Part shown: in pieces, positions 1 through 64,000 of the stretch | Position numbering within the stretch: position 1 is the stretch's first letter | Layout of the letters: every line of letters starts with the position of its first letter | From: Candidatus Bathyarchaeota archaeon | GTDB lineage: Archaea > Thermoproteota > Bathyarchaeia > Bathyarchaeales > Bathycorpusculaceae | NCBI GenBank assembly: GCA_963775685.1 | Contig: CAVZJV010000014.1 | Coordinates: forward strand, 1,024,001 to 1,088,000 | Length of the DNA stretch: 64,000 nucleotides | Direction of reading: 5' to 3' | Position numbers and translations under genes: made by a program | Notes under the pieces: generated by a model | The model's input: the letters and a program-made list of their open reading frames with translations, nothing else | What the model was told of the DNA's origin: nothing | Databases searched by the model: none

Positions 1-309
1 CCTATGCAAGGTTTTCCTTTTACATAAAATCCTTCCCCAAGGACTGAAAACTTTGGTTTATAAATTAACTTAACAATTAGCTTGTTCCAAAAATACTCTT
101 TTATCAAGTTTATTTGGCGCATCTTTGATACAGTCCAAGAATTAAGCTTCGTTTTTTCATCTATGCCAAAAAAGGTTATTATGAAATTGACATATAATAT
201 ATCATTTTATCCTTGTTACCTTCAAAGTTTTCCAATTTCTGAAAAAGGGTTAGGTAAGACTATTAACCAATGCCATTTTTGGATTCTCAAGTAATTCTGA
301 AGCCTTAGA

Positions 310-1506
310 TTATGGTTTAACTAGGTTTTGTTGGAGGATTTGCCCGGCATGGTTCGGAGTCCAACTCGGATAACCACTATTAAGCGCCATCGTACCAGAA
401 TTACTCCACCACCAACCAGCAAAACCAATACCATGCTGATTCAACAACGCAAGCTCATTAGAATAAGCAGTATACTCATTAGTCAAATCAGAACCCGTAA
501 ACGCCACATTACAGCCAACCTCACCAACCCAAAACGGATAACGCAAAGCCGCAGAATAATAACCCATCAACCGAAACGCCGCATCAACATCACTCAACGA
601 ATAACCAAAAGCATTAGCAATCCCACCAGACCGCTGAACCGCATTATAATAAAGATGCGTAGTATAAACCAAATTACCAGAACTATCACTCAAATTAGCA
701 TCAGCAATCCAACCCATATCACTAAGCGACGAAGGCCAATCAAGATTCACAAAACCCTGATAATTCCACTGGAACATAATCAAATTCTGCGCACCCGTAG
801 CCCGAATAGCATTAATACACTGCTGAGCAGTAGCAACCCAACTATTATACGCCGCAGCAGAATAGTCACCAACAGGCTCATTCCAAAGCTCAAAAATAAC
901 ATTCGGATAATCCTTAAGCTCCGAAGCTATACTAGCCCAATAACTAACAAAATCCTGCTGACTAGCAATCACAGACGAATCACCACTCTTAGAATAAGGC
1001 GGATACGGCAAATCACCCTGACCACCACCACTATAATAGTTGCGCACTTGATACCCAGTATAAATAATGTACAACCCCTTAGAAGCAGCGACATCCAACA
1101 GATTCTTAATCAACTGACGATGACCACCAATATCAAGTTTCCAATTATCAACCGACTGAACCAACCTAATCACGTTAACACCAGAACCCCAACTCTTAAT
1201 CGCATCAAGCTCTTTTCCAACATTAGTCGGATTCCAATCAGCAAGCTTCTTCACATAAGCACCATTCCAATAACCACCAGGATCACCCTCATACCCATTC
1301 TTATTCACACCCTTAAGCACAACAACATTACCCAAATAATCCTGGATGTCCTTACCCACAATGTGCAAAGGTAGAATGGAGTATATTTTACCAGAGAGTG
1401 AAATGGAGGCGTTTATGGATATAACAGAAGACACCAAAGGAATCAAGAGGATACATGAAAGTATTATCGAAAAAATCGCTATCGAGCTTAGTTTTAAGAT
1501 AATCAC
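310..1506 (-). CDS. Membrane-anchored glycoside hydrolase family 5 (cellulase-like)
   Basis: N-terminal hydrophobic anchor, LKGVN, acid/base motif IFELWNEP, H-L-Y, nucleophile VGEVG, WWW near the C-terminus. Confidence 0.85.
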   Translation of the reverse strand: MIILKLSSIAIFSIILSCILLIPLVSSVISINASISLSGKIYSILPLHIVGKDIQDYLGNVVVLKGVNKNGYEGDPGGYWNGAYVKKLADWNPTNVGKELDAIKSWGSGVNVIRLVQSVDNWKLDIGGHRQLIKNLLDVAASKGLYIIYTGYQVRNYYSGGGQGDLPYPPYSKSGDSSVIASQQDFVSYWASIASELKDYPNVIFELWNEPVGDYSAAAYNSWVATAQQCINAIRATGAQNLIMFQWNYQGFVNLDWPSSLSDMGWIADANLSDSSGNLVYTTHLYYNAVQRSGGIANAFGYSLSDVDAAFRLMGYYSAALRYPFWVGEVGCNVAFTGSDLTNEYTAYSNELALLNQHGIGFAGWWWSNSGTMALNSGYPSWTPNHAGQILQQNLVKP

Positions 1507-1667
1507 TCGTTTTCACCCTCAAAATATTCATTTTGAGGCTGCATTATTGCTTTTTTGAACATGGATTTGCTGGCTTCCACAATCTTTTGGGAGACGACAT
1601 TCGTATATTTAGTATTACTACATAAGTTTTTCGTTAAGTGGGCTACCGCCTTCAGAATTCAAAAAAA

Positions 1668-2258
1668 TCAATGGATACAGAATCTTTCAATGAACTTATC
1701 AATATCATCGTAAAAGAAATCAATATTTTTAACTATTTTATCGTCAGACCAATTCCACCAATGAATTGATAGCAGACTTTTTATTTGGTTCTCCGAATAT
1801 CGGAATCTTATCAGTTTTGCGGGCACACCTGCAACCACCCCAAATGCAGGCACATCATGAGTAACCACCGCGCCAGCTCCAATTATTGCTCCATCGCCTA
1901 TCGTTACTGCAGGAAGAATTATTGAACATGCCCCTATCCAAACATCACTACCTATCTTAACAAAATCACCTTTTGAGGGCAGTGTGTATTCTGGCTTCCA
2001 GAAGTTCTTGTCTAAAGTAGAGATTGGAAAAGTAGAAACCCTTTTGTGTTCGTACCCTTTTTTCGGTATATGCCCCATAGAAGGGATTATCACGACACCG
2101 GGTCCTATTGAAACAAAGTTCCCGATGGTTACTTCAGATTGAGGTAAATTTGCGTGTATAAAAGGCGTCCCGCTACAGTGTTTGCCCACTTGAATTGTGC
2201 CCTTGGGATATTTGCGGGTCCTCAATATATAGAGCAATAACGTCTTGAAACCAACCAA
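1668..2258 (-). CDS. CatB/Vat-like hexapeptide-repeat O-acetyltransferase
   Basis: [41 protein letters not shown] motifs. Confidence 0.85.
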
Positions 2259-2478
2259 ATAACGTCACCTAAAGAAAACTGAGGTCAGTCATTCTATTAA
2301 TATTTCACTCAAACGGAAACAATCTGCGCCCATAGCAAAGTTGGGAACCAAATAAGCAATTTCCATAATTTCAGTTTATTCAAGCGCCCTACCAAAATGC
2401 TGAAAACGACAACATTTTATTTGGAGAACAGCAGATTACTATTTCCTTAAACCAATTTTTCATGGAATAATCCTTAAA

Positions 2479-3390
2479 TTAATTGGACGAATGATGCCCG
2501 TAACCTTCCAAGTGGGCTTTGAGAAAACCAAATGACCATGCAAGCCTCTTAAACCCGTAATGTAATGGTAAAAAAAAAACAAACTTTTTGTGGGTTAATA
2601 AATAAGCACCTGGGCTTCGTAAAACACCTGCTAAAAAACCCGCCATTGGACTCATCTTTAAAATGGAAATCGTATCAGGATTTTTGTGGAAAACAAAATG
2701 ACCGCCCCGTCCATACCAAATATATTGATTCCAAAGCGAAAGCCAAGTTGCCCGGGTTGATTCAGTGAAAGTTTGGTTGGTTCTTGCGATGGCCCATCCT
2801 TTGGCTTTGGCTCTAAACGCTAGTTCAGTGTCTTCAGCGGCCCCTTTCATCTTTGTATCAAAACCGCCGATTGATCGTATAGTTTTAGTTCTAAAAATCG
2901 AACCTTCGGTTCCTGGCAAATATCCAAGTTTTGAGGCACTCTTTTCGCCATAAACTGAACTAACTACGTACACTACATTTTCTAAGTCTGCCGCAATACC
3001 GTAACCCATGTGGGCACCATATTTTCCTCCAGCAATTCCAACAAGGGGGTTCTCTTCCATGAATTGTACTTGTTTTATGACATAGTCTATTGGTAGAATC
3101 ATGTCAGCGTCCATCCAGACGATGTATTTGCCAAAAGCGTTATTAACTACTATCTGTCGTGCCATTCCTAAACCCGAGTTTTCCTGGAAGATTCGATATT
3201 TAAACTTTGAAGTGGTCAAGGATTTTTCAACAATGTAGGAGGTAGTATCTTTGCTAATCCCTTCAACAACTATGATTTCTAAAGAATTTTTGGGGAAATC
3301 TTGTGAAAGTACACTTTCTATTGCCTCTCTAACAGTAGAAGCAACATCCTTCACGCAAAAACCTATTGTAACAAGACAGTTTGAATTCAA
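2479..3390 (-). CDS. Glycosyltransferase family 2
   Basis: GT-A fold motifs: WMDADM (DxD), GGFD, AEDTELAFR, QYIWYGRG. Confidence 0.85.
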   Translation of the reverse strand: MNSNCLVTIGFCVKDVASTVREAIESVLSQDFPKNSLEIIVVEGISKDTTSYIVEKSLTTSKFKYRIFQENSGLGMARQIVVNNAFGKYIVWMDADMILPIDYVIKQVQFMEENPLVGIAGGKYGAHMGYGIAADLENVVYVVSSVYGEKSASKLGYLPGTEGSIFRTKTIRSIGGFDTKMKGAAEDTELAFRAKAKGWAIARTNQTFTESTRATWLSLWNQYIWYGRGGHFVFHKNPDTISILKMSPMAGFLAGVLRSPGAYLLTHKKFVFFLPLHYGFKRLAWSFGFLKAHLEGYGHHSSN

Positions 3391-3427
3391 GAATAAGTTC
3401 CATCCGAAATTCTTATGAATAAGGAAT

Positions 3428-4600
3428 CTAAACCAGACCTATTTTCTTCAGGGTCTCTTCGCTAAGAAGTGACCTTGACTCCTGCTCGGTTTTCCACAAT
3501 TTAAAACCCTTTCTTTTGTTAAAAAACGAAGTCAAAGCGGTTAACAAAATGAGATTATTCTGTAAAATCTCAATCATCAATGGTCTTGTTTTTTTGACAA
3601 TAAATAAAGCAGAAAAAATTAAAACAAAAGTGAGCATAAACAAGGGGTAGTCAACAAAAGCAAACACAGACAAAAATCCTAGAACGACAAGAAGTAAAGG
3701 GTTAAAGATGTATAAGAAAATTTCCGGAACCGCTATCTTTTTCGGAATAATCAGTTTTCTATGTACAAGTAAATTTAAACATTTAAACCAGAGACTTTGC
3801 AGTTGGCTTGCTCGCCTAAGTTTTAAGTTCATTTTGTTTTTCCAAATTGTTGGAAAGGTTGTGTAAAAGCCTATTTCAGGGATTAAGAGGGCACGACTAC
3901 TTTTTTGGATAATATGTAAAGCAGTTCCTGAGTCATCCGTTGCGTGATCGAATTCATCGATCAAACTGCGTTTGAAGGCTGCAAATCCACCTTGAAAAAA
4001 TAGCGTTGAGTGCACTTTTGATTCGCCAACACGGAGAATCTGGATGTTCGTGTCGTAGAATTGTTCGCCCAGAGTAACCCATGAGCCACCGGGATTAAGC
4101 AAGAATTCCCTGGCGGTTATAGCACCAACGTTTGGATCAGAAAGGTAAAGCATTGATTTTTCCAGAATATCTGAAGGCCAGAAACAATCAGCATCTGAAA
4201 TTATTACCACGTCGGTTTTTACTGACTTGAGAGCGCGGTTGAGACAATGGGTTTTCCCTACATGCTCTTTGCTATCAAAAACACTGATTCTCATGTTTGG
4301 ATGAATAGCCATATATCGACTAATCTCAGACATGGCGCCATCTTCTGAAGCGTCATTAACAATGATTATTTGAGTTTTCTCTAAAGGATACTTAATTCTG
4401 CTCAAATTCTCCAGCTTAAGATGAATTGTTTTCTCTTCGTTATGAATAGGTACCAAAATCGCTACTGATGGGAGGTAATTCGCATCAATATTCAATCTCC
4501 AAGGTCTTGTCGACTGCTTTTTCATATGAACAAAATAAAAGGCGGGAACGCCGAGAAAGCAAGATCCAACAATAATCCAAGCAATTAATGTTATAATCAT
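3428..4600 (-). CDS. Membrane GT2 glycosyltransferase (IcaA/cellulose-synthase-like)
   Basis: N- and C-terminal TM helices, PIHNEE, NDASED, SDAD, TDD, RRASQ. Confidence 0.8.
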   Translation of the reverse strand: MIITLIAWIIVGSCFLGVPAFYFVHMKKQSTRPWRLNIDANYLPSVAILVPIHNEEKTIHLKLENLSRIKYPLEKTQIIIVNDASEDGAMSEISRYMAIHPNMRISVFDSKEHVGKTHCLNRALKSVKTDVVIISDADCFWPSDILEKSMLYLSDPNVGAITAREFLLNPGGSWVTLGEQFYDTNIQILRVGESKVHSTLFFQGGFAAFKRSLIDEFDHATDDSGTALHIIQKSSRALLIPEIGFYTTFPTIWKNKMNLKLRRASQLQSLWFKCLNLLVHRKLIIPKKIAVPEIFLYIFNPLLLVVLGFLSVFAFVDYPLFMLTFVLIFSALFIVKKTRPLMIEILQNNLILLTALTSFFNKRKGFKLWKTEQESRSLLSEETLKKIGLV

Positions 4601-4812
4601 TTTTCATGAACCTGCCAAGTGGTTGATTAATAAGAGTAAAAGAAACTAATTCTCGTCCAGAAATTTAAAGTAAAACGTCCCAATCTTTATTTTGTATTCA
4701 AAATATTCTTCCGTGACCAAACTATTGATCTGTGACCCAATTGAATGATAACCTTTCTGAAACCTGCAACACAAACCGCCAGAGAGACCTATCAGCAGAT
4801 TTTCGCCTATCC

Positions 4813-5496
4813 CTATCGAGTCACGTTGAATTTTAAGTCAACAAAGCGTTCATTATACTGGAAGATACCTGCAGTGCTATTGTAAATCCATAGTTCAAAA
4901 ACCAAATTTCCATAAAGTATATTCTTTTGAGGGCTCCAATCGGAAGTATAGCCTTGTAAATTCAAGGTTTCGCCGTTAATTTTTAGGCTTTCAAAGTTAG
5001 CGTGTAGTAGATTGATGTTTTCAGCCCTTTGCTCTATGGTGTCATTTTTTCCAGGTCCTTGCGGCACTGTTACATTTTCATAAACTATGCGACTTACATT
5101 TTGGAAAGAATAATTAAAAGCGAAATCCAGAGGTAATTCAAAGCTCTCCTTGTCTGCAACAAACAAATTCAGATTGTATAGTGAAGGAAGATTGCTGGAG
5201 GTGCGGTTAAAATTGTCCGGTGCAGACTGGGTTTCATTTCGAACCTTTACTTGAACCTGATAGTAAGCGCAAGAACCCAATTGATTGGTAACGTCCAGAA
5301 ATATGTGGTAATTGGCGTTGTTAGTTATGTTGTAGGGATAATCCTGAGCCATATGTTCTGGACCAAGTAACGAAAGTTCAGTGAAGAACTCGGTGCGAGG
5401 ATAAACCAAAACATGTTGCAATGCGGGCGAAGCCACCAACAAAGCTAAAACCGCCACCACCAAGATGTACAATGCCTTATACTGAGTCAGATTCAC
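4813..5496 (-). CDS. DUF1616-like membrane protein
   Basis: N-terminal TM then EFFTELSLLGP..A.DYP motif and LVFELW, typical of archaeal DUF1616 proteins. Confidence 0.65.
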   Translation of the reverse strand: MNLTQYKALYILVVAVLALLVASPALQHVLVYPRTEFFTELSLLGPEHMAQDYPYNITNNANYHIFLDVTNQLGSCAYYQVQVKVRNETQSAPDNFNRTSSNLPSLYNLNLFVADKESFELPLDFAFNYSFQNVSRIVYENVTVPQGPGKNDTIEQRAENINLLHANFESLKINGETLNLQGYTSDWSPQKNILYGNLVFELWIYNSTAGIFQYNERFVDLKFNVTR

Positions 5497-5977
5497 TCTT
5501 TAACGCCTCACTAGGCCCGTATTTGCGTTTCAAGCGAATCCAAACGACAAAACTGCCAACTATAACTATGATTGCGCCAACAACTGAAGCAACAACATTT
5601 AGCAAAAAATCAAACGTTTTACTCTGCGCCGCCGAAGCCTGCAATGATTGGGCATCTGAAATAAAGTCTGCAAGTTCACTTTGACTCTGAGCAGCTAAAC
5701 TCTGGGAAGATCCTAAGTCACCATTAGAATAGGCTAATTGAGCTTTAGATAAGAGTAAACCGGCACTGTTTAATCTGAGGGTCAACTGAGAAATGTTTGC
5801 GCCCGAAGATTCTGCGACTCTAGCAGCATCATAACATTGCACAAGTCTGCTTTGTGCAGCAGAAATCGCTGATGAAGTATCAACCTGTTGAGCCCAAACG
5901 CCTGAAAGCGCACTTAATGCTGTTACAGATAGTGACAGTATAAGAAATACGCCTATAGGTGCCTGTGCAGACCGCAA
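5477..5977 (-). CDS. Secreted, C-terminally anchored helical protein (paralog of 45245-45721)
   Basis: Signal peptide, AESSGANIS.L...LN.A helix, C-terminal TM plus basic tail. Confidence 0.65.
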   Translation of the reverse strand: MRSAQAPIGVFLILSLSVTALSALSGVWAQQVDTSSAISAAQSRLVQCYDAARVAESSGANISQLTLRLNSAGLLLSKAQLAYSNGDLGSSQSLAAQSQSELADFISDAQSLQASAAQSKTFDFLLNVVASVVGAIIVIVGSFVVWIRLKRKYGPSEALKSESDSV

Positions 5978-6111
5978 TTATCGTTCCTCTCAAGAAAACA
6001 TAACCGTTATAATATTTTAGATTTACTAATCAAGCTTTCAAACGATACTCTTTAGATCAACATTCAATGCTGCTTCTTCTCTGGATATTTCCATAAAAAG
6101 CCATTTTATCT

Positions 6112-7005
6112 CTACATCCTCTGAAGAAGTCTGAAAGTCTCCAGAGCATGACGTTCTTTTGAAACTCCCACCGCAACCCCATTCAGAGTCTCCAAGCCGT
6201 TTAGATACATAGCTGCATCGTTTAATTTTAGATAGCCAGCCGCTAAAATACTAAAAGAAATTATTTGAGCGTCCCGGCAATCATTCAACGCATCTTCACA
6301 GGCTATTTTAGAGGGATTCATCTGAAAACCTGCTTTGTTAAACGATGCGGCTATTGTTATTTTGCTCATATCAAAGTTCCATTCCTTTAGTTTTTCTACA
6401 AGGTAGGGAAAATTTCGTGTCTCAAATCCCGGACGGATATTGGTTTTTGAGAAAAACTTAACATATGCCCTAAAAAACCAGTCTAGATTTAAGGCTAAAG
6501 CCATGTCAGTCATTACCTCATGAAGCAAAACTGACTTCAAATTTGCATTTTTAGCTGCAGCGGATTTTATTCGAGATATCTCGTAAATTAGATATGTCTT
6601 AAGAAACGCTGTAGGATCAAATCTAATTAAACCTATAGAATTTGGAGCAACAGAAAAAATGTTTCTAGAAAACGCAATCTGTCGAGAAATTTGTTTTGCT
6701 AAACCGGAAACTCCGCCAACCTTGGTTGCCAACCGAACGTACTCATACGCATAAGGTACAAGAGCATATAAATCATACTTTTCCTCATGGTCAAGCCCCT
6801 TCAAAATCGAAAGGGTAGTTTCGCTGACCGAAAACATGAAACCAGTCGCACCGTTTTGAAGTGAAAGGTTCACTAACTGAGTGGCATATTCAATGTTTGA
6901 AGGATTATCAGTTATTGACCGTTCCCGTGCCCTTTGTTGAGAAAGATGACTTATGCCGTGAAAAGCGTTGTCGCCCACTAATAATTCTAATCGTCGTTTA
7001 CTCAT
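6112..7005 (-). CDS. Conserved hypothetical protein of the glycosylation cluster (aldo/keto-reductase-like TIM barrel)
   Basis: LLVGDNAFHGISH, FNKAGFQMNPS, SILAAG; overlaps the stop of the upstream oxidoreductase. Confidence 0.55.
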   Translation of the reverse strand: MSKRRLELLVGDNAFHGISHLSQQRARERSITDNPSNIEYATQLVNLSLQNGATGFMFSVSETTLSILKGLDHEEKYDLYALVPYAYEYVRLATKVGGVSGLAKQISRQIAFSRNIFSVAPNSIGLIRFDPTAFLKTYLIYEISRIKSAAAKNANLKSVLLHEVMTDMALALNLDWFFRAYVKFFSKTNIRPGFETRNFPYLVEKLKEWNFDMSKITIAASFNKAGFQMNPSKIACEDALNDCRDAQIISFSILAAGYLKLNDAAMYLNGLETLNGVAVGVSKERHALETFRLLQRM

Positions 7006-7990
7006 TGACTTTCCTCCTTACCTGCTCAAGCAAGTTATCAACTTTTGTTGCAGTTTCAAAATTCGGTTCGGACGCAGCATCCGAAATTATTGAATTGATA
7101 AAATGGTTATTTTCTCTAAAATACTCTGAGTCCCCTAACAAGAAAGTAACATGATCGTCAAGATCCTGTCTGAGCCAAGTCTTCGGCACCTCATTGTTTA
7201 ATTCCAAAACCAATTCGGTGTCATCAACTTTTAGATTACCCTTAGCGCCATGAATTATCAATCCAAATTCAGGCATGCGATAACCTTCTTTAACCCAAGA
7301 AACATCAAATTTTCCTAATAAATCATCTAATCCAACAATTTCAAATTGCACTGAATCAGATTTTTGATTGGACGACGACGAAACGTTGATTGAGGAAAGT
7401 AAATTGCCGAAGAACCAAATTGCTAAGTCACACACATGAGAACCTAAATCTTCTATAACCCCGCCTCTACCGCCCGAAACTGCAGCTCTCTGTTCACCGA
7501 AAAAATCAGATGAATATGCGTAAGCGTCAAAAGAAGACACAGGACCTAATAGTTCTTGGCCCAGCAATTCTTTTGCTTTACCGAATGTAACAGAGAAACG
7601 TTTCATGTACCCAACCATTGTGTGTCCTTGGAGTTCACGGGTCAGATCGCACAATTCCTTAGATTGAACATAGTTTGAAGAAAGCGTCTTTTCAACAAAC
7701 AAATTACGAGCAATGCCTCGGACACAAACGTCTTTTACTATACTATAATGTGAGGAAATAGGAGTGGTAACATAAACTACATCAAGATCCAGTTTTGAGA
7801 ACTCTGCCAAATTGTCAGTAACTATGGGGGTCTTGAGTGTATTCTTTGCTAGTTTCCTCATGAGCCAACTCTTGTCGCATAGCGCGGCGAGTTGAACATT
7901 AGGCATAAAATTGAGCAGGGATGCGTGGAGTAAACCCATTTTTCCTAAACCAACAATGCCGACTTTTATTTTTTTATCTGAGGTAGCCAT
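6998..7990 (-). CDS. Gfo/Idh/MocA family oxidoreductase
   Basis: GIVGLGKMG Rossmann motif, FVEKT, VGYMKRF, GGVIEDLGSH. Confidence 0.9.
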   Translation of the reverse strand: MATSDKKIKVGIVGLGKMGLLHASLLNFMPNVQLAALCDKSWLMRKLAKNTLKTPIVTDNLAEFSKLDLDVVYVTTPISSHYSIVKDVCVRGIARNLFVEKTLSSNYVQSKELCDLTRELQGHTMVGYMKRFSVTFGKAKELLGQELLGPVSSFDAYAYSSDFFGEQRAAVSGGRGGVIEDLGSHVCDLAIWFFGNLLSSINVSSSSNQKSDSVQFEIVGLDDLLGKFDVSWVKEGYRMPEFGLIIHGAKGNLKVDDTELVLELNNEVPKTWLRQDLDDHVTFLLGDSEYFRENNHFINSIISDAASEPNFETATKVDNLLEQVRRKVNE

Positions 7991-8179
7991 GCTTCAAAAA
8001 CTCCTATATTAAATGTATTAGTGCGCATTTTAGATCAAAAAATGTAAGCAAAATTTACTTAAGTCAAAGCTAAGCTAAAGTTGCTGAAGTTCATAACTGT
8101 AACCGACGGTTAATCGCTCCAATCAATGTCGAGCAGAAAAGAAAGCTCAGCCCAGCCCTTCCCATACAGAGTCTAATTT

Positions 8180-9286
8180 TCATTTTGTTTTGCTGTCGAA
8201 GAATTTGCGGACATTTTGAGTTATATATGATATTTCATCTTCTTTAATTTGAGGAAAAATCGGAATAGTAAGACAGGACTTGCAGAATTCCTCTGCGTTT
8301 GGATAGGCTCCTTCATTGTAACCGAACATTTGCTGATAGATGGGTTGAAGATGAATTGGCAAAACATAATGAATTCCACAACTAATACCCTGAGATTCCA
8401 GCCAGCTTTTAAGCTCATCACGAAGTTTGGTGCGAACAACATAGAGATGATACACCGGATCTACATCAACAGATTCTTCGGGAGGCAAAACCAAATCGCC
8501 CAAACCTTCAAACAACCTATCGTACGACTTGGCAGTCTTTCTTCTCTTGTTATTCCAATCATCAAGATGCCTAAGCTGAACTCTGCCAATCGCAGCATTA
8601 ACAGAATTCAACCGAGAAGTAAAACCGACCACATCGTGGACGTACTGACTCTTGCGCCCACAATCTCTAAGTTTAGCAGCCGCAGCCGCAATTTTCTCAT
8701 CGTTAGTTGTTATCATTCCTCCATCCCCACCTACTGTCATATTCTTTGAAGGGTAAAAGCTAAAACAACCAACTAAACCTAGATTTCCGGTTTTCTTTCC
8801 AAAATATGAAGCGCCATGAGCTTGACAAGCATCTTCTATAACAATCATATCTCGTTTTTTTGCAATATCATTAATAGCATTCATATCCGCTGGATAACCA
8901 AACAAGTGAACGGGTAGGATAGCCTTTGTCTTTGATGTGATTGAAGCTTCCAATTTCAAAGGATCGATATTGTTAGTTTCTGGGTTTATATCTGAAAAAA
9001 CAGGAGTCCCCTGAGCGTGTATAATCGGGTTAGCACTTGCAATAAACGATAAAGGCGAAGTCACAACAATTTGACCAGGCTTGATCCCAGAAGCCAGAAG
9101 TGCAATTTTCAATGCGTCCGTTCCTGAACTTGTAGAAACGGCATAATCTGTACCGCAATACTTTGCAAATTCTTCTTCAAACTTATGAACGCTTTCACCC
9201 AAGACAAAGCGCTCTTTACGGAGGGCTTCGATAGCAACCTTCTCCATTTCATCATCGAATATTGGTTTGCCTAAAGGTATTTTCAT
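8180..9286 (-). CDS. DegT/DnrJ/EryC1/StrS nucleotide-sugar aminotransferase
   Basis: SSGTDAL, PVHLFG, IEDACQAHGA, FSFYPSKNM (PLP Lys), GIHY. Confidence 0.95.
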   Translation of the reverse strand: MKIPLGKPIFDDEMEKVAIEALRKERFVLGESVHKFEEEFAKYCGTDYAVSTSSGTDALKIALLASGIKPGQIVVTSPLSFIASANPIIHAQGTPVFSDINPETNNIDPLKLEASITSKTKAILPVHLFGYPADMNAINDIAKKRDMIVIEDACQAHGASYFGKKTGNLGLVGCFSFYPSKNMTVGGDGGMITTNDEKIAAAAAKLRDCGRKSQYVHDVVGFTSRLNSVNAAIGRVQLRHLDDWNNKRRKTAKSYDRLFEGLGDLVLPPEESVDVDPVYHLYVVRTKLRDELKSWLESQGISCGIHYVLPIHLQPIYQQMFGYNEGAYPNAEEFCKSCLTIPIFPQIKEDEISYITQNVRKFFDSKTK

Positions 9287-9513
9287 TCAATTACACCCAA
9301 TTTTATCAAGACATCTGTATACTTTTCGCAGTTTTTTTATCTCATAATGATTATCTGTCAATGGAAACATCTGAATTTTGCGAGATTAAATTATTAATAA
9401 TTCAACGTAAACCCTTTGGATTATGGTGGATTCAACTTTAGGGGAAAGTTTGTTATAGGAATTCTTTGTACCTGAATACCTGAATTTTGCAAGGGTGATT
9501 TTAAGAATCGTTC

Positions 9514-10260
9514 TTAATAGGTAGTCTCTGACATTATTCGCTTAAAAATTTCGACGCTATTCATAAATCCAAGCTTTTTCTCGCCTAACCGCTCACGATA
9601 TTTAATGGGAACCTCCATTATGCCAAAACCCTCTCGCTCTACATGATGATTAAGCTCCACCTCAACATCAAAACCCTTGGATTTCACATGCCAATTTTTA
9701 AGAAGCTGTGACCGTACAACACGCAAACCCGTCAAAGGATCAGCTAGTGATACTCCATTCAGAATGTTGTGTGTAAAAGCGATTATTCGGTTGCCCAGAT
9801 AGAAAACGCTGTTGAGACCCTTCAAATCTAAATATCCATTGAACCTATTGCCGCACACCATCCCCACCTCAGGGCGCGCCTCTAAGATTCTAATCATTTC
9901 CGGAACATGTTCAGCGGGGTATGTATAATCTGCATCCGTGATAACAACGTAATCAGCAGTTAAATTCGAATGCTTAATCGCTTGGGCTATTGCATCACCT
10001 TTACCGTCGCCAGCTTGGAAAACAATTTGCGCACCCATATTTTGAGCTACCTCAGCAGTTCGATCACTGCTTCTGCCGTCAACTACCAAAATCCGCGGAT
10101 TCCCAAGAGTTTTGTTTAATTCAGATATGGTGAGGCCTATGCCTTCTTCTTCGTTAAGCGCTGCAATAATAACTTCTGTAGAAGAAAGACCAGGCAACCC
10201 TATTTTCACGGTTTTATCAAACGCCCCTTTACCATAAAAATTCTTGTTCGAAAGCAACAT
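9514..10260 (-). CDS. GT2, dolichol-phosphate-mannose-synthase-like
   Basis: AALNEE, VDGRSSDRT, GKGDA, TDADYTYP, DPLTG, GFDVEVE, YRERLGEKKL. Confidence 0.9.
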   Translation of the reverse strand: MLLSNKNFYGKGAFDKTVKIGLPGLSSTEVIIAALNEEEGIGLTISELNKTLGNPRILVVDGRSSDRTAEVAQNMGAQIVFQAGDGKGDAIAQAIKHSNLTADYVVITDADYTYPAEHVPEMIRILEARPEVGMVCGNRFNGYLDLKGLNSVFYLGNRIIAFTHNILNGVSLADPLTGLRVVRSQLLKNWHVKSKGFDVEVELNHHVEREGFGIMEVPIKYRERLGEKKLGFMNSVEIFKRIMSETTY

Positions 10261-10475
10261 TTCAGATACTCCACAAAAAACGAATATGTCAATTTCACAA
10301 TCTTGAATATTACTCGAAACCGCGGCAGCCCAAAAAACCCTGATAACTCATTTTTTAGGACGACCTAATTAGAAAAATAATGATCCTGTAATATTTTCCT
10401 GGTGACTTATTAGCACCGACAATTACAAAACCTTATATATTGAGAGTTAAGCGAGAATATATAGCAGGTGCAAAA

Positions 10476-10598
10476 ATGATAGGTGTAACCTGTAGAAAGA
10501 AACGCCGCAGACTTGCATTAATCCCACTCTCACCCTTGCTCTTCATAGTGTTTGTCGTCGGCTGGATTATCAGCTGGATAGGACAGTTAAGCAGCTAA
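10476..10598 (+). CDS. 40-aa basic single-TM peptide (family with 25366 and 43214)
   Basis: Hand translation MIGVTCRKKRRRLALIPLSPLLFIVFVVGWIISWIGQLSS, AGGTG SD upstream; similar to the 43214 protein. Confidence 0.5.
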   Translation: MIGVTCRKKRRRLALIPLSPLLFIVFVVGWIISWIGQLSS

Positions 10599-11005
10599 AC
10601 TCAAACAACATTATTCAACACTAATCAATCGCGCGGTATAAGTCGGCTATGAACAAAAAATCACTTAAGCAAAAAATGAGCGAAAGCCCCCCACCAAACA
10701 TTTAAACAAACTCAAAGTTCTCGCTGGCAAATCCCTTCCTGGCAGAAGTAGAAAAAAGCAAAAAGTGTAAAACTGTCTTAAGTGTTCTAGAACAAACAAT
10801 CATATTCTAGCTACCGCTTGTATTAAACAGTTTTGTTACAGCTCCAATGTAATACCATTTTATCTTCCTCGAAAAACATAATTGAAGCCGACCTTCTTTT
10901 CCGAGATCATTTCACTCTAACAGCTAAACTGCAAAGTGCACAAAGAACAATTCTAAAAAGGCGATATGTCAAATCCGAAAAAGATTTTGAATTTTCTATC
11001 TATGT

Positions 11006-11227
11006 TTATTCTTCGTCGAATAGGCTAATCATACTTAAAACTTGGGCGATCAATACGTTTCGAAGGTGATCAGCCTCGGTTGCTGTACAGGTGGGTGCTC
11101 TTAAACCGTGAAGATGCAGATCTATATGATCTTCTATTGCCTTGCCCATTGCAGTAACATCAGCTACCAACAAGATTTCCTCGCCACATTCACATGTAAC
11201 TTTTTTCAAGTCTTTGCTTTTCTTCAT
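11006..11227 (-). CDS. Small CECG...HxxxH putative zinc-binding protein
   Basis: TCECGEEILLVAD...M..AIEDH...H; two paralogs in the window. Confidence 0.65.
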   Translation of the reverse strand: MKKSKDLKKVTCECGEEILLVADVTAMGKAIEDHIDLHLHGLRAPTCTATEADHLRNVLIAQVLSMISLFDEE

Positions 11228-11294
11228 TATTTCATCAGCCTAAGAAAGTTATTTGATAAGAAATGATTTTGACAGGCAACTGACAAGAACATCG

Positions 11295-11678
11295 TCATTC
11301 ATGACATTCGCCGGGATGGTCTTTTCCAAATCCGCACATGCTTTCAAGCTGCTGCCTTTCTTTGGTATTTCTTTCGACTTCGCCACTCAAACGAGTTGAT
11401 CGCTTTAAATAATCCTCATGCAATTTTAGAAAATCAAGGCCTGTCCCAGTTACAAAATAACTAGACTCGCCATCGTGAGCTAAAAGTCCACTTCCGATAA
11501 GAGCGCTCAAGTATTTTTCTAATTGGAGAAAACTCAAATTTGCTCCATACATAATTCTAGTTTTTCGGACCTTACTCGATGCGATAGAGAGCATTTCGTG
11601 CACTATATCCAAACTATTACGATTCTTGTTTATTGATCTTTTATCTTTCAAAGACGAGCCAACACACCAACCTTGCAA
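11295..11678 (-). CDS. ArnR1-like winged HTH regulator
   Basis: RNSLDIVHEML..KTRIMYGANLS..LEKYL..YFVT..G. Confidence 0.8.
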   Translation of the reverse strand: MQGWCVGSSLKDKRSINKNRNSLDIVHEMLSIASSKVRKTRIMYGANLSFLQLEKYLSALIGSGLLAHDGESSYFVTGTGLDFLKLHEDYLKRSTRLSGEVERNTKERQQLESMCGFGKDHPGECHE

Positions 11679-12179
11679 CTAATTTGAGCTTCAAGAGATA
11701 ATATTTCCAAAATTAGGGCGATTTGAAAACAAAAGATAGCTCAAACCCTTCATTGTTAGCAAATTGTGTTAGAGTAAAAATTCTTTCCTAAATTCTATGT
11801 CTAAAGTTGTTTGGGATCGGGTTGCATTTGTGATCACTATCTAATCCCTTCGTGACCGAAGTGGACAACTCGAAAACTAAAAGTTTTCTCAGAGAATTTA
11901 GATGTAAGCGTCCAGGTGTTATAAAGTATGAAGGGCAACTAATACAGCCCTAAAAACAGTGTTCAAAGATATAACTCGTCAGGTACACACAGATATAACG
12001 CAAAGCTACAGTTTTCAACTAAAACCTAAATCATCCGAAGTTAAGACGAAAAATTCAAAAATAAAAATCAAACCACAGAAAAAGCCCAAAAAAAGTACAC
12101 ATATTGCTTTGAACATTTCTCTTAGAAAGATTTTGAATTTATTTCAAATTACAAATAAACTAAGAAACAACCAAAAAAA

Positions 12180-12449
12180 TTATTCTTCATCGGAGAAGCC
12201 CAGTTCGTTAGCCTTCCTAAGCACTGCTAAGAGTTCTTTGCCGCGCTGAGATATGCGGTAGCAGCCATTTCCGTCAGGGCACTTAGTCGCTTCGATGAAT
12301 CCTTTTTTTTGGAACTCTGACAGATATTTGTTGAAGCGCAGATAATTCAGGTTTACTTTATACATTATCTTCATTTTTTTCTGAGGAGTCAAGATTGCCT
12401 CCAGGATTTCCATCGTTATAGTCATGCGACTGCGCTTTTGCATCTTCAC
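12180..12449 (-). CDS. ArnR1-like winged HTH regulator
   Basis: RSRMTITMEIL..KMKIMYKVNLN..YRISQRGKELL; GGTGGA SD. Confidence 0.8.
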   Translation of the reverse strand: MKMQKRSRMTITMEILEAILTPQKKMKIMYKVNLNYLRFNKYLSEFQKKGFIEATKCPDGNGCYRISQRGKELLAVLRKANELGFSDEE

Positions 12450-12896
12450 TCCACCTGAACAACGAAACGTGAAAAAGCATTTAAACGATATTTCTCAAAT
12501 CGTTATATATCGCTTTGAACCTCGCTTTATGATTGCCACACAATTTGAAAGAAAACTTCACTTCCGGCAAATTAATCTTAACTGACTGCTAAAAATAGTT
12601 AACCCTAACAAATCCCTTCTTGACAGAAGTGGAAAAGAAACAAAGCAAACCCGAACTAAAAGCCTCAAGTCTCATCTCCAAATAACTAATGAAGAATCAT
12701 AGATGTGTTCACAGAAGAAGGGGTATATTGCATAAACAGGTCTCCAGAAAGAGTTCTCCACTCAAAACTTGTGACGGCGCCCTATTAAATTGTGCTGACA
12801 AAGAAGGGTGTGTACTCTTTAAAAGAGTAATTAGTGACAAAAAAGGTAAATCATATATTCTCAACCTTCTTAATTTAGTCACGTGAACCAAGCAAC

Positions 12897-13709
12897 ATGA
12901 GAGATGAGCCTAAATCAAGCCAGCAATCACCTATTTCCCAATACGAAAAATTAGCGTGCATCATTAATGCCTTGGGCGATCCCGACGCTCTAAAAATCTT
13001 TGATAAAGCATCAACAGAATTCGAAAGCGGCAAGACAACCATAAAAAAACTGAGAATAACACCTAGAAAATACTACAGAAACCTAAAAAAACTAAACGAG
13101 ATAGATTTGATTAACCATTCAGGGAACAAATGCAAATTATCACCCTTTGGCGAACTCTTACATAGACTGCTTTTCAAAGAGATCGCAACCTACCTGCTTG
13201 CAGACCAAAATGTCTCCGATCCACTCAAAAACATCGGCAGCAGAGCTGAACTGACCATAATTGATAGCTACAAAGACTTAGTCAGTGTGCTTATAGCTTC
13301 AATTGAAAAATCAAAATCTGAGATATTCCTCGCTACTAAATACATAGACATGACAGTTATTCAGAGTATTTTAATTGCCTTAGAAAGGAACATTAAAATT
13401 AAAACAATAACAAGCGAGAAAGTGGATTATTCAGGTTTCATGAAGTTACTCGGAGGCTTTGCAAAGAGTTTCAGACCAAACTCGTTGAAATTCATCATAG
13501 GTGGGGAAAACAACTACAGGTCAGGAACCGTTCCGCTGTCTTTTATGATGGTCGACAACGAAATTGCCATTTTTGAAATTCCTGAGGACGAATTCAAACT
13601 TGGTTTCGTTTCCACTGATAAAGAAATTGTAAATACCCTCAGTCGCCTGTTCCAGGAAATTTGGAGTAAATCAAAAGCACTTCATCTTCCGAGTCGAAAA
13701 TTCATTTAA
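12897..13709 (+). CDS. wHTH transcriptional regulator with TrmB/PLD-like C-terminal domain
   Basis: N-terminal ArsR-like HTH (YYRNLKKL..LI...LSPFG); C-terminal SIEKSKSEI..ALERNIKIK..FMMVD..FQEIWSKS. Confidence 0.65.
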   Translation: MRDEPKSSQQSPISQYEKLACIINALGDPDALKIFDKASTEFESGKTTIKKLRITPRKYYRNLKKLNEIDLINHSGNKCKLSPFGELLHRLLFKEIATYLLADQNVSDPLKNIGSRAELTIIDSYKDLVSVLIASIEKSKSEIFLATKYIDMTVIQSILIALERNIKIKTITSEKVDYSGFMKLLGGFAKSFRPNSLKFIIGGENNYRSGTVPLSFMMVDNEIAIFEIPEDEFKLGFVSTDKEIVNTLSRLFQEIWSKSKALHLPSRKFI

Positions 13710-13751
13710 CTAGAATAACGAGGTATCTCCACAATATTTTCAAAGAACCTG

Positions 13752-14600
13752 TTGGCTTATTTTGAGCTCGTAAAAGTTTTCGGTAGCTCAAAATCTACTC
13801 TTTACTATGGTTTTTGTGCCTTCATAGGAAGTCTTCTGGCAGCATCTTGGACCCTTCCCCTGGCAGCATCTTTGGCAGCTGCGACTGCGATAACAATATC
13901 ATCATTTGCCATATACGCTCTAAACGATGTCTACGATGCTGAAATTGATGCAATCAACGATCACAAAAGACCAATCCCATCTGGCCGAATTACGATACAC
14001 CAAGCTAAGATGGTATCAGCAGTACTATTCGTGGTTAGCACAGTAATTGCAGCCGCCGTCAGCCTACCAGTTTTCCTCTTGACTGTATTTTTTTCTGTCT
14101 TAGGAATTGCCTATTCGGCGCCCCCCATAAGATTCAAAGACGGCATGTTCGCCAACATCTGTTGGGGAGTAGGAATAGCAACTGCTATCTTAGCTGGAGC
14201 ATCTGTAACATCAATCAACACCAGTTCAGCTATTGCCGCATTCATCTTTGCTTTTTTAACAGCAGGTTGTGGCCTAACTAAAGATCTAAAAGATCTTGAA
14301 GGAGACAGAGCGATGAACATACATACGCTTCCCTTAATTCTTGGAGAACAAAAAGCGATAAAAACAATGACCATTGCCTCTATTATTGGATTCTCACTTA
14401 TGTTCCTTGGCATTACGTACATAAAAATCAACATAATCGCCTTGTCACCCTTCATCTTAACTACGGCACTGTTTGCCCTAAGCCTAATTGTCCTCTTCAA
14501 GAACCCTAAATCAAAAAAAACCTACAAGAAAGCCTACAAACTACAAGCCTACGCTGGCTCTTTAATAATTATAGCCTTTGTATTAACCGCACTAACATAG
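13752..14600 (+). CDS. UbiA-family prenyltransferase (DGGGP synthase-like)
   Basis: NDVYDAEIDAINDHKRPIPSG, YSAPP, KDLKDLEGD, multiple TM helices. Confidence 0.9.
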   Translation: MAYFELVKVFGSSKSTLYYGFCAFIGSLLAASWTLPLAASLAAATAITISSFAIYALNDVYDAEIDAINDHKRPIPSGRITIHQAKMVSAVLFVVSTVIAAAVSLPVFLLTVFFSVLGIAYSAPPIRFKDGMFANICWGVGIATAILAGASVTSINTSSAIAAFIFAFLTAGCGLTKDLKDLEGDRAMNIHTLPLILGEQKAIKTMTIASIIGFSLMFLGITYIKINIIALSPFILTTALFALSLIVLFKNPKSKKTYKKAYKLQAYAGSLIIIAFVLTALT

Positions 14601-14974
14601 ACAGCACTTTGAATCTATAGCTAAAACAGAGCTCAACTCGCCGTCATTTCTAAACAAAGAGAAGCCAAAAAAGTTGTACCTTTGAGTTGGTTTATAAGTC
14701 GAACTTTTGGCTGAGCGTCGCCTTTAATCCCAGCTAAGTTGGGGCAAACACAAGATGGCAGAATCTCACGCACATATGCTTCTGTCAAGAATTACTGGAA
14801 CACTGTAGTATTTTGCGAACCCAAAAGAAATTCCGATTATGGAGCCACATAGAAAACGGTTAAACATCCATGAAGCACTTTTAGGTTTTTTTCTTCACGC
14901 ATTTTATTTTATCCTTCAACCTTTGTTTTCAGCTTGATGAAAATTTTGCTTTTTTGTAAATCAAACATATCCGG

Positions 14975-15553
14975 TTATGTTTGTGGCTGCGTTTTAGAAG
15001 TATGGCTGTTGGAATGATTCATTTTGCCGAAGATAAAAAAAGTAAAACATGATAATAGGGGAAATAGCCACGTTATAACTATCCAGTATATTTTTAGGAA
15101 CATTATAGATACGTTCAATACTTGAAAGACATCGTCTAGTGAAATTAGAGTTAGAGATGCAAGAAAAACTATAAGCGGCAAGATTGTTTTGAAATTAATT
15201 CTTAGCTTACCGCCATTTTTTGTTTGTCCATAATAAAGGAATATGACAATTAAAGCTGCAGGATAGATAATTTCCATTATTGGCCAAAGTTGCAGTCCAA
15301 AAACAGTATCCAAATTGCCAATAGTGGCCTCTAAGCGATTATCTCCAAATGTTAGTAAAATTACAAATGCTCCAAAGAGTAGAGCTAAGATCTCGTTTTT
15401 GGTATTTTTCAGGTTAAGGTCTTCCTGGTTGCGTGCAAATTTAAAAACACAAAGCAGCTTATAGCGTTGTTTATTCCACTCTGGAGTCTTGGTTAAAAAT
15501 TTATCTATCGTATCATTGATTTTAAGCCAGTTATTTTCTTGGAACCTCAGCAT
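14975..15553 (-). CDS. Hypothetical 4-TM membrane protein (true start probably near 15415)
   Basis: Four hydrophobic segments in the C-terminal 145 aa. Confidence 0.5.
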   Translation of the reverse strand: MLRFQENNWLKINDTIDKFLTKTPEWNKQRYKLLCVFKFARNQEDLNLKNTKNEILALLFGAFVILLTFGDNRLEATIGNLDTVFGLQLWPIMEIIYPAALIVIFLYYGQTKNGGKLRINFKTILPLIVFLASLTLISLDDVFQVLNVSIMFLKIYWIVITWLFPLLSCFTFFIFGKMNHSNSHTSKTQPQT

Positions 15554-15700
15554 GGTGTCTCATAAGTCCATATGTTGAACCGTAGTTCATTAGATGGCAA
15601 TAAATTCTCGGGAAATTCTTGATTCAGCCGGTCCAGCGATAGTAATTCTTAAAAAGACTAGGAAACATTCATTTAGTCTATTCGTGAGGAAGAGACAGGT

Positions 15701-17323
15701 TTGGCAATAGCTATGGGCAAAAAAATCGTTTTAACAGCATCCGCTACAGAAATGAGCGATTTTTTTAACAATCCTTTCATCGCATTTGTGGGAGGCTTTG
15801 GCAAAGGCCCCATCCCCTTAGCCTATGTCAGAAAAACCCTCTATCCACACACCGGACGCAAAGCCAACGGACAGGCAAAGTTTGCGCCCTACGGATTAAG
15901 AAAAGTTGAATCTATCCTGCTTCAAGACGGTTTTTCACCTCAAGACATCGCTGTTGTTCATCCAGATGATTTGCAAAACTTCATTGGGCCAGAAACTAAG
16001 GTTGTCGGCATCTCCTCGATGGATCCCACCGGTATGGGTTACGTTAGCAAAACTTATTCATCCATTGTCGGCGGTGGCGAACCCATGAACGCTATAGAAT
16101 TCAAAAAGCTCGTCATGCACCCAAGCATCAAAAAGTACAAGCCGAAAATAATCGTTGGCGGTTTTGGTTCGTGGCAGCTGGAACGTCAACATGTCTCTGA
16201 TAGCTATGGTATTGACTGTGTTTTAATTGGTGGCAGACCTGGACCTATTGTGGAGCTTTTTAAGAAAGCAGTAAATGGAGATGCAATTCCGCGCATCGCA
16301 AAGGCGGATGAATCTTTAAACAATTGGAACTATAACCAGGAAATGCCGCTAAGCAAAAACGTTGCAATTCACGGTGCGGTAGAGATCTCGAAGGGGTGTG
16401 GCAGGAACTGTCAATTCTGCACGCCAACCATGCAAAACAAGGTTGATGTGCCCTTGGATAAGGTCATGCAGGAAGTTGCCCTTAGCACTGCCCAAGGCAG
16501 CGATCATATAACCTTAATCACAGAGGACCTCTTCATCTACGGCTCAACAGACAAATCATTTATTCCGAATCGTGAAGCGGTTGTGAAGCTGGTTAAAAGC
16601 GTGGCGGATCATCCTGGTGTGAAGAGTATTCAGGCTTCTCACATGTCGTTAGCTCCGGTTTGGCATGATCCTTTGATGATTAAGCAACTTGCTGAAATTC
16701 TCATTGAGAAAAGCTGGTATTCTTTTGGCAAAAAACCGATAATCACTGCGGAGACTGGTGTTGAGACGGGCAGTCCGCGGCTTATGAAGAAGTACATGGC
16801 GGGCAAAATGTTGCCGTTTAAGCCTGAACAGTGGCAAGATGTAGTCACTAACGCGTTTGGCATTCTAAACGATAACGATTGGTATCCGTTGGCAACTTTA
16901 ATCATCGGGTTGCCTGAGGAAAAAGAAGAAGACATACTCCAGACCTTGGAGTTGATGGATAAACTCAAAGGCTACAACGCATTCTATGTGCCGCTCTTCT
17001 TTGTGCCGCTTGAAAACTGTGTTTTGATGAACAAGAAAGGCGCCGAAATGGATTCCCTCTCCAAAGCACGATGGGACTTCTTTATCAAATGCTGGGAATA
17101 TAACATCAAAATCTGGAAACCAACTTTCCTGGAAAACCGCATACCCAACTCACTGCTCTACAAAACCTTCGACAACTTTATCATACCCTACTTTGGCAAA
17201 ATCCTGGGCACATATTATGGTTTAACGCGCGGAGAAAAGAGCGACCAATTAAAACAGGCGGTTTGGCAATTGAGCATGCCTATGCCTGAATCTGAAAAAC
17301 ACAAAATGAAAGACAGAGTTTAG
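15701..17323 (+). CDS. B12-binding-domain radical SAM protein
   Basis: APYGLRKVE, GISSMDP, CxxxCxxC = GCGRNCQFC, GVETGS. Confidence 0.9.
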   Translation: MAIAMGKKIVLTASATEMSDFFNNPFIAFVGGFGKGPIPLAYVRKTLYPHTGRKANGQAKFAPYGLRKVESILLQDGFSPQDIAVVHPDDLQNFIGPETKVVGISSMDPTGMGYVSKTYSSIVGGGEPMNAIEFKKLVMHPSIKKYKPKIIVGGFGSWQLERQHVSDSYGIDCVLIGGRPGPIVELFKKAVNGDAIPRIAKADESLNNWNYNQEMPLSKNVAIHGAVEISKGCGRNCQFCTPTMQNKVDVPLDKVMQEVALSTAQGSDHITLITEDLFIYGSTDKSFIPNREAVVKLVKSVADHPGVKSIQASHMSLAPVWHDPLMIKQLAEILIEKSWYSFGKKPIITAETGVETGSPRLMKKYMAGKMLPFKPEQWQDVVTNAFGILNDNDWYPLATLIIGLPEEKEEDILQTLELMDKLKGYNAFYVPLFFVPLENCVLMNKKGAEMDSLSKARWDFFIKCWEYNIKIWKPTFLENRIPNSLLYKTFDNFIIPYFGKILGTYYGLTRGEKSDQLKQAVWQLSMPMPESEKHKMKDRV

Positions 17324-17382
17324 GCAGTTTCTTCTTCTGACATTTCTTCCATATTTTCTTGTTGTGGCTCTGCTGGCTGTTG

Positions 17383-18222
17383 TTATGTTGTGGGTTGGTC
17401 TTGGGGTTGGTTTTGTGGGGTTTCTTGTGGTTCTTGGGTTGGTGGTTTTAGGATTTTTCTTGCGTGGGTTATGTAACCTGTGTGTCCGGTCATCATTGTG
17501 TTGGGTCGGGTTTTTCCTCTTTCAACTTGCATGGTTCGCATGAGGCATTCGACAGTTTCGATGAAGACAAAGCCGTTTTCGCGCAGCGCCTCGGTGGTTT
17601 TTACGACTTGGTCGATGGTTGGGCTAAAAGAGACAAGGATGCCTGAGGGTTTGAGTGCTGTGTAGGCGTGTGGAACGACTAACCATGGAACGGCAAGGTC
17701 CAAAATTACTGCGTCGACATCTCGTTCTTCATATCCGGTGACTGTGACATCGCCGCTTTTCATTTCTACATAGTCAATCAACTTGGAGCGTTGCAGGTTT
17801 TTTGCGGCGTTTTTCTGGAATTCATTTCGAAGCTCGTAGGTGTAGACTTTTCCTGTTGGTCCAACGTAGTGTGCAAGTGCTGTGGTTAAGGAGGCTGTGC
17901 CTGTGCCTGATTCCACGACTCGGCTTCCTGGTCCGATGCCGCTGAACATGACGATTAGGGCGGCGTCTTTGGGGTAGATGATTTGGGTGTTGCGGCTGGA
18001 TTTCATGATGTAGTCGGTTAAGGCGGGTTTTAGTGTGGTAAAGTAGATGCCTAGACTGCTTTTGATGGGTTCGCCATATTCTTTGCCTATAACTTCGTCT
18101 AGCTTGATGTAGCCTTTGTGGGTGTGGAATGTTTGTCCTGCCTGCATCTTTATCATGTATGTTCGCCGTGCATCCAAATAGATCAGCACGTTGTCGCCGT
18201 CACATATCTTTTCGTTAGCCAA
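17383..18222 (-). CDS. trmI: tRNA (adenine57/58-N1)-methyltransferase
   Basis: TQIIYPKDAA, VVESGTGT, DAVILDL..PW, FSPTIDQV, TGHTGY. Confidence 0.95.
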   Translation of the reverse strand: MANEKICDGDNVLIYLDARRTYMIKMQAGQTFHTHKGYIKLDEVIGKEYGEPIKSSLGIYFTTLKPALTDYIMKSSRNTQIIYPKDAALIVMFSGIGPGSRVVESGTGTASLTTALAHYVGPTGKVYTYELRNEFQKNAAKNLQRSKLIDYVEMKSGDVTVTGYEERDVDAVILDLAVPWLVVPHAYTALKPSGILVSFSPTIDQVVKTTEALRENGFVFIETVECLMRTMQVERGKTRPNTMMTGHTGYITHARKILKPPTQEPQETPQNQPQDQPTT

Positions 18223-18413
18223 CTGACTTGCCTCTTTTGGAAGTGAAACGGGCTTGTTCCATTTAAGCTTTGAACTCTAATGCTTGGAAAAGTTTAGTTC
18301 TTATGTTTGGGTGGGTGGATTTTGCGTTTTGTGTTGAGTTGAATGTTTCAGGTGGTGTTTCATGTTTGGGTGGTTGTTTTTTCTTTGAGGTGCAGTTAAG
18401 GTAAAATGCCTGT

Positions 18414-18770
18414 GTGTGTTTGTGGTTGCTGATGTGTATGTCTAGCCTTGAGTGGAAGTATGCTCAGCCTGTTCAGAGAAGGATTCGAGTTATGAAAGTT
18501 AACCGTCAGGATCGTCATCTTGATGCGCAAAATGTCGATGAGGGGGTTCCTTTCTGTCTTGATGCCGACCAGAGGATCGATTTGGACAAGATAAAGAAGG
18601 CAAAGATTTACGTTGCAACCATCAAAGTGTTCACTGCTGAACTTAACAGTGAGCTTGAGAGGCAGCTAACAGAGATGTCGCTAAAGGACATTGAACTTCG
18701 TCATAGCTTAGAAGTTATGAAGCAATCAGGGTCGCAATTCAAGAAATTTGAGTTAGTAGCAATCAAATAG
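18414..18770 (+). CDS. Hypothetical protein (likely start 18438)
   Basis: Open frame with protein-like composition downstream of an A/T-rich promoter-like tract. Confidence 0.45.
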   Translation: MCLWLLMCMSSLEWKYAQPVQRRIRVMKVNRQDRHLDAQNVDEGVPFCLDADQRIDLDKIKKAKIYVATIKVFTAELNSELERQLTEMSLKDIELRHSLEVMKQSGSQFKKFELVAIK

Positions 18771-18982
18771 TTTTCTAACTGTATCCCTCGCGTTTTGGTT
18801 TAGTGCTGATACTTTGATGAAATAGTTTCTGGAAGCGTTTTGCGGATAAGTCTTAGCTAGACATTAGATTATTTGTTAAGAAGTCGCGCATAACCGGGGG
18901 AGGAAACGCAGTTAACTAACGTTGGATACCTCTCGGTAGATTATAAACGAAAAAACTGCTATCTCTAAGAAAAGAAAATGTA

Positions 18983-19122
18983 TGGTGGGGCTGATCGGAT
19001 TTGAACCGATGACCAACGGGTTTCCCCAAAGTAGACCGCTCCAGAATTTCGTCATCCCCTGTCGGGTCAAGCAATCAATGCTTTCTGGAGCCCGCCGTAC
19101 TACCTGGCTATACTACAACCCC
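18983..19122 (-). tRNA. trnW: tRNA-Trp(CCA) with 63-nt intron at 37/38 (19022-19084) and encoded CCA
   Basis: Reverse complement GGGGTTGTAGTATAGCCAGGTAGTACGGCGGGCTCCAG|intron|ACCCGTTGGTCATCGGTTCAAATCCGATCAGCCCCACCA; acceptor, D, anticodon and T arms pair; bulge-helix-bulge at the junctions. Confidence 0.95.
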
Positions 19123-19345
19123 AAACATTTTCTTGTAAAAACATACAATACAGAATTATAAAAAGACATTGGATTTAAGCAAGAATCTCTTTGAATTTCT
19201 CATAAAGTTTTCGTTTCAACTAAACAAAACAGCAGAGCCATTGCACCTTGGACTTCGGGCTCGGGTCTTACGAATCCAAAACGGAAGGTTAACCAGAAAA
19301 GGTGGCTCTTAGCTTATTTGGTGTTGAATCGGTTTTTGATGGAGG

Positions 19346-20025
19346 TTATTGTATGGTTTTGCTGAATGTTCTTACTGCTTCAGATGCGTTTGTGGTGAGT
19401 GGTTCTCCGTGTCTGGGTAGCATAATTTGGAAGTCAAGTGATGCGATTCTTCGGATGGATTCTTTTTGTTTGTTTGCGTCCCAGACGAACTGTTCGGGTG
19501 CTGCTACGACTTTGTCTGCTTTGAGTCTGAGTGTATCGCCTAGAAAGAGTGCTTTTTGTTCTGTGTTCAGTAAGGCAATGCTTCCTGGTGTGTGTCCAGG
19601 GGTATGGATGATTGTGTATCTGCTGATTTTGTCGCCTTCTTTTAGTTGGATGTCTACTGGGGTTGGGTCTAGTTTCATGAAGGATGAGGCTGCTCTTATG
19701 AGTAGGTTTTTGGGTTTTGGCAGAGGTTTGTTTCCTGAAACGTAGTCTGCATCATCGGTGTGGACTGCTACTTTGGCGTTTGTTAGGGTTTGGAGTTCTC
19801 TGAGGCTGCCGGTGTGGTCAATGTGGTAGTGGGTTATGATAATTGTGGAAACGTCGGTGGGTTGGTGGCCTATTTTTTTGATGTATTGGAGGGTTTCTTT
19901 GCATTGCCTGGCAACCCGGTGTCTACAATAAGAATGTTGGATCCATCGATAATTAGGTAGACGTTGCTGTGAGCTATGTTTCCGCTGGCTTCATCTACTC
20001 TGTGAATACCTTCAATGATTTCCAT
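19346..20025 (-). pseudogene. MBL-fold metallo-hydrolase, frameshifted near 19890
   Basis: NVYLI..IVDTG (upstream frame), THYHIDHTG, HTPGHTPGS, GDTL, PRHG (downstream frame). Confidence 0.8.
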
Positions 20026-20331
20026 CAAAGTAACTCCGTTTGTCTTTTGTGTTGTCGGAAGGATTTTCGAGCTTTTAAACACTGTCCTTTAAGTCAATGT
20101 TGGGGGGAATTTAATGCGCTCTTGCAGGGGTGTTTGTCTGAAACCTTGTTGTTTTTGTCAGTTTGTGGAGGGTGGGGTTTGGGGCGATGTCTGCTAACAA
20201 GCTTGCAGTTTCTTTCTCGTAAGATTCTCCACTTTCTGAGGAATCTGCTCTAGCGGCGAATCTTTTTTGGTTTCTTGGCTTCGGGCGTTGGCCATGCTCC
20301 GGAGGGACTTTGTAATTTACGTGTGAGGTAA

Positions 20332-20735
20332 CTATTTTGTCTGTTGAGGGTCTTTTCGGGGTATTTTTAGGCTGTTGAAGTGCTTGTCAAAAGATATTAT
20401 TGCTTCTGCTTGAATGCTCAGTGCTGTTGAGTATTGGATAGCGTCGTCCATGTCTAGCTTTTGCAGTAATGCTGTTTCCACAGCGTTTATTTCATCTGTT
20501 ATGGTTGTATGGTACATGTGCAGTCCTTTGTATGCGGTAAGGCTTGAGAGGAAGATTTTGAGTTCTTTTAATCTATTAAGGTTGTACATGATTACGATTA
20601 TGGAATGTATTGTGAAATCGGTCACTACACCGGTTTTTTTGCCTCTTCGGATTAGGTCTAGGAAGTTTTCGCATTCTTCTTTTCTATCTTGAAGCAAAAG
20701 GACTTCTAAAAAATGTTGGTGTCAACAAGATACAT
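20332..20735 (-). pseudogene. vapC: VapC PIN-domain toxin, frameshift at a homopolymer near the start
   Basis: MYLVDTNIF start in another frame, then LDMDDAIQ, ISFDKHF. Confidence 0.75.
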
Positions 20736-21000
20736 GATTGAGCACTTTTTTAGCCCAAAGTTTACGGATTTCATGTTGGAGAGTTACTGAATCTATGTCT
20801 ACATCTTTGAGTAGACCTTCTATAGCTTTTACAGGGTCGCCTTCAAAATTTGGATTTTCCTGCTCTGCGGTTGATAACCAATTTAAGATTGCGTCTTCCG
20901 CGGCTTTGCTTAGAGCTCCTTTTGTGTAACCATATCTTTTCATGGCTGCTTCTCTGAATTTTCGTTCCAGTTTAGTGTCGATTTGAACTCTTAAAGACAT
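20722..21000 (-). CDS. RHH-type antitoxin paired with VapC
   Basis: MSLRVQID..FREAAMKRYGYTKGALSKAAEDAI; overlaps the toxin start. Confidence 0.7.
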   Translation of the reverse strand: MSLRVQIDTKLERKFREAAMKRYGYTKGALSKAAEDAILNWLSTAEQENPNFEGDPVKAIEGLLKDVDIDSVTLQHEIRKLWAKKVLNHVSC

Positions 21001-21728
21001 GACTATATTACCAAATGGGCATAAGGCAAAAAGGCCATTTATACTTTTCTTTGAATTATTCACCTATCCGGGGGCTGTCAATGCTTCAAAATGGTTACAC
21101 ATCAGAATCATCAACTACGTCTGCCTTTGTTCTGTGTCAGTTAATGTGCTTCTCCGGACGGAGTTATGTTAATTGAAATTGGAACTTTAGAACATCAGAT
21201 CAAGAACATCCCTTCCTTTGTTAAGAATCAATAAAAATGAAAAAGGAAAAGAGCAGAAAAATGCTCATTTAAATTACTTATGGTTGCTTAAAATGTGGAA
21301 GATTGCTGCGTTTCTGCGGTGCAATTAATGTCAATAGCGAAGCTGATTTTCTCAAGTTTTCTTAGAAATCTGCAAGTTGAAGGGCACCATGGTTTGTGTG
21401 CAGGCAGATTTAGATGGTAATTGATTGGTCTTCTTTAGGAGTAACCATTAACTTAATTTCTTCTTGTTTTTGTTGTTTTTTGATTCTTTTTTTTTCTTGC
21501 GGTTTCTTTTGTAGGGTATAGTGAGTGTTTGAACGAAGAGGTTTTAGCTATCATTTTAGCGGTTTCTTGTTTTTGTTTTGTATGCGTTTTCTGAGTGTTT
21601 TTTTAGAGTTTTTTTAAAAGTGATCTGTGGAAAATTATTTAAGGTTATACAGTTGATATGAGTATTTTGGTTTGGAGAAAGCTCAGCGAGGCTTTTTTTA
21701 AGCCGAAAAGAATTAGGAGAAAAAAGAA

Positions 21729-24303
21729 ATGCAAAACAAAATAGTTTCTATAGCATTAGCTTCGTTGTTAATACTCTTAATGTCAGCTTCGATTTTGTTT
21801 GTTCCAAACGCCAGCACACATACGCCTCCGTTGACAATTCCAACTTGGGCCTACCTTAGTGTCATGCCAAATCCTGCGGGCATCGGTCAGGAAGCGTTTG
21901 TTAATTTCTGGATTGACAAAGCACCCCCAACTGCAGCTACAATCTATGGCGATCGGTGGCAGGATTTTAAAGTCACCGTCACAAAGCCCGATGGAAGCAA
22001 TGAAACCCTTGGACCTTTCACATCCGACGATACTGGAGGAGCCCACACAACCTACACGCCCTCGGTTTTGGGTAACTATACTTTCCAGATGAGTTTTCCA
22101 GGGCAAACCTTAGCGGGCAGCAATCCCCCACCAGCTGGCTACTCTGCGGCTATTTCAGGGTTGATTGGTGATTACTATTCCGGCAGCACAAGCAAGCCAG
22201 TAACGCTAGTTGTTCAGCAAGAACCCATACCTGGCGAGTCAACTAACCCAAATCCCATCCCCTCAACTTATTGGCAAAGACCAATATATGGCGAGAATTT
22301 GGACTGGTACAAGATTAGTGGAAATTGGCTTGGCTTAGCAGCGGTTGGTTTTACGAGGGCAACTGGCCAATATAACGCAAGTGGAAACTTTAACCCCTAC
22401 ACAACTGCGCCAACCAGCGCCCACATACTATGGACAAAACCCTTAGCACCTGGAGGCCTAATTGGAGGAGAATTTGGCGGCAATCAAGCCGGCGGCAGTT
22501 ACTATTCAACATCCCAATATGAACCTAAATTTGGAGGTATAATAATAGATGGAAAACTCTTCTACCAAGTTCTACCGGGATCATCAACTAACCCGGCGGG
22601 TTGGGAAGCCCTGGACTTACGCACGGGACAAGAATTATGGTTTAAGGACACAACTGAACCTTTGCTTTGCGGTCAAGTGTTAGATTACATCTCGCCAAAT
22701 CAATTTGGTGGCCTATCTTATCTTTGGAGCACTCAAACAACTGTAAGCCCCAACTATGGGTCTACATATGGCATGTATGACACGATGACAGGTAACTACA
22801 TACTAAGCATTGTCAACGGCACTTCATTTACATTGACGGAAGATGATGGTGGAAACTTAATAGGCTACTATGTCAACGCAAGTACCGCAAATGCATACAA
22901 GGCGCCTACGCTAAATATGTGGAATTCTACTCAATGCATCATCACTGGAACAAATGGTCTAGACCGCTGGCAATGGAGACCAACCCAAGATGCCAAGTTG
23001 ATTTCTCAAGAGGGATCATGTGGTCAATGCCTATAGCAACCAATGTTTCTGGGGCAACGTTTAGTCCAGGTCTTAGCATCAGTGCAGTTGGCGCAAAGGT
23101 ACTATTGTTGACTTCTACTCCGACCGCTTTCAGTGGGGGTCTATCTTGGCAACCGGGTTGGCGTATAATTGCGGGCTATAGCACCAGTACAGGGCAGCAA
23201 TTGTGGGGTCCGATGAATCAAACCGAAGAACCTTGGGTTAGGCTTGATACATACGGTATTTCAAATGACATGTGGTTTGAGTTTGATCACAAAAATCAGT
23301 TGGAGTGGCTATAACGCTAACACCGGAGAAAAGCTGTGGCAGTCAGATTCCTACAATAGTCCTCCTTGGGCATACTTTGTTAACTATAAACCCGTGGTTG
23401 CTTATGGCAAGCTCTATGCATCTGACTTTGGCGGACAAGTCCATGCCTACGATATCACAACTGGCAAACAAGTGTGGCAATTCTCCACAGGCTCTAGTCG
23501 CTATTCAACTCCCTATGGCATCTGGCCTCTCGTTCATGTTGAAGCTGTCGCTGGAGATGAGGTTTTCCTTTCCGGAGGACACACCTACAGCCCCCCACTA
23601 TTCCTAGGCGCACAACTATACGTGTTAAATGCTACCACAGGCGAGAAAGTTTGGAGTGTTCTAGTTTTGACGACTCTAACGCAGCCAGCGCCGCTATAGC
23701 TGATGGCATCTTTGTAAAACCAAACGCCTACGATAACCAGCTCTATGCGTATGGTCAGGGACAAACCGCAACTACGATCTCGGTTATGAATACTGTTGTG
23801 CCGGAAGGAGCTCCCTTAGTGATAACTGGTACTGTTACTGATCAATCTGAAGGACAAACCTGTCTTGGAATTCCAGCTAAAGGCACACCCGCAATATCGG
23901 ACGACAGCATGAGTGTTTGGATGGAGTACCTCTATATGCAACAGCAAAAGCCAACCAATGCAACCGGCGTTCCTGTTACCATAAATGTTCTTGACTCAAA
24001 CGGCAACTACAGACAAATCGGCAGCACCAACACCGACATAAATGGAATGTTTAGCTTTGTTTGGAACCCCGATATAACGGGCTCATTTACTGTCATGGCT
24101 AACTTCGAAGGCACAAACGCGTACTATTCCTCAAGCGCAGAAACATCTTTAAATTCACCTCAGCAACAACACCGATGCCGACCTTTGTCCCCGTCACCTC
24201 TATGGCTGACACATACTTTATTCCTGCAATCGTCGGTCTGTTCGTTTTAATTATCGTCGCGCTGGCGTTAGTAGTACTGTTGATGCTTAGAAAAAGACCA
24301 TAA
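21729..24303 (+). pseudogene. PQQ-binding-like beta-propeller surface protein, split by about 4 frameshifts
   Basis: ORF pieces 21729-23036, 22919-23314, 23244-23699, 23651-24250 and tail ADTYFIPA..LMLRKRP are colinear with the intact paralog at 53017-55740. Confidence 0.85.
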
Positions 24304-24319
24304 ATCTCGACAAAGATTA

Positions 24320-24340
24320 TCTTCCCTTTTTTTGGTTTTA
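24320..24340 (+). terminator. U-rich terminator after the beta-propeller gene
   Basis: CTTCCCTTTTTTTGGTTTT; equivalent pyrimidine/U tracts follow the paralogs (near 28100 and 52985 on the minus strand). Confidence 0.5.
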
Positions 24341-24648
24341 TGAAAAAGTATATCAGAACTAAAAAGAAAATACGGATCTTGTAGGGACAGGTTTAGGTAC
24401 TCGCCGTACCTGATTTATTGGAGAATTATGACGGAACGAATAATTATTAATTAAGTTATTATTTTTCGAAAAATGGTGATTTATAGGTTGATGTTTTGGG
24501 GCTTCCTTTTTTTTAGCCGAAACCATAGTCTTCGCATTTTCTCTAACGCCTTTAGTATTAATTGGCGTTCTTGGGTGGTTTGTTTTTTTTAACCCAGATT
24601 GGGACCGATGAATTTAAAATGGTTTAAAGCCAATTGTAGAGGAAAAAG

Positions 24649-24942
24649 GTGAAGAGTTCCAAGTATATAAAAAGAGATTGGAGGAACTAAAGCACTTGAA
24701 GAGAAAATTCAAGTGGAAACAATTGGAATCTTTGGTTCTTATGTTCGTGGAGAGCAAACCAAGAAAAGTGATGTAGATGTTTTAGTAGAGTTCGCAAATG
24801 ATGCGCATATAGGTCTTTTGAAGTATGTGGAGCTGGAGATTTTTTTAAGCGAACAGTTAGGTTGAAAGTATATTTAGTGGCTAAAGGTGGTTTGAAGCCA
24901 ACCCTCAAAGACCTTGTATTAGGCGAAGTTGTTTATGTATGA
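24649..24942 (+). pseudogene. Minimal nucleotidyltransferase (MNT antitoxin), multiple frameshifts
   Basis: Hand translation TIGIFGSYVRGEQTKKSDVDVLVEF...GLKPTLKDLVLGEVVYV*. Confidence 0.8.
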
Positions 24943-25040
24943 CTAAGCAACTTAGAGTTTATTTTGTTGATATCCTTGAGTCGATTGAAGAAATAGAAGA
25001 ATTCACCCGAAACTAACTTTTGAAGAGTTTACTAAAAAAG
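24939..25040 (+). pseudogene. Truncated HEPN/DUF86 toxin 5' fragment
   Basis: MTKQLRVYFVDILESIEEIEEFT..TFEEF, ATGA overlap with the MNT stop. Confidence 0.65.
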
Positions 25041-25365
25041 TACCGTTTCAGGAATTACGGTTTTTTTCAGTTTGGCTTTTCTTGACCACATTAGATTAAT
25101 CATTATGCTCCCGCCGTGTTCAAAATAGTCCAGTCTTATTCTGTAGGTTTGTCTGCTGTAAGCAAAATAGGGTTGCTTTTTTGATTCAGAGTTTGGGCGT
25201 GTTTTGGATGCGTCTGTGTGCGTCTGTATGCAGTTGGGTAAATTGGTTGAGGCAGGTGTTTTATTTGCCGTTGTATGAAGTTTTTTGTGGTTTTTAGGTA
25301 TTGATTCAAAATCAATAAAGCTTTTACATTAAAAGGTCCTAAACAAAATCGGAGCAGGCATCAAC

Positions 25366-25589
25366 ATGGCAAAACCAACCTTCAGAACAAAACGCAGCAA
25401 ACTTGCAATAATCTATTGGCCCCCTTCTTCATCTTTGTGCTTATAGCCTGCTGGAGCCTCCACTGTATAGGAAAACCATGGCACCAAATAAACCAAGCAC
25501 AACAGCCAACCAGCAATATGCCCACAAAACATGACCCAATAGAGCTTTTGGTGATTCCTCAGCAAGAAGAACAAATACAGGCAAACTAA
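25366..25589 (+). pseudogene. Small basic single-TM protein, 1-nt frameshift (paralog of 43214-43429)
   Basis: MAKPTFRTKRSKLAII / LAPFFIFVLIACWSLHCIG..IELLVIPQQEEQIQAN aligns with the 43214 protein. Confidence 0.65.
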
Positions 25590-25893
25590 GCCAGGGCTTT
25601 TTTTAAATCAACGAAGTTAAATTGTTTAAAAATGTGGGTTAATATGGTTCAGTGGATCCGGTTAAGTTGACAAATTCTAATTATTCAGATGTTAAGATTT
25701 TTTTAAAGTATCCTTCCGTATGCTCGCAGTCGTGGTTCTCAACGTGGTTATTTCGCGGCGGTCATGGGTCCCTGTGGACACTATCGTGAGGGGGCAACTC
25801 GAACCTTTTAAAGGATGAAGCCCACTAGCTTTTAATGGTTTATTCAGCAATAAATTTATTATAGTTAACCATAGTTTGCTATAGTGAGCTATA

Positions 25894-26127
25894 ATGAAAG
25901 ACGAAGATGTCACCACAATTCAACTTAAGAAATCAGTGGTTAAGGAGTTAAAAGGCATTCGGAAGTATCCAAGAGAAACATACAACGAAACCATTTTGAG
26001 TTTAATTAAAACTGCAAAAGAAACCAAGAAAAATAGGCAATACGATGAGTTTCTCCACAGGATTCAGCAGGCGAAGATGGAACAGTTATGGAATAATGAG
26101 GAAGATGAGGCGTGGGAACATGTCTAA
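25894..26127 (+). CDS. Antitoxin (RHH-like) of a MazF/PemK module
   Basis: TTIQL..LK..K.YPRETYNETI, C-terminal LWNNEEDEAW; overlaps the toxin start. Confidence 0.7.
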   Translation: MKDEDVTTIQLKKSVVKELKGIRKYPRETYNETILSLIKTAKETKKNRQYDEFLHRIQQAKMEQLWNNEEDEAWEHV

Positions 26128-26437
26128 GGCTGGGGATGTTATACTTGCAACTGTGCAGTTTACAGATACCGCTGAAGTGAAAGTCAGGCCGGCGGTGGTT
26201 CTATTTGAGGAATTGGGAAACGTTGTAGTTGCAGGTGTAACCAGTAACCTCAAAATGAAAGGAATACCCCTGACCAAAAGCGAAGGAGCCATAAAAGAAA
26301 GCGTCATAAAACTAAACTACATCTTCAGTATCTCAAACGAAATGGCTTCCAAAGTCCTCTTCCACCTAAGCAAGGAAAAAAAGCAGCTGATTTTTGATGA
26401 GTTAACCAAAAGGCTTGGAGAACTCAAAACTAATTAG
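26120..26437 (+). CDS. mazF: PemK/MazF family toxin
   Basis: GDVIL..FTD..KVRPAVVL..VAGVTS..ESVIKL. Confidence 0.85.
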   Translation: MSKAGDVILATVQFTDTAEVKVRPAVVLFEELGNVVVAGVTSNLKMKGIPLTKSEGAIKESVIKLNYIFSISNEMASKVLFHLSKEKKQLIFDELTKRLGELKTN

Positions 26438-26439
26438 GT

Positions 26440-26465
26440 TGGCGCCGGGGTAGGGATTCGAACCA
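26440..26465 (-). other. Isolated tRNA 3'-end fragment (att-like scar)
   Basis: Reverse complement GGTTCGAATCCCTACCCCGGCGCCA: T-loop, acceptor 3' strand and CCA, with no 5' half. Confidence 0.55.
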
Positions 26466-26538
26466 TGGGTCGGGTAGCTTCCGGTCAAGGATCATCGGGT
26501 GCCATAGCTTTTCTGCTTAGTATCTTTGTTGCTGGTTT

Positions 26539-26725
26539 CTAGTTCCTGTTCCCCAATTGTGCTGAGGGCTTTTCTTTAAGCATTTCTTTGAGGCTTGGTA
26601 TTGGCTCGACTATTAGTCTGCGGCTTCGATTTTGTAAATGACTTTTGTGTGGGCATTTAGTTTTGGTTTTTCTCTGATTTCTTTGGACGGGAAGAGCTCT
26701 CCTTTCGAACCCACGCGACTTTGTT
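26539..26725 (-). pseudogene. Degenerate AbrB/MazE-type antitoxin
   Basis: Shifted-frame RVGSKGELFPSKEIREK followed by LIVEPIPSLKEML. Confidence 0.5.
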
Positions 26726-26988
26726 GCATTTATCTGCCTTGCCGAATAAAATTGTATTTTTTTGTTGTAATAATCTTTGAGGCAGATTTCAGAGAAACTG
26801 GCAATTGCTATATTCAAAAATGGCAAGCCCAACCTTGATAACTAAATGGCTATCTTGAGAAAAAGATACGAAGCGTCGATGAATAAAGGTTCAATTGTGT
26901 AGGCGTTTTTTTGGCTGTTTGGGGAATTTGTTGTCTCGCTAGTAGTTTTATATTTTACCCAATTATTTGGGTAATAATGGTTGTTTGC

Positions 26989-27231
26989 ATGGTTGAAACA
27001 ACTTACTATAAAGATAAGGTGTATCTTCCAAGGCAGGTGCGCGAAAAGCTCGGGTTAGTTGATGGAGACGTGCTACACATTGAAGTCATCAAAAGAGGAG
27101 TTGCCAAAATGAGCATAATACGTCGGTGCGGTGCCTCTAAGCGCGCCCTTGAAAAGTTAGATAATCCACCCGATCTGGGCACCATTAAAGGCAAACTTTC
27201 AAGAGAAGAAATCTATGAAGACATTACTTGA
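26989..27231 (+). CDS. AbrB/MazE-type antitoxin
   Basis: KVYLPRQVREKLGLVDGDVL, C-terminal LSREEIYED. Confidence 0.8.
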   Translation: MVETTYYKDKVYLPRQVREKLGLVDGDVLHIEVIKRGVAKMSIIRRCGASKRALEKLDNPPDLGTIKGKLSREEIYEDIT

Positions 27232-27652
27232 CACAAACATCCTAGTTCATGCTTACAACAAGTCTTCGCCAAATCAAGAACAAGCAAGCAAAATCCTCAA
27301 ACAAGCCATGCAGGGCCAAATCCAGGCATGCCTCTCCCCTCAAGTGCTCTACGAATTTTTCGCCGTCGTCACCAGCGCCAAAAGAGTTGAACACCCAATA
27401 TGATCAAATGAAGCTGCGAATCTTTGCATCGACCTCTGGGAATGCAACGAGATTGAAAAATTGAACCCTTCCGCAAGAGCACCTATCGAAGTTTTCAAGT
27501 TTGTAGAAGAACTTAATCTGTCTAAGGCACAGATTTTCGATTGCGTCTTGGCTGTGACCGCCAAAGAGAACAGTATAGACAGCATATTTACTGAGAACAT
27601 TGCAGATTTCAAACCTTACAAATTCATAAAAGTAGTAAATCCATTTGTATAA
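27215..27652 (+). pseudogene. vapC: VapC PIN toxin with in-frame premature TGA at 27401-27403
   Basis: LLDTNILVHA, QVLYEFF, then in the same frame IFDCVLA, FTENIADF. Confidence 0.8.
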
Positions 27653-27653
27653 T

Positions 27654-28045
27654 CACTAATTTTTCCATCCAAGTTTCTATTTTGGAGTGTGTTGTCTAAA
27701 AGAAGAAGACCAAGGTTTTTTGCATTTTTCAGTGAGGGTGTGTTTTGGGTTGCTTTTGTTTCATAGGCTTTGGAGGGCTTTTTGGATGCATCTTGAAATG
27801 CCACGTTCCGTCTGCCAAAAGCTGCAACAAAGAGGGCTGTTATAGTTGCCATTAATGAGCTAAGCGTGGTACGGTTTAGGTGCTCGCCAACTCATGTGGT
27901 TAGAGAAAAATGATGATGCGCAACCAAAGTTTTGCGACGTTAATTTTGATAGGAATTAGTGTTTGATTGTTGTTGCAATCGTCTGCAGAATGCATTTGAA
28001 ACAACAACAACAACTTCTCTGGCGCCAACTGGCCCAAATAAATCA
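27654..28045. repeat. Dispersed non-coding repeat, longest copy, core GTTTAGGTGCTCGCCAAC (27874-27891)
   Basis: Right arm matches 33266-33445; left arm matches the reverse complement of 46393-46640 and part of 25170-25280. Confidence 0.8.
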
Positions 28046-28135
28046 AAATCTCGATAGCTTTACTGAGCTCGCATCTTTTAATTAAAAATATTGAAAGACT
28101 AAAAAAGGGGAAAGAAGGGGTTTATTTTAGTATTT

Positions 28136-30662
28136 TTATGGTCGTTTCCTGAGCATCAATAATGCCAATACAACGCCAATTATTGCAACGAATACGAACA
28201 GCCCTATGATTGCTGGAATGAAGTATTGGTCTGCGACCCATGGTGCGGTTAAAGCTGGGGCAACTGTTGGCTCTGGTTCTGTAACGGTGAAGAATGCTTC
28301 AGCTGAAGATGGGTAGTATGATGCGGAGCCTAAGAAGTTGGCGCTGACTTTGTAGTCACCTGCTATGTCTGGCGTCCATGTGAGGCTAAATGCGCTGTTT
28401 GAGTCACTTGTGGTTGTGCCGATTGTTCGTGTGTTGCCATTGGAGTCAAGAACATCGATTGATACTGAAACTCCTGTCGCGTTGGTGGGTTTAGGTTGCT
28501 GCATATAGACGTATTCCATCCATGCGCTTTGGCTTTCGTCAGAAATAGCTGGAACACCATGGGGGAAGTTGGCTGCGGGTGCTTGTTGGTTTGTACCGGC
28601 AGAAATGTCTGTGACAGTACCACTAATGACTATCTTTTGTCCGAAGGGTTGCACTGAAACGGTGGTTGAACTTGGTCCTTTGCCGTAGGCGTATATTTGG
28701 TTGTCGTAGGCGTTGGGTTCTACTAAGACGCCGTCTGCAAGGACTGCACTGGCTTGGTTGACAGTTGTAAAGCTGGATACGCTCCAGATTTTCTCGCCTG
28801 TGGTTGCGTTTATAGCCCATAGTTGTGACCCTTTGAATATTGGTGGGCTGTATGTGTGTCCTCCTTCGACGTAGACTTTTCCGTCTGCAACTGCTTCAAT
28901 GTGATACAGTGGGTAAGTGCCGTATGGTGTTTCATAACCGCTTGTTCCAGTGGAGAATGTCCATACTTCTTGTCCTGTGTCGACGTTATATGCGTGGAGC
29001 GTTCCGCTGAAATCAGACTGGTAGAGCATGCCATATGCCACGATGGGGTCGTAAGCTACGAAGTATCCCCAGGGATTGTCGTAGGGTGTAGTTGGTCCCC
29101 ATACATGTTCTCCTGTTGATAGGCTGTAGGCGTCCCATGTCATTGTTGGATGTGTAAATTCAAAGATTTTGCCGTCCATTGCTGGGCTATCCATTATTCT
29201 GGCGAATGGCACATAGGTGTGGTTTGTCGGTCCCCACAGTAGATTGCCTGAGTGTGCATCATATCCAACCCAAAGATCCCAGCCGAGTCCGAATCGGGCT
29301 ACTGGTGTTGAGTGGAGAAGAACGATGTCTGAACTCATAGTTAAGATGCTGAACTTGGGGCTAATGGTTGCGCCTTGATAGGTTGTGAGTAAGGGTGCCT
29401 GCATCTGTATGCCTTGGTCGAATGGAACCATTGCACCTTGTACGGGTCTCCAGTACCAATAGCGAGTTTCATCTAATCCTTGAATACATTTGGTTGAGTT
29501 CCACATGCATAATGTGTTGTCGGTGTTGTTGGTGTAATAGCCTAATAGGTTTCCGCCTTCATCCATGACGATTTTGCTGAAAGAGGTTGCGTTGACGATA
29601 TCTAGTATCCAGTTTCCGGTTATTGCATCGTATAGACCGTATGTGGTGCCTTTGTTGGGTTTCACCGTGGGTTCAATGCTCCAAAGGTATGAGAGTCCAC
29701 CGAACTGGTTGGGGGAAATGTAGTCGAGCACTTGGCCGCATAGAAGTGAGTTAGTTGTTTCTTTTGTCCATACTGTTTCGCCTGTGCGGATGTCTAAAGC
29801 AACCCATCCTGCTGGATAGGTGCTACTGCCTGGGACACTTTTGAAGTAAAGTATTCCGTTTATAACTATGCCTTGGAATTTGGGTTCGTACTGTGGAGTT
29901 TGGTAGTAACTGCTGCCATATTCGGTTCCGCCAAATTCGCCTCCGATGATACCTCCTGGTGCGAGGGGCTTTGTCCAGAGTACGTGTGCGCTGTTTGGTC
30001 CTTCAGTGTACGGATTGAAGTTGCCGCTGATGTTGTAGTATGCTCCGCCGTGACTTTGCATCACTGTTCCAAGCCAATTTCCACTGATTTTGTACCAGTC
30101 AAGATTTTCTGAGTATATTGGGCGTGTCCAGTAGTTTGTTGGAAGCGGATTTGATGGGGCGTTCATTATTGGTTCGTCTTGTACATATAGAGTGACTACT
30201 TGGCTTGTACTGGGTTGATAGTAGTCGCCGATAAATTCGTCGTTTGCGCTTCCGCCTGGAATTGGGTTGGCACCTGCTAAGGTTTCTCCAGGGAAGTTGA
30301 ATACGAAAGAGTAGTTTCCAGTTACGCTTAGGTGTGTAAACAGTGTGTGCTCCTCCGGTGTCGTCTGACGTAAATGGTCCTAATTTTTCGGTTGTTCCGT
30401 CTGGTTTTGTGACTGTTACCTCAAAGTTGTGCCATCTGTCTCCGTATTGGCTGGCTGCAGTTGGTGGAGGTTTGTCAATCCAGAAGTTTACGTATGCTTC
30501 TTGACCAACCCCGACGGGGTCGGGTTCAATGCTGAGGAAAGCGTATGTTGAAATTTTGAATGGTGGGTCGTGTGCGGTTGTTGTTAGCATTATGGAAGCC
30601 AAGGAGAGCATTAGAATTGCCGAAATCGTTATGGCCATAATTTTATGTTTAAAGTTTTGCAT
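28136..30662 (-). pseudogene. PQQ-binding-like beta-propeller surface protein, frameshift near 30325
   Basis: N-terminal piece 30099-30662 and main piece 28136-30166 are colinear with paralogs; ends ADQYFIPA-TM-LMLRKRP. Confidence 0.85.
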
Positions 30663-31099
30663 TTTGTTCTTTTCCTTTAATTTTGTTATGAGCGAAACAA
30701 AATCCTTAAAAATGTATGTTTTGCTCTCGTACTAGTTCTTTTTAATAATTTATATAGTTTATTGGAAATTGGGTACTGACGACAATTTTTTGATAAATGT
30801 TTTGATATAACACCAACACTTGGAATTGTTTGTTGTTGTTCTCCCTTTAAGAGATAATTAAAAGAAGAAGAAACGCTTTCTGCATGGCTGCCAACTTTTT
30901 ACTCTTTATTCTGCTTCTGCATTTTAGCTATCCTATCTTTTCGGTTTTTTTCCTCAGTATGCATGGCTTCTTCCTCTTTTGACTCATCGTCAAGTAGAGA
31001 ACTGTGAATTTCCCTAAGGCTTCCTTCGGGATACTCTAATAGTATTTTTTGGTAAAATCTAATGTCCTCTAAGAAAACGCCGTTAATGTAGTAATCAAA

Positions 31100-31360
31100 T
31101 ATGTAATCAAGTTTTGCTCTAGGTTGCAGAAGGGAAATCGATTTCAGATCTCCAAGTATGTGCGGTGGAAATACAAGCTTGAACCTGAAGGTTACTATTA
31201 GGGTTATAGAAGTATGGTCTTCTGTACAGGTTTTTTTGGAAAGAATGACCACAGATGGAAGAATCACTATTCCCAGGTGAATATGGTTTTGCTGCAGGAT
31301 AGAAATTTGGACCTTGCAGGCTACGCTATAGAAGTAACTCTAGAAGCTGTCTATCAGAGT
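31100..31360 (+). pseudogene. Degenerate tandem AbrB-like DNA-binding protein
   Basis: Fragments KFCSRLQKGNRFQISKYVRWKYKLEP and ERMTTDGRITIP..GYAIEVTLE in shifting frames. Confidence 0.45.
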
Positions 31361-31468
31361 GTTTGTCAAAGATTAGGAGAGTATGCTGGTTCATGGAAGT
31401 TTTGACAGAAGAGAAAATAGCTATTTCTGGATAAAAAGACGTTTGCCTCAATTAGATTTTAATAAAAG

Positions 31469-32134
31469 ATGTTTCATCTTCGACTGGGAGATTTGATGAT
31501 TAAGGGCATTGTGTTTGATTTCGACGGTACCATAGTTGATTCGATGGAGATGGTCTTTAACGCGTTAAACGATGCGCTCAAAAAGAAAGGGTTGCCGACA
31601 ATCGAAGTCGAGTTGCTTGGCCGTATGGCTGGATTACCGCTCGTCGACATTATAAGCGCGAAAGTCCATATAACCGAGTCCGCCGCAAAAGATATTGAAA
31701 AAGACGTTTTTGAGGCATACACTGCATTTTGCAGAACACGCTGCCAACTTCTACCGAACGTTGAAAGCACTCTGAAAACTCTAAAATCTAAGCAGATAAA
31801 GTTAGGTCTTTTGACCACAACACCAAGCAAACCGTTAGGGGCTGTTGTATCGAAATTTTCGCTAAAAGATTATTTTGACATTATGTTAGCTAAGGAAGAC
31901 GTCAAGAATAAGCCTAACCCGGAGGGACTCAACAAGATCATCGCAGAATTCAGAATAAAAAAAGATGAATGCCTCTACGTGGGGGACAGCCCTATAGATA
32001 TCTTAACCGGAAAAGCCGCTGGCATCAAAACAATTGGCGTGACCACAGGAGTAGCAACGATTCAACAACTAAAAGAAGCCAAACCAGACGGCATCATACC
32101 CGACCTGAGAAAGCTCTTAATTTATGTCAACTAA
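31469..32134 (+). CDS. HAD-family phosphatase (phosphoglycolate phosphatase-like)
   Basis: FDFDGTIVDS, LLT, KPNPEG, YVGDSPIDI..GKAAG. Confidence 0.9.
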   Translation: MFHLRLGDLMIKGIVFDFDGTIVDSMEMVFNALNDALKKKGLPTIEVELLGRMAGLPLVDIISAKVHITESAAKDIEKDVFEAYTAFCRTRCQLLPNVESTLKTLKSKQIKLGLLTTTPSKPLGAVVSKFSLKDYFDIMLAKEDVKNKPNPEGLNKIIAEFRIKKDECLYVGDSPIDILTGKAAGIKTIGVTTGVATIQQLKEAKPDGIIPDLRKLLIYVN

Positions 32135-32319
32135 AAAAAGGAACGGAACTTCGACCACATTCAAACTATACATGAGAGCGGGTAGATGACAAGCATCTAA
32201 GACTAATTTTGCAATAAGACTTTATTCTTTGATTGTTGAAGGAAAACGTCAATAAATTATTGGCAAACTTTGGTGATGGTTTTTTAGTTTTAGAAGTTAA
32301 TGTTCTATGCTTTGAGTGG

Positions 32320-32850
32320 TTATATTTTGACATGATTTTTCTCTATTTCGATGATTAATCGAGCAAGTAGAGTTGGTTCTAGGCGAAAGCCTTTAGTTAC
32401 CATGGTTAGCACCGTTTCTTTGGCTTGCGTTTCACTGATAAGGCCTTTTCTTAGGGCTGATATGATCACATAGATTGTTCCCTTTACTTTTAGCCCCCAA
32501 GCCTCTGCGAATGCGCGTCCAGCTGATTCGTCCATCAGTAGCAATAATTTCATTTCGTGCGCCAAGACTATTGCTTGAGCTTCTCCTTGGTGGATTTCAT
32601 TGGCGTTCTCAGAGATCTTTTGGAGTATACTTTGGTCTTTGGAGGTTAGTTTGGAGGGCTTTATCCAGCCTTCATTTATGCATTCTTTTATGGTCTGGGC
32701 GTCGGTGAATCCGCCTTGTAATCCTTTTTCTACGGCTTCTGTATACACTTCTTGAGGTATAATTACTTCCGCAAAGAGATCTTTTAGGAGGGTTATTTTA
32801 CCCACTTTTGCAAGCCATATGAGGGGGCTGGTGTCTGAGATTATGGGCAA
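32320..32850 (-). CDS. DUF3368 PIN-like toxin
   Basis: ISDTSPLI, PQEVYTE, GEAQAIVLA, LLMDE, GT. Confidence 0.85.
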   Translation of the reverse strand: MPIISDTSPLIWLAKVGKITLLKDLFAEVIIPQEVYTEAVEKGLQGGFTDAQTIKECINEGWIKPSKLTSKDQSILQKISENANEIHQGEAQAIVLAHEMKLLLLMDESAGRAFAEAWGLKVKGTIYVIISALRKGLISETQAKETVLTMVTKGFRLEPTLLARLIIEIEKNHVKI

Positions 32851-32862
32851 GGTCTTTTCCTT

Positions 32863-33180
32863 TTAGGGTTTGAGGTCTTCTTCGAGGTCTTGTTGGGAAT
32901 ATTGTAGGAGGATGCCTTTTTCAGTTAAGAGTTTATAGAAGTTCCACAGCGAGATGTTTGCTAGCTGGGCTGCTTTCCAGCCTGTTATGCGCCCTTTTTG
33001 GTATAGCTCTATTGCGTACTCTATGTTTTTTTCTTCGATGCCTTCTTCTAAGATTTCGCGTATCAGGGTTGATCGGTCTTTTTCTTCTTTTTTAGCTATT
33101 TCGCGAAGTTTTTTTGCTGTTTCTTTGGATAGTCTTAGACATATTGTTTCAGACTCGGACATTACTTCCACGCAATACAA
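32863..33180 (-). CDS. UPF0175 family antitoxin (N-terminal RHH)
   Basis: DRSTLIRE, AIELYQKGRITGWKAAQLANISLWNF. Confidence 0.85.
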   Translation of the reverse strand: MYCVEVMSESETICLRLSKETAKKLREIAKKEEKDRSTLIREILEEGIEEKNIEYAIELYQKGRITGWKAAQLANISLWNFYKLLTEKGILLQYSQQDLEEDLKP

Positions 33181-33265
33181 AATATATCAAATGTAATTAT
33201 ATATGTATTGCACCGTTTTTAGCTTACATAAGAGTGCAACAACCCATTGATTACGTCGAAGTCAT

Positions 33266-33445
33266 GTTTAGGTGCTCGCCAACTCATGTGCCTTGAGAAT
33301 GATGACGGCGCAACCAAAGTTTTGCGACGTTAATTTTGATAAGAATTAGTGTTTGATTGCTGTTGCAACCGGTCTACAGAAAGCAGTTACAGCAGCAACA
33401 ACAACTTCTCTGGCTTTTCTGGCCAAAACTAATCAAACCCTCGAA
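33266..33445. repeat. Dispersed repeat copy (core plus right arm)
   Basis: GTTTAGGTGCTCGCCAACTCATGTG..GCGCAACCAAAGTTTTGCGACGTTAATTTTGATA..GAATTAGTGTTTGATTG shared with 27874-28045. Confidence 0.85.
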
Positions 33446-33639
33446 AGCTAAATGGGTAAGTTTTGGTAGATGCACAGTCGATGTGCAAACTCGTTTGCAG
33501 CAGCCCATCGGTGGCAGCAATTTCTCTTCAAAATCGTGCACTTGAGCTTTTTTAATGAATATTCCTTCGCTGGAAAAGAAAAGGGATCCCTAACCTTTAT
33601 GTGGGGAGAGAAAATATTGAAGCTTTTTCTGAATTTTTG

Positions 33640-35142
33640 TTATGGAGTTCCATATACTGAGCGATCTGATCTTTTGACAGAAGAATTTTCTGATTTTGCA
33701 TCTGAATAGTTTATGTATACTGTTTTTAGCTCGGTAAATTCACTTGTGCCTTCGGGTCCGCTTTCCCGGTTATATCCCGAAGATTTAACTCCTCCAAAGG
33801 GCAGATGCACCTCACTTCCAACGGTTGGATGGTTAACGTAAGTCTGCCCAGATTGCAATTTCTTAATCGCAGTAAAAGCACTTGAAATATTACTAGTGTA
33901 AATCGCAGAGCTCAGACCATAATCGACAGAATTTGCAATTTCTATGGCGTCGTCCAAGTTTTTCGCTGAGATAAATGATACAACGGGTCCAAAAATCTCT
34001 TCTTGACAAATTCTCATTTGTGGTGTGCAGTTTGTGAACAGTGTAGGTTCAAAAAACCAACCTTTAAGCCCGCATGGAACTTTTCCTCCAATAAGTAGTT
34101 TTGCACCTTCATCTAGACCTATTTGACAGTATTGTTTTGTTTTCTCTTGCGCTTTTTTGTTAACTAAAGGACCAATATCTGTTTCTTTTTCCAGCCCATT
34201 TCCTATTTTAAGCCTCTTAATTTGCTCCATCACCATTTTTTCTAGTTTTCCCTTAATTTTGTGATGGACAATTACTCTTGAAGAAGCAGTGCATCTTTGT
34301 CCAGTCGTTGAATATCCACCCCAGATAACGGCATCGACGGCTAGATTGAGGTCTGCATCATCCATGACAATTAGAGGGTTTTTGCCGCCCAGCTCTAAAC
34401 TAACCCGTTTGACACCTGCTTCATGCATGATTTTGGCACCAGTGTCTTTATGCCCGCAAAAAGAGACCATTCGAACCCTCTTGTCCGTAATAAAAGTGTT
34501 CCCAACGACATCCCCCGGTCCCGTAACAAGATTAATAACACCTCTTGGAATTCCGGCTTTCTCAAGAATTTTAATTAACTCATATGCACATGAGGGGGCT
34601 TCCGAAGATGGTTTAAAGACAACTGTATTTCCGCAAACTAGGGAATAGAATATTTTGCGAGCCGGAATCATTATTGGAAAGTTCCAGGGCGTAATTAGAG
34701 CTACGACACCTATGGGTAGTCTTAAAGTGAAGGCAAATTTGTCAGGTTTTTCAGAAGTTGTTGTGTGGCCGAGGAGTCTACAGCCTTCCCCTGCCGCATA
34801 ATAGGCAACGTCGATGGCTTGTTGAATGTCTGCTCTTGAATCTGTGAGGATTTTTCCCATCTCACGAGTCATCGTTTGGGATAGCTCTTCTTTTTGTGAC
34901 TGTAGAAGCTCCCCTGCTTTGATAAGGTAACGTGCTCTTTCTGGTGGAGGTGTTGCTGCCCAAGATTCAAAGGCGTCGTCTGCCGCATCGATAGCACTCT
35001 TTGCGTCCAAGACAGCACCTCTTTGGAAAGGTCCCAAAACTTCGTGTGGATCAGCAGGGTTAACTCTGGTATATGTTTCGCCAGATTTTGAGTCTTCCCA
35101 TCTGCCATCGATAAAAAATCTGTATTTCAAAGAGCTGCCCAA
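33640..35142 (-). CDS. NAD(P)-dependent aldehyde dehydrogenase
   Basis: ITPWNFP, FKPS, LELGGKNP, GQRCTA, EEIFGPV, PFGGVK. Confidence 0.95.
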   Translation of the reverse strand: MGSSLKYRFFIDGRWEDSKSGETYTRVNPADPHEVLGPFQRGAVLDAKSAIDAADDAFESWAATPPPERARYLIKAGELLQSQKEELSQTMTREMGKILTDSRADIQQAIDVAYYAAGEGCRLLGHTTTSEKPDKFAFTLRLPIGVVALITPWNFPIMIPARKIFYSLVCGNTVVFKPSSEAPSCAYELIKILEKAGIPRGVINLVTGPGDVVGNTFITDKRVRMVSFCGHKDTGAKIMHEAGVKRVSLELGGKNPLIVMDDADLNLAVDAVIWGGYSTTGQRCTASSRVIVHHKIKGKLEKMVMEQIKRLKIGNGLEKETDIGPLVNKKAQEKTKQYCQIGLDEGAKLLIGGKVPCGLKGWFFEPTLFTNCTPQMRICQEEIFGPVVSFISAKNLDDAIEIANSVDYGLSSAIYTSNISSAFTAIKKLQSGQTYVNHPTVGSEVHLPFGGVKSSGYNRESGPEGTSEFTELKTVYINYSDAKSENSSVKRSDRSVYGTP

Positions 35143-35319
35143 TGGAAACTATTAATCGTGTAACTACTTTTGTTTTTTGGTAAAATAAGAGTTGAGATTT
35201 TTGTTAATTTTAAACGTCTGCTTAGGTAATAAAGAATAGAAAACTCAGTTGTGCTGTAAACCCAATTTGCGGCACTGACTCTTGTTATGTCTAAGATTAT
35301 TGTAGGTGTATGATTGTAC

Positions 35320-35976
35320 TTACTCGAAGAGTTCGCCATAAACGCTTTTTAGCTTCTTGTATGTTTGGGCGCATTCAATGGAATCGAAAATGTATTTTTT
35401 GCCGTTAAGTGTTTCGACGTGTGGTTCTCCCATTATTGATTTTGAGCAGGTATAGCATTTTAGTTCAAAATTGTTACTTGGATTTATCTTCTCAACGTTT
35501 GGTTTGCTTTCGTTTATTGCAGTAGTTGATGGCTTTGTGGTTTGTTTTGGTTCTATTTTCTTAAGCAAGATCCTGTGGGCTAATCGTAGCAGTTCTTCTT
35601 TATTTTCGAAAGATACTTGCTGCTGCTTTCCTAAGTCAATTTTTTCTGTCCCTAAATCCACTATTATTTTTCTTCCTAAGTCACGTTGCCTAAAATATAT
35701 GAATTGTTTGCCTGCATGTCTGGCTAAACTTAGTTCTTTTCTAATCTCACCTGACAAATCGAACCCTGGTGTAATTAAAAGAATGAATACTTCGCTTTCC
35801 TGAATTGCCCTGTCCCTGACGTTTTCCCATTCTTCTTTGAAGCCTATTTTTTGCGGTATATCGTCGGTGTCAAAGAAGGCATGTAAACCCATTTCTTCTA
35901 ATCCATTTTTTAGATGTTTAGCAAAATCCAAACCGGAACTTTTTTTGTGGCAGATGAAGACGTCAAAAGGTTTCAA
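35320..35976 (-). CDS. TIR-domain protein with C-terminal TRASH/YHS-like metal-binding domain
   Basis: FDVFICH, AFFD, AIQESEVFILLITP, EIRKELSLA; C-terminal CYTC..YIFDSIECAQTY. Confidence 0.8.
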   Translation of the reverse strand: MKPFDVFICHKKSSGLDFAKHLKNGLEEMGLHAFFDTDDIPQKIGFKEEWENVRDRAIQESEVFILLITPGFDLSGEIRKELSLARHAGKQFIYFRQRDLGRKIIVDLGTEKIDLGKQQQVSFENKEELLRLAHRILLKKIEPKQTTKPSTTAINESKPNVEKINPSNNFELKCYTCSKSIMGEPHVETLNGKKYIFDSIECAQTYKKLKSVYGELFE

Positions 35977-36044
35977 GTTTTTGGCCCAATGATTTAATTG
36001 GGTGTTTTCGAATTTAACGGTATTGCTGGCGTTTTGTTATTGTG

Positions 36045-36893
36045 TTATTTTTGGCTTAAGGCTTCGATGTTTTCGGCGACTGTATTTAGGTGGGTTGCGA
36101 AAGGATGCTGGGGCTGTTTGATTGAAAAGAGAAATTCGTGTCGGTTGAATTGGATATCACAGTAGCATGGAATCGATCCGATAACTTGGGCTCCGACTAC
36201 TCTTTCAAGTTCGGATATCCAAGTTTTCTCGTCTGAAAGTGATTTTTCAAAGTATGAAGCGCCGGGAACCTTATTTAGAATGATATAGTATTTAGAGCCG
36301 AATCTTGTCAGGGAATCATAGATGTCGTTTATCATTTTTCTGGTCCCCTCAATATCCATGTCGCTGTCTTTTAGCAGCAAATACATAAAATCAGCAGTTG
36401 CCAACGTGTTTATAGACCAATACCTAACGCCAGGGCTTGTATCCAAAAATAAAAAATCTAATTGATGTTTCTCGAATAGTTCTTTTTTGGCCGCTAAAAA
36501 TCTTCTCAAAGCGGCAAGTTGCCATTTGCTGTCATGTCTAAGTTCGATTTCGTTAATATCTTCTTTTCTGGTGCTGGAAAATCCGACGAGAAATTTGCCC
36601 TTTACGCCCAGCTCTTCGGTTAAGTCGAATAGGATATCGTCGATTTCAGCTTGACCGGCGAGAAGATCGTTTAGATAAGAACTGGGTTTTTTTCTGAAGT
36701 AAGTAGAAAGAGATGCTGCGAATAAATCAAAATCTATCAAACCAACATTGTATCCCTTTGAGGCAAAGTTTGCAGCTACGTTCGTTATCAATGTTGTTTT
36801 TCCAGTTCCGCCTTTATATGAGTGAAAAGCAATAGTTTTTTTGCAAGGCAATTTTGTCCCTGATATTGCTACTCGGGTTGTACCTAATAACAT
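36045..36893 (-). CDS. MinD/ParA-family ATPase
   Basis: IAFHSYKGGTGKTT deviant Walker A, LIDFD, LDTSPG, ILNK. Confidence 0.9.
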   Translation of the reverse strand: MLLGTTRVAISGTKLPCKKTIAFHSYKGGTGKTTLITNVAANFASKGYNVGLIDFDLFAASLSTYFRKKPSSYLNDLLAGQAEIDDILFDLTEELGVKGKFLVGFSSTRKEDINEIELRHDSKWQLAALRRFLAAKKELFEKHQLDFLFLDTSPGVRYWSINTLATADFMYLLLKDSDMDIEGTRKMINDIYDSLTRFGSKYYIILNKVPGASYFEKSLSDEKTWISELERVVGAQVIGSIPCYCDIQFNRHEFLFSIKQPQHPFATHLNTVAENIEALSQK

Positions 36894-36967
36894 TATTCTA
36901 AACCATCAAAAAGAAAGAACCGTTGTTCACTTTTGAAGCCCATTTTTTGGCATTTGAATTATCTTTG

Positions 36968-38230
36968 CTAGGTGGTCTGTTCTTTTGATTCTTTGATTAG
37001 TTTGCCGACTTTGTTAAGGTGTTCTTTTATTTTTCTCGCATTAATTTTGCTTGAAGGTAGAGTTTCATTTGCGCGAAGTACCGGAATAATTGATAGGAAA
37101 ATAATTGCGCTTAGTATGGGTGATAGCAGCCCCGTTGAAATTCCTTGTATTTCTAGAAAATTTAGTATTGAGCTTGAACTCGTGAATATTGTCAAAGGAA
37201 CGATGGTTCCAAGGGCGTAGAATTTTTCTTTAGAAAGCGTAGATGAAACATCACCTGGAACAGTTAAATAAATAGCAAAAAGGAATCCCCAAGCGATTCC
37301 GTAGACGGAGTAATAAATCAGTATGGTTTGGGGTATTTGCGCAAAGCCAAGTAAAGCAAAGCTGATTCCTATCAAAACAAGTGCGATCACGATTGGTTGT
37401 TTGCGGCCAAATCGGTCTGCAAGTAATCCTGCGATTACGCCTGAAAACGCCGTGAAAACGTAACCTATCTCAACTCCAAGGTTTCGAGCTGTTTCAATAT
37501 CTGGACTTTTTGATAGACTTGCGCTTGACCAATCCAAAAGGCCAGCTGCTAGGTTAAACAATATCCATGGAAAGAGGTACAAGGCGAAATTGTTGTTCTT
37601 TATGACTGATCTCCAAGAATCTATTTTTGGGAGTTTTCTTTCACATTTGTCAAAGATCAATGGAATGAATCCTGAACATCTTAAGAGCACACAAAATGCT
37701 ACAATTCCGATGATCCCGGTACCTAAAAGGGGAATTATTGCAATACCCATGAAAGTCAAGATGAAAGTTATTAGGATGATCAATCCTGAGACGCGTCCCC
37801 TTTCTTCGCTCTCGGTAGAGTCGGCGAGGAAAGCTGCGATGCTGGGAAAACCAAATCCAACTGAAAATCCTAAGAGGCCGCTCAGTATCAAGGAGAATAT
37901 AACTCCCTGAAAGACCAGAATTGATAACGAAGCAGAAACCCCCATAATTGTCCATAGACTAAGTAGATTCCTGCGGCCCATCTTTTTGCTTACCGAGCTT
38001 CCTATTAAAGCCGAAAAAGCACCAAGTCCATAGAATAGCATTAGGTCAACATCAGCCCAAAAGCTACTTACCGCAAGACTATCAAATATTTGAAAAAAAT
38101 AAATATTAATAAGAAAAAACCATGCCAGAGAACTGGAAATAAGCAATGTTATTAAAATGAACTTTTTTAATGTGATTTTTAAGTCATCAGTGAAAAGAGA
38201 GCTGAATCTATCACTCATTATCGAGCCCAA
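36968..38230 (-). CDS. MFS transporter
   Basis: About 12 TM helices, GSSVSKKMGRR and GLLADRFGRK motif A, EERGRVSG. Confidence 0.85.
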   Translation of the reverse strand: MGSIMSDRFSSLFTDDLKITLKKFILITLLISSSLAWFFLINIYFFQIFDSLAVSSFWADVDLMLFYGLGAFSALIGSSVSKKMGRRNLLSLWTIMGVSASLSILVFQGVIFSLILSGLLGFSVGFGFPSIAAFLADSTESEERGRVSGLIILITFILTFMGIAIIPLLGTGIIGIVAFCVLLRCSGFIPLIFDKCERKLPKIDSWRSVIKNNNFALYLFPWILFNLAAGLLDWSSASLSKSPDIETARNLGVEIGYVFTAFSGVIAGLLADRFGRKQPIVIALVLIGISFALLGFAQIPQTILIYYSVYGIAWGFLFAIYLTVPGDVSSTLSKEKFYALGTIVPLTIFTSSSSILNFLEIQGISTGLLSPILSAIIFLSIIPVLRANETLPSSKINARKIKEHLNKVGKLIKESKEQTT

Positions 38231-38291
38231 TAAGTTTTAAATGCAATCAGATGATATTATATTTTTGCCTATTGAGGAGGTGGAAATTTTT

Positions 38292-38558
38292 ATGGGAGAA
38301 CATGTAAAAAATGACGAAGAAGAACAAAAGCGTCTTCGGATGGAATATCTGGAGATAGCTTCTGTCGTGAATACCATTTTAGAGAGAAGATATTTCCCTG
38401 CTGTTATTGAAGCACTTAAAAATAAAAGCAATGAAAAATTTGAAAAAGTCTGCAACGACGCTCAGATACCCCCTCTTGCAAGACCCTTACTTTGGAAAAC
38501 ACTAAATGATGTCTATAAAGCAAGGAAAAATAATAACCCTTGGATGACTGGAGCCTAA
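38292..38558 (+). CDS. 88-aa ComX-like candidate precursor peptide ending NNNPWMTGA
   Basis: GGAGGTG SD at 38276-38282 before ATG 38292, TTTTAAAT TATA-like box near 38236; ORF ends 1 nt from the convergent prenyl synthetase stop. Confidence 0.6.
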   Translation: MGEHVKNDEEEQKRLRMEYLEIASVVNTILERRYFPAVIEALKNKSNEKFEKVCNDAQIPPLARPLLWKTLNDVYKARKNNNPWMTGA

Positions 38559-38559
38559 A

Positions 38560-39592
38560 TTAGAAACGTAATGCATTGATTTCATCGTGGAATTTTTGGT
38601 TCAGACTTAAAAGCACATGCTTTGAAAAACTATGTCTAAGCACTTTCATGCAATTGGCCGTTGCATCCATATTTTTATTAAAAATATTATCCATATAGTT
38701 GTAGGCGTCGCTCTCAAAGTATATTTCCAAAATATTTCTAATTGTTGAGGGTGGGTAGTCGTTGGTCTTTAGAATTTCCTTAATTTTTAATCGTCTATTC
38801 TCTGAAGATTTAGCCGCAAAGAGTAAAGGCAAAGGAACACTTTCGTATTTTAGCCGATGAACTAAACTTCCTTCTATGTTTAGAGAGTCTTTCACTTCAT
38901 CCACTATCCTTGATGCGAAACCTATTCTTCGGCCAAACTCTGCAAGGGCTTGTACTTCCTCGTCCGATCCGTCACCGAGAATTGCTCCGATTCTTGTGCA
39001 AGCCTCAGTTTCAGCCATGGCTTTCCACAGAATTCCTATGTGATCTTGTAATTCAATGTTCAGTTTTTTCCGGCTGGAGTTTTCTATAAATTCAGCCTCG
39101 CACATTTCAGTGCATAGATCTCCGTAGATTTTTGTTATCTTCGCTATCTTTGCAGGATTCTTGCTACTTTCAATCATCTGGCTAATTTTGGACCAGCCTT
39201 TGATTATCAAAAGGTCTCCTACTAAGAGCGACTTGTTGAGTCCGTATTTTCCTAAAACAGTCATATTGAGATGCTTGTTTGCGGATTTGTCGATAATGTC
39301 GTCGTGAATTGAAATGCCTGTGGAAGCTAGGCGTGAACATTAGTCCCGCGTTGTCTGCGTCTTTACTGTTGCCTCCAACAGCCTCGCAGGCAAGTGAAGT
39401 CAAGGCTGGCCTGAATGAGTCTTTTCGTTTTTCTTTTATTGCTTGAAGAATCTCCAATAATTTTGAGTTGTGTATTCCTTTGATTATGTCTTGTTGAAAT
39501 TTTTTGTGTATTCTACTGCCTCTTTCTTCGATTATAGAATCTAACTCGCTGAGACTCAGAAAGGTTTTTTCAGTCATTTGTCGATTACTCAT
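38560..39592 (-). CDS. Atypical polyprenyl synthetase-fold (ComQ-like) enzyme; apparent +1 frameshift near 39330
   Basis: FRPAL..ACEAVGG, then IHDDIIDKS (FARM) in the shifted frame, LLVGD, EFGRRIG, DEVKD (degenerate SARM). Confidence 0.8.
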
Positions 39593-39770
39593 ACTTCTCT
39601 TTTTGGTGATACCTTTAATAGTTTTTCATTATTGAAAAGAAGTTCTTTGTATAGTTTAGAATCTTTTAATTTGTTCATAAAATTTTTGACTCTGCAACAA
39701 TTGACTTTGCATTAGTTATCTTTCCGAAGAATCTAAATAGTAAATGCAACTATGAGATAGTGGTGTTATT

Positions 39771-40919
39771 TTGAAGATGAGCATTATAACTTCAGAAATA
39801 ACCGAGAGAATGACTTCTTCTGAATTGATTGATAAACTGAACCGTTTCATTCCGGATTTGAATCAGGTGGAAGCGTACTTAAAAGGAGATCCCGAGGAAT
39901 TAATTTCCAGTTTTTTTCCTCTTAAAAAGCATGGGTCGAAAATTAAACCCGCTGATTCAGTGATCGATAGCAAGAAGAAACAAAAGAAACTACTTTTGGA
40001 GGAGGGTCTTCGAGCGCTTCAAAAGATTCGGTTGAATAAAGACGTAAAGCTTGATCGGAAAGAAAGATTTGCATTGTGCTCAATTGTAGTAAACATCGGG
40101 CGACCTGCTTTACTAATTCAAAACGACCATTTCCCTCAAAAGAGTAAAGATGGTAAAAGCAGTGGGCTTCCGCCTAATTGGTGGATACTTGATGAATATC
40201 GAGGCGAAATAGAAAAGACCTGCAAAAGTGTTGGTCGAATAGAGCATTCTGACCCATATAGTGCAAAGGAACTTGAGGATCCTGATGCAGACGATGGGAC
40301 AGGTTTTCTTATTGCAGAGGATATTGTTATTACAAATAAGCATGTCATAGATGCTTTTGCTTTTCTGGGAGATAATAAGAAATGGAAAATAAGGGATTCC
40401 TATAATCCAAGAATAGATTTCGCTGAGGAATATGACTCAAAAGTTGAATGCGAATTTGCTGTCAAGAGTGTAATCGGGGTGCATGAAACCTTAGAAATTG
40501 CTCTTGTTAGAATAGAGACTAGGTCGTGCCAAGGTACAAGCTTACCTGAGCCTCTTGTTCTTGATTCTGAGTTGCCAGAGCCGACTGAAAATAGAAATGT
40601 CTACTTAGTAGGTTACCCATTTCAAGGTTACCCCGAGGACAATCCTAGAGATCTTGAGCTCATATTCAACGACATTTTGGGTTACAAACGTTTGCAACCT
40701 GGTGTGGTGAGAGGAAAAGAAGTGAAAAGTCGGTCGCTCTACCACGATTGCACAGCTATTGGGGGCAATTCGGGTTCATGTGTTGTTGATCTCGAAAGGA
40801 ACAAGGTTATTGGGCTTCATTATGGTGGCAAAATAACAAACGAATTCAATGAGGCAGTCAGTTTGTCGTTGCTGAAAAATGATTCCTTATTTTCGAAGGT
40901 TGGAATAAAATTTAGTTAA
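39771..40919 (+). CDS. Trypsin-like serine protease
   Basis: GRPALLI, SVGRIE, GTGFLI, TNKH, VGYP, KRLQPG, HDC..GGNSGS, IGLHYGG. Confidence 0.9.
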   Translation: MKMSIITSEITERMTSSELIDKLNRFIPDLNQVEAYLKGDPEELISSFFPLKKHGSKIKPADSVIDSKKKQKKLLLEEGLRALQKIRLNKDVKLDRKERFALCSIVVNIGRPALLIQNDHFPQKSKDGKSSGLPPNWWILDEYRGEIEKTCKSVGRIEHSDPYSAKELEDPDADDGTGFLIAEDIVITNKHVIDAFAFLGDNKKWKIRDSYNPRIDFAEEYDSKVECEFAVKSVIGVHETLEIALVRIETRSCQGTSLPEPLVLDSELPEPTENRNVYLVGYPFQGYPEDNPRDLELIFNDILGYKRLQPGVVRGKEVKSRSLYHDCTAIGGNSGSCVVDLERNKVIGLHYGGKITNEFNEAVSLSLLKNDSLFSKVGIKFS

Positions 40920-40933
40920 AGATTTGGTTTACT

Positions 40934-41962
40934 TTGGAGACTTGTGAAGATGTGGCAATCGTAGGAGGGGGGCCGGCAGGAGCCTTCTGTGCGTTTGAGC
41001 TTGCCAAAAAGGGGATCTATGCCTCTTTTTTTGATCATTCCCATCCTAGAGAAAAATCCTGTGGGGGCGGAATTTCGCCTTATGCTATCAAAAAATTTCC
41101 TTTCTTAGAAAGGTTCCGTTCACAAACAGTCAGCCCAGGCCTTCTTAAAATGATTTCCTGCACCGATAAGCAAGTGGCTGTGGTTAGATATGAAGGATTT
41201 AGTTTATCTCGAAAATATTTTGATGAACAAATTATTGAAATGGCATTGCAGAAGGGCGCAAGAATAATTAAAGAAAAAGTTTTGGGAATTAAGAGAAAGC
41301 AGAGTCTTTGGGAGATAAAAACGGACAAACAGTTTTATTTAGCCCGAAATGTTGTTGGAGCAGATGGAATAAATAGTTTGGTCCGTCGACAGACCACAGG
41401 ACCTATTCCGAGGGAAAACCTTGGATTAACATACGGATATATGGTAACTGGACTTGAAGACGAACCTATAACAGTAAAATTTGTTGCTGAAATTCCCGGT
41501 TATATCTGGATTTTTCCTCGGCGAACCAACACATGTATAGGTATAGGCAGCGAAGCAAAATATGGCAACACACTAAAACAAATCCTAGACGCATTTATTC
41601 GTTCTTACAGTCCGCAGGTGAAGGTAACATCAAAATTTTCAGCTATGCTTCCTTGGGCAACAAATCCTGATTTCTTTTCGTTTCCTTGTTCGATGGAAAA
41701 TGGTGTTTTAATCGGTGATGCTGCAGGGCACGCTGATCCGGTGACTGGTGAAGGTATTTTGTATGCATTATGGTCGGGCAAACTTGCCGCAAAGGCTATA
41801 GCAAAAGATGACTTGAGATTGTATGATAAACTTTGGATGAAAGAGTATGGAAACTATCTCATTGATCGGTGCCAGAAGAAAAACAATTGTTACAATCCTA
41901 TGTTGATAGAATTTTATGTTGCTACGCTTTCTCTAAAGAAGAAACGTGGATCTTTCGCCTAA
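40934..41962 (+). CDS. Geranylgeranyl reductase-family FAD oxidoreductase
   Basis: VGGGPAG, CGGGI, GADG, GYIWIFP, IGDAAG..PVTGEGI. Confidence 0.9.
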   Translation: METCEDVAIVGGGPAGAFCAFELAKKGIYASFFDHSHPREKSCGGGISPYAIKKFPFLERFRSQTVSPGLLKMISCTDKQVAVVRYEGFSLSRKYFDEQIIEMALQKGARIIKEKVLGIKRKQSLWEIKTDKQFYLARNVVGADGINSLVRRQTTGPIPRENLGLTYGYMVTGLEDEPITVKFVAEIPGYIWIFPRRTNTCIGIGSEAKYGNTLKQILDAFIRSYSPQVKVTSKFSAMLPWATNPDFFSFPCSMENGVLIGDAAGHADPVTGEGILYALWSGKLAAKAIAKDDLRLYDKLWMKEYGNYLIDRCQKKNNCYNPMLIEFYVATLSLKKKRGSFA

Positions 41963-42247
41963 AACTTCCTAATTTTGGTACAAAAATTGACTGCATTAAT
42001 TCCAATAAAGTTAATTAGAAATTTTAGATTACTTTAATTACGGAAATTCGTGAGCCAAATCTAGTCTGTCTTTGAAATCGTTTTTTTTTAAAAGTTGCGT
42101 ATAGCATGAAGGGTACCGAATTTTCTGTAATATTGTAAGGTTTATGATCACATTTTTTGTTCTTATCTCTAATTTTTTTTGATCTTAGTGATTATTTTGT
42201 TGACATAAATAAAAAAGGTGGAATAATTATTTGTATTATTCTTAGCC

Positions 42248-42856
42248 TTATGTAAGTGACTTTAATTTCTTAATTTCAGCGTTTATTTTTATTATTTGGT
42301 TTTCGATCTCTGCCCCTAAGCTGTCCATACTTTCAGCAGTTAATCCTTTCTTTGTTTTCATATCTGCGGATAGATTGGGCAGTTGTTTAAGTTGCGATGC
42401 CGTATTTTCCAGGAAATTAGTGCACTCTGAAATGACGCCTAACTTAGTTTGCTCAGCTTCGGCAGTCTGTAGTTTTGCCTTTTCGGCAATTAAGTTGGCT
42501 TCAGTTGCTGCTTTGGTAGCTATATCGGCAGCTTGTTTTGCTGTTTCTGTTTGTTGCTGGGAGGTTTCTGCAGCTTGATTGGCGGTACTTGCCACTTGAG
42601 TGGCAGTGTTTGCTACTTTGCTTGCTGTGTCTGCTGCTTTTTCTGAGGGCAACCGACCAAAATAGTACCCTATAATGATTCCACCCCATCCGCCTAAAAT
42701 TGCAAAAATGCCTTGCGCAGACGCTAAGTCCGGCGTTGATTTGGTCAGCAAAGGCAACAGCAGTAACAAAGTTGCGGCAATGATAACCACACCTATCGTT
42801 GCAGATACGACTTCTTTAAAAATAGTCAGTTTCGAGGCTGTATCATTTTGTGTTAT
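42248..42856 (-). CDS. Two-TM protein with GYYFG motif and Ala/Thr-rich coiled coil
   Basis: ORF 42248-42790 extends in frame to an ATA just after a GAGGTGA SD; IIGYYFG then heptad-like helix. Confidence 0.6.
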   Translation of the reverse strand: MTQNDTASKLTIFKEVVSATIGVVIIAATLLLLLPLLTKSTPDLASAQGIFAILGGWGGIIIGYYFGRLPSEKAADTASKVANTATQVASTANQAAETSQQQTETAKQAADIATKAATEANLIAEKAKLQTAEAEQTKLGVISECTNFLENTASQLKQLPNLSADMKTKKGLTAESMDSLGAEIENQIIKINAEIKKLKSLT

Positions 42857-43213
42857 TTTCTCACCTCAGATCTAATATCGTTTGATTGAATTTATAGCAC
42901 TTTTGATTTTGAATACAAAGTAGTCGAACTAAGAATACAAATTTAGGCATAAAATGTTGTCTCTCACCTATTTTTTGGTTGATGAGCATTTTTGTGATTG
43001 GTAAACGTCTGCATTTTTTAAAGATAGCAAAGCCAAAGAAGCAGGTGCCTAAGCTGTGAGTGTACCCAAGGGATCCTCTGAGAGAACCGTTAGTTCTCCT
43101 CTGCAAGATGCGCAGCGTTGCTGGCTTGTAGTTGCTGTCGCAGGCGAATTCTGATTTGATTGTTTTGTCAAACCCTTCAAAGTGAAGATGTATCGTATTT
43201 GTTGCTTTTTGGT

Positions 43214-43429
43214 CTAGATTGTTATTGATTGTTCGTCTCTTGGAATAGCCATTAGCTCAATATCTTCTTGACTTCGGACTCTTATCTTTGTGGGTTTTTG
43301 TTTGTGTGTGTGGTTTGGTTCGCCTATGTTGTATAGGGTCCAGCCGAATAGGAAGATGACGGCAAGTAAGGGTGCTAGTAGGATTATTTCGATTTTGCTG
43401 CGTTGTTTTCTGGGGGTTGTTTTTGCCAT
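43214..43429 (-). CDS. Small basic single-TM protein
   Basis: RKQRSK-hydrophobic-GW..IG; paralogs at 10476 and 25366. Confidence 0.65.
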   Translation of the reverse strand: MAKTTPRKQRSKIEIILLAPLLAVIFLFGWTLYNIGEPNHTHKQKPTKIRVRSQEDIELMAIPRDEQSITI

Positions 43430-43987
43430 TTGGTTGCCAGCAACATTTTAGTTACTTGGTTTTTGGGTTATAAGCTTTATTAATTACTGATACACAAGTC
43501 TTATCTGACTATTTTTTGGGTTCCTTTTTGAAAACTGGGATAGTTTTCAAGGTCTATTCCGCGGTCGGAATATGGCTTATATGGTTTTTTGGGGCGATTG
43601 CTTGCTATGGGCGTGTGGAGATGGCTGCAAAACTAAGGGCGCATGGTTCATGGCAAAGGGGTTGTTTGGCTGTGTATGTTTTTGTTTTGCTGTTTATGGT
43701 CATCGGTTTAACGCTTGGAAGCGGAGTTTGGATGTTTGGTGGGCTGGCTTGTTGGGGTTGTGCCGTTTTTGGCTGGTTTTACTATTACAGTAAAAGTAAT
43801 AATGCAAAATGTTTAAAAACTGATTCAGCAAATATGAGGAGCTACATTGGAGGAGAAAGGCAAGGAAAAGTTGTTCTAGTTAGAGTTGACTGCTCATGTC
43901 CGCTTCCTTCAGGAAGGGATACGACAGAGTCCTCTCTTGAATAGTTTCTTGTCTTGTATGTTTCAAGTTAATATGTGGGTTGTTTTG

Positions 43988-44299
43988 TTGGGTAAAAATC
44001 GTGATCGCCTAAGCATCGTGGCAGCCATATTGGAAGTGGCGCACAATGGTGCAAGCAAAACTCGCATAATGTATGCGGCAAACTTGAGCTTTAGCCTCCT
44101 TGAAAAATACTTAGCCGTTGCTTTAAGTTCAGGTTTTATTAAAGTTAGCCGTGGTAAGTACCGTTTGACTTTGAAAGGCCACGAATTCTTAAAAGATTAC
44201 AACTATTTCCATCAACGCTACGACCGCGCACAAAAGATGCTGGAGTCTTTGGGTTCAGAGCGAGAGCAACTGGAAGGTTTATGTAACAGGATTGCATAA
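43988..44299 (+). CDS. ArnR1-like winged HTH regulator
   Basis: KNRDRLSIVAAIL..KTRIMYAANLS..LEKYL..LTLKG; paralog of 11295. Confidence 0.8.
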   Translation: MGKNRDRLSIVAAILEVAHNGASKTRIMYAANLSFSLLEKYLAVALSSGFIKVSRGKYRLTLKGHEFLKDYNYFHQRYDRAQKMLESLGSEREQLEGLCNRIA

Positions 44300-44412
44300 A
44301 TAATTCGGTTAAGCCTAAGATTGATGTGGAATAGTTCGGTTTTCGATATACTTCAAATTTTTTCATAATGTCTTATATCTTAAGTTAGCCATTGGTTTTG
44401 TGTGAGTGAAAG

Positions 44413-45123
44413 ATGTTAATTAATCCGTTAGATAAAGAAGAAGCGCAAAGAAGTGCAGAGACTCAGGTCATCATTGCAGCTCTAAACGAGGAGAAAGGAA
44501 TAGGCCTCACAATAACAGAGATGCTAGATGCCCTTGATGCTGCGGAATTAATCGTTGTCGATGGCAAAAGCACCGACAGAACAAGTGAGATCGCTAAAAA
44601 TCTGGGCGCAAAGGTTGCCGTCCAGGATGGAAAAGGAAAGGGCGATGCAGTAGCCAAAGCCCTCCAACTCATAGGCGCAGAAACAGAATACATCGTACTC
44701 ACAGACGCCGATTACACCTACCCAGCCCAATACGTTCCCGAAATGATCCAGATACTAAAAGAGCAACCTGAAGTCGGCATGGTATGTGGCAACCGCTTAA
44801 ACGGCAACGTAGACCCAGAAGCTCTGCATAGAATATTCCACATAGGAAACAAACTAATAGCATTTGCTCACAATCACGTAAACGGTGTCGAACTAAAAGA
44901 TCCGTTAACTGGGCTTAGGGTAATTCGGGCCGACCTGCTAAGAGCGTGGAAGGTAAAGTCAAAAGGCTTTGACATAGAAGTAGAACTAAACAACTATGTG
45001 CAGCAAACAGGCAAAGAAATCGTTGAGGTTCCAATTCAATACCGACAAAGAATAGGCCAGAAAAAACTCGGACTAAAAAATGGCTACGAAATCTTCAAAC
45101 GCATCATGCTGAACGCTTGGTAA
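44413..45123 (+). CDS. GT2, dolichol-phosphate-mannose-synthase-like (paralog of 9514)
   Basis: AALNEE, TDADYTYP, GMVCGNR, DPLTGLRV, GFDIEVE. Confidence 0.9.
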   Translation: MLINPLDKEEAQRSAETQVIIAALNEEKGIGLTITEMLDALDAAELIVVDGKSTDRTSEIAKNLGAKVAVQDGKGKGDAVAKALQLIGAETEYIVLTDADYTYPAQYVPEMIQILKEQPEVGMVCGNRLNGNVDPEALHRIFHIGNKLIAFAHNHVNGVELKDPLTGLRVIRADLLRAWKVKSKGFDIEVELNNYVQQTGKEIVEVPIQYRQRIGQKKLGLKNGYEIFKRIMLNAW

Positions 45124-45244
45124 GCTAACTTGGCGCTTTTTGGCTTTGCTTTCAAATAATTGTTAAATATTTTGCTAACCTGCCTTAAGTAAAAATCTCG
45201 TTAAAACCTGTGGAGAGACATAGAATTAGGATTTCCAAAAAATA

Positions 45245-45740
45245 TTGGCCCTAAGTTTGCTTTTCCTGCTAACCCTTAGTGCCTGTGTAGAAATACATTT
45301 TGGAGCTGCACAAACCGACACTACACAAGTCAGTTTGCAGACCGCTAATAACAGGTTAAACCAAGCCTTCAGTGATGTGCTTGAAGCCGAAAAAGCAGGC
45401 GCAAACGTAACAAGCCTTCTTATCCAGCTAAACGGTGCTGCAGACTTGTTGGCTCAGGCCGAAAACATCTACCGCAGCGGCGTCATCACCGGTGTCCAAG
45501 CTAAGTTAGATATTGTTGTTGCAACTGCGGGTCAAGTTTCCTCTTTAGCGCAAACTGCCCAAACCGACGCCAAAGCTTCCGCTCAGACTGGTCTTGCTTT
45601 GACGGTGGCCTTTAGTGTGGTTGGTTCAATTGTTTTGGTTTTTGTTTTGTTTTGGGTTTGGCGCATCCTCAAAGGCAGCTACATCAAACGTATTGGCGAC
45701 ATGAAGCCGGAGGTCGTTGGCGATGAAGCTGATGATTACA
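45245..45740 (+). CDS. Secreted, C-terminally anchored helical protein (paralog of 5477); 3' end fused to the next gene by a frameshift
   Basis: AEKAGANV..L..LN.A motif, C-terminal TM, YIKRIGDMKPEV. Confidence 0.6.
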
Positions 45741-46315
45741 AACTTATCCTAATCACGGTTGGCGTAATCGGAATGTATTTTTCGCCTCCCCCTCCATTGC
45801 GGCGTTAGATTCTTTGCCGGCTGAGGAGCGGTTTTTCGGAGTTGTTTCTTCTGGCCCCAAACAAATGGCAGCTGATTACCCCTACAACATTGTGCCCAAC
45901 CAAAACTACACCATATACTTCGGTTAACCAAACCATGTGGATCCTTAGCCTACTACCAACTTTATGTTAGGCCTACAATGCCTCTGACGCTTTGCCTGAC
46001 AAGCTCTTCGGCGTAACCAACCCCACCCAAACCTGCTACGACTTACGCTTCTCAATCCAAGACGGACAAACCTTTCAGATCCCAGTAACCTTTTCAATCA
46101 CCAACACACACACCCAAAACAACCAAACAACCATCGGCAACATCCAAATAAACGGCAGACCCAACCATAAACAAACCCTCCACCTGGAACCAAACAACCA
46201 CAACCTACCAATACAACCTATTCCTCGAACTCTGGATGTACAACAGTCAATCCGGCAACATAGAATTCAACAACAATTGGCCAATCTTAAATTGAATCTA
46301 ACCCAAACCCCCTAA
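45723..46315 (+). pseudogene. DUF1616-like protein, many frameshifts
   Basis: Fragments ERFSELFLLAP..MAADYPYNI, LAYYQ, LFLELWMYN, LKLNLT matching 4813-5496. Confidence 0.7.
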
Positions 46316-46339
46316 ATCATTGTTGGCGATTTTTCAAAA

Positions 46340-46640
46340 AATTTATCTGCTAATCAAAAAAGTTCTGCCGTCATCTTTCTCCCTAATCTGGGGTTGGCGA
46401 GCACCTAAACTTGACTATACTTTTCTCATTTAACGGCAACTAAACATCCTCCATTCCTGATTTCGGTAGACGAACCGTGACATGTACAGGCCCATCCAAA
46501 AACCCCTGCAACCTTTATTAACAAAGCAATCAAAAGCAACCTTCACTCCAAGCAAAAAAGCTAAGATGCTTCTGTCAGACAACAAACCACTTCAAACCAA
46601 AAGATCCCACAATTCAAAAACCAAAAGAAATTATGAAAAT
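46340..46640. repeat. Dispersed repeat copy, inverted (core at 46393-46410)
   Basis: GTTGGCGAGCACCTAAAC is the reverse complement of the core; flank aligns by eye with 27680-27910. Confidence 0.7.
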
Positions 46641-47133
46641 TAGAAAAAATCAATTTTATATATGGCAAAAACTAATTAGTTTTAGTGACACTTTAGTTTT
46701 GTATTAATTTTATTTGGGTTCCGGTGAGCGTTAGTCGCAGCTAAATCTCTGAGGCTGCCGGTATTTGCTGCTGCGGTTAGGGTTAGGGTTGCTTGGATTG
46801 ATTGTCCTGCGGGAAAAACTGTGGCGGTTGGGCGCAAGATATGGTGATGGATTCGCTAAAGCTCAACTAACCCAGCCCCCTTTTTAGGTTCAGCCGACAC
46901 TTTAAAAGAAGAAGAAGAGTGAAAATTCTGCTCTTCTTCCTCTACCCAATCTCATTTTTTGGACAACCACCCAGGCTGCCGCGGATATCGCAGGTTTTTG
47001 TACGTCGCAAATTATTTCACAGCCGGGCTGAGATTTTTTCAAAACTAAAATTTTCTGTTATCTATCGTTACTGTGCTGAGGTATAATTGCAGTGTTTCTC
47101 TAACAGCCCAAATTTCGCGAGCTATTTAATTCG

Positions 47134-47224
47134 GGATGAAGCGAAACTGGAAAGGCCATGCAGACAAAGGAAGAGCACAGAAAAACAATCTTAGAAAAAA
47201 GCCAACAAAAAAATCTGATGGGCG
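47134..47224. repeat. Direct repeat, left of the TA cassette
   Basis: 30-bp exact match ACAAAGGAAGAGCACAGAAAAACAATCTTA (47164-47193) with 48291-48320, plus similar flanks. Confidence 0.85.
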
Positions 47225-47359
47225 GAATAAAATATTAACTGGGCAATCAACATGGTAGGTGAAACCGAAAAGTAAGTTCAAGGAAAAAGAAAAAAGAACA
47301 TCTATTACAGCAAAATCTTTGTGTATGCAGACGATATCTATTGTATACGGCGATAACTA

Positions 47360-47671
47360 TTGACACTCAAACCATTAGCCGTTCGCGTCCCCTCTGAACT
47401 AGACAAGGAAATTTCTGAGATCATAAAAAAAGAAAAACTAGACAAAGCAACTGTTGTCCGAAATCTCCTCGAAAGAGGCATCACCGAATGGAGAAAACAA
47501 ACAGCCCTAGACCTCTTAACCAAAGGGAAAGTCACTTTTGCCCAAGCAGCAGACATCGCAAAGCTTTCTCTATGGGAATTTGCGGATTTACTAAAACAAA
47601 GCAACATTGAATGGGTCCGATTTGAACCTGAAGAAATCGAGAAAGAATTTACTGCAGCATCTACGGCGTAA
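47360..47671 (+). CDS. UPF0175 family antitoxin
   Basis: AVRVP..DKATVVR, GKVTFAQAADIAKLSLWEF. Confidence 0.85.
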   Translation: MTLKPLAVRVPSELDKEISEIIKKEKLDKATVVRNLLERGITEWRKQTALDLLTKGKVTFAQAADIAKLSLWEFADLLKQSNIEWVRFEPEEIEKEFTAASTA

Positions 47672-47676
47672 CAAAA

Positions 47677-48189
47677 TTGAAACCGCTAATTTTCTACTCT
47701 ACCCCCTTGATATACCTCTCCAAAGTAGGGTTAAGCGGGATTATTGGAAACCTGCAAGATGAAAAGTTGACTTCTCCGCTGGTGAAAACTGAAGTTGTGG
47801 ATAAAGGCAAACAAAAAGGTGTCCCAGACGCGATTGCACTGGAAAGACTGTTTGAAAACGGCGTTTTTAAACTTTGCAAACCCAAAGACAACTTGTTTCT
47901 TTCACATATATCCAAGACACGGGGGCTTCATGCTGCCGACGCTGAGGTCTTAGCACTTGCCAAGGAGCATGCAGGCATAGCTGTCATTGATGATGAAGTT
48001 GCAAGGAAAACCGCTAAAGTCTACAGAATCAGTTACGTAGGCACACCCTATGTTTTGGCAAGAGCGATTTTTGAAGGGCTCCTATCAAAAGAGCAGGCTA
48101 AGGGGGCAGTTAAGGATATGGTTACTTTAGGTTGGCGGTGCAACGTGGAAACCTATGCCAAGATAATGGAGCTAATAGATAAAATATAG
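47677..48189 (+). CDS. DUF3368 PIN-like toxin
   Basis: STPLIYL, ADAEVLALA, VIDDEVAR, GT; the first catalytic Asp appears replaced by Tyr. Confidence 0.8.
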   Translation: MKPLIFYSTPLIYLSKVGLSGIIGNLQDEKLTSPLVKTEVVDKGKQKGVPDAIALERLFENGVFKLCKPKDNLFLSHISKTRGLHAADAEVLALAKEHAGIAVIDDEVARKTAKVYRISYVGTPYVLARAIFEGLLSKEQAKGAVKDMVTLGWRCNVETYAKIMELIDKI

Positions 48190-48259
48190 GGCGGCAGTTT
48201 GGGCAAACTAAAACAAATTGTATATTTAAATGCTCGGGCAATCCAATCTATCTAATTAA

Positions 48260-48356
48260 GGATAAAACGAAACTGCAAAAGATCATACACACAAAGGAAG
48301 AGCACAGAAAAACAATCTTAACCAAAAAGCCAACAAAAACAAAAGCTGACAGGGCG
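48260..48356. repeat. Direct repeat, right of the TA cassette
   Basis: Matches 47134-47224. Confidence 0.85.
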
Positions 48357-48393
48357 CACACCCTATGGGTCTATTTCCCCTGAGTTTGTTTTG

Positions 48394-48776
48394 CTATATC
48401 CAAGTTGTTTCTATTTCTTTGATTTGTTCAAAATGAGGGTCATCTGAAACGCAAACAGCCTTCAACATTGATGCCGTACCAGCAATCATACTGTCCCCCA
48501 TCGAAAGGTCGTATTTTTGTCTTAATTCTGCTGAGATTTGGGCTATTTGGATATCAACCAGCACCACTTGAAAATCTTTTTCAATTAATGTAGATCGAAG
48601 TTTGGCAATTTCTCTTCCCTCTCGAACAAAAGACAACTTGAATAACTCATGGATTACTATTGCCGAGACATATTTTTCCTTGCGCTTTTTTCTTCTAATA
48701 GTTTCTTATGCTGGGTTTCGTCTTTGGAGTAGAAGAACTCAACGAAGAACCGGGTGTCGTAGGTTGCCTTATGCAT
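48394..48776 (-). pseudogene. vapC: VapC PIN toxin, frameshifted
   Basis: MHKATYDTRFFVEFF start, VIHE, SMGDSMIAGTA, VSDDPHF. Confidence 0.75.
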
Positions 48777-48999
48777 CTTGTTCCCTGAGTTTGTCTAATT
48801 CTTTTTTCATTTTCTCGGGAGTTGCAAACTCTGATCCGGATCCTATTAAATCCCATATTGACTCTTTTCGCTTGAAAAGTATCCCGTCGCTAGTCTCAAC
48901 GACTTCAAGTCTTGTGCCTTCTTCTATTTTGAATTTCTTGCGAAGGCGCACAGGAATAGTTGTCTGCCCTTTCTTTGTTACGACAACTTCTGTTTCCAA
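48769..48999 (-). CDS. AbrB/MazE antitoxin
   Basis: VTKKGQTTIPVRLRKKFKIEEGTRL. Confidence 0.9.
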   Translation of the reverse strand: METEVVVTKKGQTTIPVRLRKKFKIEEGTRLEVVETSDGILFKRKESIWDLIGSGSEFATPEKMKKELDKLREQDA

Positions 49000-49413
49000 C
49001 TTTAATCAACGTATTACCTTTAAAAAATACTACTTCTTTAAATGTTTCTACTAAAAGACTTAAAAATAACAGAAAAAATATTCACTCATTATTTTCAATG
49101 ACTTTCTATATTCCATTTTTTCAAAAAAAACTTTAAAAAAGAAAACTAACTTGAGTCACCCATGTTTAACATACACCTTATTCGACAAGAAGCTAAACAC
49201 CACATGAACCCAACCTTAACCACCGAATTAAACTATAGAAAACTTACACAAAAAATCTATAATTCTTTTCTATTTAGTCAAGACTATCACAGCATACACA
49301 ATGAACACTTAAACTATAATAAAGAAAGGCAACTATAGAAAAAATACTGATGCAAAAGCTTTTCAGTTAACAATTACATAAATAATTTTAAAGAATGAGT
49401 TGAGTTAGAATCT

Positions 49414-49626
49414 ATGCCTGCTCCAACTGTGAAAGATGGTAAATGGTCAAAAGAACGTGAGAGAACAAAATCTGGAAGATGGCGAAAAAAACGCTCCGAC
49501 GCTAATCAACCCAGACAGAAAAAATCAAACCGAAAATACAAAATCGCCATCGCAGCAATAGGTATAATTGCCATCGCTTTAATAGTGATTTATCTCTACT
49601 TACCCGGTTTGTTGAGATTGTCATAG
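49414..49626 (+). CDS. Small basic protein with C-terminal TM
   Basis: RTKSGRWRKKRSDA followed by a hydrophobic helix. Confidence 0.5.
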   Translation: MPAPTVKDGKWSKERERTKSGRWRKKRSDANQPRQKKSNRKYKIAIAAIGIIAIALIVIYLYLPGLLRLS

Positions 49627-49995
49627 TAACTAACATAGCAGCTAAAGCAATCCAAATCAAGTCCTGCGCTGTCAATCGATGACCGTGCGGGCTTTAAATT
49701 TAATAGTTTTAAAAAGGGCTCTTAAGTTCAATATTCAACCGGTAAGCTTCTCTCCAAATTGTGTTATCGCTCATTTTGGATATGTTAAGATCAATACATA
49801 CTCCTCATTTAGTCGTGTCCAAAAAAGATGAAAACTTCTGGTTAACGATTTAGTGTTTGATTTGGCTAAAATTCTTTCATCTCTGTGCAATCTTCTCCAG
49901 AACTTAATCCACAAACCAGATGCTCAAAAACTATCCTGAATAACTCGCTGAAGAGCTCAAGAAGATGGTAAAGATTTTTCGACTAAGAAGCTTTT

Positions 49996-50223
49996 TTAGT
50001 AATGTTTGGCCGCTTCTTTTAGGGTCTTTTCAACCAGCTCATTTTCGATCCGTTCTTGCTCAGAAGCGGCTTTTACAGGGTCTTTTTCTCTTTCCCCATG
50101 CTGAGAAGCATGGGCTTCAATAGCCTTTGCCATCATCTTCAGATCCGGAACCAACAAGATCTTAAAACCACATTCACATTCAATGAAAGTGCCTCCTTCT
50201 ATTGGAAAGTCATTCTCTGGCAT
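49996..50223 (-). CDS. Small CECG...HxxxH putative zinc-binding protein
   Basis: IECECGFKILLVPDLKMMAKAIEAHASQH. Confidence 0.65.
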   Translation of the reverse strand: MPENDFPIEGGTFIECECGFKILLVPDLKMMAKAIEAHASQHGEREKDPVKAASEQERIENELVEKTLKEAAKHY

Positions 50224-50795
50224 TAGCCTACACCCCAAATCCACTGTGAACTAACACTCTAAAATGAAAACTTAAGAAGTATATTCCTAAAACACGAATA
50301 ATCCCGACCGGCAAATGGCTAAACGAGGTTTTAATAATAATTAGATACCATTTTAGCTGCTTGTCTGTAACTTCCTTTAGCTGTGCCTTGGCTAAAACTC
50401 CATATGAAACGTAGGCTGGGGATACTAGCGCCAAATTGCATCTCCCACCTTTTCTGAATACAACATATTTAGCAACTTACTAAACACCTGTCTAACTCGT
50501 AATTGCTTTGCAGAATATTCATTTTCGAGACACATTTTTTTATTTAAACCTTCTGAATCCTGATCTAACAAGCAGAAATGTAGAACAACAAAACATTAGG
50601 CAGTCAAATCTCGATATATGATGCATCCGGAAGGTTCCTTTAAAAATTCAAACCCTCAGAATGTTTAAGGAGAAATAATGTTGCTTGAGTAAAACCAACA
50701 GAATCGGAACTCAAGAACTTCGATATTTAGAAAATGGTTATACAGATGATTGAATTATAACCTATCAAATTATGTGTTTCAGGTGGTGAAAAAGC

Positions 50796-51086
50796 ATGAG
50801 TAAAGATCAAGCAATAGGTGCAGCAATCGTTGTAGTCTGCGTAGCTGTCGTGCTAGCATATGTGGGGCTTCTGTTCTTTTATGATCCATACATCATATCT
50901 TTCCTTAACATCGGTTCTCAAGGAAGCGTTCAATTCTGGCTTATCGCGGCTCCCGTCGCCATAGCCTTCATTGCCATACTGGGCATTGGAAGCTGGATTG
51001 GATACACTATGGCAACAACTCCCCCGCCGAAACCAATCGAAGAAATCACAACAGAATCCACCGATAGCAACAAACCAGCACCATAA
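50796..51086 (+). CDS. Conserved archaeal small membrane protein
   Basis: MSKDQAIG, two TM helices, WIGYTMATTPPPKPIEEI; GGTGA SD. Confidence 0.8.
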   Translation: MSKDQAIGAAIVVVCVAVVLAYVGLLFFYDPYIISFLNIGSQGSVQFWLIAAPVAIAFIAILGIGSWIGYTMATTPPPKPIEEITTESTDSNKPAP

Positions 51087-51547
51087 CCCAACCAACAAAA
51101 AATAAACATTTTTTATTTTTTTAAATCGAAGCTATAATGAGTTGAGTATGTCACCATTATTTTAACCAGAGCCTACTCAGCCCAACTTTTCTCTTTTCTT
51201 TCTATTACTAACATTTGTCACCACCTTAATACGGGCAGAGCAAAAATATCGAAGCTTTGTTAGCACAAAAAACCTCAAGGTATTGTGAGTGAAAGAAGAA
51301 AAAGAGCTTGCACAAACAATTTTTTCTTCTTACAAAGAGCCACATCTAAACATGTAGAAGAAGAAACGCCTGTTGCACCAACACCTTTTCTTTCAAACAA
51401 ATCTAAAGAACAGTTAACCCCAAAAGACAGGAAATCCACCATTCTTTCAACTTAAGCATGAATCGACGCTAACTGTAACAAATCAAATACCCAAACGATA
51501 CATCTTTTGGTGCTTTGAACCTTCCAGATTCTACAAGTAAACTATCT

Positions 51548-51667
51548 TTAGAAGGTTAGTTGTTTTGTGTTGGGCTCTTTTTTGTCGTTGTCTTCATACC
51601 AGTAGTTGACCCAGTCGGGGTCTAATTCTTCAGCTATTGTGTCTGGATCTTTTTTTTCTGTTTTCAT
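51548..51667 (-). CDS. 39-aa hypothetical peptide
   Basis: MKTEKKDPDTIAEELDPDWVNYWYEDNDKKEPNTKQLTF, read by hand. Confidence 0.3.
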   Translation of the reverse strand: MKTEKKDPDTIAEELDPDWVNYWYEDNDKKEPNTKQLTF

Positions 51668-52470
51668 GATTTGAAACCTTAAGAAAGCAAACTTATTTGG
51701 AGATAGTATTAGCTCTTATGAATCTCAAATACTATTTTTCATCAACATTTCCTTGTCAAAATCTTGCAAATCCAACAACTGTACAAATTATTACGTGAGA
51801 ACTATACAAAAAAAATAGTGTTAAATTGACCCATAATTTTTGGAACAAAATATTGGTGCCGTTATAATTCTCAAGCACATGACGCAACGAGCACTAAAGA
51901 TAACTTCGCAGACTAGTTGATGAATCGCAGATAAAAGTGGTTCTTGAAAGAATGGGAAATAGGTCAACTGCAAGAACTAACTCGTTAATATCTGCTGAGA
52001 GCGATAATTGTTTTCACCTTTCCCAACCTTTCCACAATTGATTACTTAAGGTTGACGTCAAATAGAAAATTAAGTAAATGGAATCTAACGTTTACATTTG
52101 CGTTACAATATTAAATTTCCTGAAGCATTCGAGAGGTTTGAAGGTGATGTTGACCTTGGCAGGTTTGAAGCTTATCGACAGCTAACAAATGAATTTAGCG
52201 TTTAGATGGTGGGCAGGGCACGCTGGAAAAGCACAACTATACAGTGAAGTGATTTGAATACAGAAGCAAGAAATTTGGGCTTTGAAGTCTCAAGCATCTT
52301 TAGACTGTGAGATGTTTCTTCCCGATCAGGTAAAAATATAAGGTCAGTAGAAAAAAAAGAGAGGACCCTTTGTTGTCGATGCAAATTTAAGAACTAAGTA
52401 TAGAGATGTTAGGACTGGGCGATTCGTAAAGAAGCCCTAGCTCTATCTTCCTACTTTCTTTCAGCTTGCC

Positions 52471-52590
52471 TTATATTAAGTGAAAAAGAAATCTCACAAC
52501 AACAACAAGAATTATTATTAATACCACTACTACAATAGCGTACCAGAGCCATCCAGCTAAACCAGCTTTGATATTTCGCAAAAACTTCAT
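52471..52590 (-). CDS. 39-aa single-TM peptide
   Basis: MKFLRNIKAGLAGWLWYAIVVVVLIIILVVVVRFLFHLI with GGGTGA SD. Confidence 0.45.
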   Translation of the reverse strand: MKFLRNIKAGLAGWLWYAIVVVVLIIILVVVVRFLFHLI

Positions 52591-52674
52591 TTGTCCAATC
52601 ACCCCTTTTATAACTGACTCGTTGTCTACTTAACGATTTGTGACTGTAGAATCACAACTACAAACCGAGCGCTG

Positions 52675-52813
52675 ACATTGAGACAGACTGGCTGACACCT
52701 TGACAGACAAAATGACAGGATGAGGGTGCGCGTGGGTGGGAGAATACGTTCGTTATGAGTTCGTAGTCGTAGGCGTTTACGTTCAAGAGAAAAAAAACTA
52801 AAATTTAATCCAA
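52675..52813. repeat. Direct repeat A (with 56385-56530)
   Basis: Shared blocks TTGACAGACAA, TGAGGGT.CGCGTG, GTTCGTAGTCGTA, GAGAAAAAAAA..AAAATTTAATCC. Confidence 0.75.
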
Positions 52814-53016
52814 TACTGGGTGTATGGACTCGAATTTGCGATTCGGGTTTGAACTATAATTATCAAGGGAAATCCAACATAATTCTTAATTAGCATCGAA
52901 AATTCCCTGATAATTATAGCTCGCGCTTGTATTATAGGTTTATTTTGACGAGATCAACTAAATTAGGCAGTGAAGACATAAAAAAAAGAATAAGGGAAGT
53001 TGTTTTTGTGTTAGAT

Positions 53017-55677
53017 TTATGGTCTTTTTCTGAGCATTAGTAATGCTAGCACTACAAAGCCTATTATGATGACTACGATTATGGCTGCGACTGCTGGAAT
53101 AAAGTATTGGTCAGCGATAGATTGTTCAGCGGGTGGTTGTGGGGTAGCTGTCGCTGGCGCTGCTGCTGCGTAGAATGACGTCTCTGCAGATGTTCCGTAG
53201 TATGAGTTTGTGCCTGCAAATGATGCAGTGACTATGTATGAGCCCTCTATGTCTGGAGCCCAAGCATATGTGAACATACCGCTTGAGTCAGTAGTGGTTG
53301 TGCCTATGTTTCTGAAGTTTCCATTGCTATCAACAACGCCTAGTGTTACAGTGACGCCTACTGTATTGGTTGGTTTTGCCTTCTGCATATAGACGTATTC
53401 CATCCATGCACTTTGGCTCTCGTCAGAAACGCATGGTACACCATTGGGGAACCGAGCCATTGGTTCATCTTGTGTTGTTCCTGCCGATATGTCCATGACT
53501 GTGCCTCGTATTACAACGGGAGCACCGACAATTGTTGCAATGTTAGGAGCTGTGACGGCCATGGCGCTTGGTCCTTTACCTATGGAGTATACTTTCATGT
53601 CATATGCATTTAGATAGGCGATTTGTCCGTCTGCTGTTGGGAATCCATAGTCGCTGAAACCGCCAACGCAAGCCCAGCTTTTGATTTTCCAGAGTTCTTG
53701 ACCTGTGGTTGCATTGAGGCATCTTAGCATTTCATCTCTGTACAATGGTGTGTTTGGCGAGTGTTCGCTACTGTAAACGTAGACTTTGTCATCGCATATT
53801 CCGCCAATGAATATTGGGTATAATCCCCATGGAGTTTCTGCGCCGCTGTTTGTACTATTTCCTGCACCGTCGTCTCCGTATGACCAGTCAAGGTTGCCTG
53901 TTTTTGTATCATATGCTCGGATTTCGCCGCCGTATCCACCAACATAAAGTTTGTCATACGCTACATAGCCGATTTGTGCCACACCACCGCTTCCAACTGT
54001 TGGATAGTAATTGAAGGCGCGAGTATCACCTACTGGACCCCAAACTTGGTTTCCGCTGTCAAGGCTGTAACCATACCATTGCCTTGTTTCTTTTGTGCTA
54101 ACAAAGAACATACGGTTTATCGGATCGACTGTACCTAGCTGCATGGTAATGTTACCTGATGGCACTTGAATATCCTTAGTCCACAATAGTGAGCCTTGTG
54201 AGCCTTCCTTTAGGCTGACTGCCCATAACGTTGCATGTACTGTGCTGGTATCAGCTGCGATTCCACCCCAAGTGGGTTGACCAAAAGCAGAGCGAGTGTT
54301 TGCATAGCCTAGCATTAAGTCACCGTTAATAGCCCAGCCTATACCCGCATTTGTTGAAGGCATATTAGAGGGCAACGTGACGTTCCAGGAGTATGAATCG
54401 CGCAGTGTCGAGTTGTAGACGTTGTTTACTGGTCTCCATCCATTTGATGATAGTGCGTTTGCAATTCCGTTAGTCACACATTGTGTGAAGTTCCATAGTG
54501 CTAACCATTTGTTTGCAGCATTGAGTTGATAGATTAGTGGCTCTCCCATAGGTCCATAACTCATGGTTCCTGATGGAACGTTAGTAATGTTAAAGACCCA
54601 GCTTCCATCAACAGGATCAAACATCTGCCACGTTGGAACTCCGCTTACAGTTTGGGTAGCGATCAAGTATGAAATGGTACCGTGTTGGTTTGGTGTATCA
54701 ACATTTATGACTGCACCGAAAGATGGATTCACAATGTAGTCCTGCCGCCATGTTTGCTCACCGGTACGTAAATTAACGCTTATGTAGCCACCGCCTGCGC
54801 CGTTGTTGCTGTGTGGTAATCCATAGAATAGTTGGCCGTTGATTATGATTGGATTGTTGAATTTGGTTTCATATGATAAGCCTGTGTAGAATACAGTACC
54901 AGTAATTGATGTCAGTGTAGATGGAGAGTTAGGTTCCTCATAGGCGTTATATCCACCTACGATACCACCAAAAGTGATTGGGTTGCTCCACATTATGTGT
55001 GCGCTGTCTGGTGCTATGCCATCTGGGATGTATCTAACTGAGCCAAAACTGTAGGCTGCGCCCATTGGATAGACATAGTTGGACCCAATCGCATACCAAT
55101 TTGAGTTTTCTCCCTCTATTGGTCTTGTCCAGTACTCAGATGGCAAGGGGGTATTTGTTCCTGTAGAGGCGGGTTCTTCTTGGACTGTTAAAGTTGTTTG
55201 GGCTGAACTGGCTAGGTAAGTGTCGTTTACGTATTGTGAGGCGGGGTTGTAATCATAGTCGGTGTATTTTTGTCCGGGGAAGGAAAAGTTGAATGTGTAT
55301 GTACCTGTTTGGGTGGGGGTAAATGTGGTGTATGCTGAGGATGTGGAGTCGGTTACTGTATCCCAAGTGATTGTTTGCGTTGTGCCATCAGGTGCAGTAA
55401 TTAGGCATTTGTAGTTGTGGAATCTAATGTTGTTAGTAACTAATGTTCCGTCAAGTATTTTGTCTAGCCAAACTACTACGAGGCATTGCTGACCTGCACC
55501 AGCAGGGTTTGGTGAAACGTTGACAAAAGCATAGGTCGGGATTTCCCAAGCAGGAGTATGAGCGCTTGCCGTGGGAGTAGAAGTAAGCGATATAGCAGTA
55601 CTTAGTAGAAGGATTGCAGTGATCAAAGTTGCCATTGTTTTGTTTCTGGAGAATTGTTTGCTAATTATTTTATTCAT
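53017..55677 (-). CDS. PQQ-binding-like beta-propeller surface protein, intact
   Basis: Signal peptide, YWTRPI, repeated TG...W blades, WMEYVYMQ, Ig-like C-terminal domain, ADQYFIPA-TM-LMLRKRP; GGAGA SD before ATG 55677. Confidence 0.9.
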   Translation of the reverse strand: MNKIISKQFSRNKTMATLITAILLLSTAISLTSTPTASAHTPAWEIPTYAFVNVSPNPAGAGQQCLVVVWLDKILDGTLVTNNIRFHNYKCLITAPDGTTQTITWDTVTDSTSSAYTTFTPTQTGTYTFNFSFPGQKYTDYDYNPASQYVNDTYLASSAQTTLTVQEEPASTGTNTPLPSEYWTRPIEGENSNWYAIGSNYVYPMGAAYSFGSVRYIPDGIAPDSAHIMWSNPITFGGIVGGYNAYEEPNSPSTLTSITGTVFYTGLSYETKFNNPIIINGQLFYGLPHSNNGAGGGYISVNLRTGEQTWRQDYIVNPSFGAVINVDTPNQHGTISYLIATQTVSGVPTWQMFDPVDGSWVFNITNVPSGTMSYGPMGEPLIYQLNAANKWLALWNFTQCVTNGIANALSSNGWRPVNNVYNSTLRDSYSWNVTLPSNMPSTNAGIGWAINGDLMLGYANTRSAFGQPTWGGIAADTSTVHATLWAVSLKEGSQGSLLWTKDIQVPSGNITMQLGTVDPINRMFFVSTKETRQWYGYSLDSGNQVWGPVGDTRAFNYYPTVGSGGVAQIGYVAYDKLYVGGYGGEIRAYDTKTGNLDWSYGDDGAGNSTNSGAETPWGLYPIFIGGICDDKVYVYSSEHSPNTPLYRDEMLRCLNATTGQELWKIKSWACVGGFSDYGFPTADGQIAYLNAYDMKVYSIGKGPSAMAVTAPNIATIVGAPVVIRGTVMDISAGTTQDEPMARFPNGVPCVSDESQSAWMEYVYMQKAKPTNTVGVTVTLGVVDSNGNFRNIGTTTTDSSGMFTYAWAPDIEGSYIVTASFAGTNSYYGTSAETSFYAAAAPATATPQPPAEQSIADQYFIPAVAAIIVVIIIGFVVLALLMLRKRP

Positions 55678-55934
55678 TTTTTCTTCTCCTAAATTAGGTA
55701 AAATTAGTATTGTTTTGGTTTCTTTATAAATTCGACTCAACTATTGGAGTATTGGCAATCTAAAATTTTTCCCTTTTGTTGTGTAATATCGTGTTGTATT
55801 GTTTGTAATTATATTTCTACACTTTTTGTTGTTTTTCTATATTTTTGTCTGAGGGTGTCTATTGACAGAAGATAAGAGAGAGTAAGAGAAGAGTAGAGAA
55901 AAATAATTAACAAGAGAGAGAAAAAGATTAAAAT

Positions 55935-56168
55935 TTAATCTTGAATTAATTTGCTATACCGTCTTCTCTGTTCCAAGTATTCTACTAAGAAGAATATACC
56001 TTGTATTATGAAGTACAACCCAACAATCCATTGAAGCAAATCTTTGAAGACTATGACAAATATGCCGAAGACTATTGCCATCAAAGCCATTATTGGCGTG
56101 GTTACTCTAAAACTGATGTTTCCTGGCCCATTTTCATTTTTTCGAGCTATAAAATTCGCCTCAACCAT
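55935..56168 (-). CDS. Small two-TM protein (DUF3096-like)
   Basis: AIVFGIFVIVF..LL.WIVGLYFIIQG. Confidence 0.6.
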   Translation of the reverse strand: MVEANFIARKNENGPGNISFRVTTPIMALMAIVFGIFVIVFKDLLQWIVGLYFIIQGIFFLVEYLEQRRRYSKLIQD

Positions 56169-56384
56169 TGTATCTTGCAGTTCTATTTAAAACTTATCAG
56201 CTGCATGTATGAAACAACAAAATTCGAAAACCAATCAATAGAAGAATAGCACTTAGCGTCCACAGACTTTTCATTTATACAACCCCTCACTTGTTTGTTA
56301 ATTTTACTTTAAAGCCTTATTTTTTGTATTTGCTTATGATTAAAGAGTAACAGAGGGGAGACTGGTCGACCGCGTCTAACAGCT

Positions 56385-56530
56385 TTGTTGACAGTGACTG
56401 GCAGTTTGACAGACAAGAAGACAGACTGGATGACGGTGAGGGTACGCGTGCGTGAGAGAGTGAGTTTGTACGTTCGTAGTCGTATTCGTTTGAAAACGAG
56501 AGAGAAAAAAAAATCAAAATTTAATCCTAA
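56385..56530. repeat. Direct repeat B (with 52675-52813)
   Basis: Same conserved blocks in the same order. Confidence 0.75.
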
Positions 56531-56889
56531 ACCAAAATTCAGATAATTAGACTCAGCTTTGAACACAGCAATAAGATGATGCTTAAGCTTGAAGTCGCTA
56601 AAGTCGGCAAACCATAATAGAGTTAGGTGGCTCTGAATTATCAGGGTTTTTGTTTTTCGATAAGCATAACATGCACAGTTACGCCTTCTCTGGTTGCCCC
56701 AATTTCCAGTTCATGGTCACGAAGGAAGCGCAAAATCTCATGGATTTCTTTGTAGAAACCGAGCAAACTACTTAATGCTCATACACTTTGCCCTTGTAGG
56801 TTTTCCTGACGATTTAGAATCCAAGCTTCACCAAACCCAACCCTTCCTACACCGTCTTCTTGTCTGGCGGCATCCAAACTGGTTTGCCT

Positions 56890-57400
56890 TCAACTATCTC
56901 CGCTCAGTGGGCAACGGAAGGGCAAACCCAAAGCCTCAAACACGCCCTGCTCAGTTTCCCCAGCGATTGCCAAGTTGTCCTTGATTAGTCCTTCGCTGTA
57001 TTTGAGGCGCATATCCTTTGAAAACGCATGACCTGCAAGCCACATGTTATGGTCAGCTGAACCCGTGCGGATAAGCAGGTGAATCCCGAAGGTGGAGGGT
57101 TTGGCACGGTAGAAATCCACTTGAAAAAGCCCACCCTGGCATGGCACATAGGCTTTGATGACGCTGTTCCCTGCACAATTGGGTTTAGCTTTTAGTTGCT
57201 TGAGCTTATCGTTTATTTTCTGCCATTCAGCATCGCTTTTTGCTACAACAACAAAGTCAATATCGTGAATCTTGGGTTTTTGCCGTCTTATGCTTCCTGC
57301 AACTTCTAATCACACATAGAGATTCCACAGCATGATTTGACTTGAGCGGCAATTCTTTCGGCTTCTTCCAAGTCCAACTCAGGGATGATGTAGACTGCAT
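56890..57400 (-). pseudogene. Minimal family X DNA polymerase (palm/thumb only), frameshifted
   Basis: EVAGSIRR..IHDIDFVV, QVDF, LIRTGSADHN, ETEQGVFEALGLP. Confidence 0.8.
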
Positions 57401-57500
57401 CTTGGGGGAATAGTGTGGATTGTTTTTTCATCATTTTAATCACTTACAGTTGAGGTTCCTTATTAGGTTCGTCAATTGTCGGAGATCGCTAAGCTTTGTT

Positions 57501-57731
57501 TCAAGTTTTTGTAACTTTTTTTGGTGGACCCAACAGCATAGACATGACCATGGGCTCAAACACTATCGGGTTTGTCGCCATGCTGCTCTCCGAAGCGAAG
57601 ACTCTGCAAATGTCCATCAAGTCATCAAACGCCTTCCGATCCTCCTCCTTCGGCAGTGCTTTCTTGAAATCCTTCCATGTGTTAATCTCAAACTCCAAGG
57701 CAATGCGATAAGCTGGAACAGTCTTACCCAT
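57501..57731 (-). CDS. Conserved archaeal MG(R/K)T-family small protein, 3' end possibly frameshifted
   Basis: MGKTVPAYR..W..FKKAL..EDRKAFD.L. Confidence 0.65.
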   Translation of the reverse strand: MGKTVPAYRIALEFEINTWKDFKKALPKEEDRKAFDDLMDICRVFASESSMATNPIVFEPMVMSMLLGPPKKVTKT

Positions 57732-57734
57732 ATA

Positions 57735-57959
57735 TTATGTCCCAGCGCTTCTAACGTGAGTGATGTGAGATAGGACGAAGTCTTGTTTTCCGAGGGTTTT
57801 GTGGAGTAAGTCTTGGATAGCAACGTTCATGCTGCCTCTGTGGTATGGCTTAACAATTTTCTCTACAAACTCGGCAACAAGTGACGCCGAAACACCATAG
57901 AACGTCAGACCTATTGAAAGGTCTTTTTCAGTCGCAAAAACGGCTACTTTCTTTTTCAT
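57735..57959 (-). CDS. Hypothetical protein (RHH-like)
   Basis: AGGTGG SD; 3 nt from the downstream gene. Confidence 0.55.
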   Translation of the reverse strand: MKKKVAVFATEKDLSIGLTFYGVSASLVAEFVEKIVKPYHRGSMNVAIQDLLHKTLGKQDFVLSHITHVRSAGT

Positions 57960-58192
57960 ACTTAACCACCTAACCCGCCTCTATGGTTGAGCCTAATAAA
58001 AAGAAGAACGTTAAACCGTAGTTCCGGAGCAGTGGGGAGAGGGAAGTAAAAGTGAATTCCTTTTCGTCGAAAAATTTAGCGCTTATTTTGATAACTGGTT
58101 ATGGATAAGTTAACGCCTTAATTTCTAAGCCATTAACCTTTTAAACGGTAGCTGCAAAATCTTAGTTTGAATCTTTTTGTGGAAGCCACGAA

Positions 58193-58492
58193 CTATTTTA
58201 TTCTGTATACTGTCTGCAAGATTTTGCAATCATCTACGATAGGCAGAACTTCATTGAGTTCTTTGAAGGTTTTTAGAACACTTATGCCACGGGCGGTAAC
58301 TGCGTAGATTATGTTGTTTTTTCCAGCCGTTTTCTCTTCGACGAGTCCTTGCTTTTTTAGAAGGCCTAGGTACTCTGTCGTTAATTTGCATTTCATATTA
58401 GCTTTATACATGACGTGAGTCAACTTCAGAGGACCCCTTTGCGCAAGAACCTTCAAAACATCAACGTACATTTCTATGTTTGAGCGGCGCAT
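58193..58492 (-). CDS. ArnR1-like winged HTH regulator
   Basis: MRRSNIEMYVDVLKVL..LTHVMYKAN..YAVTARG. Confidence 0.85.
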   Translation of the reverse strand: MRRSNIEMYVDVLKVLAQRGPLKLTHVMYKANMKCKLTTEYLGLLKKQGLVEEKTAGKNNIIYAVTARGISVLKTFKELNEVLPIVDDCKILQTVYRIK

Positions 58493-58646
58493 ATTGACGG
58501 TCTTAACTTAAACTAAAAATAAAATTAACGCTATGTGCGTCATTTAGGGCATTCACATTAGACACTATCGCCTAAGTCATTTTTAGGGAGCCTACCTGAG
58601 GTCTGGATTTTCAGGTTAGTACCGTATGGTATGTCAACAACAAAAG

Positions 58647-58883
58647 TTAGTTGTCCTGAACTACCATCAGTGCTAGCGAGTTTTTTACACCTGCGATGGT
58701 TTTTATTCGTAGTTTGGTGATTTCTTTGAGCTTGTCGATGGAGTTGGCCTTGATTTTTATTAGAAGGTCGTAGGCGCCGTATAATGCGTGGGCTTCTTCG
58801 ACGCCATCAACTTGTCTTAAGCTTTTTAAAACTGTATCTTGGGTATTTGAATCGGTGTTTACTAAAACTACTGCTGAAATCAT
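58647..58883 (-). CDS. Stand-alone Lrp/AsnC ligand-binding-domain protein
   Basis: AVVLVN, GVEEAHALYGAYDLLIKI, IAGV. Confidence 0.85.
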   Translation of the reverse strand: MISAVVLVNTDSNTQDTVLKSLRQVDGVEEAHALYGAYDLLIKIKANSIDKLKEITKLRIKTIAGVKNSLALMVVQDN

Positions 58884-59284
58884 AGTTAATCCTCGTTATT
58901 TTGCATTTATCTTGAAAGGGCATAATTAAGATGTGTGGTTGCATAGGTGAAGCCACAAAGCGCTAACTAAAATTAGAATCAAACAAAAAAACACGCCCTA
59001 AAAGCGCAGGTCCAAAACAAAAAATTCAAAAATCAACCCCAACCTATACCCCCAGTCTACTGTAAGGATCAAAGACTACATAGAAGAATCAGCAAAACAA
59101 GCGTCAAAACTGGAACCTTGTAACGGTTTAGAGTTACCCGTTTTGTGGACAATATCGACTTAGTATCCAAATCTTGAAGCCATCTTACAATGCTTTTTTG
59201 TAGGTAGATGACCACGTAGTTTCTCTTTGGAAAGATGGCTATCTTATAAATAGCATCTAAGAATATTTGTTTTAAGGGAACTGA

Positions 59285-59992
59285 TTGCATAGCATAATCA
59301 AGATTTGGCATAATGCTAACATTAAAACTGTTGTAGCTATTTTTCTTATAGTTGGCATAGTCATTGGTTCTTACTTTGGTTTACAATTAGGTTTGAACAC
59401 TTCTGTTCCCTTCAGAGTAGTTGAAAGCGGCAGCATGAGTCTTCCTCTTAACTTCATAACTGGACCACCCTACGCTTTAAACGATTTCTTATTAACATTA
59501 GAGCACCCCTTTGACAGAACCCTCGACACAGGCGATATAATAATTATCCAAAAAATTGACCCAAAAGACTTGAATACGAATTATCCTAACAGCGATATTA
59601 TAGTTTATAAACCCCCTACGGACCCAACGGAAACTCCGATTGTCCACCGCATAGTTGAAGTACAAGAAATTAACGGAACACTTTATTTCCAAACTAAAGG
59701 CGATGGAAATCCCAGCGTAAAATATCCAGCAATCCCCTCAGAAAGCAATTGGGACTCTCATACAATCTGGCACACAGGTCAAGGAGTTACTAACGACGCT
59801 GTCGAAAGCAGAGTTGTAATGCGTATCCCATTATTTGGCTGGGTAACACTCTTTATGAAACAAAATTCTTTAGCTTTACCATTAATTATCGGAATAATAC
59901 TGTTGCTTGTGGCTCTAGAGTTTGTAGTTCCAATCTTTAGAGATAGGAAGAAAGCTCTGTCAATCAAGGCACAGGTAAATGTTAACGGTTAA
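59285..59992 (+). CDS. Archaeal signal peptidase I (S26B/Sec11-type)
   Basis: VVESGSM (Ser), GDII, PIVHRI (His), TKGD.N, IP.FG. Confidence 0.9.
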   Translation: MHSIIKIWHNANIKTVVAIFLIVGIVIGSYFGLQLGLNTSVPFRVVESGSMSLPLNFITGPPYALNDFLLTLEHPFDRTLDTGDIIIIQKIDPKDLNTNYPNSDIIVYKPPTDPTETPIVHRIVEVQEINGTLYFQTKGDGNPSVKYPAIPSESNWDSHTIWHTGQGVTNDAVESRVVMRIPLFGWVTLFMKQNSLALPLIIGIILLLVALEFVVPIFRDRKKALSIKAQVNVNG

Positions 59993-60298
59993 CCTCAAAG
60001 AAAGGAAGGGGTAGCAGATAAAAGAGTTCAGTTTTAATCTATAACCAAACGGGTCCAGGACCATTATACCCTAAGGGAGGACCCGCAGACTTAGCAACTT
60101 CTAGTCCTGAATTGCTTGTTCCCATTAAGTCACCACAGCCCAGCAACAAGACCAAAAAAACCATAAAATTTCGTAAAAAACTATTCTTTTACTAATTGAA
60201 GAAAACTCAGCAGGACCTTTACGAACCCTTGCTCTCCCCAGAGAACTCATTAGAAAATAGGGAGGCAATTTCAGTTTGGCAGAGCGCAGAGATGAAGA

Positions 60299-60430
60299 TT
60301 AGGGTTCTTTTTTCTTGATCCGTTTGTACCTTTCCTCAAGGCGCCTATCTCTTTCTTTCCTCTCAAGACTAACAAGAGGAGCCACCGCCATAGCCCCAAG
60401 ACTTCGACCGATTTTCTTAACCAAATTCAT
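60299..60430 (-). CDS. 43-aa basic hypothetical peptide
   Basis: MNLVKKIGRSLGAMAVAPLVSLERKERDRRLEERYKRIKKKEP, read by hand. Confidence 0.35.
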   Translation of the reverse strand: MNLVKKIGRSLGAMAVAPLVSLERKERDRRLEERYKRIKKKEP

Positions 60431-60691
60431 CAAATCAACACTTCCTAAACTATGATTCCCCACCCAGCGTTTAAGGTATATTACTACTTCTGATATATGT
60501 CAACCAACGAATTATCCAACCAACAAAATACAAGATACAACCCACAAAAAACAAACACCACACAACAAACAACCAAAACCACACTCAAAAACGCCCAACA
60601 TCTTTCTTCTTAACACAAAACCTCCAGCACCAAAAAACCCGAAAAACCCAACATAAAGACAAACAAACAACACAAACAAAAACAAATTTCC

Positions 60692-60835
60692 TCAAAGAAT
60701 TGTAGACTGACCCTGAACCATAAAGCGGGTTTTACATTCTCTACAAGTATAGCAAGCTAAGGCAAAGATTGCATTTTCTATTTTTCTGTCCGGATTAGAA
60801 TTCTCTGCTCCACATTTGGGGCAAACAACCATCAT
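60692..60835 (-). CDS. 47-aa zinc-ribbon protein (Cren7-like architecture)
   Basis: MMVVCPKCGAENSNPDRKIENAIFALACYTCRECKTRF, read by hand. Confidence 0.55.
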   Translation of the reverse strand: MMVVCPKCGAENSNPDRKIENAIFALACYTCRECKTRFMVQGQSTIL

Positions 60836-60853
60836 TCAGATAGCGCCCTAAAC

Positions 60854-61042
60854 CTAATGAGTAAGAGGTTGCTTTTTTGGTTCAACTACTGAGCGGTACT
60901 TGCCGCAGTACTGGTAGGGTCCATAAACGCAGGTTCTAGCTCCAGGATCATGCATCGAGCAACCCCTACGCTTTGGGCAGCCTCTGAAAAGACTACGACA
61001 TTTATCTTGCAATTTCACAAATCCAAACCCCAAAACACCCAT
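60854..61042 (-). CDS. Small Cys-rich protein
   Basis: GGAGA SD; five Cys (C..CPKRRGC..C..YCG). Confidence 0.5.
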   Translation of the reverse strand: MGVLGFGFVKLQDKCRSLFRGCPKRRGCSMHDPGARTCVYGPYQYCGKYRSVVEPKKQPLTH

Positions 61043-61054
61043 TTCTCCTTGTTT

Positions 61055-61330
61055 CTACACCCTCAAGTCGCGGTCTTTGTTGCGAAGTACTTCAGAAACA
61101 GCTTCCAATTCAGAAATTAAAGAAAAAGCCTGAGCAACCAAATTTAATTCCACGGCCTCTGTCGCTTTATGAGTTAGAGCAAAATTCGCTTTATGCTCTA
61201 GTACATGTTTTTCGATCGCGTTTCCCATAGCTACCAAATCAGGAATTAGAAGAATCTCATAACCACATTCACACTTTATAATGGGCAAATTCCGAGTCAA
61301 AGCATAGTTTAGCATTTTTTTTGAAGACAT
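61055..61330 (-). CDS. Small CECG...HxxxH putative zinc-binding protein
   Basis: IKCECGYEILLIPDLVAMGNAIEKHVLEH. Confidence 0.65.
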   Translation of the reverse strand: MSSKKMLNYALTRNLPIIKCECGYEILLIPDLVAMGNAIEKHVLEHKANFALTHKATEAVELNLVAQAFSLISELEAVSEVLRNKDRDLRV

Positions 61331-61500
61331 GAAGACATATCCAAACACAGGTATGCATTTTTGAATAAAAAGCAAGTTCAAAAAACCACAATATTAAAAA
61401 AATCGGAATATAGATGCCCAACCAAAAACCTCCAACGCTTCAACCTCTACAACACCTACAGATTACCAAAAAATAGAAAAGAGCTACAATTTACGCGCCG

Positions 61501-61904
61501 CTAACCCAGCCAAATAGTCTCCAGCAAGTTCTGGAAATGCTCCTCGCCTGTCAGAAGTCTACATTGATTTATCCTAGCAGTAACAAGACGATGGCGTCAA
61601 ATAAGCTAGAGTATTCTGCTTGAAACTTGTTGCTTTTACAACTAGTTCATTTTGACATGTTGCCGCTCCCAGAGCTATCGTTGAATCGATCTGCGCTATG
61701 ATTGAGGTCGCTGCGATGATATCTATCCATTCTATGACCTTATTCTCATCATTGCCTTCTTTTAGGAAATTTCGAGCAATCTCAGCTAACACACTGCGCG
61801 GAGTATACACTTCCTTAGCGGTTTCAAGTATTTCATCAACTTTCTTACCTTTTCGCTCCAAGCAACAACTCAACCCATGCATACGCATCAACTACGATCT
61901 TCAC
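61501..61904 (-). pseudogene. vapC: VapC PIN toxin remnant
   Basis: VKIVVDAYAWVE, VLAEI, LLTGEEHF in shifting frames. Confidence 0.7.
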
Positions 61905-62092
61905 CAGATCCACCTCAATAAATGGCTCTATTTTATTTTTTGCAACCCCAAAACCTTTCTTCAGAACAGCACTACGCCGTCTTTTAACCAATAACTAAAT
62001 CATCTCATCCATCGTTTGAGCCCTAGTTTCTCTCTGAGATTTTCAAGTGCCGCCGCTGTTTTTTTGAAAAAAATGATGGTTAAATCATTCAT
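61888..62092 (-). pseudogene. Antitoxin remnant
   Basis: KKTAAALENLREKLG..MDEMI..KIEPF..GEDRS overlapping the toxin start. Confidence 0.5.
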
Positions 62093-62578
62093 ACTAATCT
62101 CCCCAAACACCCACGCATACAAAAAACAAATATACAAATCTACAAATAAAACATTCACCAAAAACAGATCCCATAACGCAAACCCCGCAAACAAATTTCC
62201 CCAGACAAAACCACATCTTTCGAACAAACTACCCATCAGACCCCAAACCAAAACAAAATCCACCCCACTGCAAACGACTCCTCTCGGGTTTCAACCTAAA
62301 TCCCAAATTTGACAACCAAAACCCCCTAACAACAACCTAAACCACCAATTCCCAACAAAACAAGCACCAAAAAAAACCACAACAACCACAAAATCAAACA
62401 CACCAACATCGAACCTTCACATTCTGCATGTACGAAAGGTTCTTAAGGTATTGGGCATTCACATAAACGGCAATAAGGGCGAAACAAACGCCAATTCAGG
62501 TAACGACCAACCTCTACATTGGAGGAGGTCAGACCAACAAAAAAGGCTAAAAAAAGCCCGATGAAGAGGTGAAAAGGT

Positions 62579-62896
62579 ATGGAAAATATTTACGCAGCAA
62601 TGCTCCTTCACAAGGCAGGTAAAGAAATCAACGAAGATTCCGTAACTAAAGTTCTCATAGCAGCAGGCGTTACAGTTGACGAAATACAAGTCAAAGCACT
62701 CGTTGCATCACTTAGCGAAGTAAACATTGATGAAGCAATCAAAGCCGCACCAGCCATGATGGCAGCCGCACCAATCGCAGCTCCAGCAGAATCCAAACCA
62801 GCTGCAGCCGCACCAGAAGACAAGAAGAAGAAAGCTGAAGAAGAAAAAGCCAAAGAAGATGCAGCATTAGAAGGATTAGGCGCCCTATTCGGGTAA
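62579..62896 (+). CDS. rpl12: 50S ribosomal stalk protein L12 (aP1)
   Basis: YAAMLLH..GKEINE, Ala/Pro hinge, acidic tail ending GLGALFG; GAGGTGA SD. Confidence 0.97.
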
Positions 62897-62970
62897 AAAA
62901 TAAGCCTTACACTTTTATTTTTAACCATTTTTCCCAAAAATATTTTATTATAATAACTAAATAACGCAAT

Positions 62971-64000
62971 TTATAGTGGGTTTACTGTTGGTTGCATGGA
63001 TTGCTCGATAGCGCCGACAGGCTTGTTTTCATTTTTTTTGACAGCAAGCAATTTCCAAACAACGATAGGTGCCCAACCGCTAAGAATCATCAGAGTCCCA
63101 GGGAACCCACCGATGTCACGCCCAACGATTGGATTAAGATAAGCTAAAATATCTGGCAAAAACGCTTCCCAAATCCCAAAAGCCACCGCCTCCGCAACAA
63201 CTGCTATAAACGCTGTTTTTTTGCCGAATTTATTGAACGTTTGAATCGCCAAAACGCCCGCAAAGAAGAAATCTCCAAGACCAAGCCCGCGAGGTGCAAA
63301 ACCAAAGAAACTAAGATAGCCTTCATGTGCTGGCAGGAGAGGAACATTCGGCAGATAAACTAGGACTGGAAGTCCCAGCCCTGTAAACTGATTGGCGGCT
63401 TGAACCATAGTTCCCGTTCCTATAACAAGCACAATGTCCATGATAGTTAAAAGAATTGCAAATAGCCCGACGGTTTTCCAACTAAACAAGGAGCTTAGAT
63501 AGAGAATTATCAGAATTGCAAATGTGAATCCAAAGACATCCATTAGAACCGGAACCCACACGTTGACTCCTCCGCTGTAGAAAACATTGAAGAAAACAAA
63601 GAGCAAAACAAACAATGCGGGGGGTTGAGCAGCTACATACCACCTTGCTTTGATGTCTGCTTTTTTCTGTTCAAACACGATTGTGCCAAAACAGAAAATT
63701 GCTAAACCAAAGAACGCCAACGCTCTATAAATTGATAAGCCATCAGAGAGGGGACCTAAAAGACTTGCCAACCCTGCAATTGTGCCTAAGATCCCAAAAC
63801 CCAGCGAAATTAGCTGTGCCCTTTTTTTAGCAAGGTTAGAGAAGACGTAGGAGAACGTAAAGAGGAGCATTGTGTATGAGCCCAGGAAGAGTATTAGGAA
63901 TATGTTTTGGAAAACTTGTTCGGGAGCAACAAGGGATGAGTAGGCTATGACCGAAACAGCAATAGCCATGAAAACGACCAGCAAAATAATGTCTCTTGTC
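62971..64000 (-). CDS. Presenilin/signal-peptide-peptidase-like GxGD intramembrane aspartyl protease (5' end runs off the window)
   Basis: Multiple TM helices, IMDIVLV, GLGLGDF, GGFPG in place of PAL. Confidence 0.75.
   Translation of the reverse strand, partial: TRDIILLVVFMAIAVSVIAYSSLVAPEQVFQNIFLILFLGSYTMLLFTFSYVFSNLAKKRAQLISLGFGILGTIAGLASLLGPLSDGLSIYRALAFFGLAIFCFGTIVFEQKKADIKARWYVAAQPPALFVLLFVFFNVFYSGGVNVWVPVLMDVFGFTFAILIILYLSSLFSWKTVGLFAILLTIMDIVLVIGTGTMVQAANQFTGLGLPVLVYLPNVPLLPAHEGYLSFFGFAPRGLGLGDFFFAGVLAIQTFNKFGKKTAFIAVVAEAVAFGIWEAFLPDILAYLNPIVGRDIGGFPGTLMILSGWAPIVVWKLLAVKKNENKPVGAIEQSMQPTVNPL

Follow-up and report, generated by a model that had tools for sequence, protein, structure and literature searches.

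What does a gene of the polyprenyl-synthetase fold do when it stops a single nucleotide short of a small convergent gene whose product carries a tryptophan close to its C-terminus? The question is raised by a stretch of 64,000 nucleotides from a Candidatus Bathyarchaeota archaeon (assembly GCA_963775685.1, contig CAVZJV010000014.1, positions 1,024,001 to 1,088,000 of the forward strand), hereafter the window, in which an initial annotation had proposed a system resembling ComQ/ComX. Our analysis suggests that lipid tails are attached to ribosomal peptides in archaea in much the same way as in some bacteria. The features at the centre of the argument are as follows.

38276-38282, plus strand: Shine-Dalgarno-like GGAGGTG, read from the sequence, 9 nt (38283-38291) before the ATG at 38292
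38292..38558, plus strand: gene for an 88-aa small protein of a previously unnamed family, with a predicted four-helix domain and a floppy tail, NNNPWMTGA
38541-38543, plus strand: codon of Trp84, the proposed prenyl acceptor, which lines up with the Trp that is terminal in the family
38560..39330, minus strand: C-terminal piece of the enzyme (LASTGISIHDDIIDKSANKH ... RIVDEVKD ... ESVPLPLLFAAKSS ...), including the stop at 38560-38562
39330..39331, minus strand: frameshift, one surplus C (ACG-C-CTA) with Thr and Leu codons on either side
39332..39592, minus strand: N-terminal piece of the enzyme, codons 1-87 (MSNRQ...KDSFRPALTSLACEAVGG...AGLMFT), collinear with residues 1 to about 87 of intact homologues

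The small ORF is 105 aa long when counted from 38241 and 88 aa when counted from the ATG at 38292. Its stop codon (38556-38558) is separated from that of the enzyme (38560-38562) by base 38559 alone. The initial annotation had described this arrangement of a synthetase-fold gene and an 88-aa ORF with stops 1 nt apart, and it is present as described, together with the Shine-Dalgarno sequence, the +1 frameshift near 39330, the motifs KDSFRP, IHDDIIDKSANKH, RIVDEVKD and YFPAVIEALKNK, and the ending NNNPWMTGA. The absence of the RRG and GK positions from the enzyme, also claimed there, was confirmed by comparison with the canonical paralogues of the genome. An A/T-rich, TATA-like stretch lies 5' of the small ORF (38235-38266), judged by eye only. 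The window holds the only copy of the small protein in its genome.

The enzyme gene starts at an ATG at 39592 on the minus strand and extends from 39592 to 38560, interrupted by the surplus C, which falls between ...GLMFT and LASTGISIHDD. The two pieces (39592-39332 and 39330-38563) align end to end with intact homologues of 332-356 aa, the first at 67% and the second at 68% identity to the homologue P0005, and the second piece matches PF00348 at 57.4 bits against a cut-off of 27. Programmed frameshifting was rejected, since the homologues, among the matches listed, are all single open frames of about 338 aa; to our knowledge, the site is not a slippery motif either. A public soil-metagenome run containing 14% of the sampled words gave a contig over 39338-39516, which ends short of 39330/39331. 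Given the one-base frameshift, the copy of the enzyme in the window would be either inactive or mis-assembled.

Is the association of the two genes more than a coincidence of this contig? We compared 96 loci, the window included, in which the C-terminus of the enzyme is followed by 330 nt or more of sequence. At 95 of them there is a convergent ORF no shorter than 45 aa. It ends in Trp at 74 and has a Trp within the last five residues at 13 more, giving a terminal or near-terminal Trp at 87 of the 96; counted by distinct tails, the figures are 67 of 87 and 13 of 87. Among other ORFs of 60-130 aa at the same loci, by comparison, only 8 of 830 end in Trp, and among plus-strand ORFs within the same gap only 2 of 120. 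The pairing of the enzyme with a Trp-ending ORF is therefore far beyond chance. The small ORF is a real coding gene under purifying selection, with dN/dS of 0.09-0.43 over nine pairs with at least five synonymous differences each (six independent pairs when duplicates are set aside). Two other readings of the small ORF were discarded. Queried with the 105-aa ORF, a word-indexed protein search gave back that ORF alone, as though it were an orphan, and this was overturned by synteny and a profile search. The Trp could also have been an artefact of overlap with the enzyme gene. The gaps between the convergent stops are mostly +1 to +31 nt, and because the Trp codon sits in this spacer at most loci, the enzyme coding sequence places no constraint on it.

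The profile search collected 296 cluster representatives of the small protein at E<=1e-3, all of them without annotation in the libraries searched. Of the best 148 short matches, 125 end in Trp and 18 have it among the last five residues (143 of 148); GW is the commonest ending of the 125, with 68 cases, and CW accounts for 16. Several subfamilies can be told apart by their tails, GW, PCW, PIW and TFTWF, while that of the window has PW followed by two to four further residues. Trp84, the fifth residue from the C-terminal end of the window's protein, is the sole invariant column of one alignment of the small protein (A5), and the protein begins MGE..., as does that of its closest relative (locus L053). 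The AF2 model of the 88-aa protein has helices spanning residues 5-79 (mean pLDDT 79.6), and its last nine residues, Trp84 included, are unstructured. Across the family, the N-terminal four-helix domain is conserved and the tail, some 7-40 residues long, varies apart from its Trp. Foldseek found no match for the model in the PDB at E<=0.001, and a look-up in the ESM Atlas gave low recognition and unnamed clusters only.

The enzyme belongs to the polyprenyl synthetase superfamily, scoring above the gathering threshold of PF00348 and having an all-helical trans-IDS fold in its AF2 model (pLDDT 95.5). The best Foldseek match is the GGPP synthase 1wy0 (TM 0.84), and hexaprenyl and heptaprenyl synthases are also among the best; the Trp farnesyltransferase Ord1 was matched too, with TM 0.77-0.85 to the enzyme model of locus L028, below the canonical synthases. 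Both Asp motifs of the two canonical paralogues in the genome (209 and 188 bits) are kept, DDxxD and D[DE]xxD. The first reads IHDDIID in the window; across 108 sequences, H90, D91 and D95 do not vary and D92 hardly does. The second has the family pattern R-L-x-D-[DE]-x-x-D, RIVDEVKD in the window; D226 and D230 (P0005 numbering) are invariant in 16 sequences, and D229 is invariant in the set of 108. An Arg precedes this motif by three residues, as R223 without exception in the 16 sequences and as R222 in at least 90% of the 108. Other positions of the paralogues have gone: RRG has become KH, GK has become KD and GKxT has become ESVP, and GQ and the basic C-terminal tail are lost. The GK(R), RRG, GKxT and basic-tail positions are presumably those that hold IPP in FPP and GGPP synthases, and with KD, KH and ESVP in their place and no basic tail the family departs from chain-elongating synthases. 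All synthase equivalogs of NCBIfam score far below their cut-offs, the best being IdsA at 116 against 468 bits.

In a quick tree, the peptide-linked enzymes form one clade (78 rows, SH-aLRT 97), within which the tail types GW, CW, PIW and WF cluster, and 19 paralogues without such a peptide fall apart from it. The cluster is rare: of the 401 genomes sampled from the class, 9 have it, its own included. No close orthologue was detected in 40 relatives at E<=1e-30, only paralogues of 26-38% identity, and these mostly have no Trp-ending neighbour. An exception is locus L018, with a 55-aa convergent ORF resembling the small-protein family (...ACEKADIP...KWPMEI).

The genes around the pair recur to differing degrees in the loci with enough flanking sequence. 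Those of the window are:

35320..35976, minus strand: TIR-domain protein (PF13676, 37.1 bits against a cut-off of 28)
36045..36893, minus strand: ParA/MinD-like P-loop ATPase, KGGVGR variant (PF13614, 60.8 bits)
36968..38230, minus strand: MFS transporter (PF07690, 59.9 bits), on the strand of the enzyme and divergent from the small ORF
40934..41962, plus strand: geranylgeranyl-reductase-family flavoenzyme (TIGR02032, 176.2 bits against a cut-off of 158.8)

The transporter is the tightest conserved neighbour; at 55 of 60 loci its gene directly follows that of the enzyme on the same strand. The flavoenzyme, which also matches GGR_cat (PF22578, 29 bits against 27), is upstream in 40 of 72 and divergent from the enzyme gene in relatives; its sequence contains SCGGG and YIWIFPx7GIG, which we take to be reductase motifs. 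It weakly matches peptidyl-Trp hydroxylases and maturases as well (QhpG 61.6, GoxB 53.5 and LodB 47.1 bits), all far below their cut-offs. The KGGVGR ATPase occurs in 30 of 46 loci and scores 63.7 bits with NF047398, below the cut-off of 90. The TIR protein is encoded on the downstream side at 12 of 21 loci and on the upstream side at some further ones. PADLOC gave weak matches only for the ATPase, the TIR protein, the transporter and a peptidase, and recognised no defence system among them. No protease or receptor was found among the conserved neighbours in the flanks of the loci.

On balance, we consider it probable that the cluster serves to prenylate a ribosomal peptide at its C-terminal Trp, as an archaeal analogue of PalQ/PalX and ComQ/ComX and a member of neither family. 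It would thus be a peptide-lipidation (RiPP-like) system of some Bathyarchaeia. The small gene product, of about 75-100 aa, would combine a four-helix recognition or scaffold domain with a short, variable, unstructured tail ending in Trp. The metal-binding Asp motifs of the enzyme would ionise an allylic prenyl diphosphate and, without the residues that hold IPP, the enzyme would not elongate the chain; rather, it would move a prenyl group, most plausibly of C15-C20, to the indole ring of the Trp in the tail. At loci with the flavoenzyme, this second enzyme would reduce double bonds in the chain so attached, and the transporter would export the processed product. The conserved transporter (55/60) and geranylgeranyl-reductase-family enzyme (40/72) fit such export and isoprenoid tailoring. 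Precedents for the transfer itself come from bacteria, with PalQ acting on the C-terminal Trp of PalX (PMC10853753) and StheQ on the penultimate Trp of its neighbour (bioRxiv 10.64898/2026.08.29.745113). An MFS protein is not expected to carry a protein of 80 aa, and the model therefore needs an additional cleavage step. For the L028 enzyme and its peptide of 90 aa, each supplied as an alignment, complex prediction gave ipSAE values of 0.83, 0.00 and 0.00, with a median below the mark; it carries no weight here in either direction.

Several observations weigh against prenylation of the Trp. PalQ of Paenibacillus alvei, which prenylates the C-terminal Trp of PalX, loses its activity when the C-terminus is extended (PMC10853753). 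The four residues after the Trp in the window's peptide would block an enzyme of this type, although the same PW[ML]T.. tail recurs in relatives. A Gln just upstream of the second Asp motif is credited with indole recognition in PalQ, ChrPC-type enzymes and Ord1 (PMC13290415), and it is replaced here by the nearly invariant Arg. The enzyme retains both Asp motifs, as genuine synthases do, and for this reason chain elongation or terpene-synthase chemistry is compatible with the sequence. The frameshift in the window's enzyme, the rarity of the cluster and the lack of a conserved protease or receptor count on the same side.

Of the other explanations the strongest, though we think it unlikely, makes the small protein a scaffold. 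Cofactors and alkaloids are built on the C-terminal residues of scaffold peptides, as in mycofactocin and the pearlins. The Trp would here be prenylated, perhaps oxidised or reduced by the flavoenzyme, and cut off as a lipophilic metabolite (a signal, cofactor or antibiotic) for export by the MFS transporter. MFS transporters typically carry small molecules, and one is the tightest neighbour of the pair (55/60); most members have the acceptor at the extreme C-terminus; variation is confined to the tail, the four-helix N-terminal domain being conserved; and the faint resemblance of the flavoenzyme to QhpG, GoxB and LodB, far below the cut-offs, points the same way. However, the conserved tail subfamilies GW, PCW, PIW and TFTWF suggest a role for residues besides the Trp, and there is no conserved peptidase; the flavoenzyme, absent from 32 of 72 loci, matches the geranylgeranyl reductases (176 bits) far better than the Trp hydroxylases. 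A bolder version, to which we give slightly less credence, has the ribosomal scaffold carrying a lipid-soluble, isoprenoid-bearing indole compound that is prenylated by the synthase-like enzyme, saturated or oxidised by the flavoenzyme, cleaved and exported by the transporter. Signals or cofactors templated on a peptide in this way would form a new class in archaea, and the KGGVGR ATPase and TIR protein might be a linked response module.

Alternatively, the small protein could be no substrate at all and serve as a regulatory or structural subunit of a heteromeric prenyl-diphosphate enzyme, its C-terminal Trp inserting into the active site or the chain-length pocket or acting as a gate there. 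Some trans-prenyl synthases are indeed heteromers with a small helical partner, hexaprenyl and heptaprenyl synthases are among the best fold matches, and the two Asp motifs and the folded helical domain of the AF2 model would suit such a complex. We regard this as improbable. The genes are convergent and not co-transcribed, the unstructured tail differs widely between members (about 7-40 residues in length) except for its Trp, and the basic positions of the canonical paralogues are lost; moreover, we know of no small subunit of a heteromeric prenyl synthase with a conserved terminal Trp. Least probable of all is an ordinary or slightly unusual chain-elongating or terpene-synthase-like lipid enzyme beside a small protein of unrelated role, which the score with PF00348, the nearest solved structures (GGPP and hexaprenyl synthases) and the adjoining geranylgeranyl-reductase-family gene would allow, but which fits poorly with a genome that already has two canonical synthases (209 and 188 bits), with a clade lacking RRG, GK, GKxT and the basic tail, and with an occurrence in 9 of 401 sampled genomes, unlike core lipid genes, and which leaves a Trp-ending ORF at 87 of 96 loci unexplained.

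Prenylation of peptide Trp by synthase-like enzymes has so far been described from bacteria alone, namely for ComQ, PalQ, ChrPC and StheQ. Neither full-text searches of the literature nor passages of a 2026 review and a 2026 preprint (PMC13290415; bioRxiv 10.64898/2026.08.29.745113) gave an archaeal example, though the distribution might prove wider in the supplementary gene clusters and homologue alignment of the PalQ paper. If prenylation of the tail Trp holds, this would be the first archaeal system for lipidating ribosomal peptides, with a new precursor family of 296 cluster representatives and a different solution in the active site, an Arg for the Trp-recognising Gln together with a full second Asp motif. 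A tie to reductase chemistry of the kind that marks archaeal lipids would then be possible. The system would also offer a concrete, testable entry to chemical communication or antagonism among uncultured Bathyarchaeia, and further C-terminal Trp prenyltransferases for peptide lipidation.

How does the system compare with those already known? The canonical archaeal GGPP and short-chain synthases (PDB 1wy0; IdsA) are the best matches in sequence and fold and have the Asp motifs in common with it. They differ in keeping RRG, GK, GQ, GKxT and the basic C-terminus, and the present clade is separate, rare, patchy and linked to a Trp-ending small ORF. Ord1 (PDB 9v4g) has the same fold and scores 70.5 bits with the profile of the enzyme family; it acts on free tryptophan via Gln216/Asp219 (PMC13290415; bioRxiv 10.64898/2026.08.29.745113). 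The equivalent of that Gln is Arg here, and canonical synthases outrank Ord1 in both the profile and the fold searches.

The ComQ/ComX-like system of the initial annotation survives in part. Its expectation that homologues would sit beside short ORFs with a near-terminal Trp was borne out (87 of 96 loci; 143 of the 148 best short profile matches), and the enzymes form a distinct clade; homology to ComX, membership of the ComQ family and quorum sensing found no support. As in ComQ/ComX and in StheQ/StheX of Sphaerobacter, where the penultimate Trp of the 69-aa neighbour StheX is prenylated (bioRxiv 10.64898/2026.08.29.745113), an enzyme of the trans-IDS fold with its first Asp motif kept adjoins a short ORF with a Trp near the C-terminus, and the position in StheX resembles the PW subfamily of the window with its four following residues. 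The DDxxD motif of the ComQ family (IPR033965) is also present. However, ComQ-type enzymes have a pseudo-SARM, ND..., with Asn for the first Asp (bioRxiv 10.64898/2026.08.29.745113), and the second motif here, which had been called degenerate, is a true D-E-x-x-D, conserved as D[DE]xxD across the family. None of 82 members of the small-protein family consistently matches a Pfam or NCBIfam model, those for ComX and NHLP included, despite the earlier impression of a resemblance to ComX. The conserved neighbours in the locus flanks (transporter, flavoenzyme, KGGVGR ATPase and TIR protein) include no receptor kinase or ComP/ComA-like two-component genes, and the gene pair is convergent, in contrast to the tandem genes of ComQ/ComX and StheQ/StheX.

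The closest likeness among described systems is to PalQ/PalX. There too an enzyme of the isoprenoid synthase superfamily is encoded beside a precursor of about 80 aa whose N-terminal domain is folded and whose C-terminal Trp is conserved, although in the window and its subfamily the Trp is only near the end, four residues following it in the window's own peptide. Trp is the target of all characterised trans-IDS-like transferases, and a Gly ahead of it is reported to improve recognition by PalQ (PMC13290415); GW is likewise the commonest ending here (68 of the 125 among the best 148 short matches). The two Asp residues of the second motif, in DxxxD spacing, are kept as in PalQ. The differences are nevertheless considerable. 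The host is archaeal rather than a Firmicute, and the precursor is not of the NHLP type of PalX: no NHLP or Nif11 model was among the NCBIfam and Pfam matches of the 82 members at E<=0.1. Arg stands where Gln precedes the second motif by three residues in PalQ, and the partners are an MFS transporter and a geranylgeranyl-reductase-family enzyme instead of the histidine kinase reported for PalQ/PalX. The enzyme scores as PF00348, whereas PalQ is described as remote from those subfamilies (PMC10853753). With these differences, the nearest described analogue of the bathyarchaeal pair appears to be PalQ/PalX rather than ComQ/ComX.

Beside the enzyme gene and its relatives in other Bathyarchaeia lies a conserved small gene, convergent with it, whose protein usually ends in Trp. 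The sequence observations made in the initial annotation of the window were correct: the frames, the frameshift, the stops one base apart, the Shine–Dalgarno sequence and the NNNPWMTGA ending were all found. The pair is arranged as follows.

38241 to stop at 38556-38558, plus strand: small ORF, its stop one base from that of the enzyme
Start at 39592, minus strand: N-terminal piece of the enzyme, MSNRQ...KDSFRPALTSLACEAVGG...AGLMFT
Stop at 38560-38562, minus strand: C-terminal piece of the enzyme, LASTGISIHDDIIDKSANKH...RIVDEVKD...ESVPLPLLFAAKSS..., in another frame after one surplus base

The start of the closest relative matches the ATG at 38292 (MGE...), which gives a small protein of 88 aa; GGAGGTG lies 5' of this ATG with a spacing of 9 nt. 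Both enzyme pieces are collinear with intact homologs of 332-356 aa and share 67-68% identity with the closest full-length one tested, and the C-terminal piece scores 57.4 bits against Pfam PF00348 (polyprenyl synthetase). The frameshift consists of one additional C (minus strand) at 39330/39331, inserted where codons for Thr and Leu meet, and the two halves show no other damage. The sole public-read contig matching the region ends seven bases before it; the window copy is either a pseudogene or an assembly error. Four PF00348 genes occur in the genome: two canonical (209 and 188 bits), one divergent (80.6 bits) and the window enzyme. The small-protein gene is present in one copy.

Searched by words against 5.8 billion proteins, the small ORF matched only itself. 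That it is an orphan is ruled out by conserved convergent ORFs at related loci and by profile matches. Loci encoding relatives of the enzyme were collected, 29 in species-representative genomes and 80 in metagenomes, nearly all labelled Bathyarchaeota or Bathyarchaeia. With the window added to these 109, 14 loci lacked the enzyme C-terminus or 330 nt of DNA beyond it and were excluded, leaving 96. In 95 of the 96, an ORF of 45 aa or more is convergent with the enzyme gene and stops within a few bases of the enzyme stop. Trp is the final residue in 74 of these 95 and lies among the last five residues in 13 more, to which belong the window peptide and those of its closest relatives (L053, ...NPWLC; L093, ...LPWLV). 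The Trp-tailed neighbors that the initial annotation wanted checked in homologs were indeed recovered. The other eight have no terminal or near-terminal Trp; several are visibly the wrong ORF or read-through. Among them, another ORF at one locus (L027) ends GTGW, and three (L025, L059 and L060) run ...ADLW and then 17 more residues. Counting distinct tails only (n = 87), 67 have a terminal Trp, 13 a near-terminal one and 7 none. As controls, terminal Trp occurs in 8 of 830 other ORFs of 60-130 aa from the same loci and in 2 of 120 opposite-strand ORFs of the same gap. Purifying selection acts on this reading frame: the nine pairs that have five or more synonymous differences (six of them independent after removal of duplicates) show a dN/dS of 0.09-0.43, and three further pairs, with one or two synonymous changes each, give unstable values of 0.58 (twice) and 1.33. 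The small ORF of one locus (L106, 1248-1517, minus strand) has a repeat, ...AWGGGWGGGWGGGWG, at its very end, and this offers several candidate acceptor Trp residues in a Gly-rich context.

A profile built from 82 members and searched against 1.84 billion cluster representatives matched 296 proteins at E<=0.001. Among the best 148 short matches, Trp is terminal in 125 (GW in 68, CW in 16) and in the last five residues in 18 more, whose tails include ...APWMTAF and ...APWLTGIG, matching ...NPWMTGA of the window; this set is not fully independent evidence, since it shares its origin with the loci and the profile includes the Trp column. A protein of 3875 aa (P0122) has 16 stretches matching the profile (E 1e-37) and, in Pfam, scattered weak helical-repeat matches only; it is probably a repetitive-helix artefact. 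The family pattern is approximately R..A..RA....LF....YF....A......F...C..AG........LW..L, followed by a tail highly variable in length and sequence with Trp at its end. AlphaFold2, given the 88-aa protein and 82 aligned relatives, predicts four helices over residues 5-79 (mean pLDDT 79.6) and leaves the last nine residues, including Trp84, unstructured. No Pfam or NCBIfam model was matched consistently by the 82 members at E<=0.1, so the protein is neither ComX, which it had been thought to resemble, nor an NHLP or Nif11 leader. A PDB fold search with the model returned nothing at E<=0.001.

The AlphaFold2 model of an intact relative of the enzyme (L028; pLDDT 95.5) adopts the fold of trans-isoprenyl diphosphate synthases. 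Its top PDB matches are GGPP and hexaprenyl synthases, and the tryptophan farnesyltransferase Ord1 ranks 23rd (TM 0.77-0.85). Aligned with the canonical paralogues of the same genome, the family retains DDxxD, D[DE]xxD and the region III GD, whereas GK(R) is replaced by KD, RRG by KH, FQ by xR and GKxT by ESVP, and the GQ and basic C-terminal tail are absent. The altered positions are those we take to bind isopentenyl diphosphate (IPP) in FPP and GGPP synthases, so the changes would suit an enzyme in which allylic diphosphate ionisation is kept and IPP elongation lost. The enzyme falls far under every cut-off of the NCBIfam synthase models (best IdsA, 116 against 468). A quick maximum-likelihood tree was made from 98 rows, without duplicates, rows containing X or the broken window gene. 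In it the 78 enzymes whose loci carry the peptide group in a single clade (SH-aLRT 97), outside which lie the canonical synthases and 17 further divergent paralogues; a distant row with no Trp ORF (L051) groups with the paralogues. Tail types group on the tree, as co-inherited partners should, but relatives share labels anyway. Paralogues from 40 related genomes mostly have no Trp-ending neighbor. Beside a distant enzyme outside the main clade (26% identity), L018 (G035:C179) has a convergent 55-aa ORF at 36-203 (plus strand) resembling the small-protein family (...ACEKADIP...KWPMEI), and the pairing may therefore predate that clade.

Further genes accompany the pair, counted in loci with enough flank.

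3' of the enzyme, on its strand and divergent from the small ORF: MFS transporter, 55 of 60 loci
Upstream, divergent: geranylgeranyl-reductase-family flavoenzyme, 40 of 72 loci
Downstream (window 35320-36893, minus strand, together with the TIR gene): KGGVGR-type ParA-like ATPase, 30 of 46 loci
Downstream (same window interval, minus strand, together with the ATPase gene): TIR-domain protein, 12 of 21 loci
39771-40919, plus strand: trypsin-like serine peptidase of 382 aa (PF13365, 55.6 bits), between the enzyme and flavoenzyme genes, window only

The first four are all intact in the window. The flavoenzyme exceeds the cut-off of TIGR02032 (176 bits), and PADLOC gave weak matches only for the ATPase and TIR protein. 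The equivalent place holds no peptidase homolog in any of the 109 related loci, and enzyme and flavoenzyme genes in relatives are only about 150-230 nt apart; the peptidase may have been inserted by chance, or recruited locally as a leader peptidase. Elsewhere in the genome, the other divergent PF00348 paralogue (L003; G000:C14:78754-82431; 338 aa, 79.9 bits), with ...PLPLIYAL... where GKxT stands in canonical synthases, adjoins a trypsin-family protease of 283 aa (PF00089, 44.7 bits) without sequence relationship to the window peptidase. Similar-sized ORFs flank its same-genus relatives L013 and L023, and no Trp-ending small ORF was seen at L003. Genes for a DUF3368/PIN-like small protein (32320-32850, minus strand) and an aldehyde dehydrogenase (33640-35142, minus strand; PF00171, 548.6 bits) flank the cluster; at a single related locus (L052) the dehydrogenase is again close to the enzyme. 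Within the class the cluster occurs rarely and patchily, with an enzyme match at E<=1e-55 in 9 of 401 sampled genomes, the window genome counted.

On the simplest reading, the enzyme would move a prenyl group onto the Trp that ends the flexible tail of the small protein. In that scheme the flavoenzyme would suit saturation of the chain once attached, and export of a processed product would fall to the MFS protein. Trp prenylation of this kind has direct precedent in published systems. PalX, of 80 aa, is described as prenylated at its C-terminal Trp by PalQ, which fails when residues are added beyond it (PMC10853753), and StheQ as prenylating the penultimate Trp of a 69-aa neighbor (bioRxiv 10.64898/2026.08.29.745113). 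According to a review (PMC13290415), a Gly preceding the Trp improves recognition by PalQ, and Trp is the target of every characterised trans-IDS-like transferase. In the passages searched, the review has archaea appear for lipobox lipidation only, and the preprint does not name them. Searches of open full-text literature yielded no paper that connects Bathyarchaeota or archaea with Trp prenylation. ComQ-type enzymes, as the StheQ preprint describes them, have a second motif ND..., whereas that of the window enzyme is a true D[DE]xxD. The Gln to which the review ascribes indole recognition is here a nearly invariant Arg; speculatively, this Arg might form a pair with the carboxylate at the peptide's terminus. 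The precursors make up a new family, and no histidine kinase is conserved near the pair. Given these differences from the published descriptions, the system is treated as PalQ/PalX-like in its working but as lying outside both the PalQ and the ComQ family.
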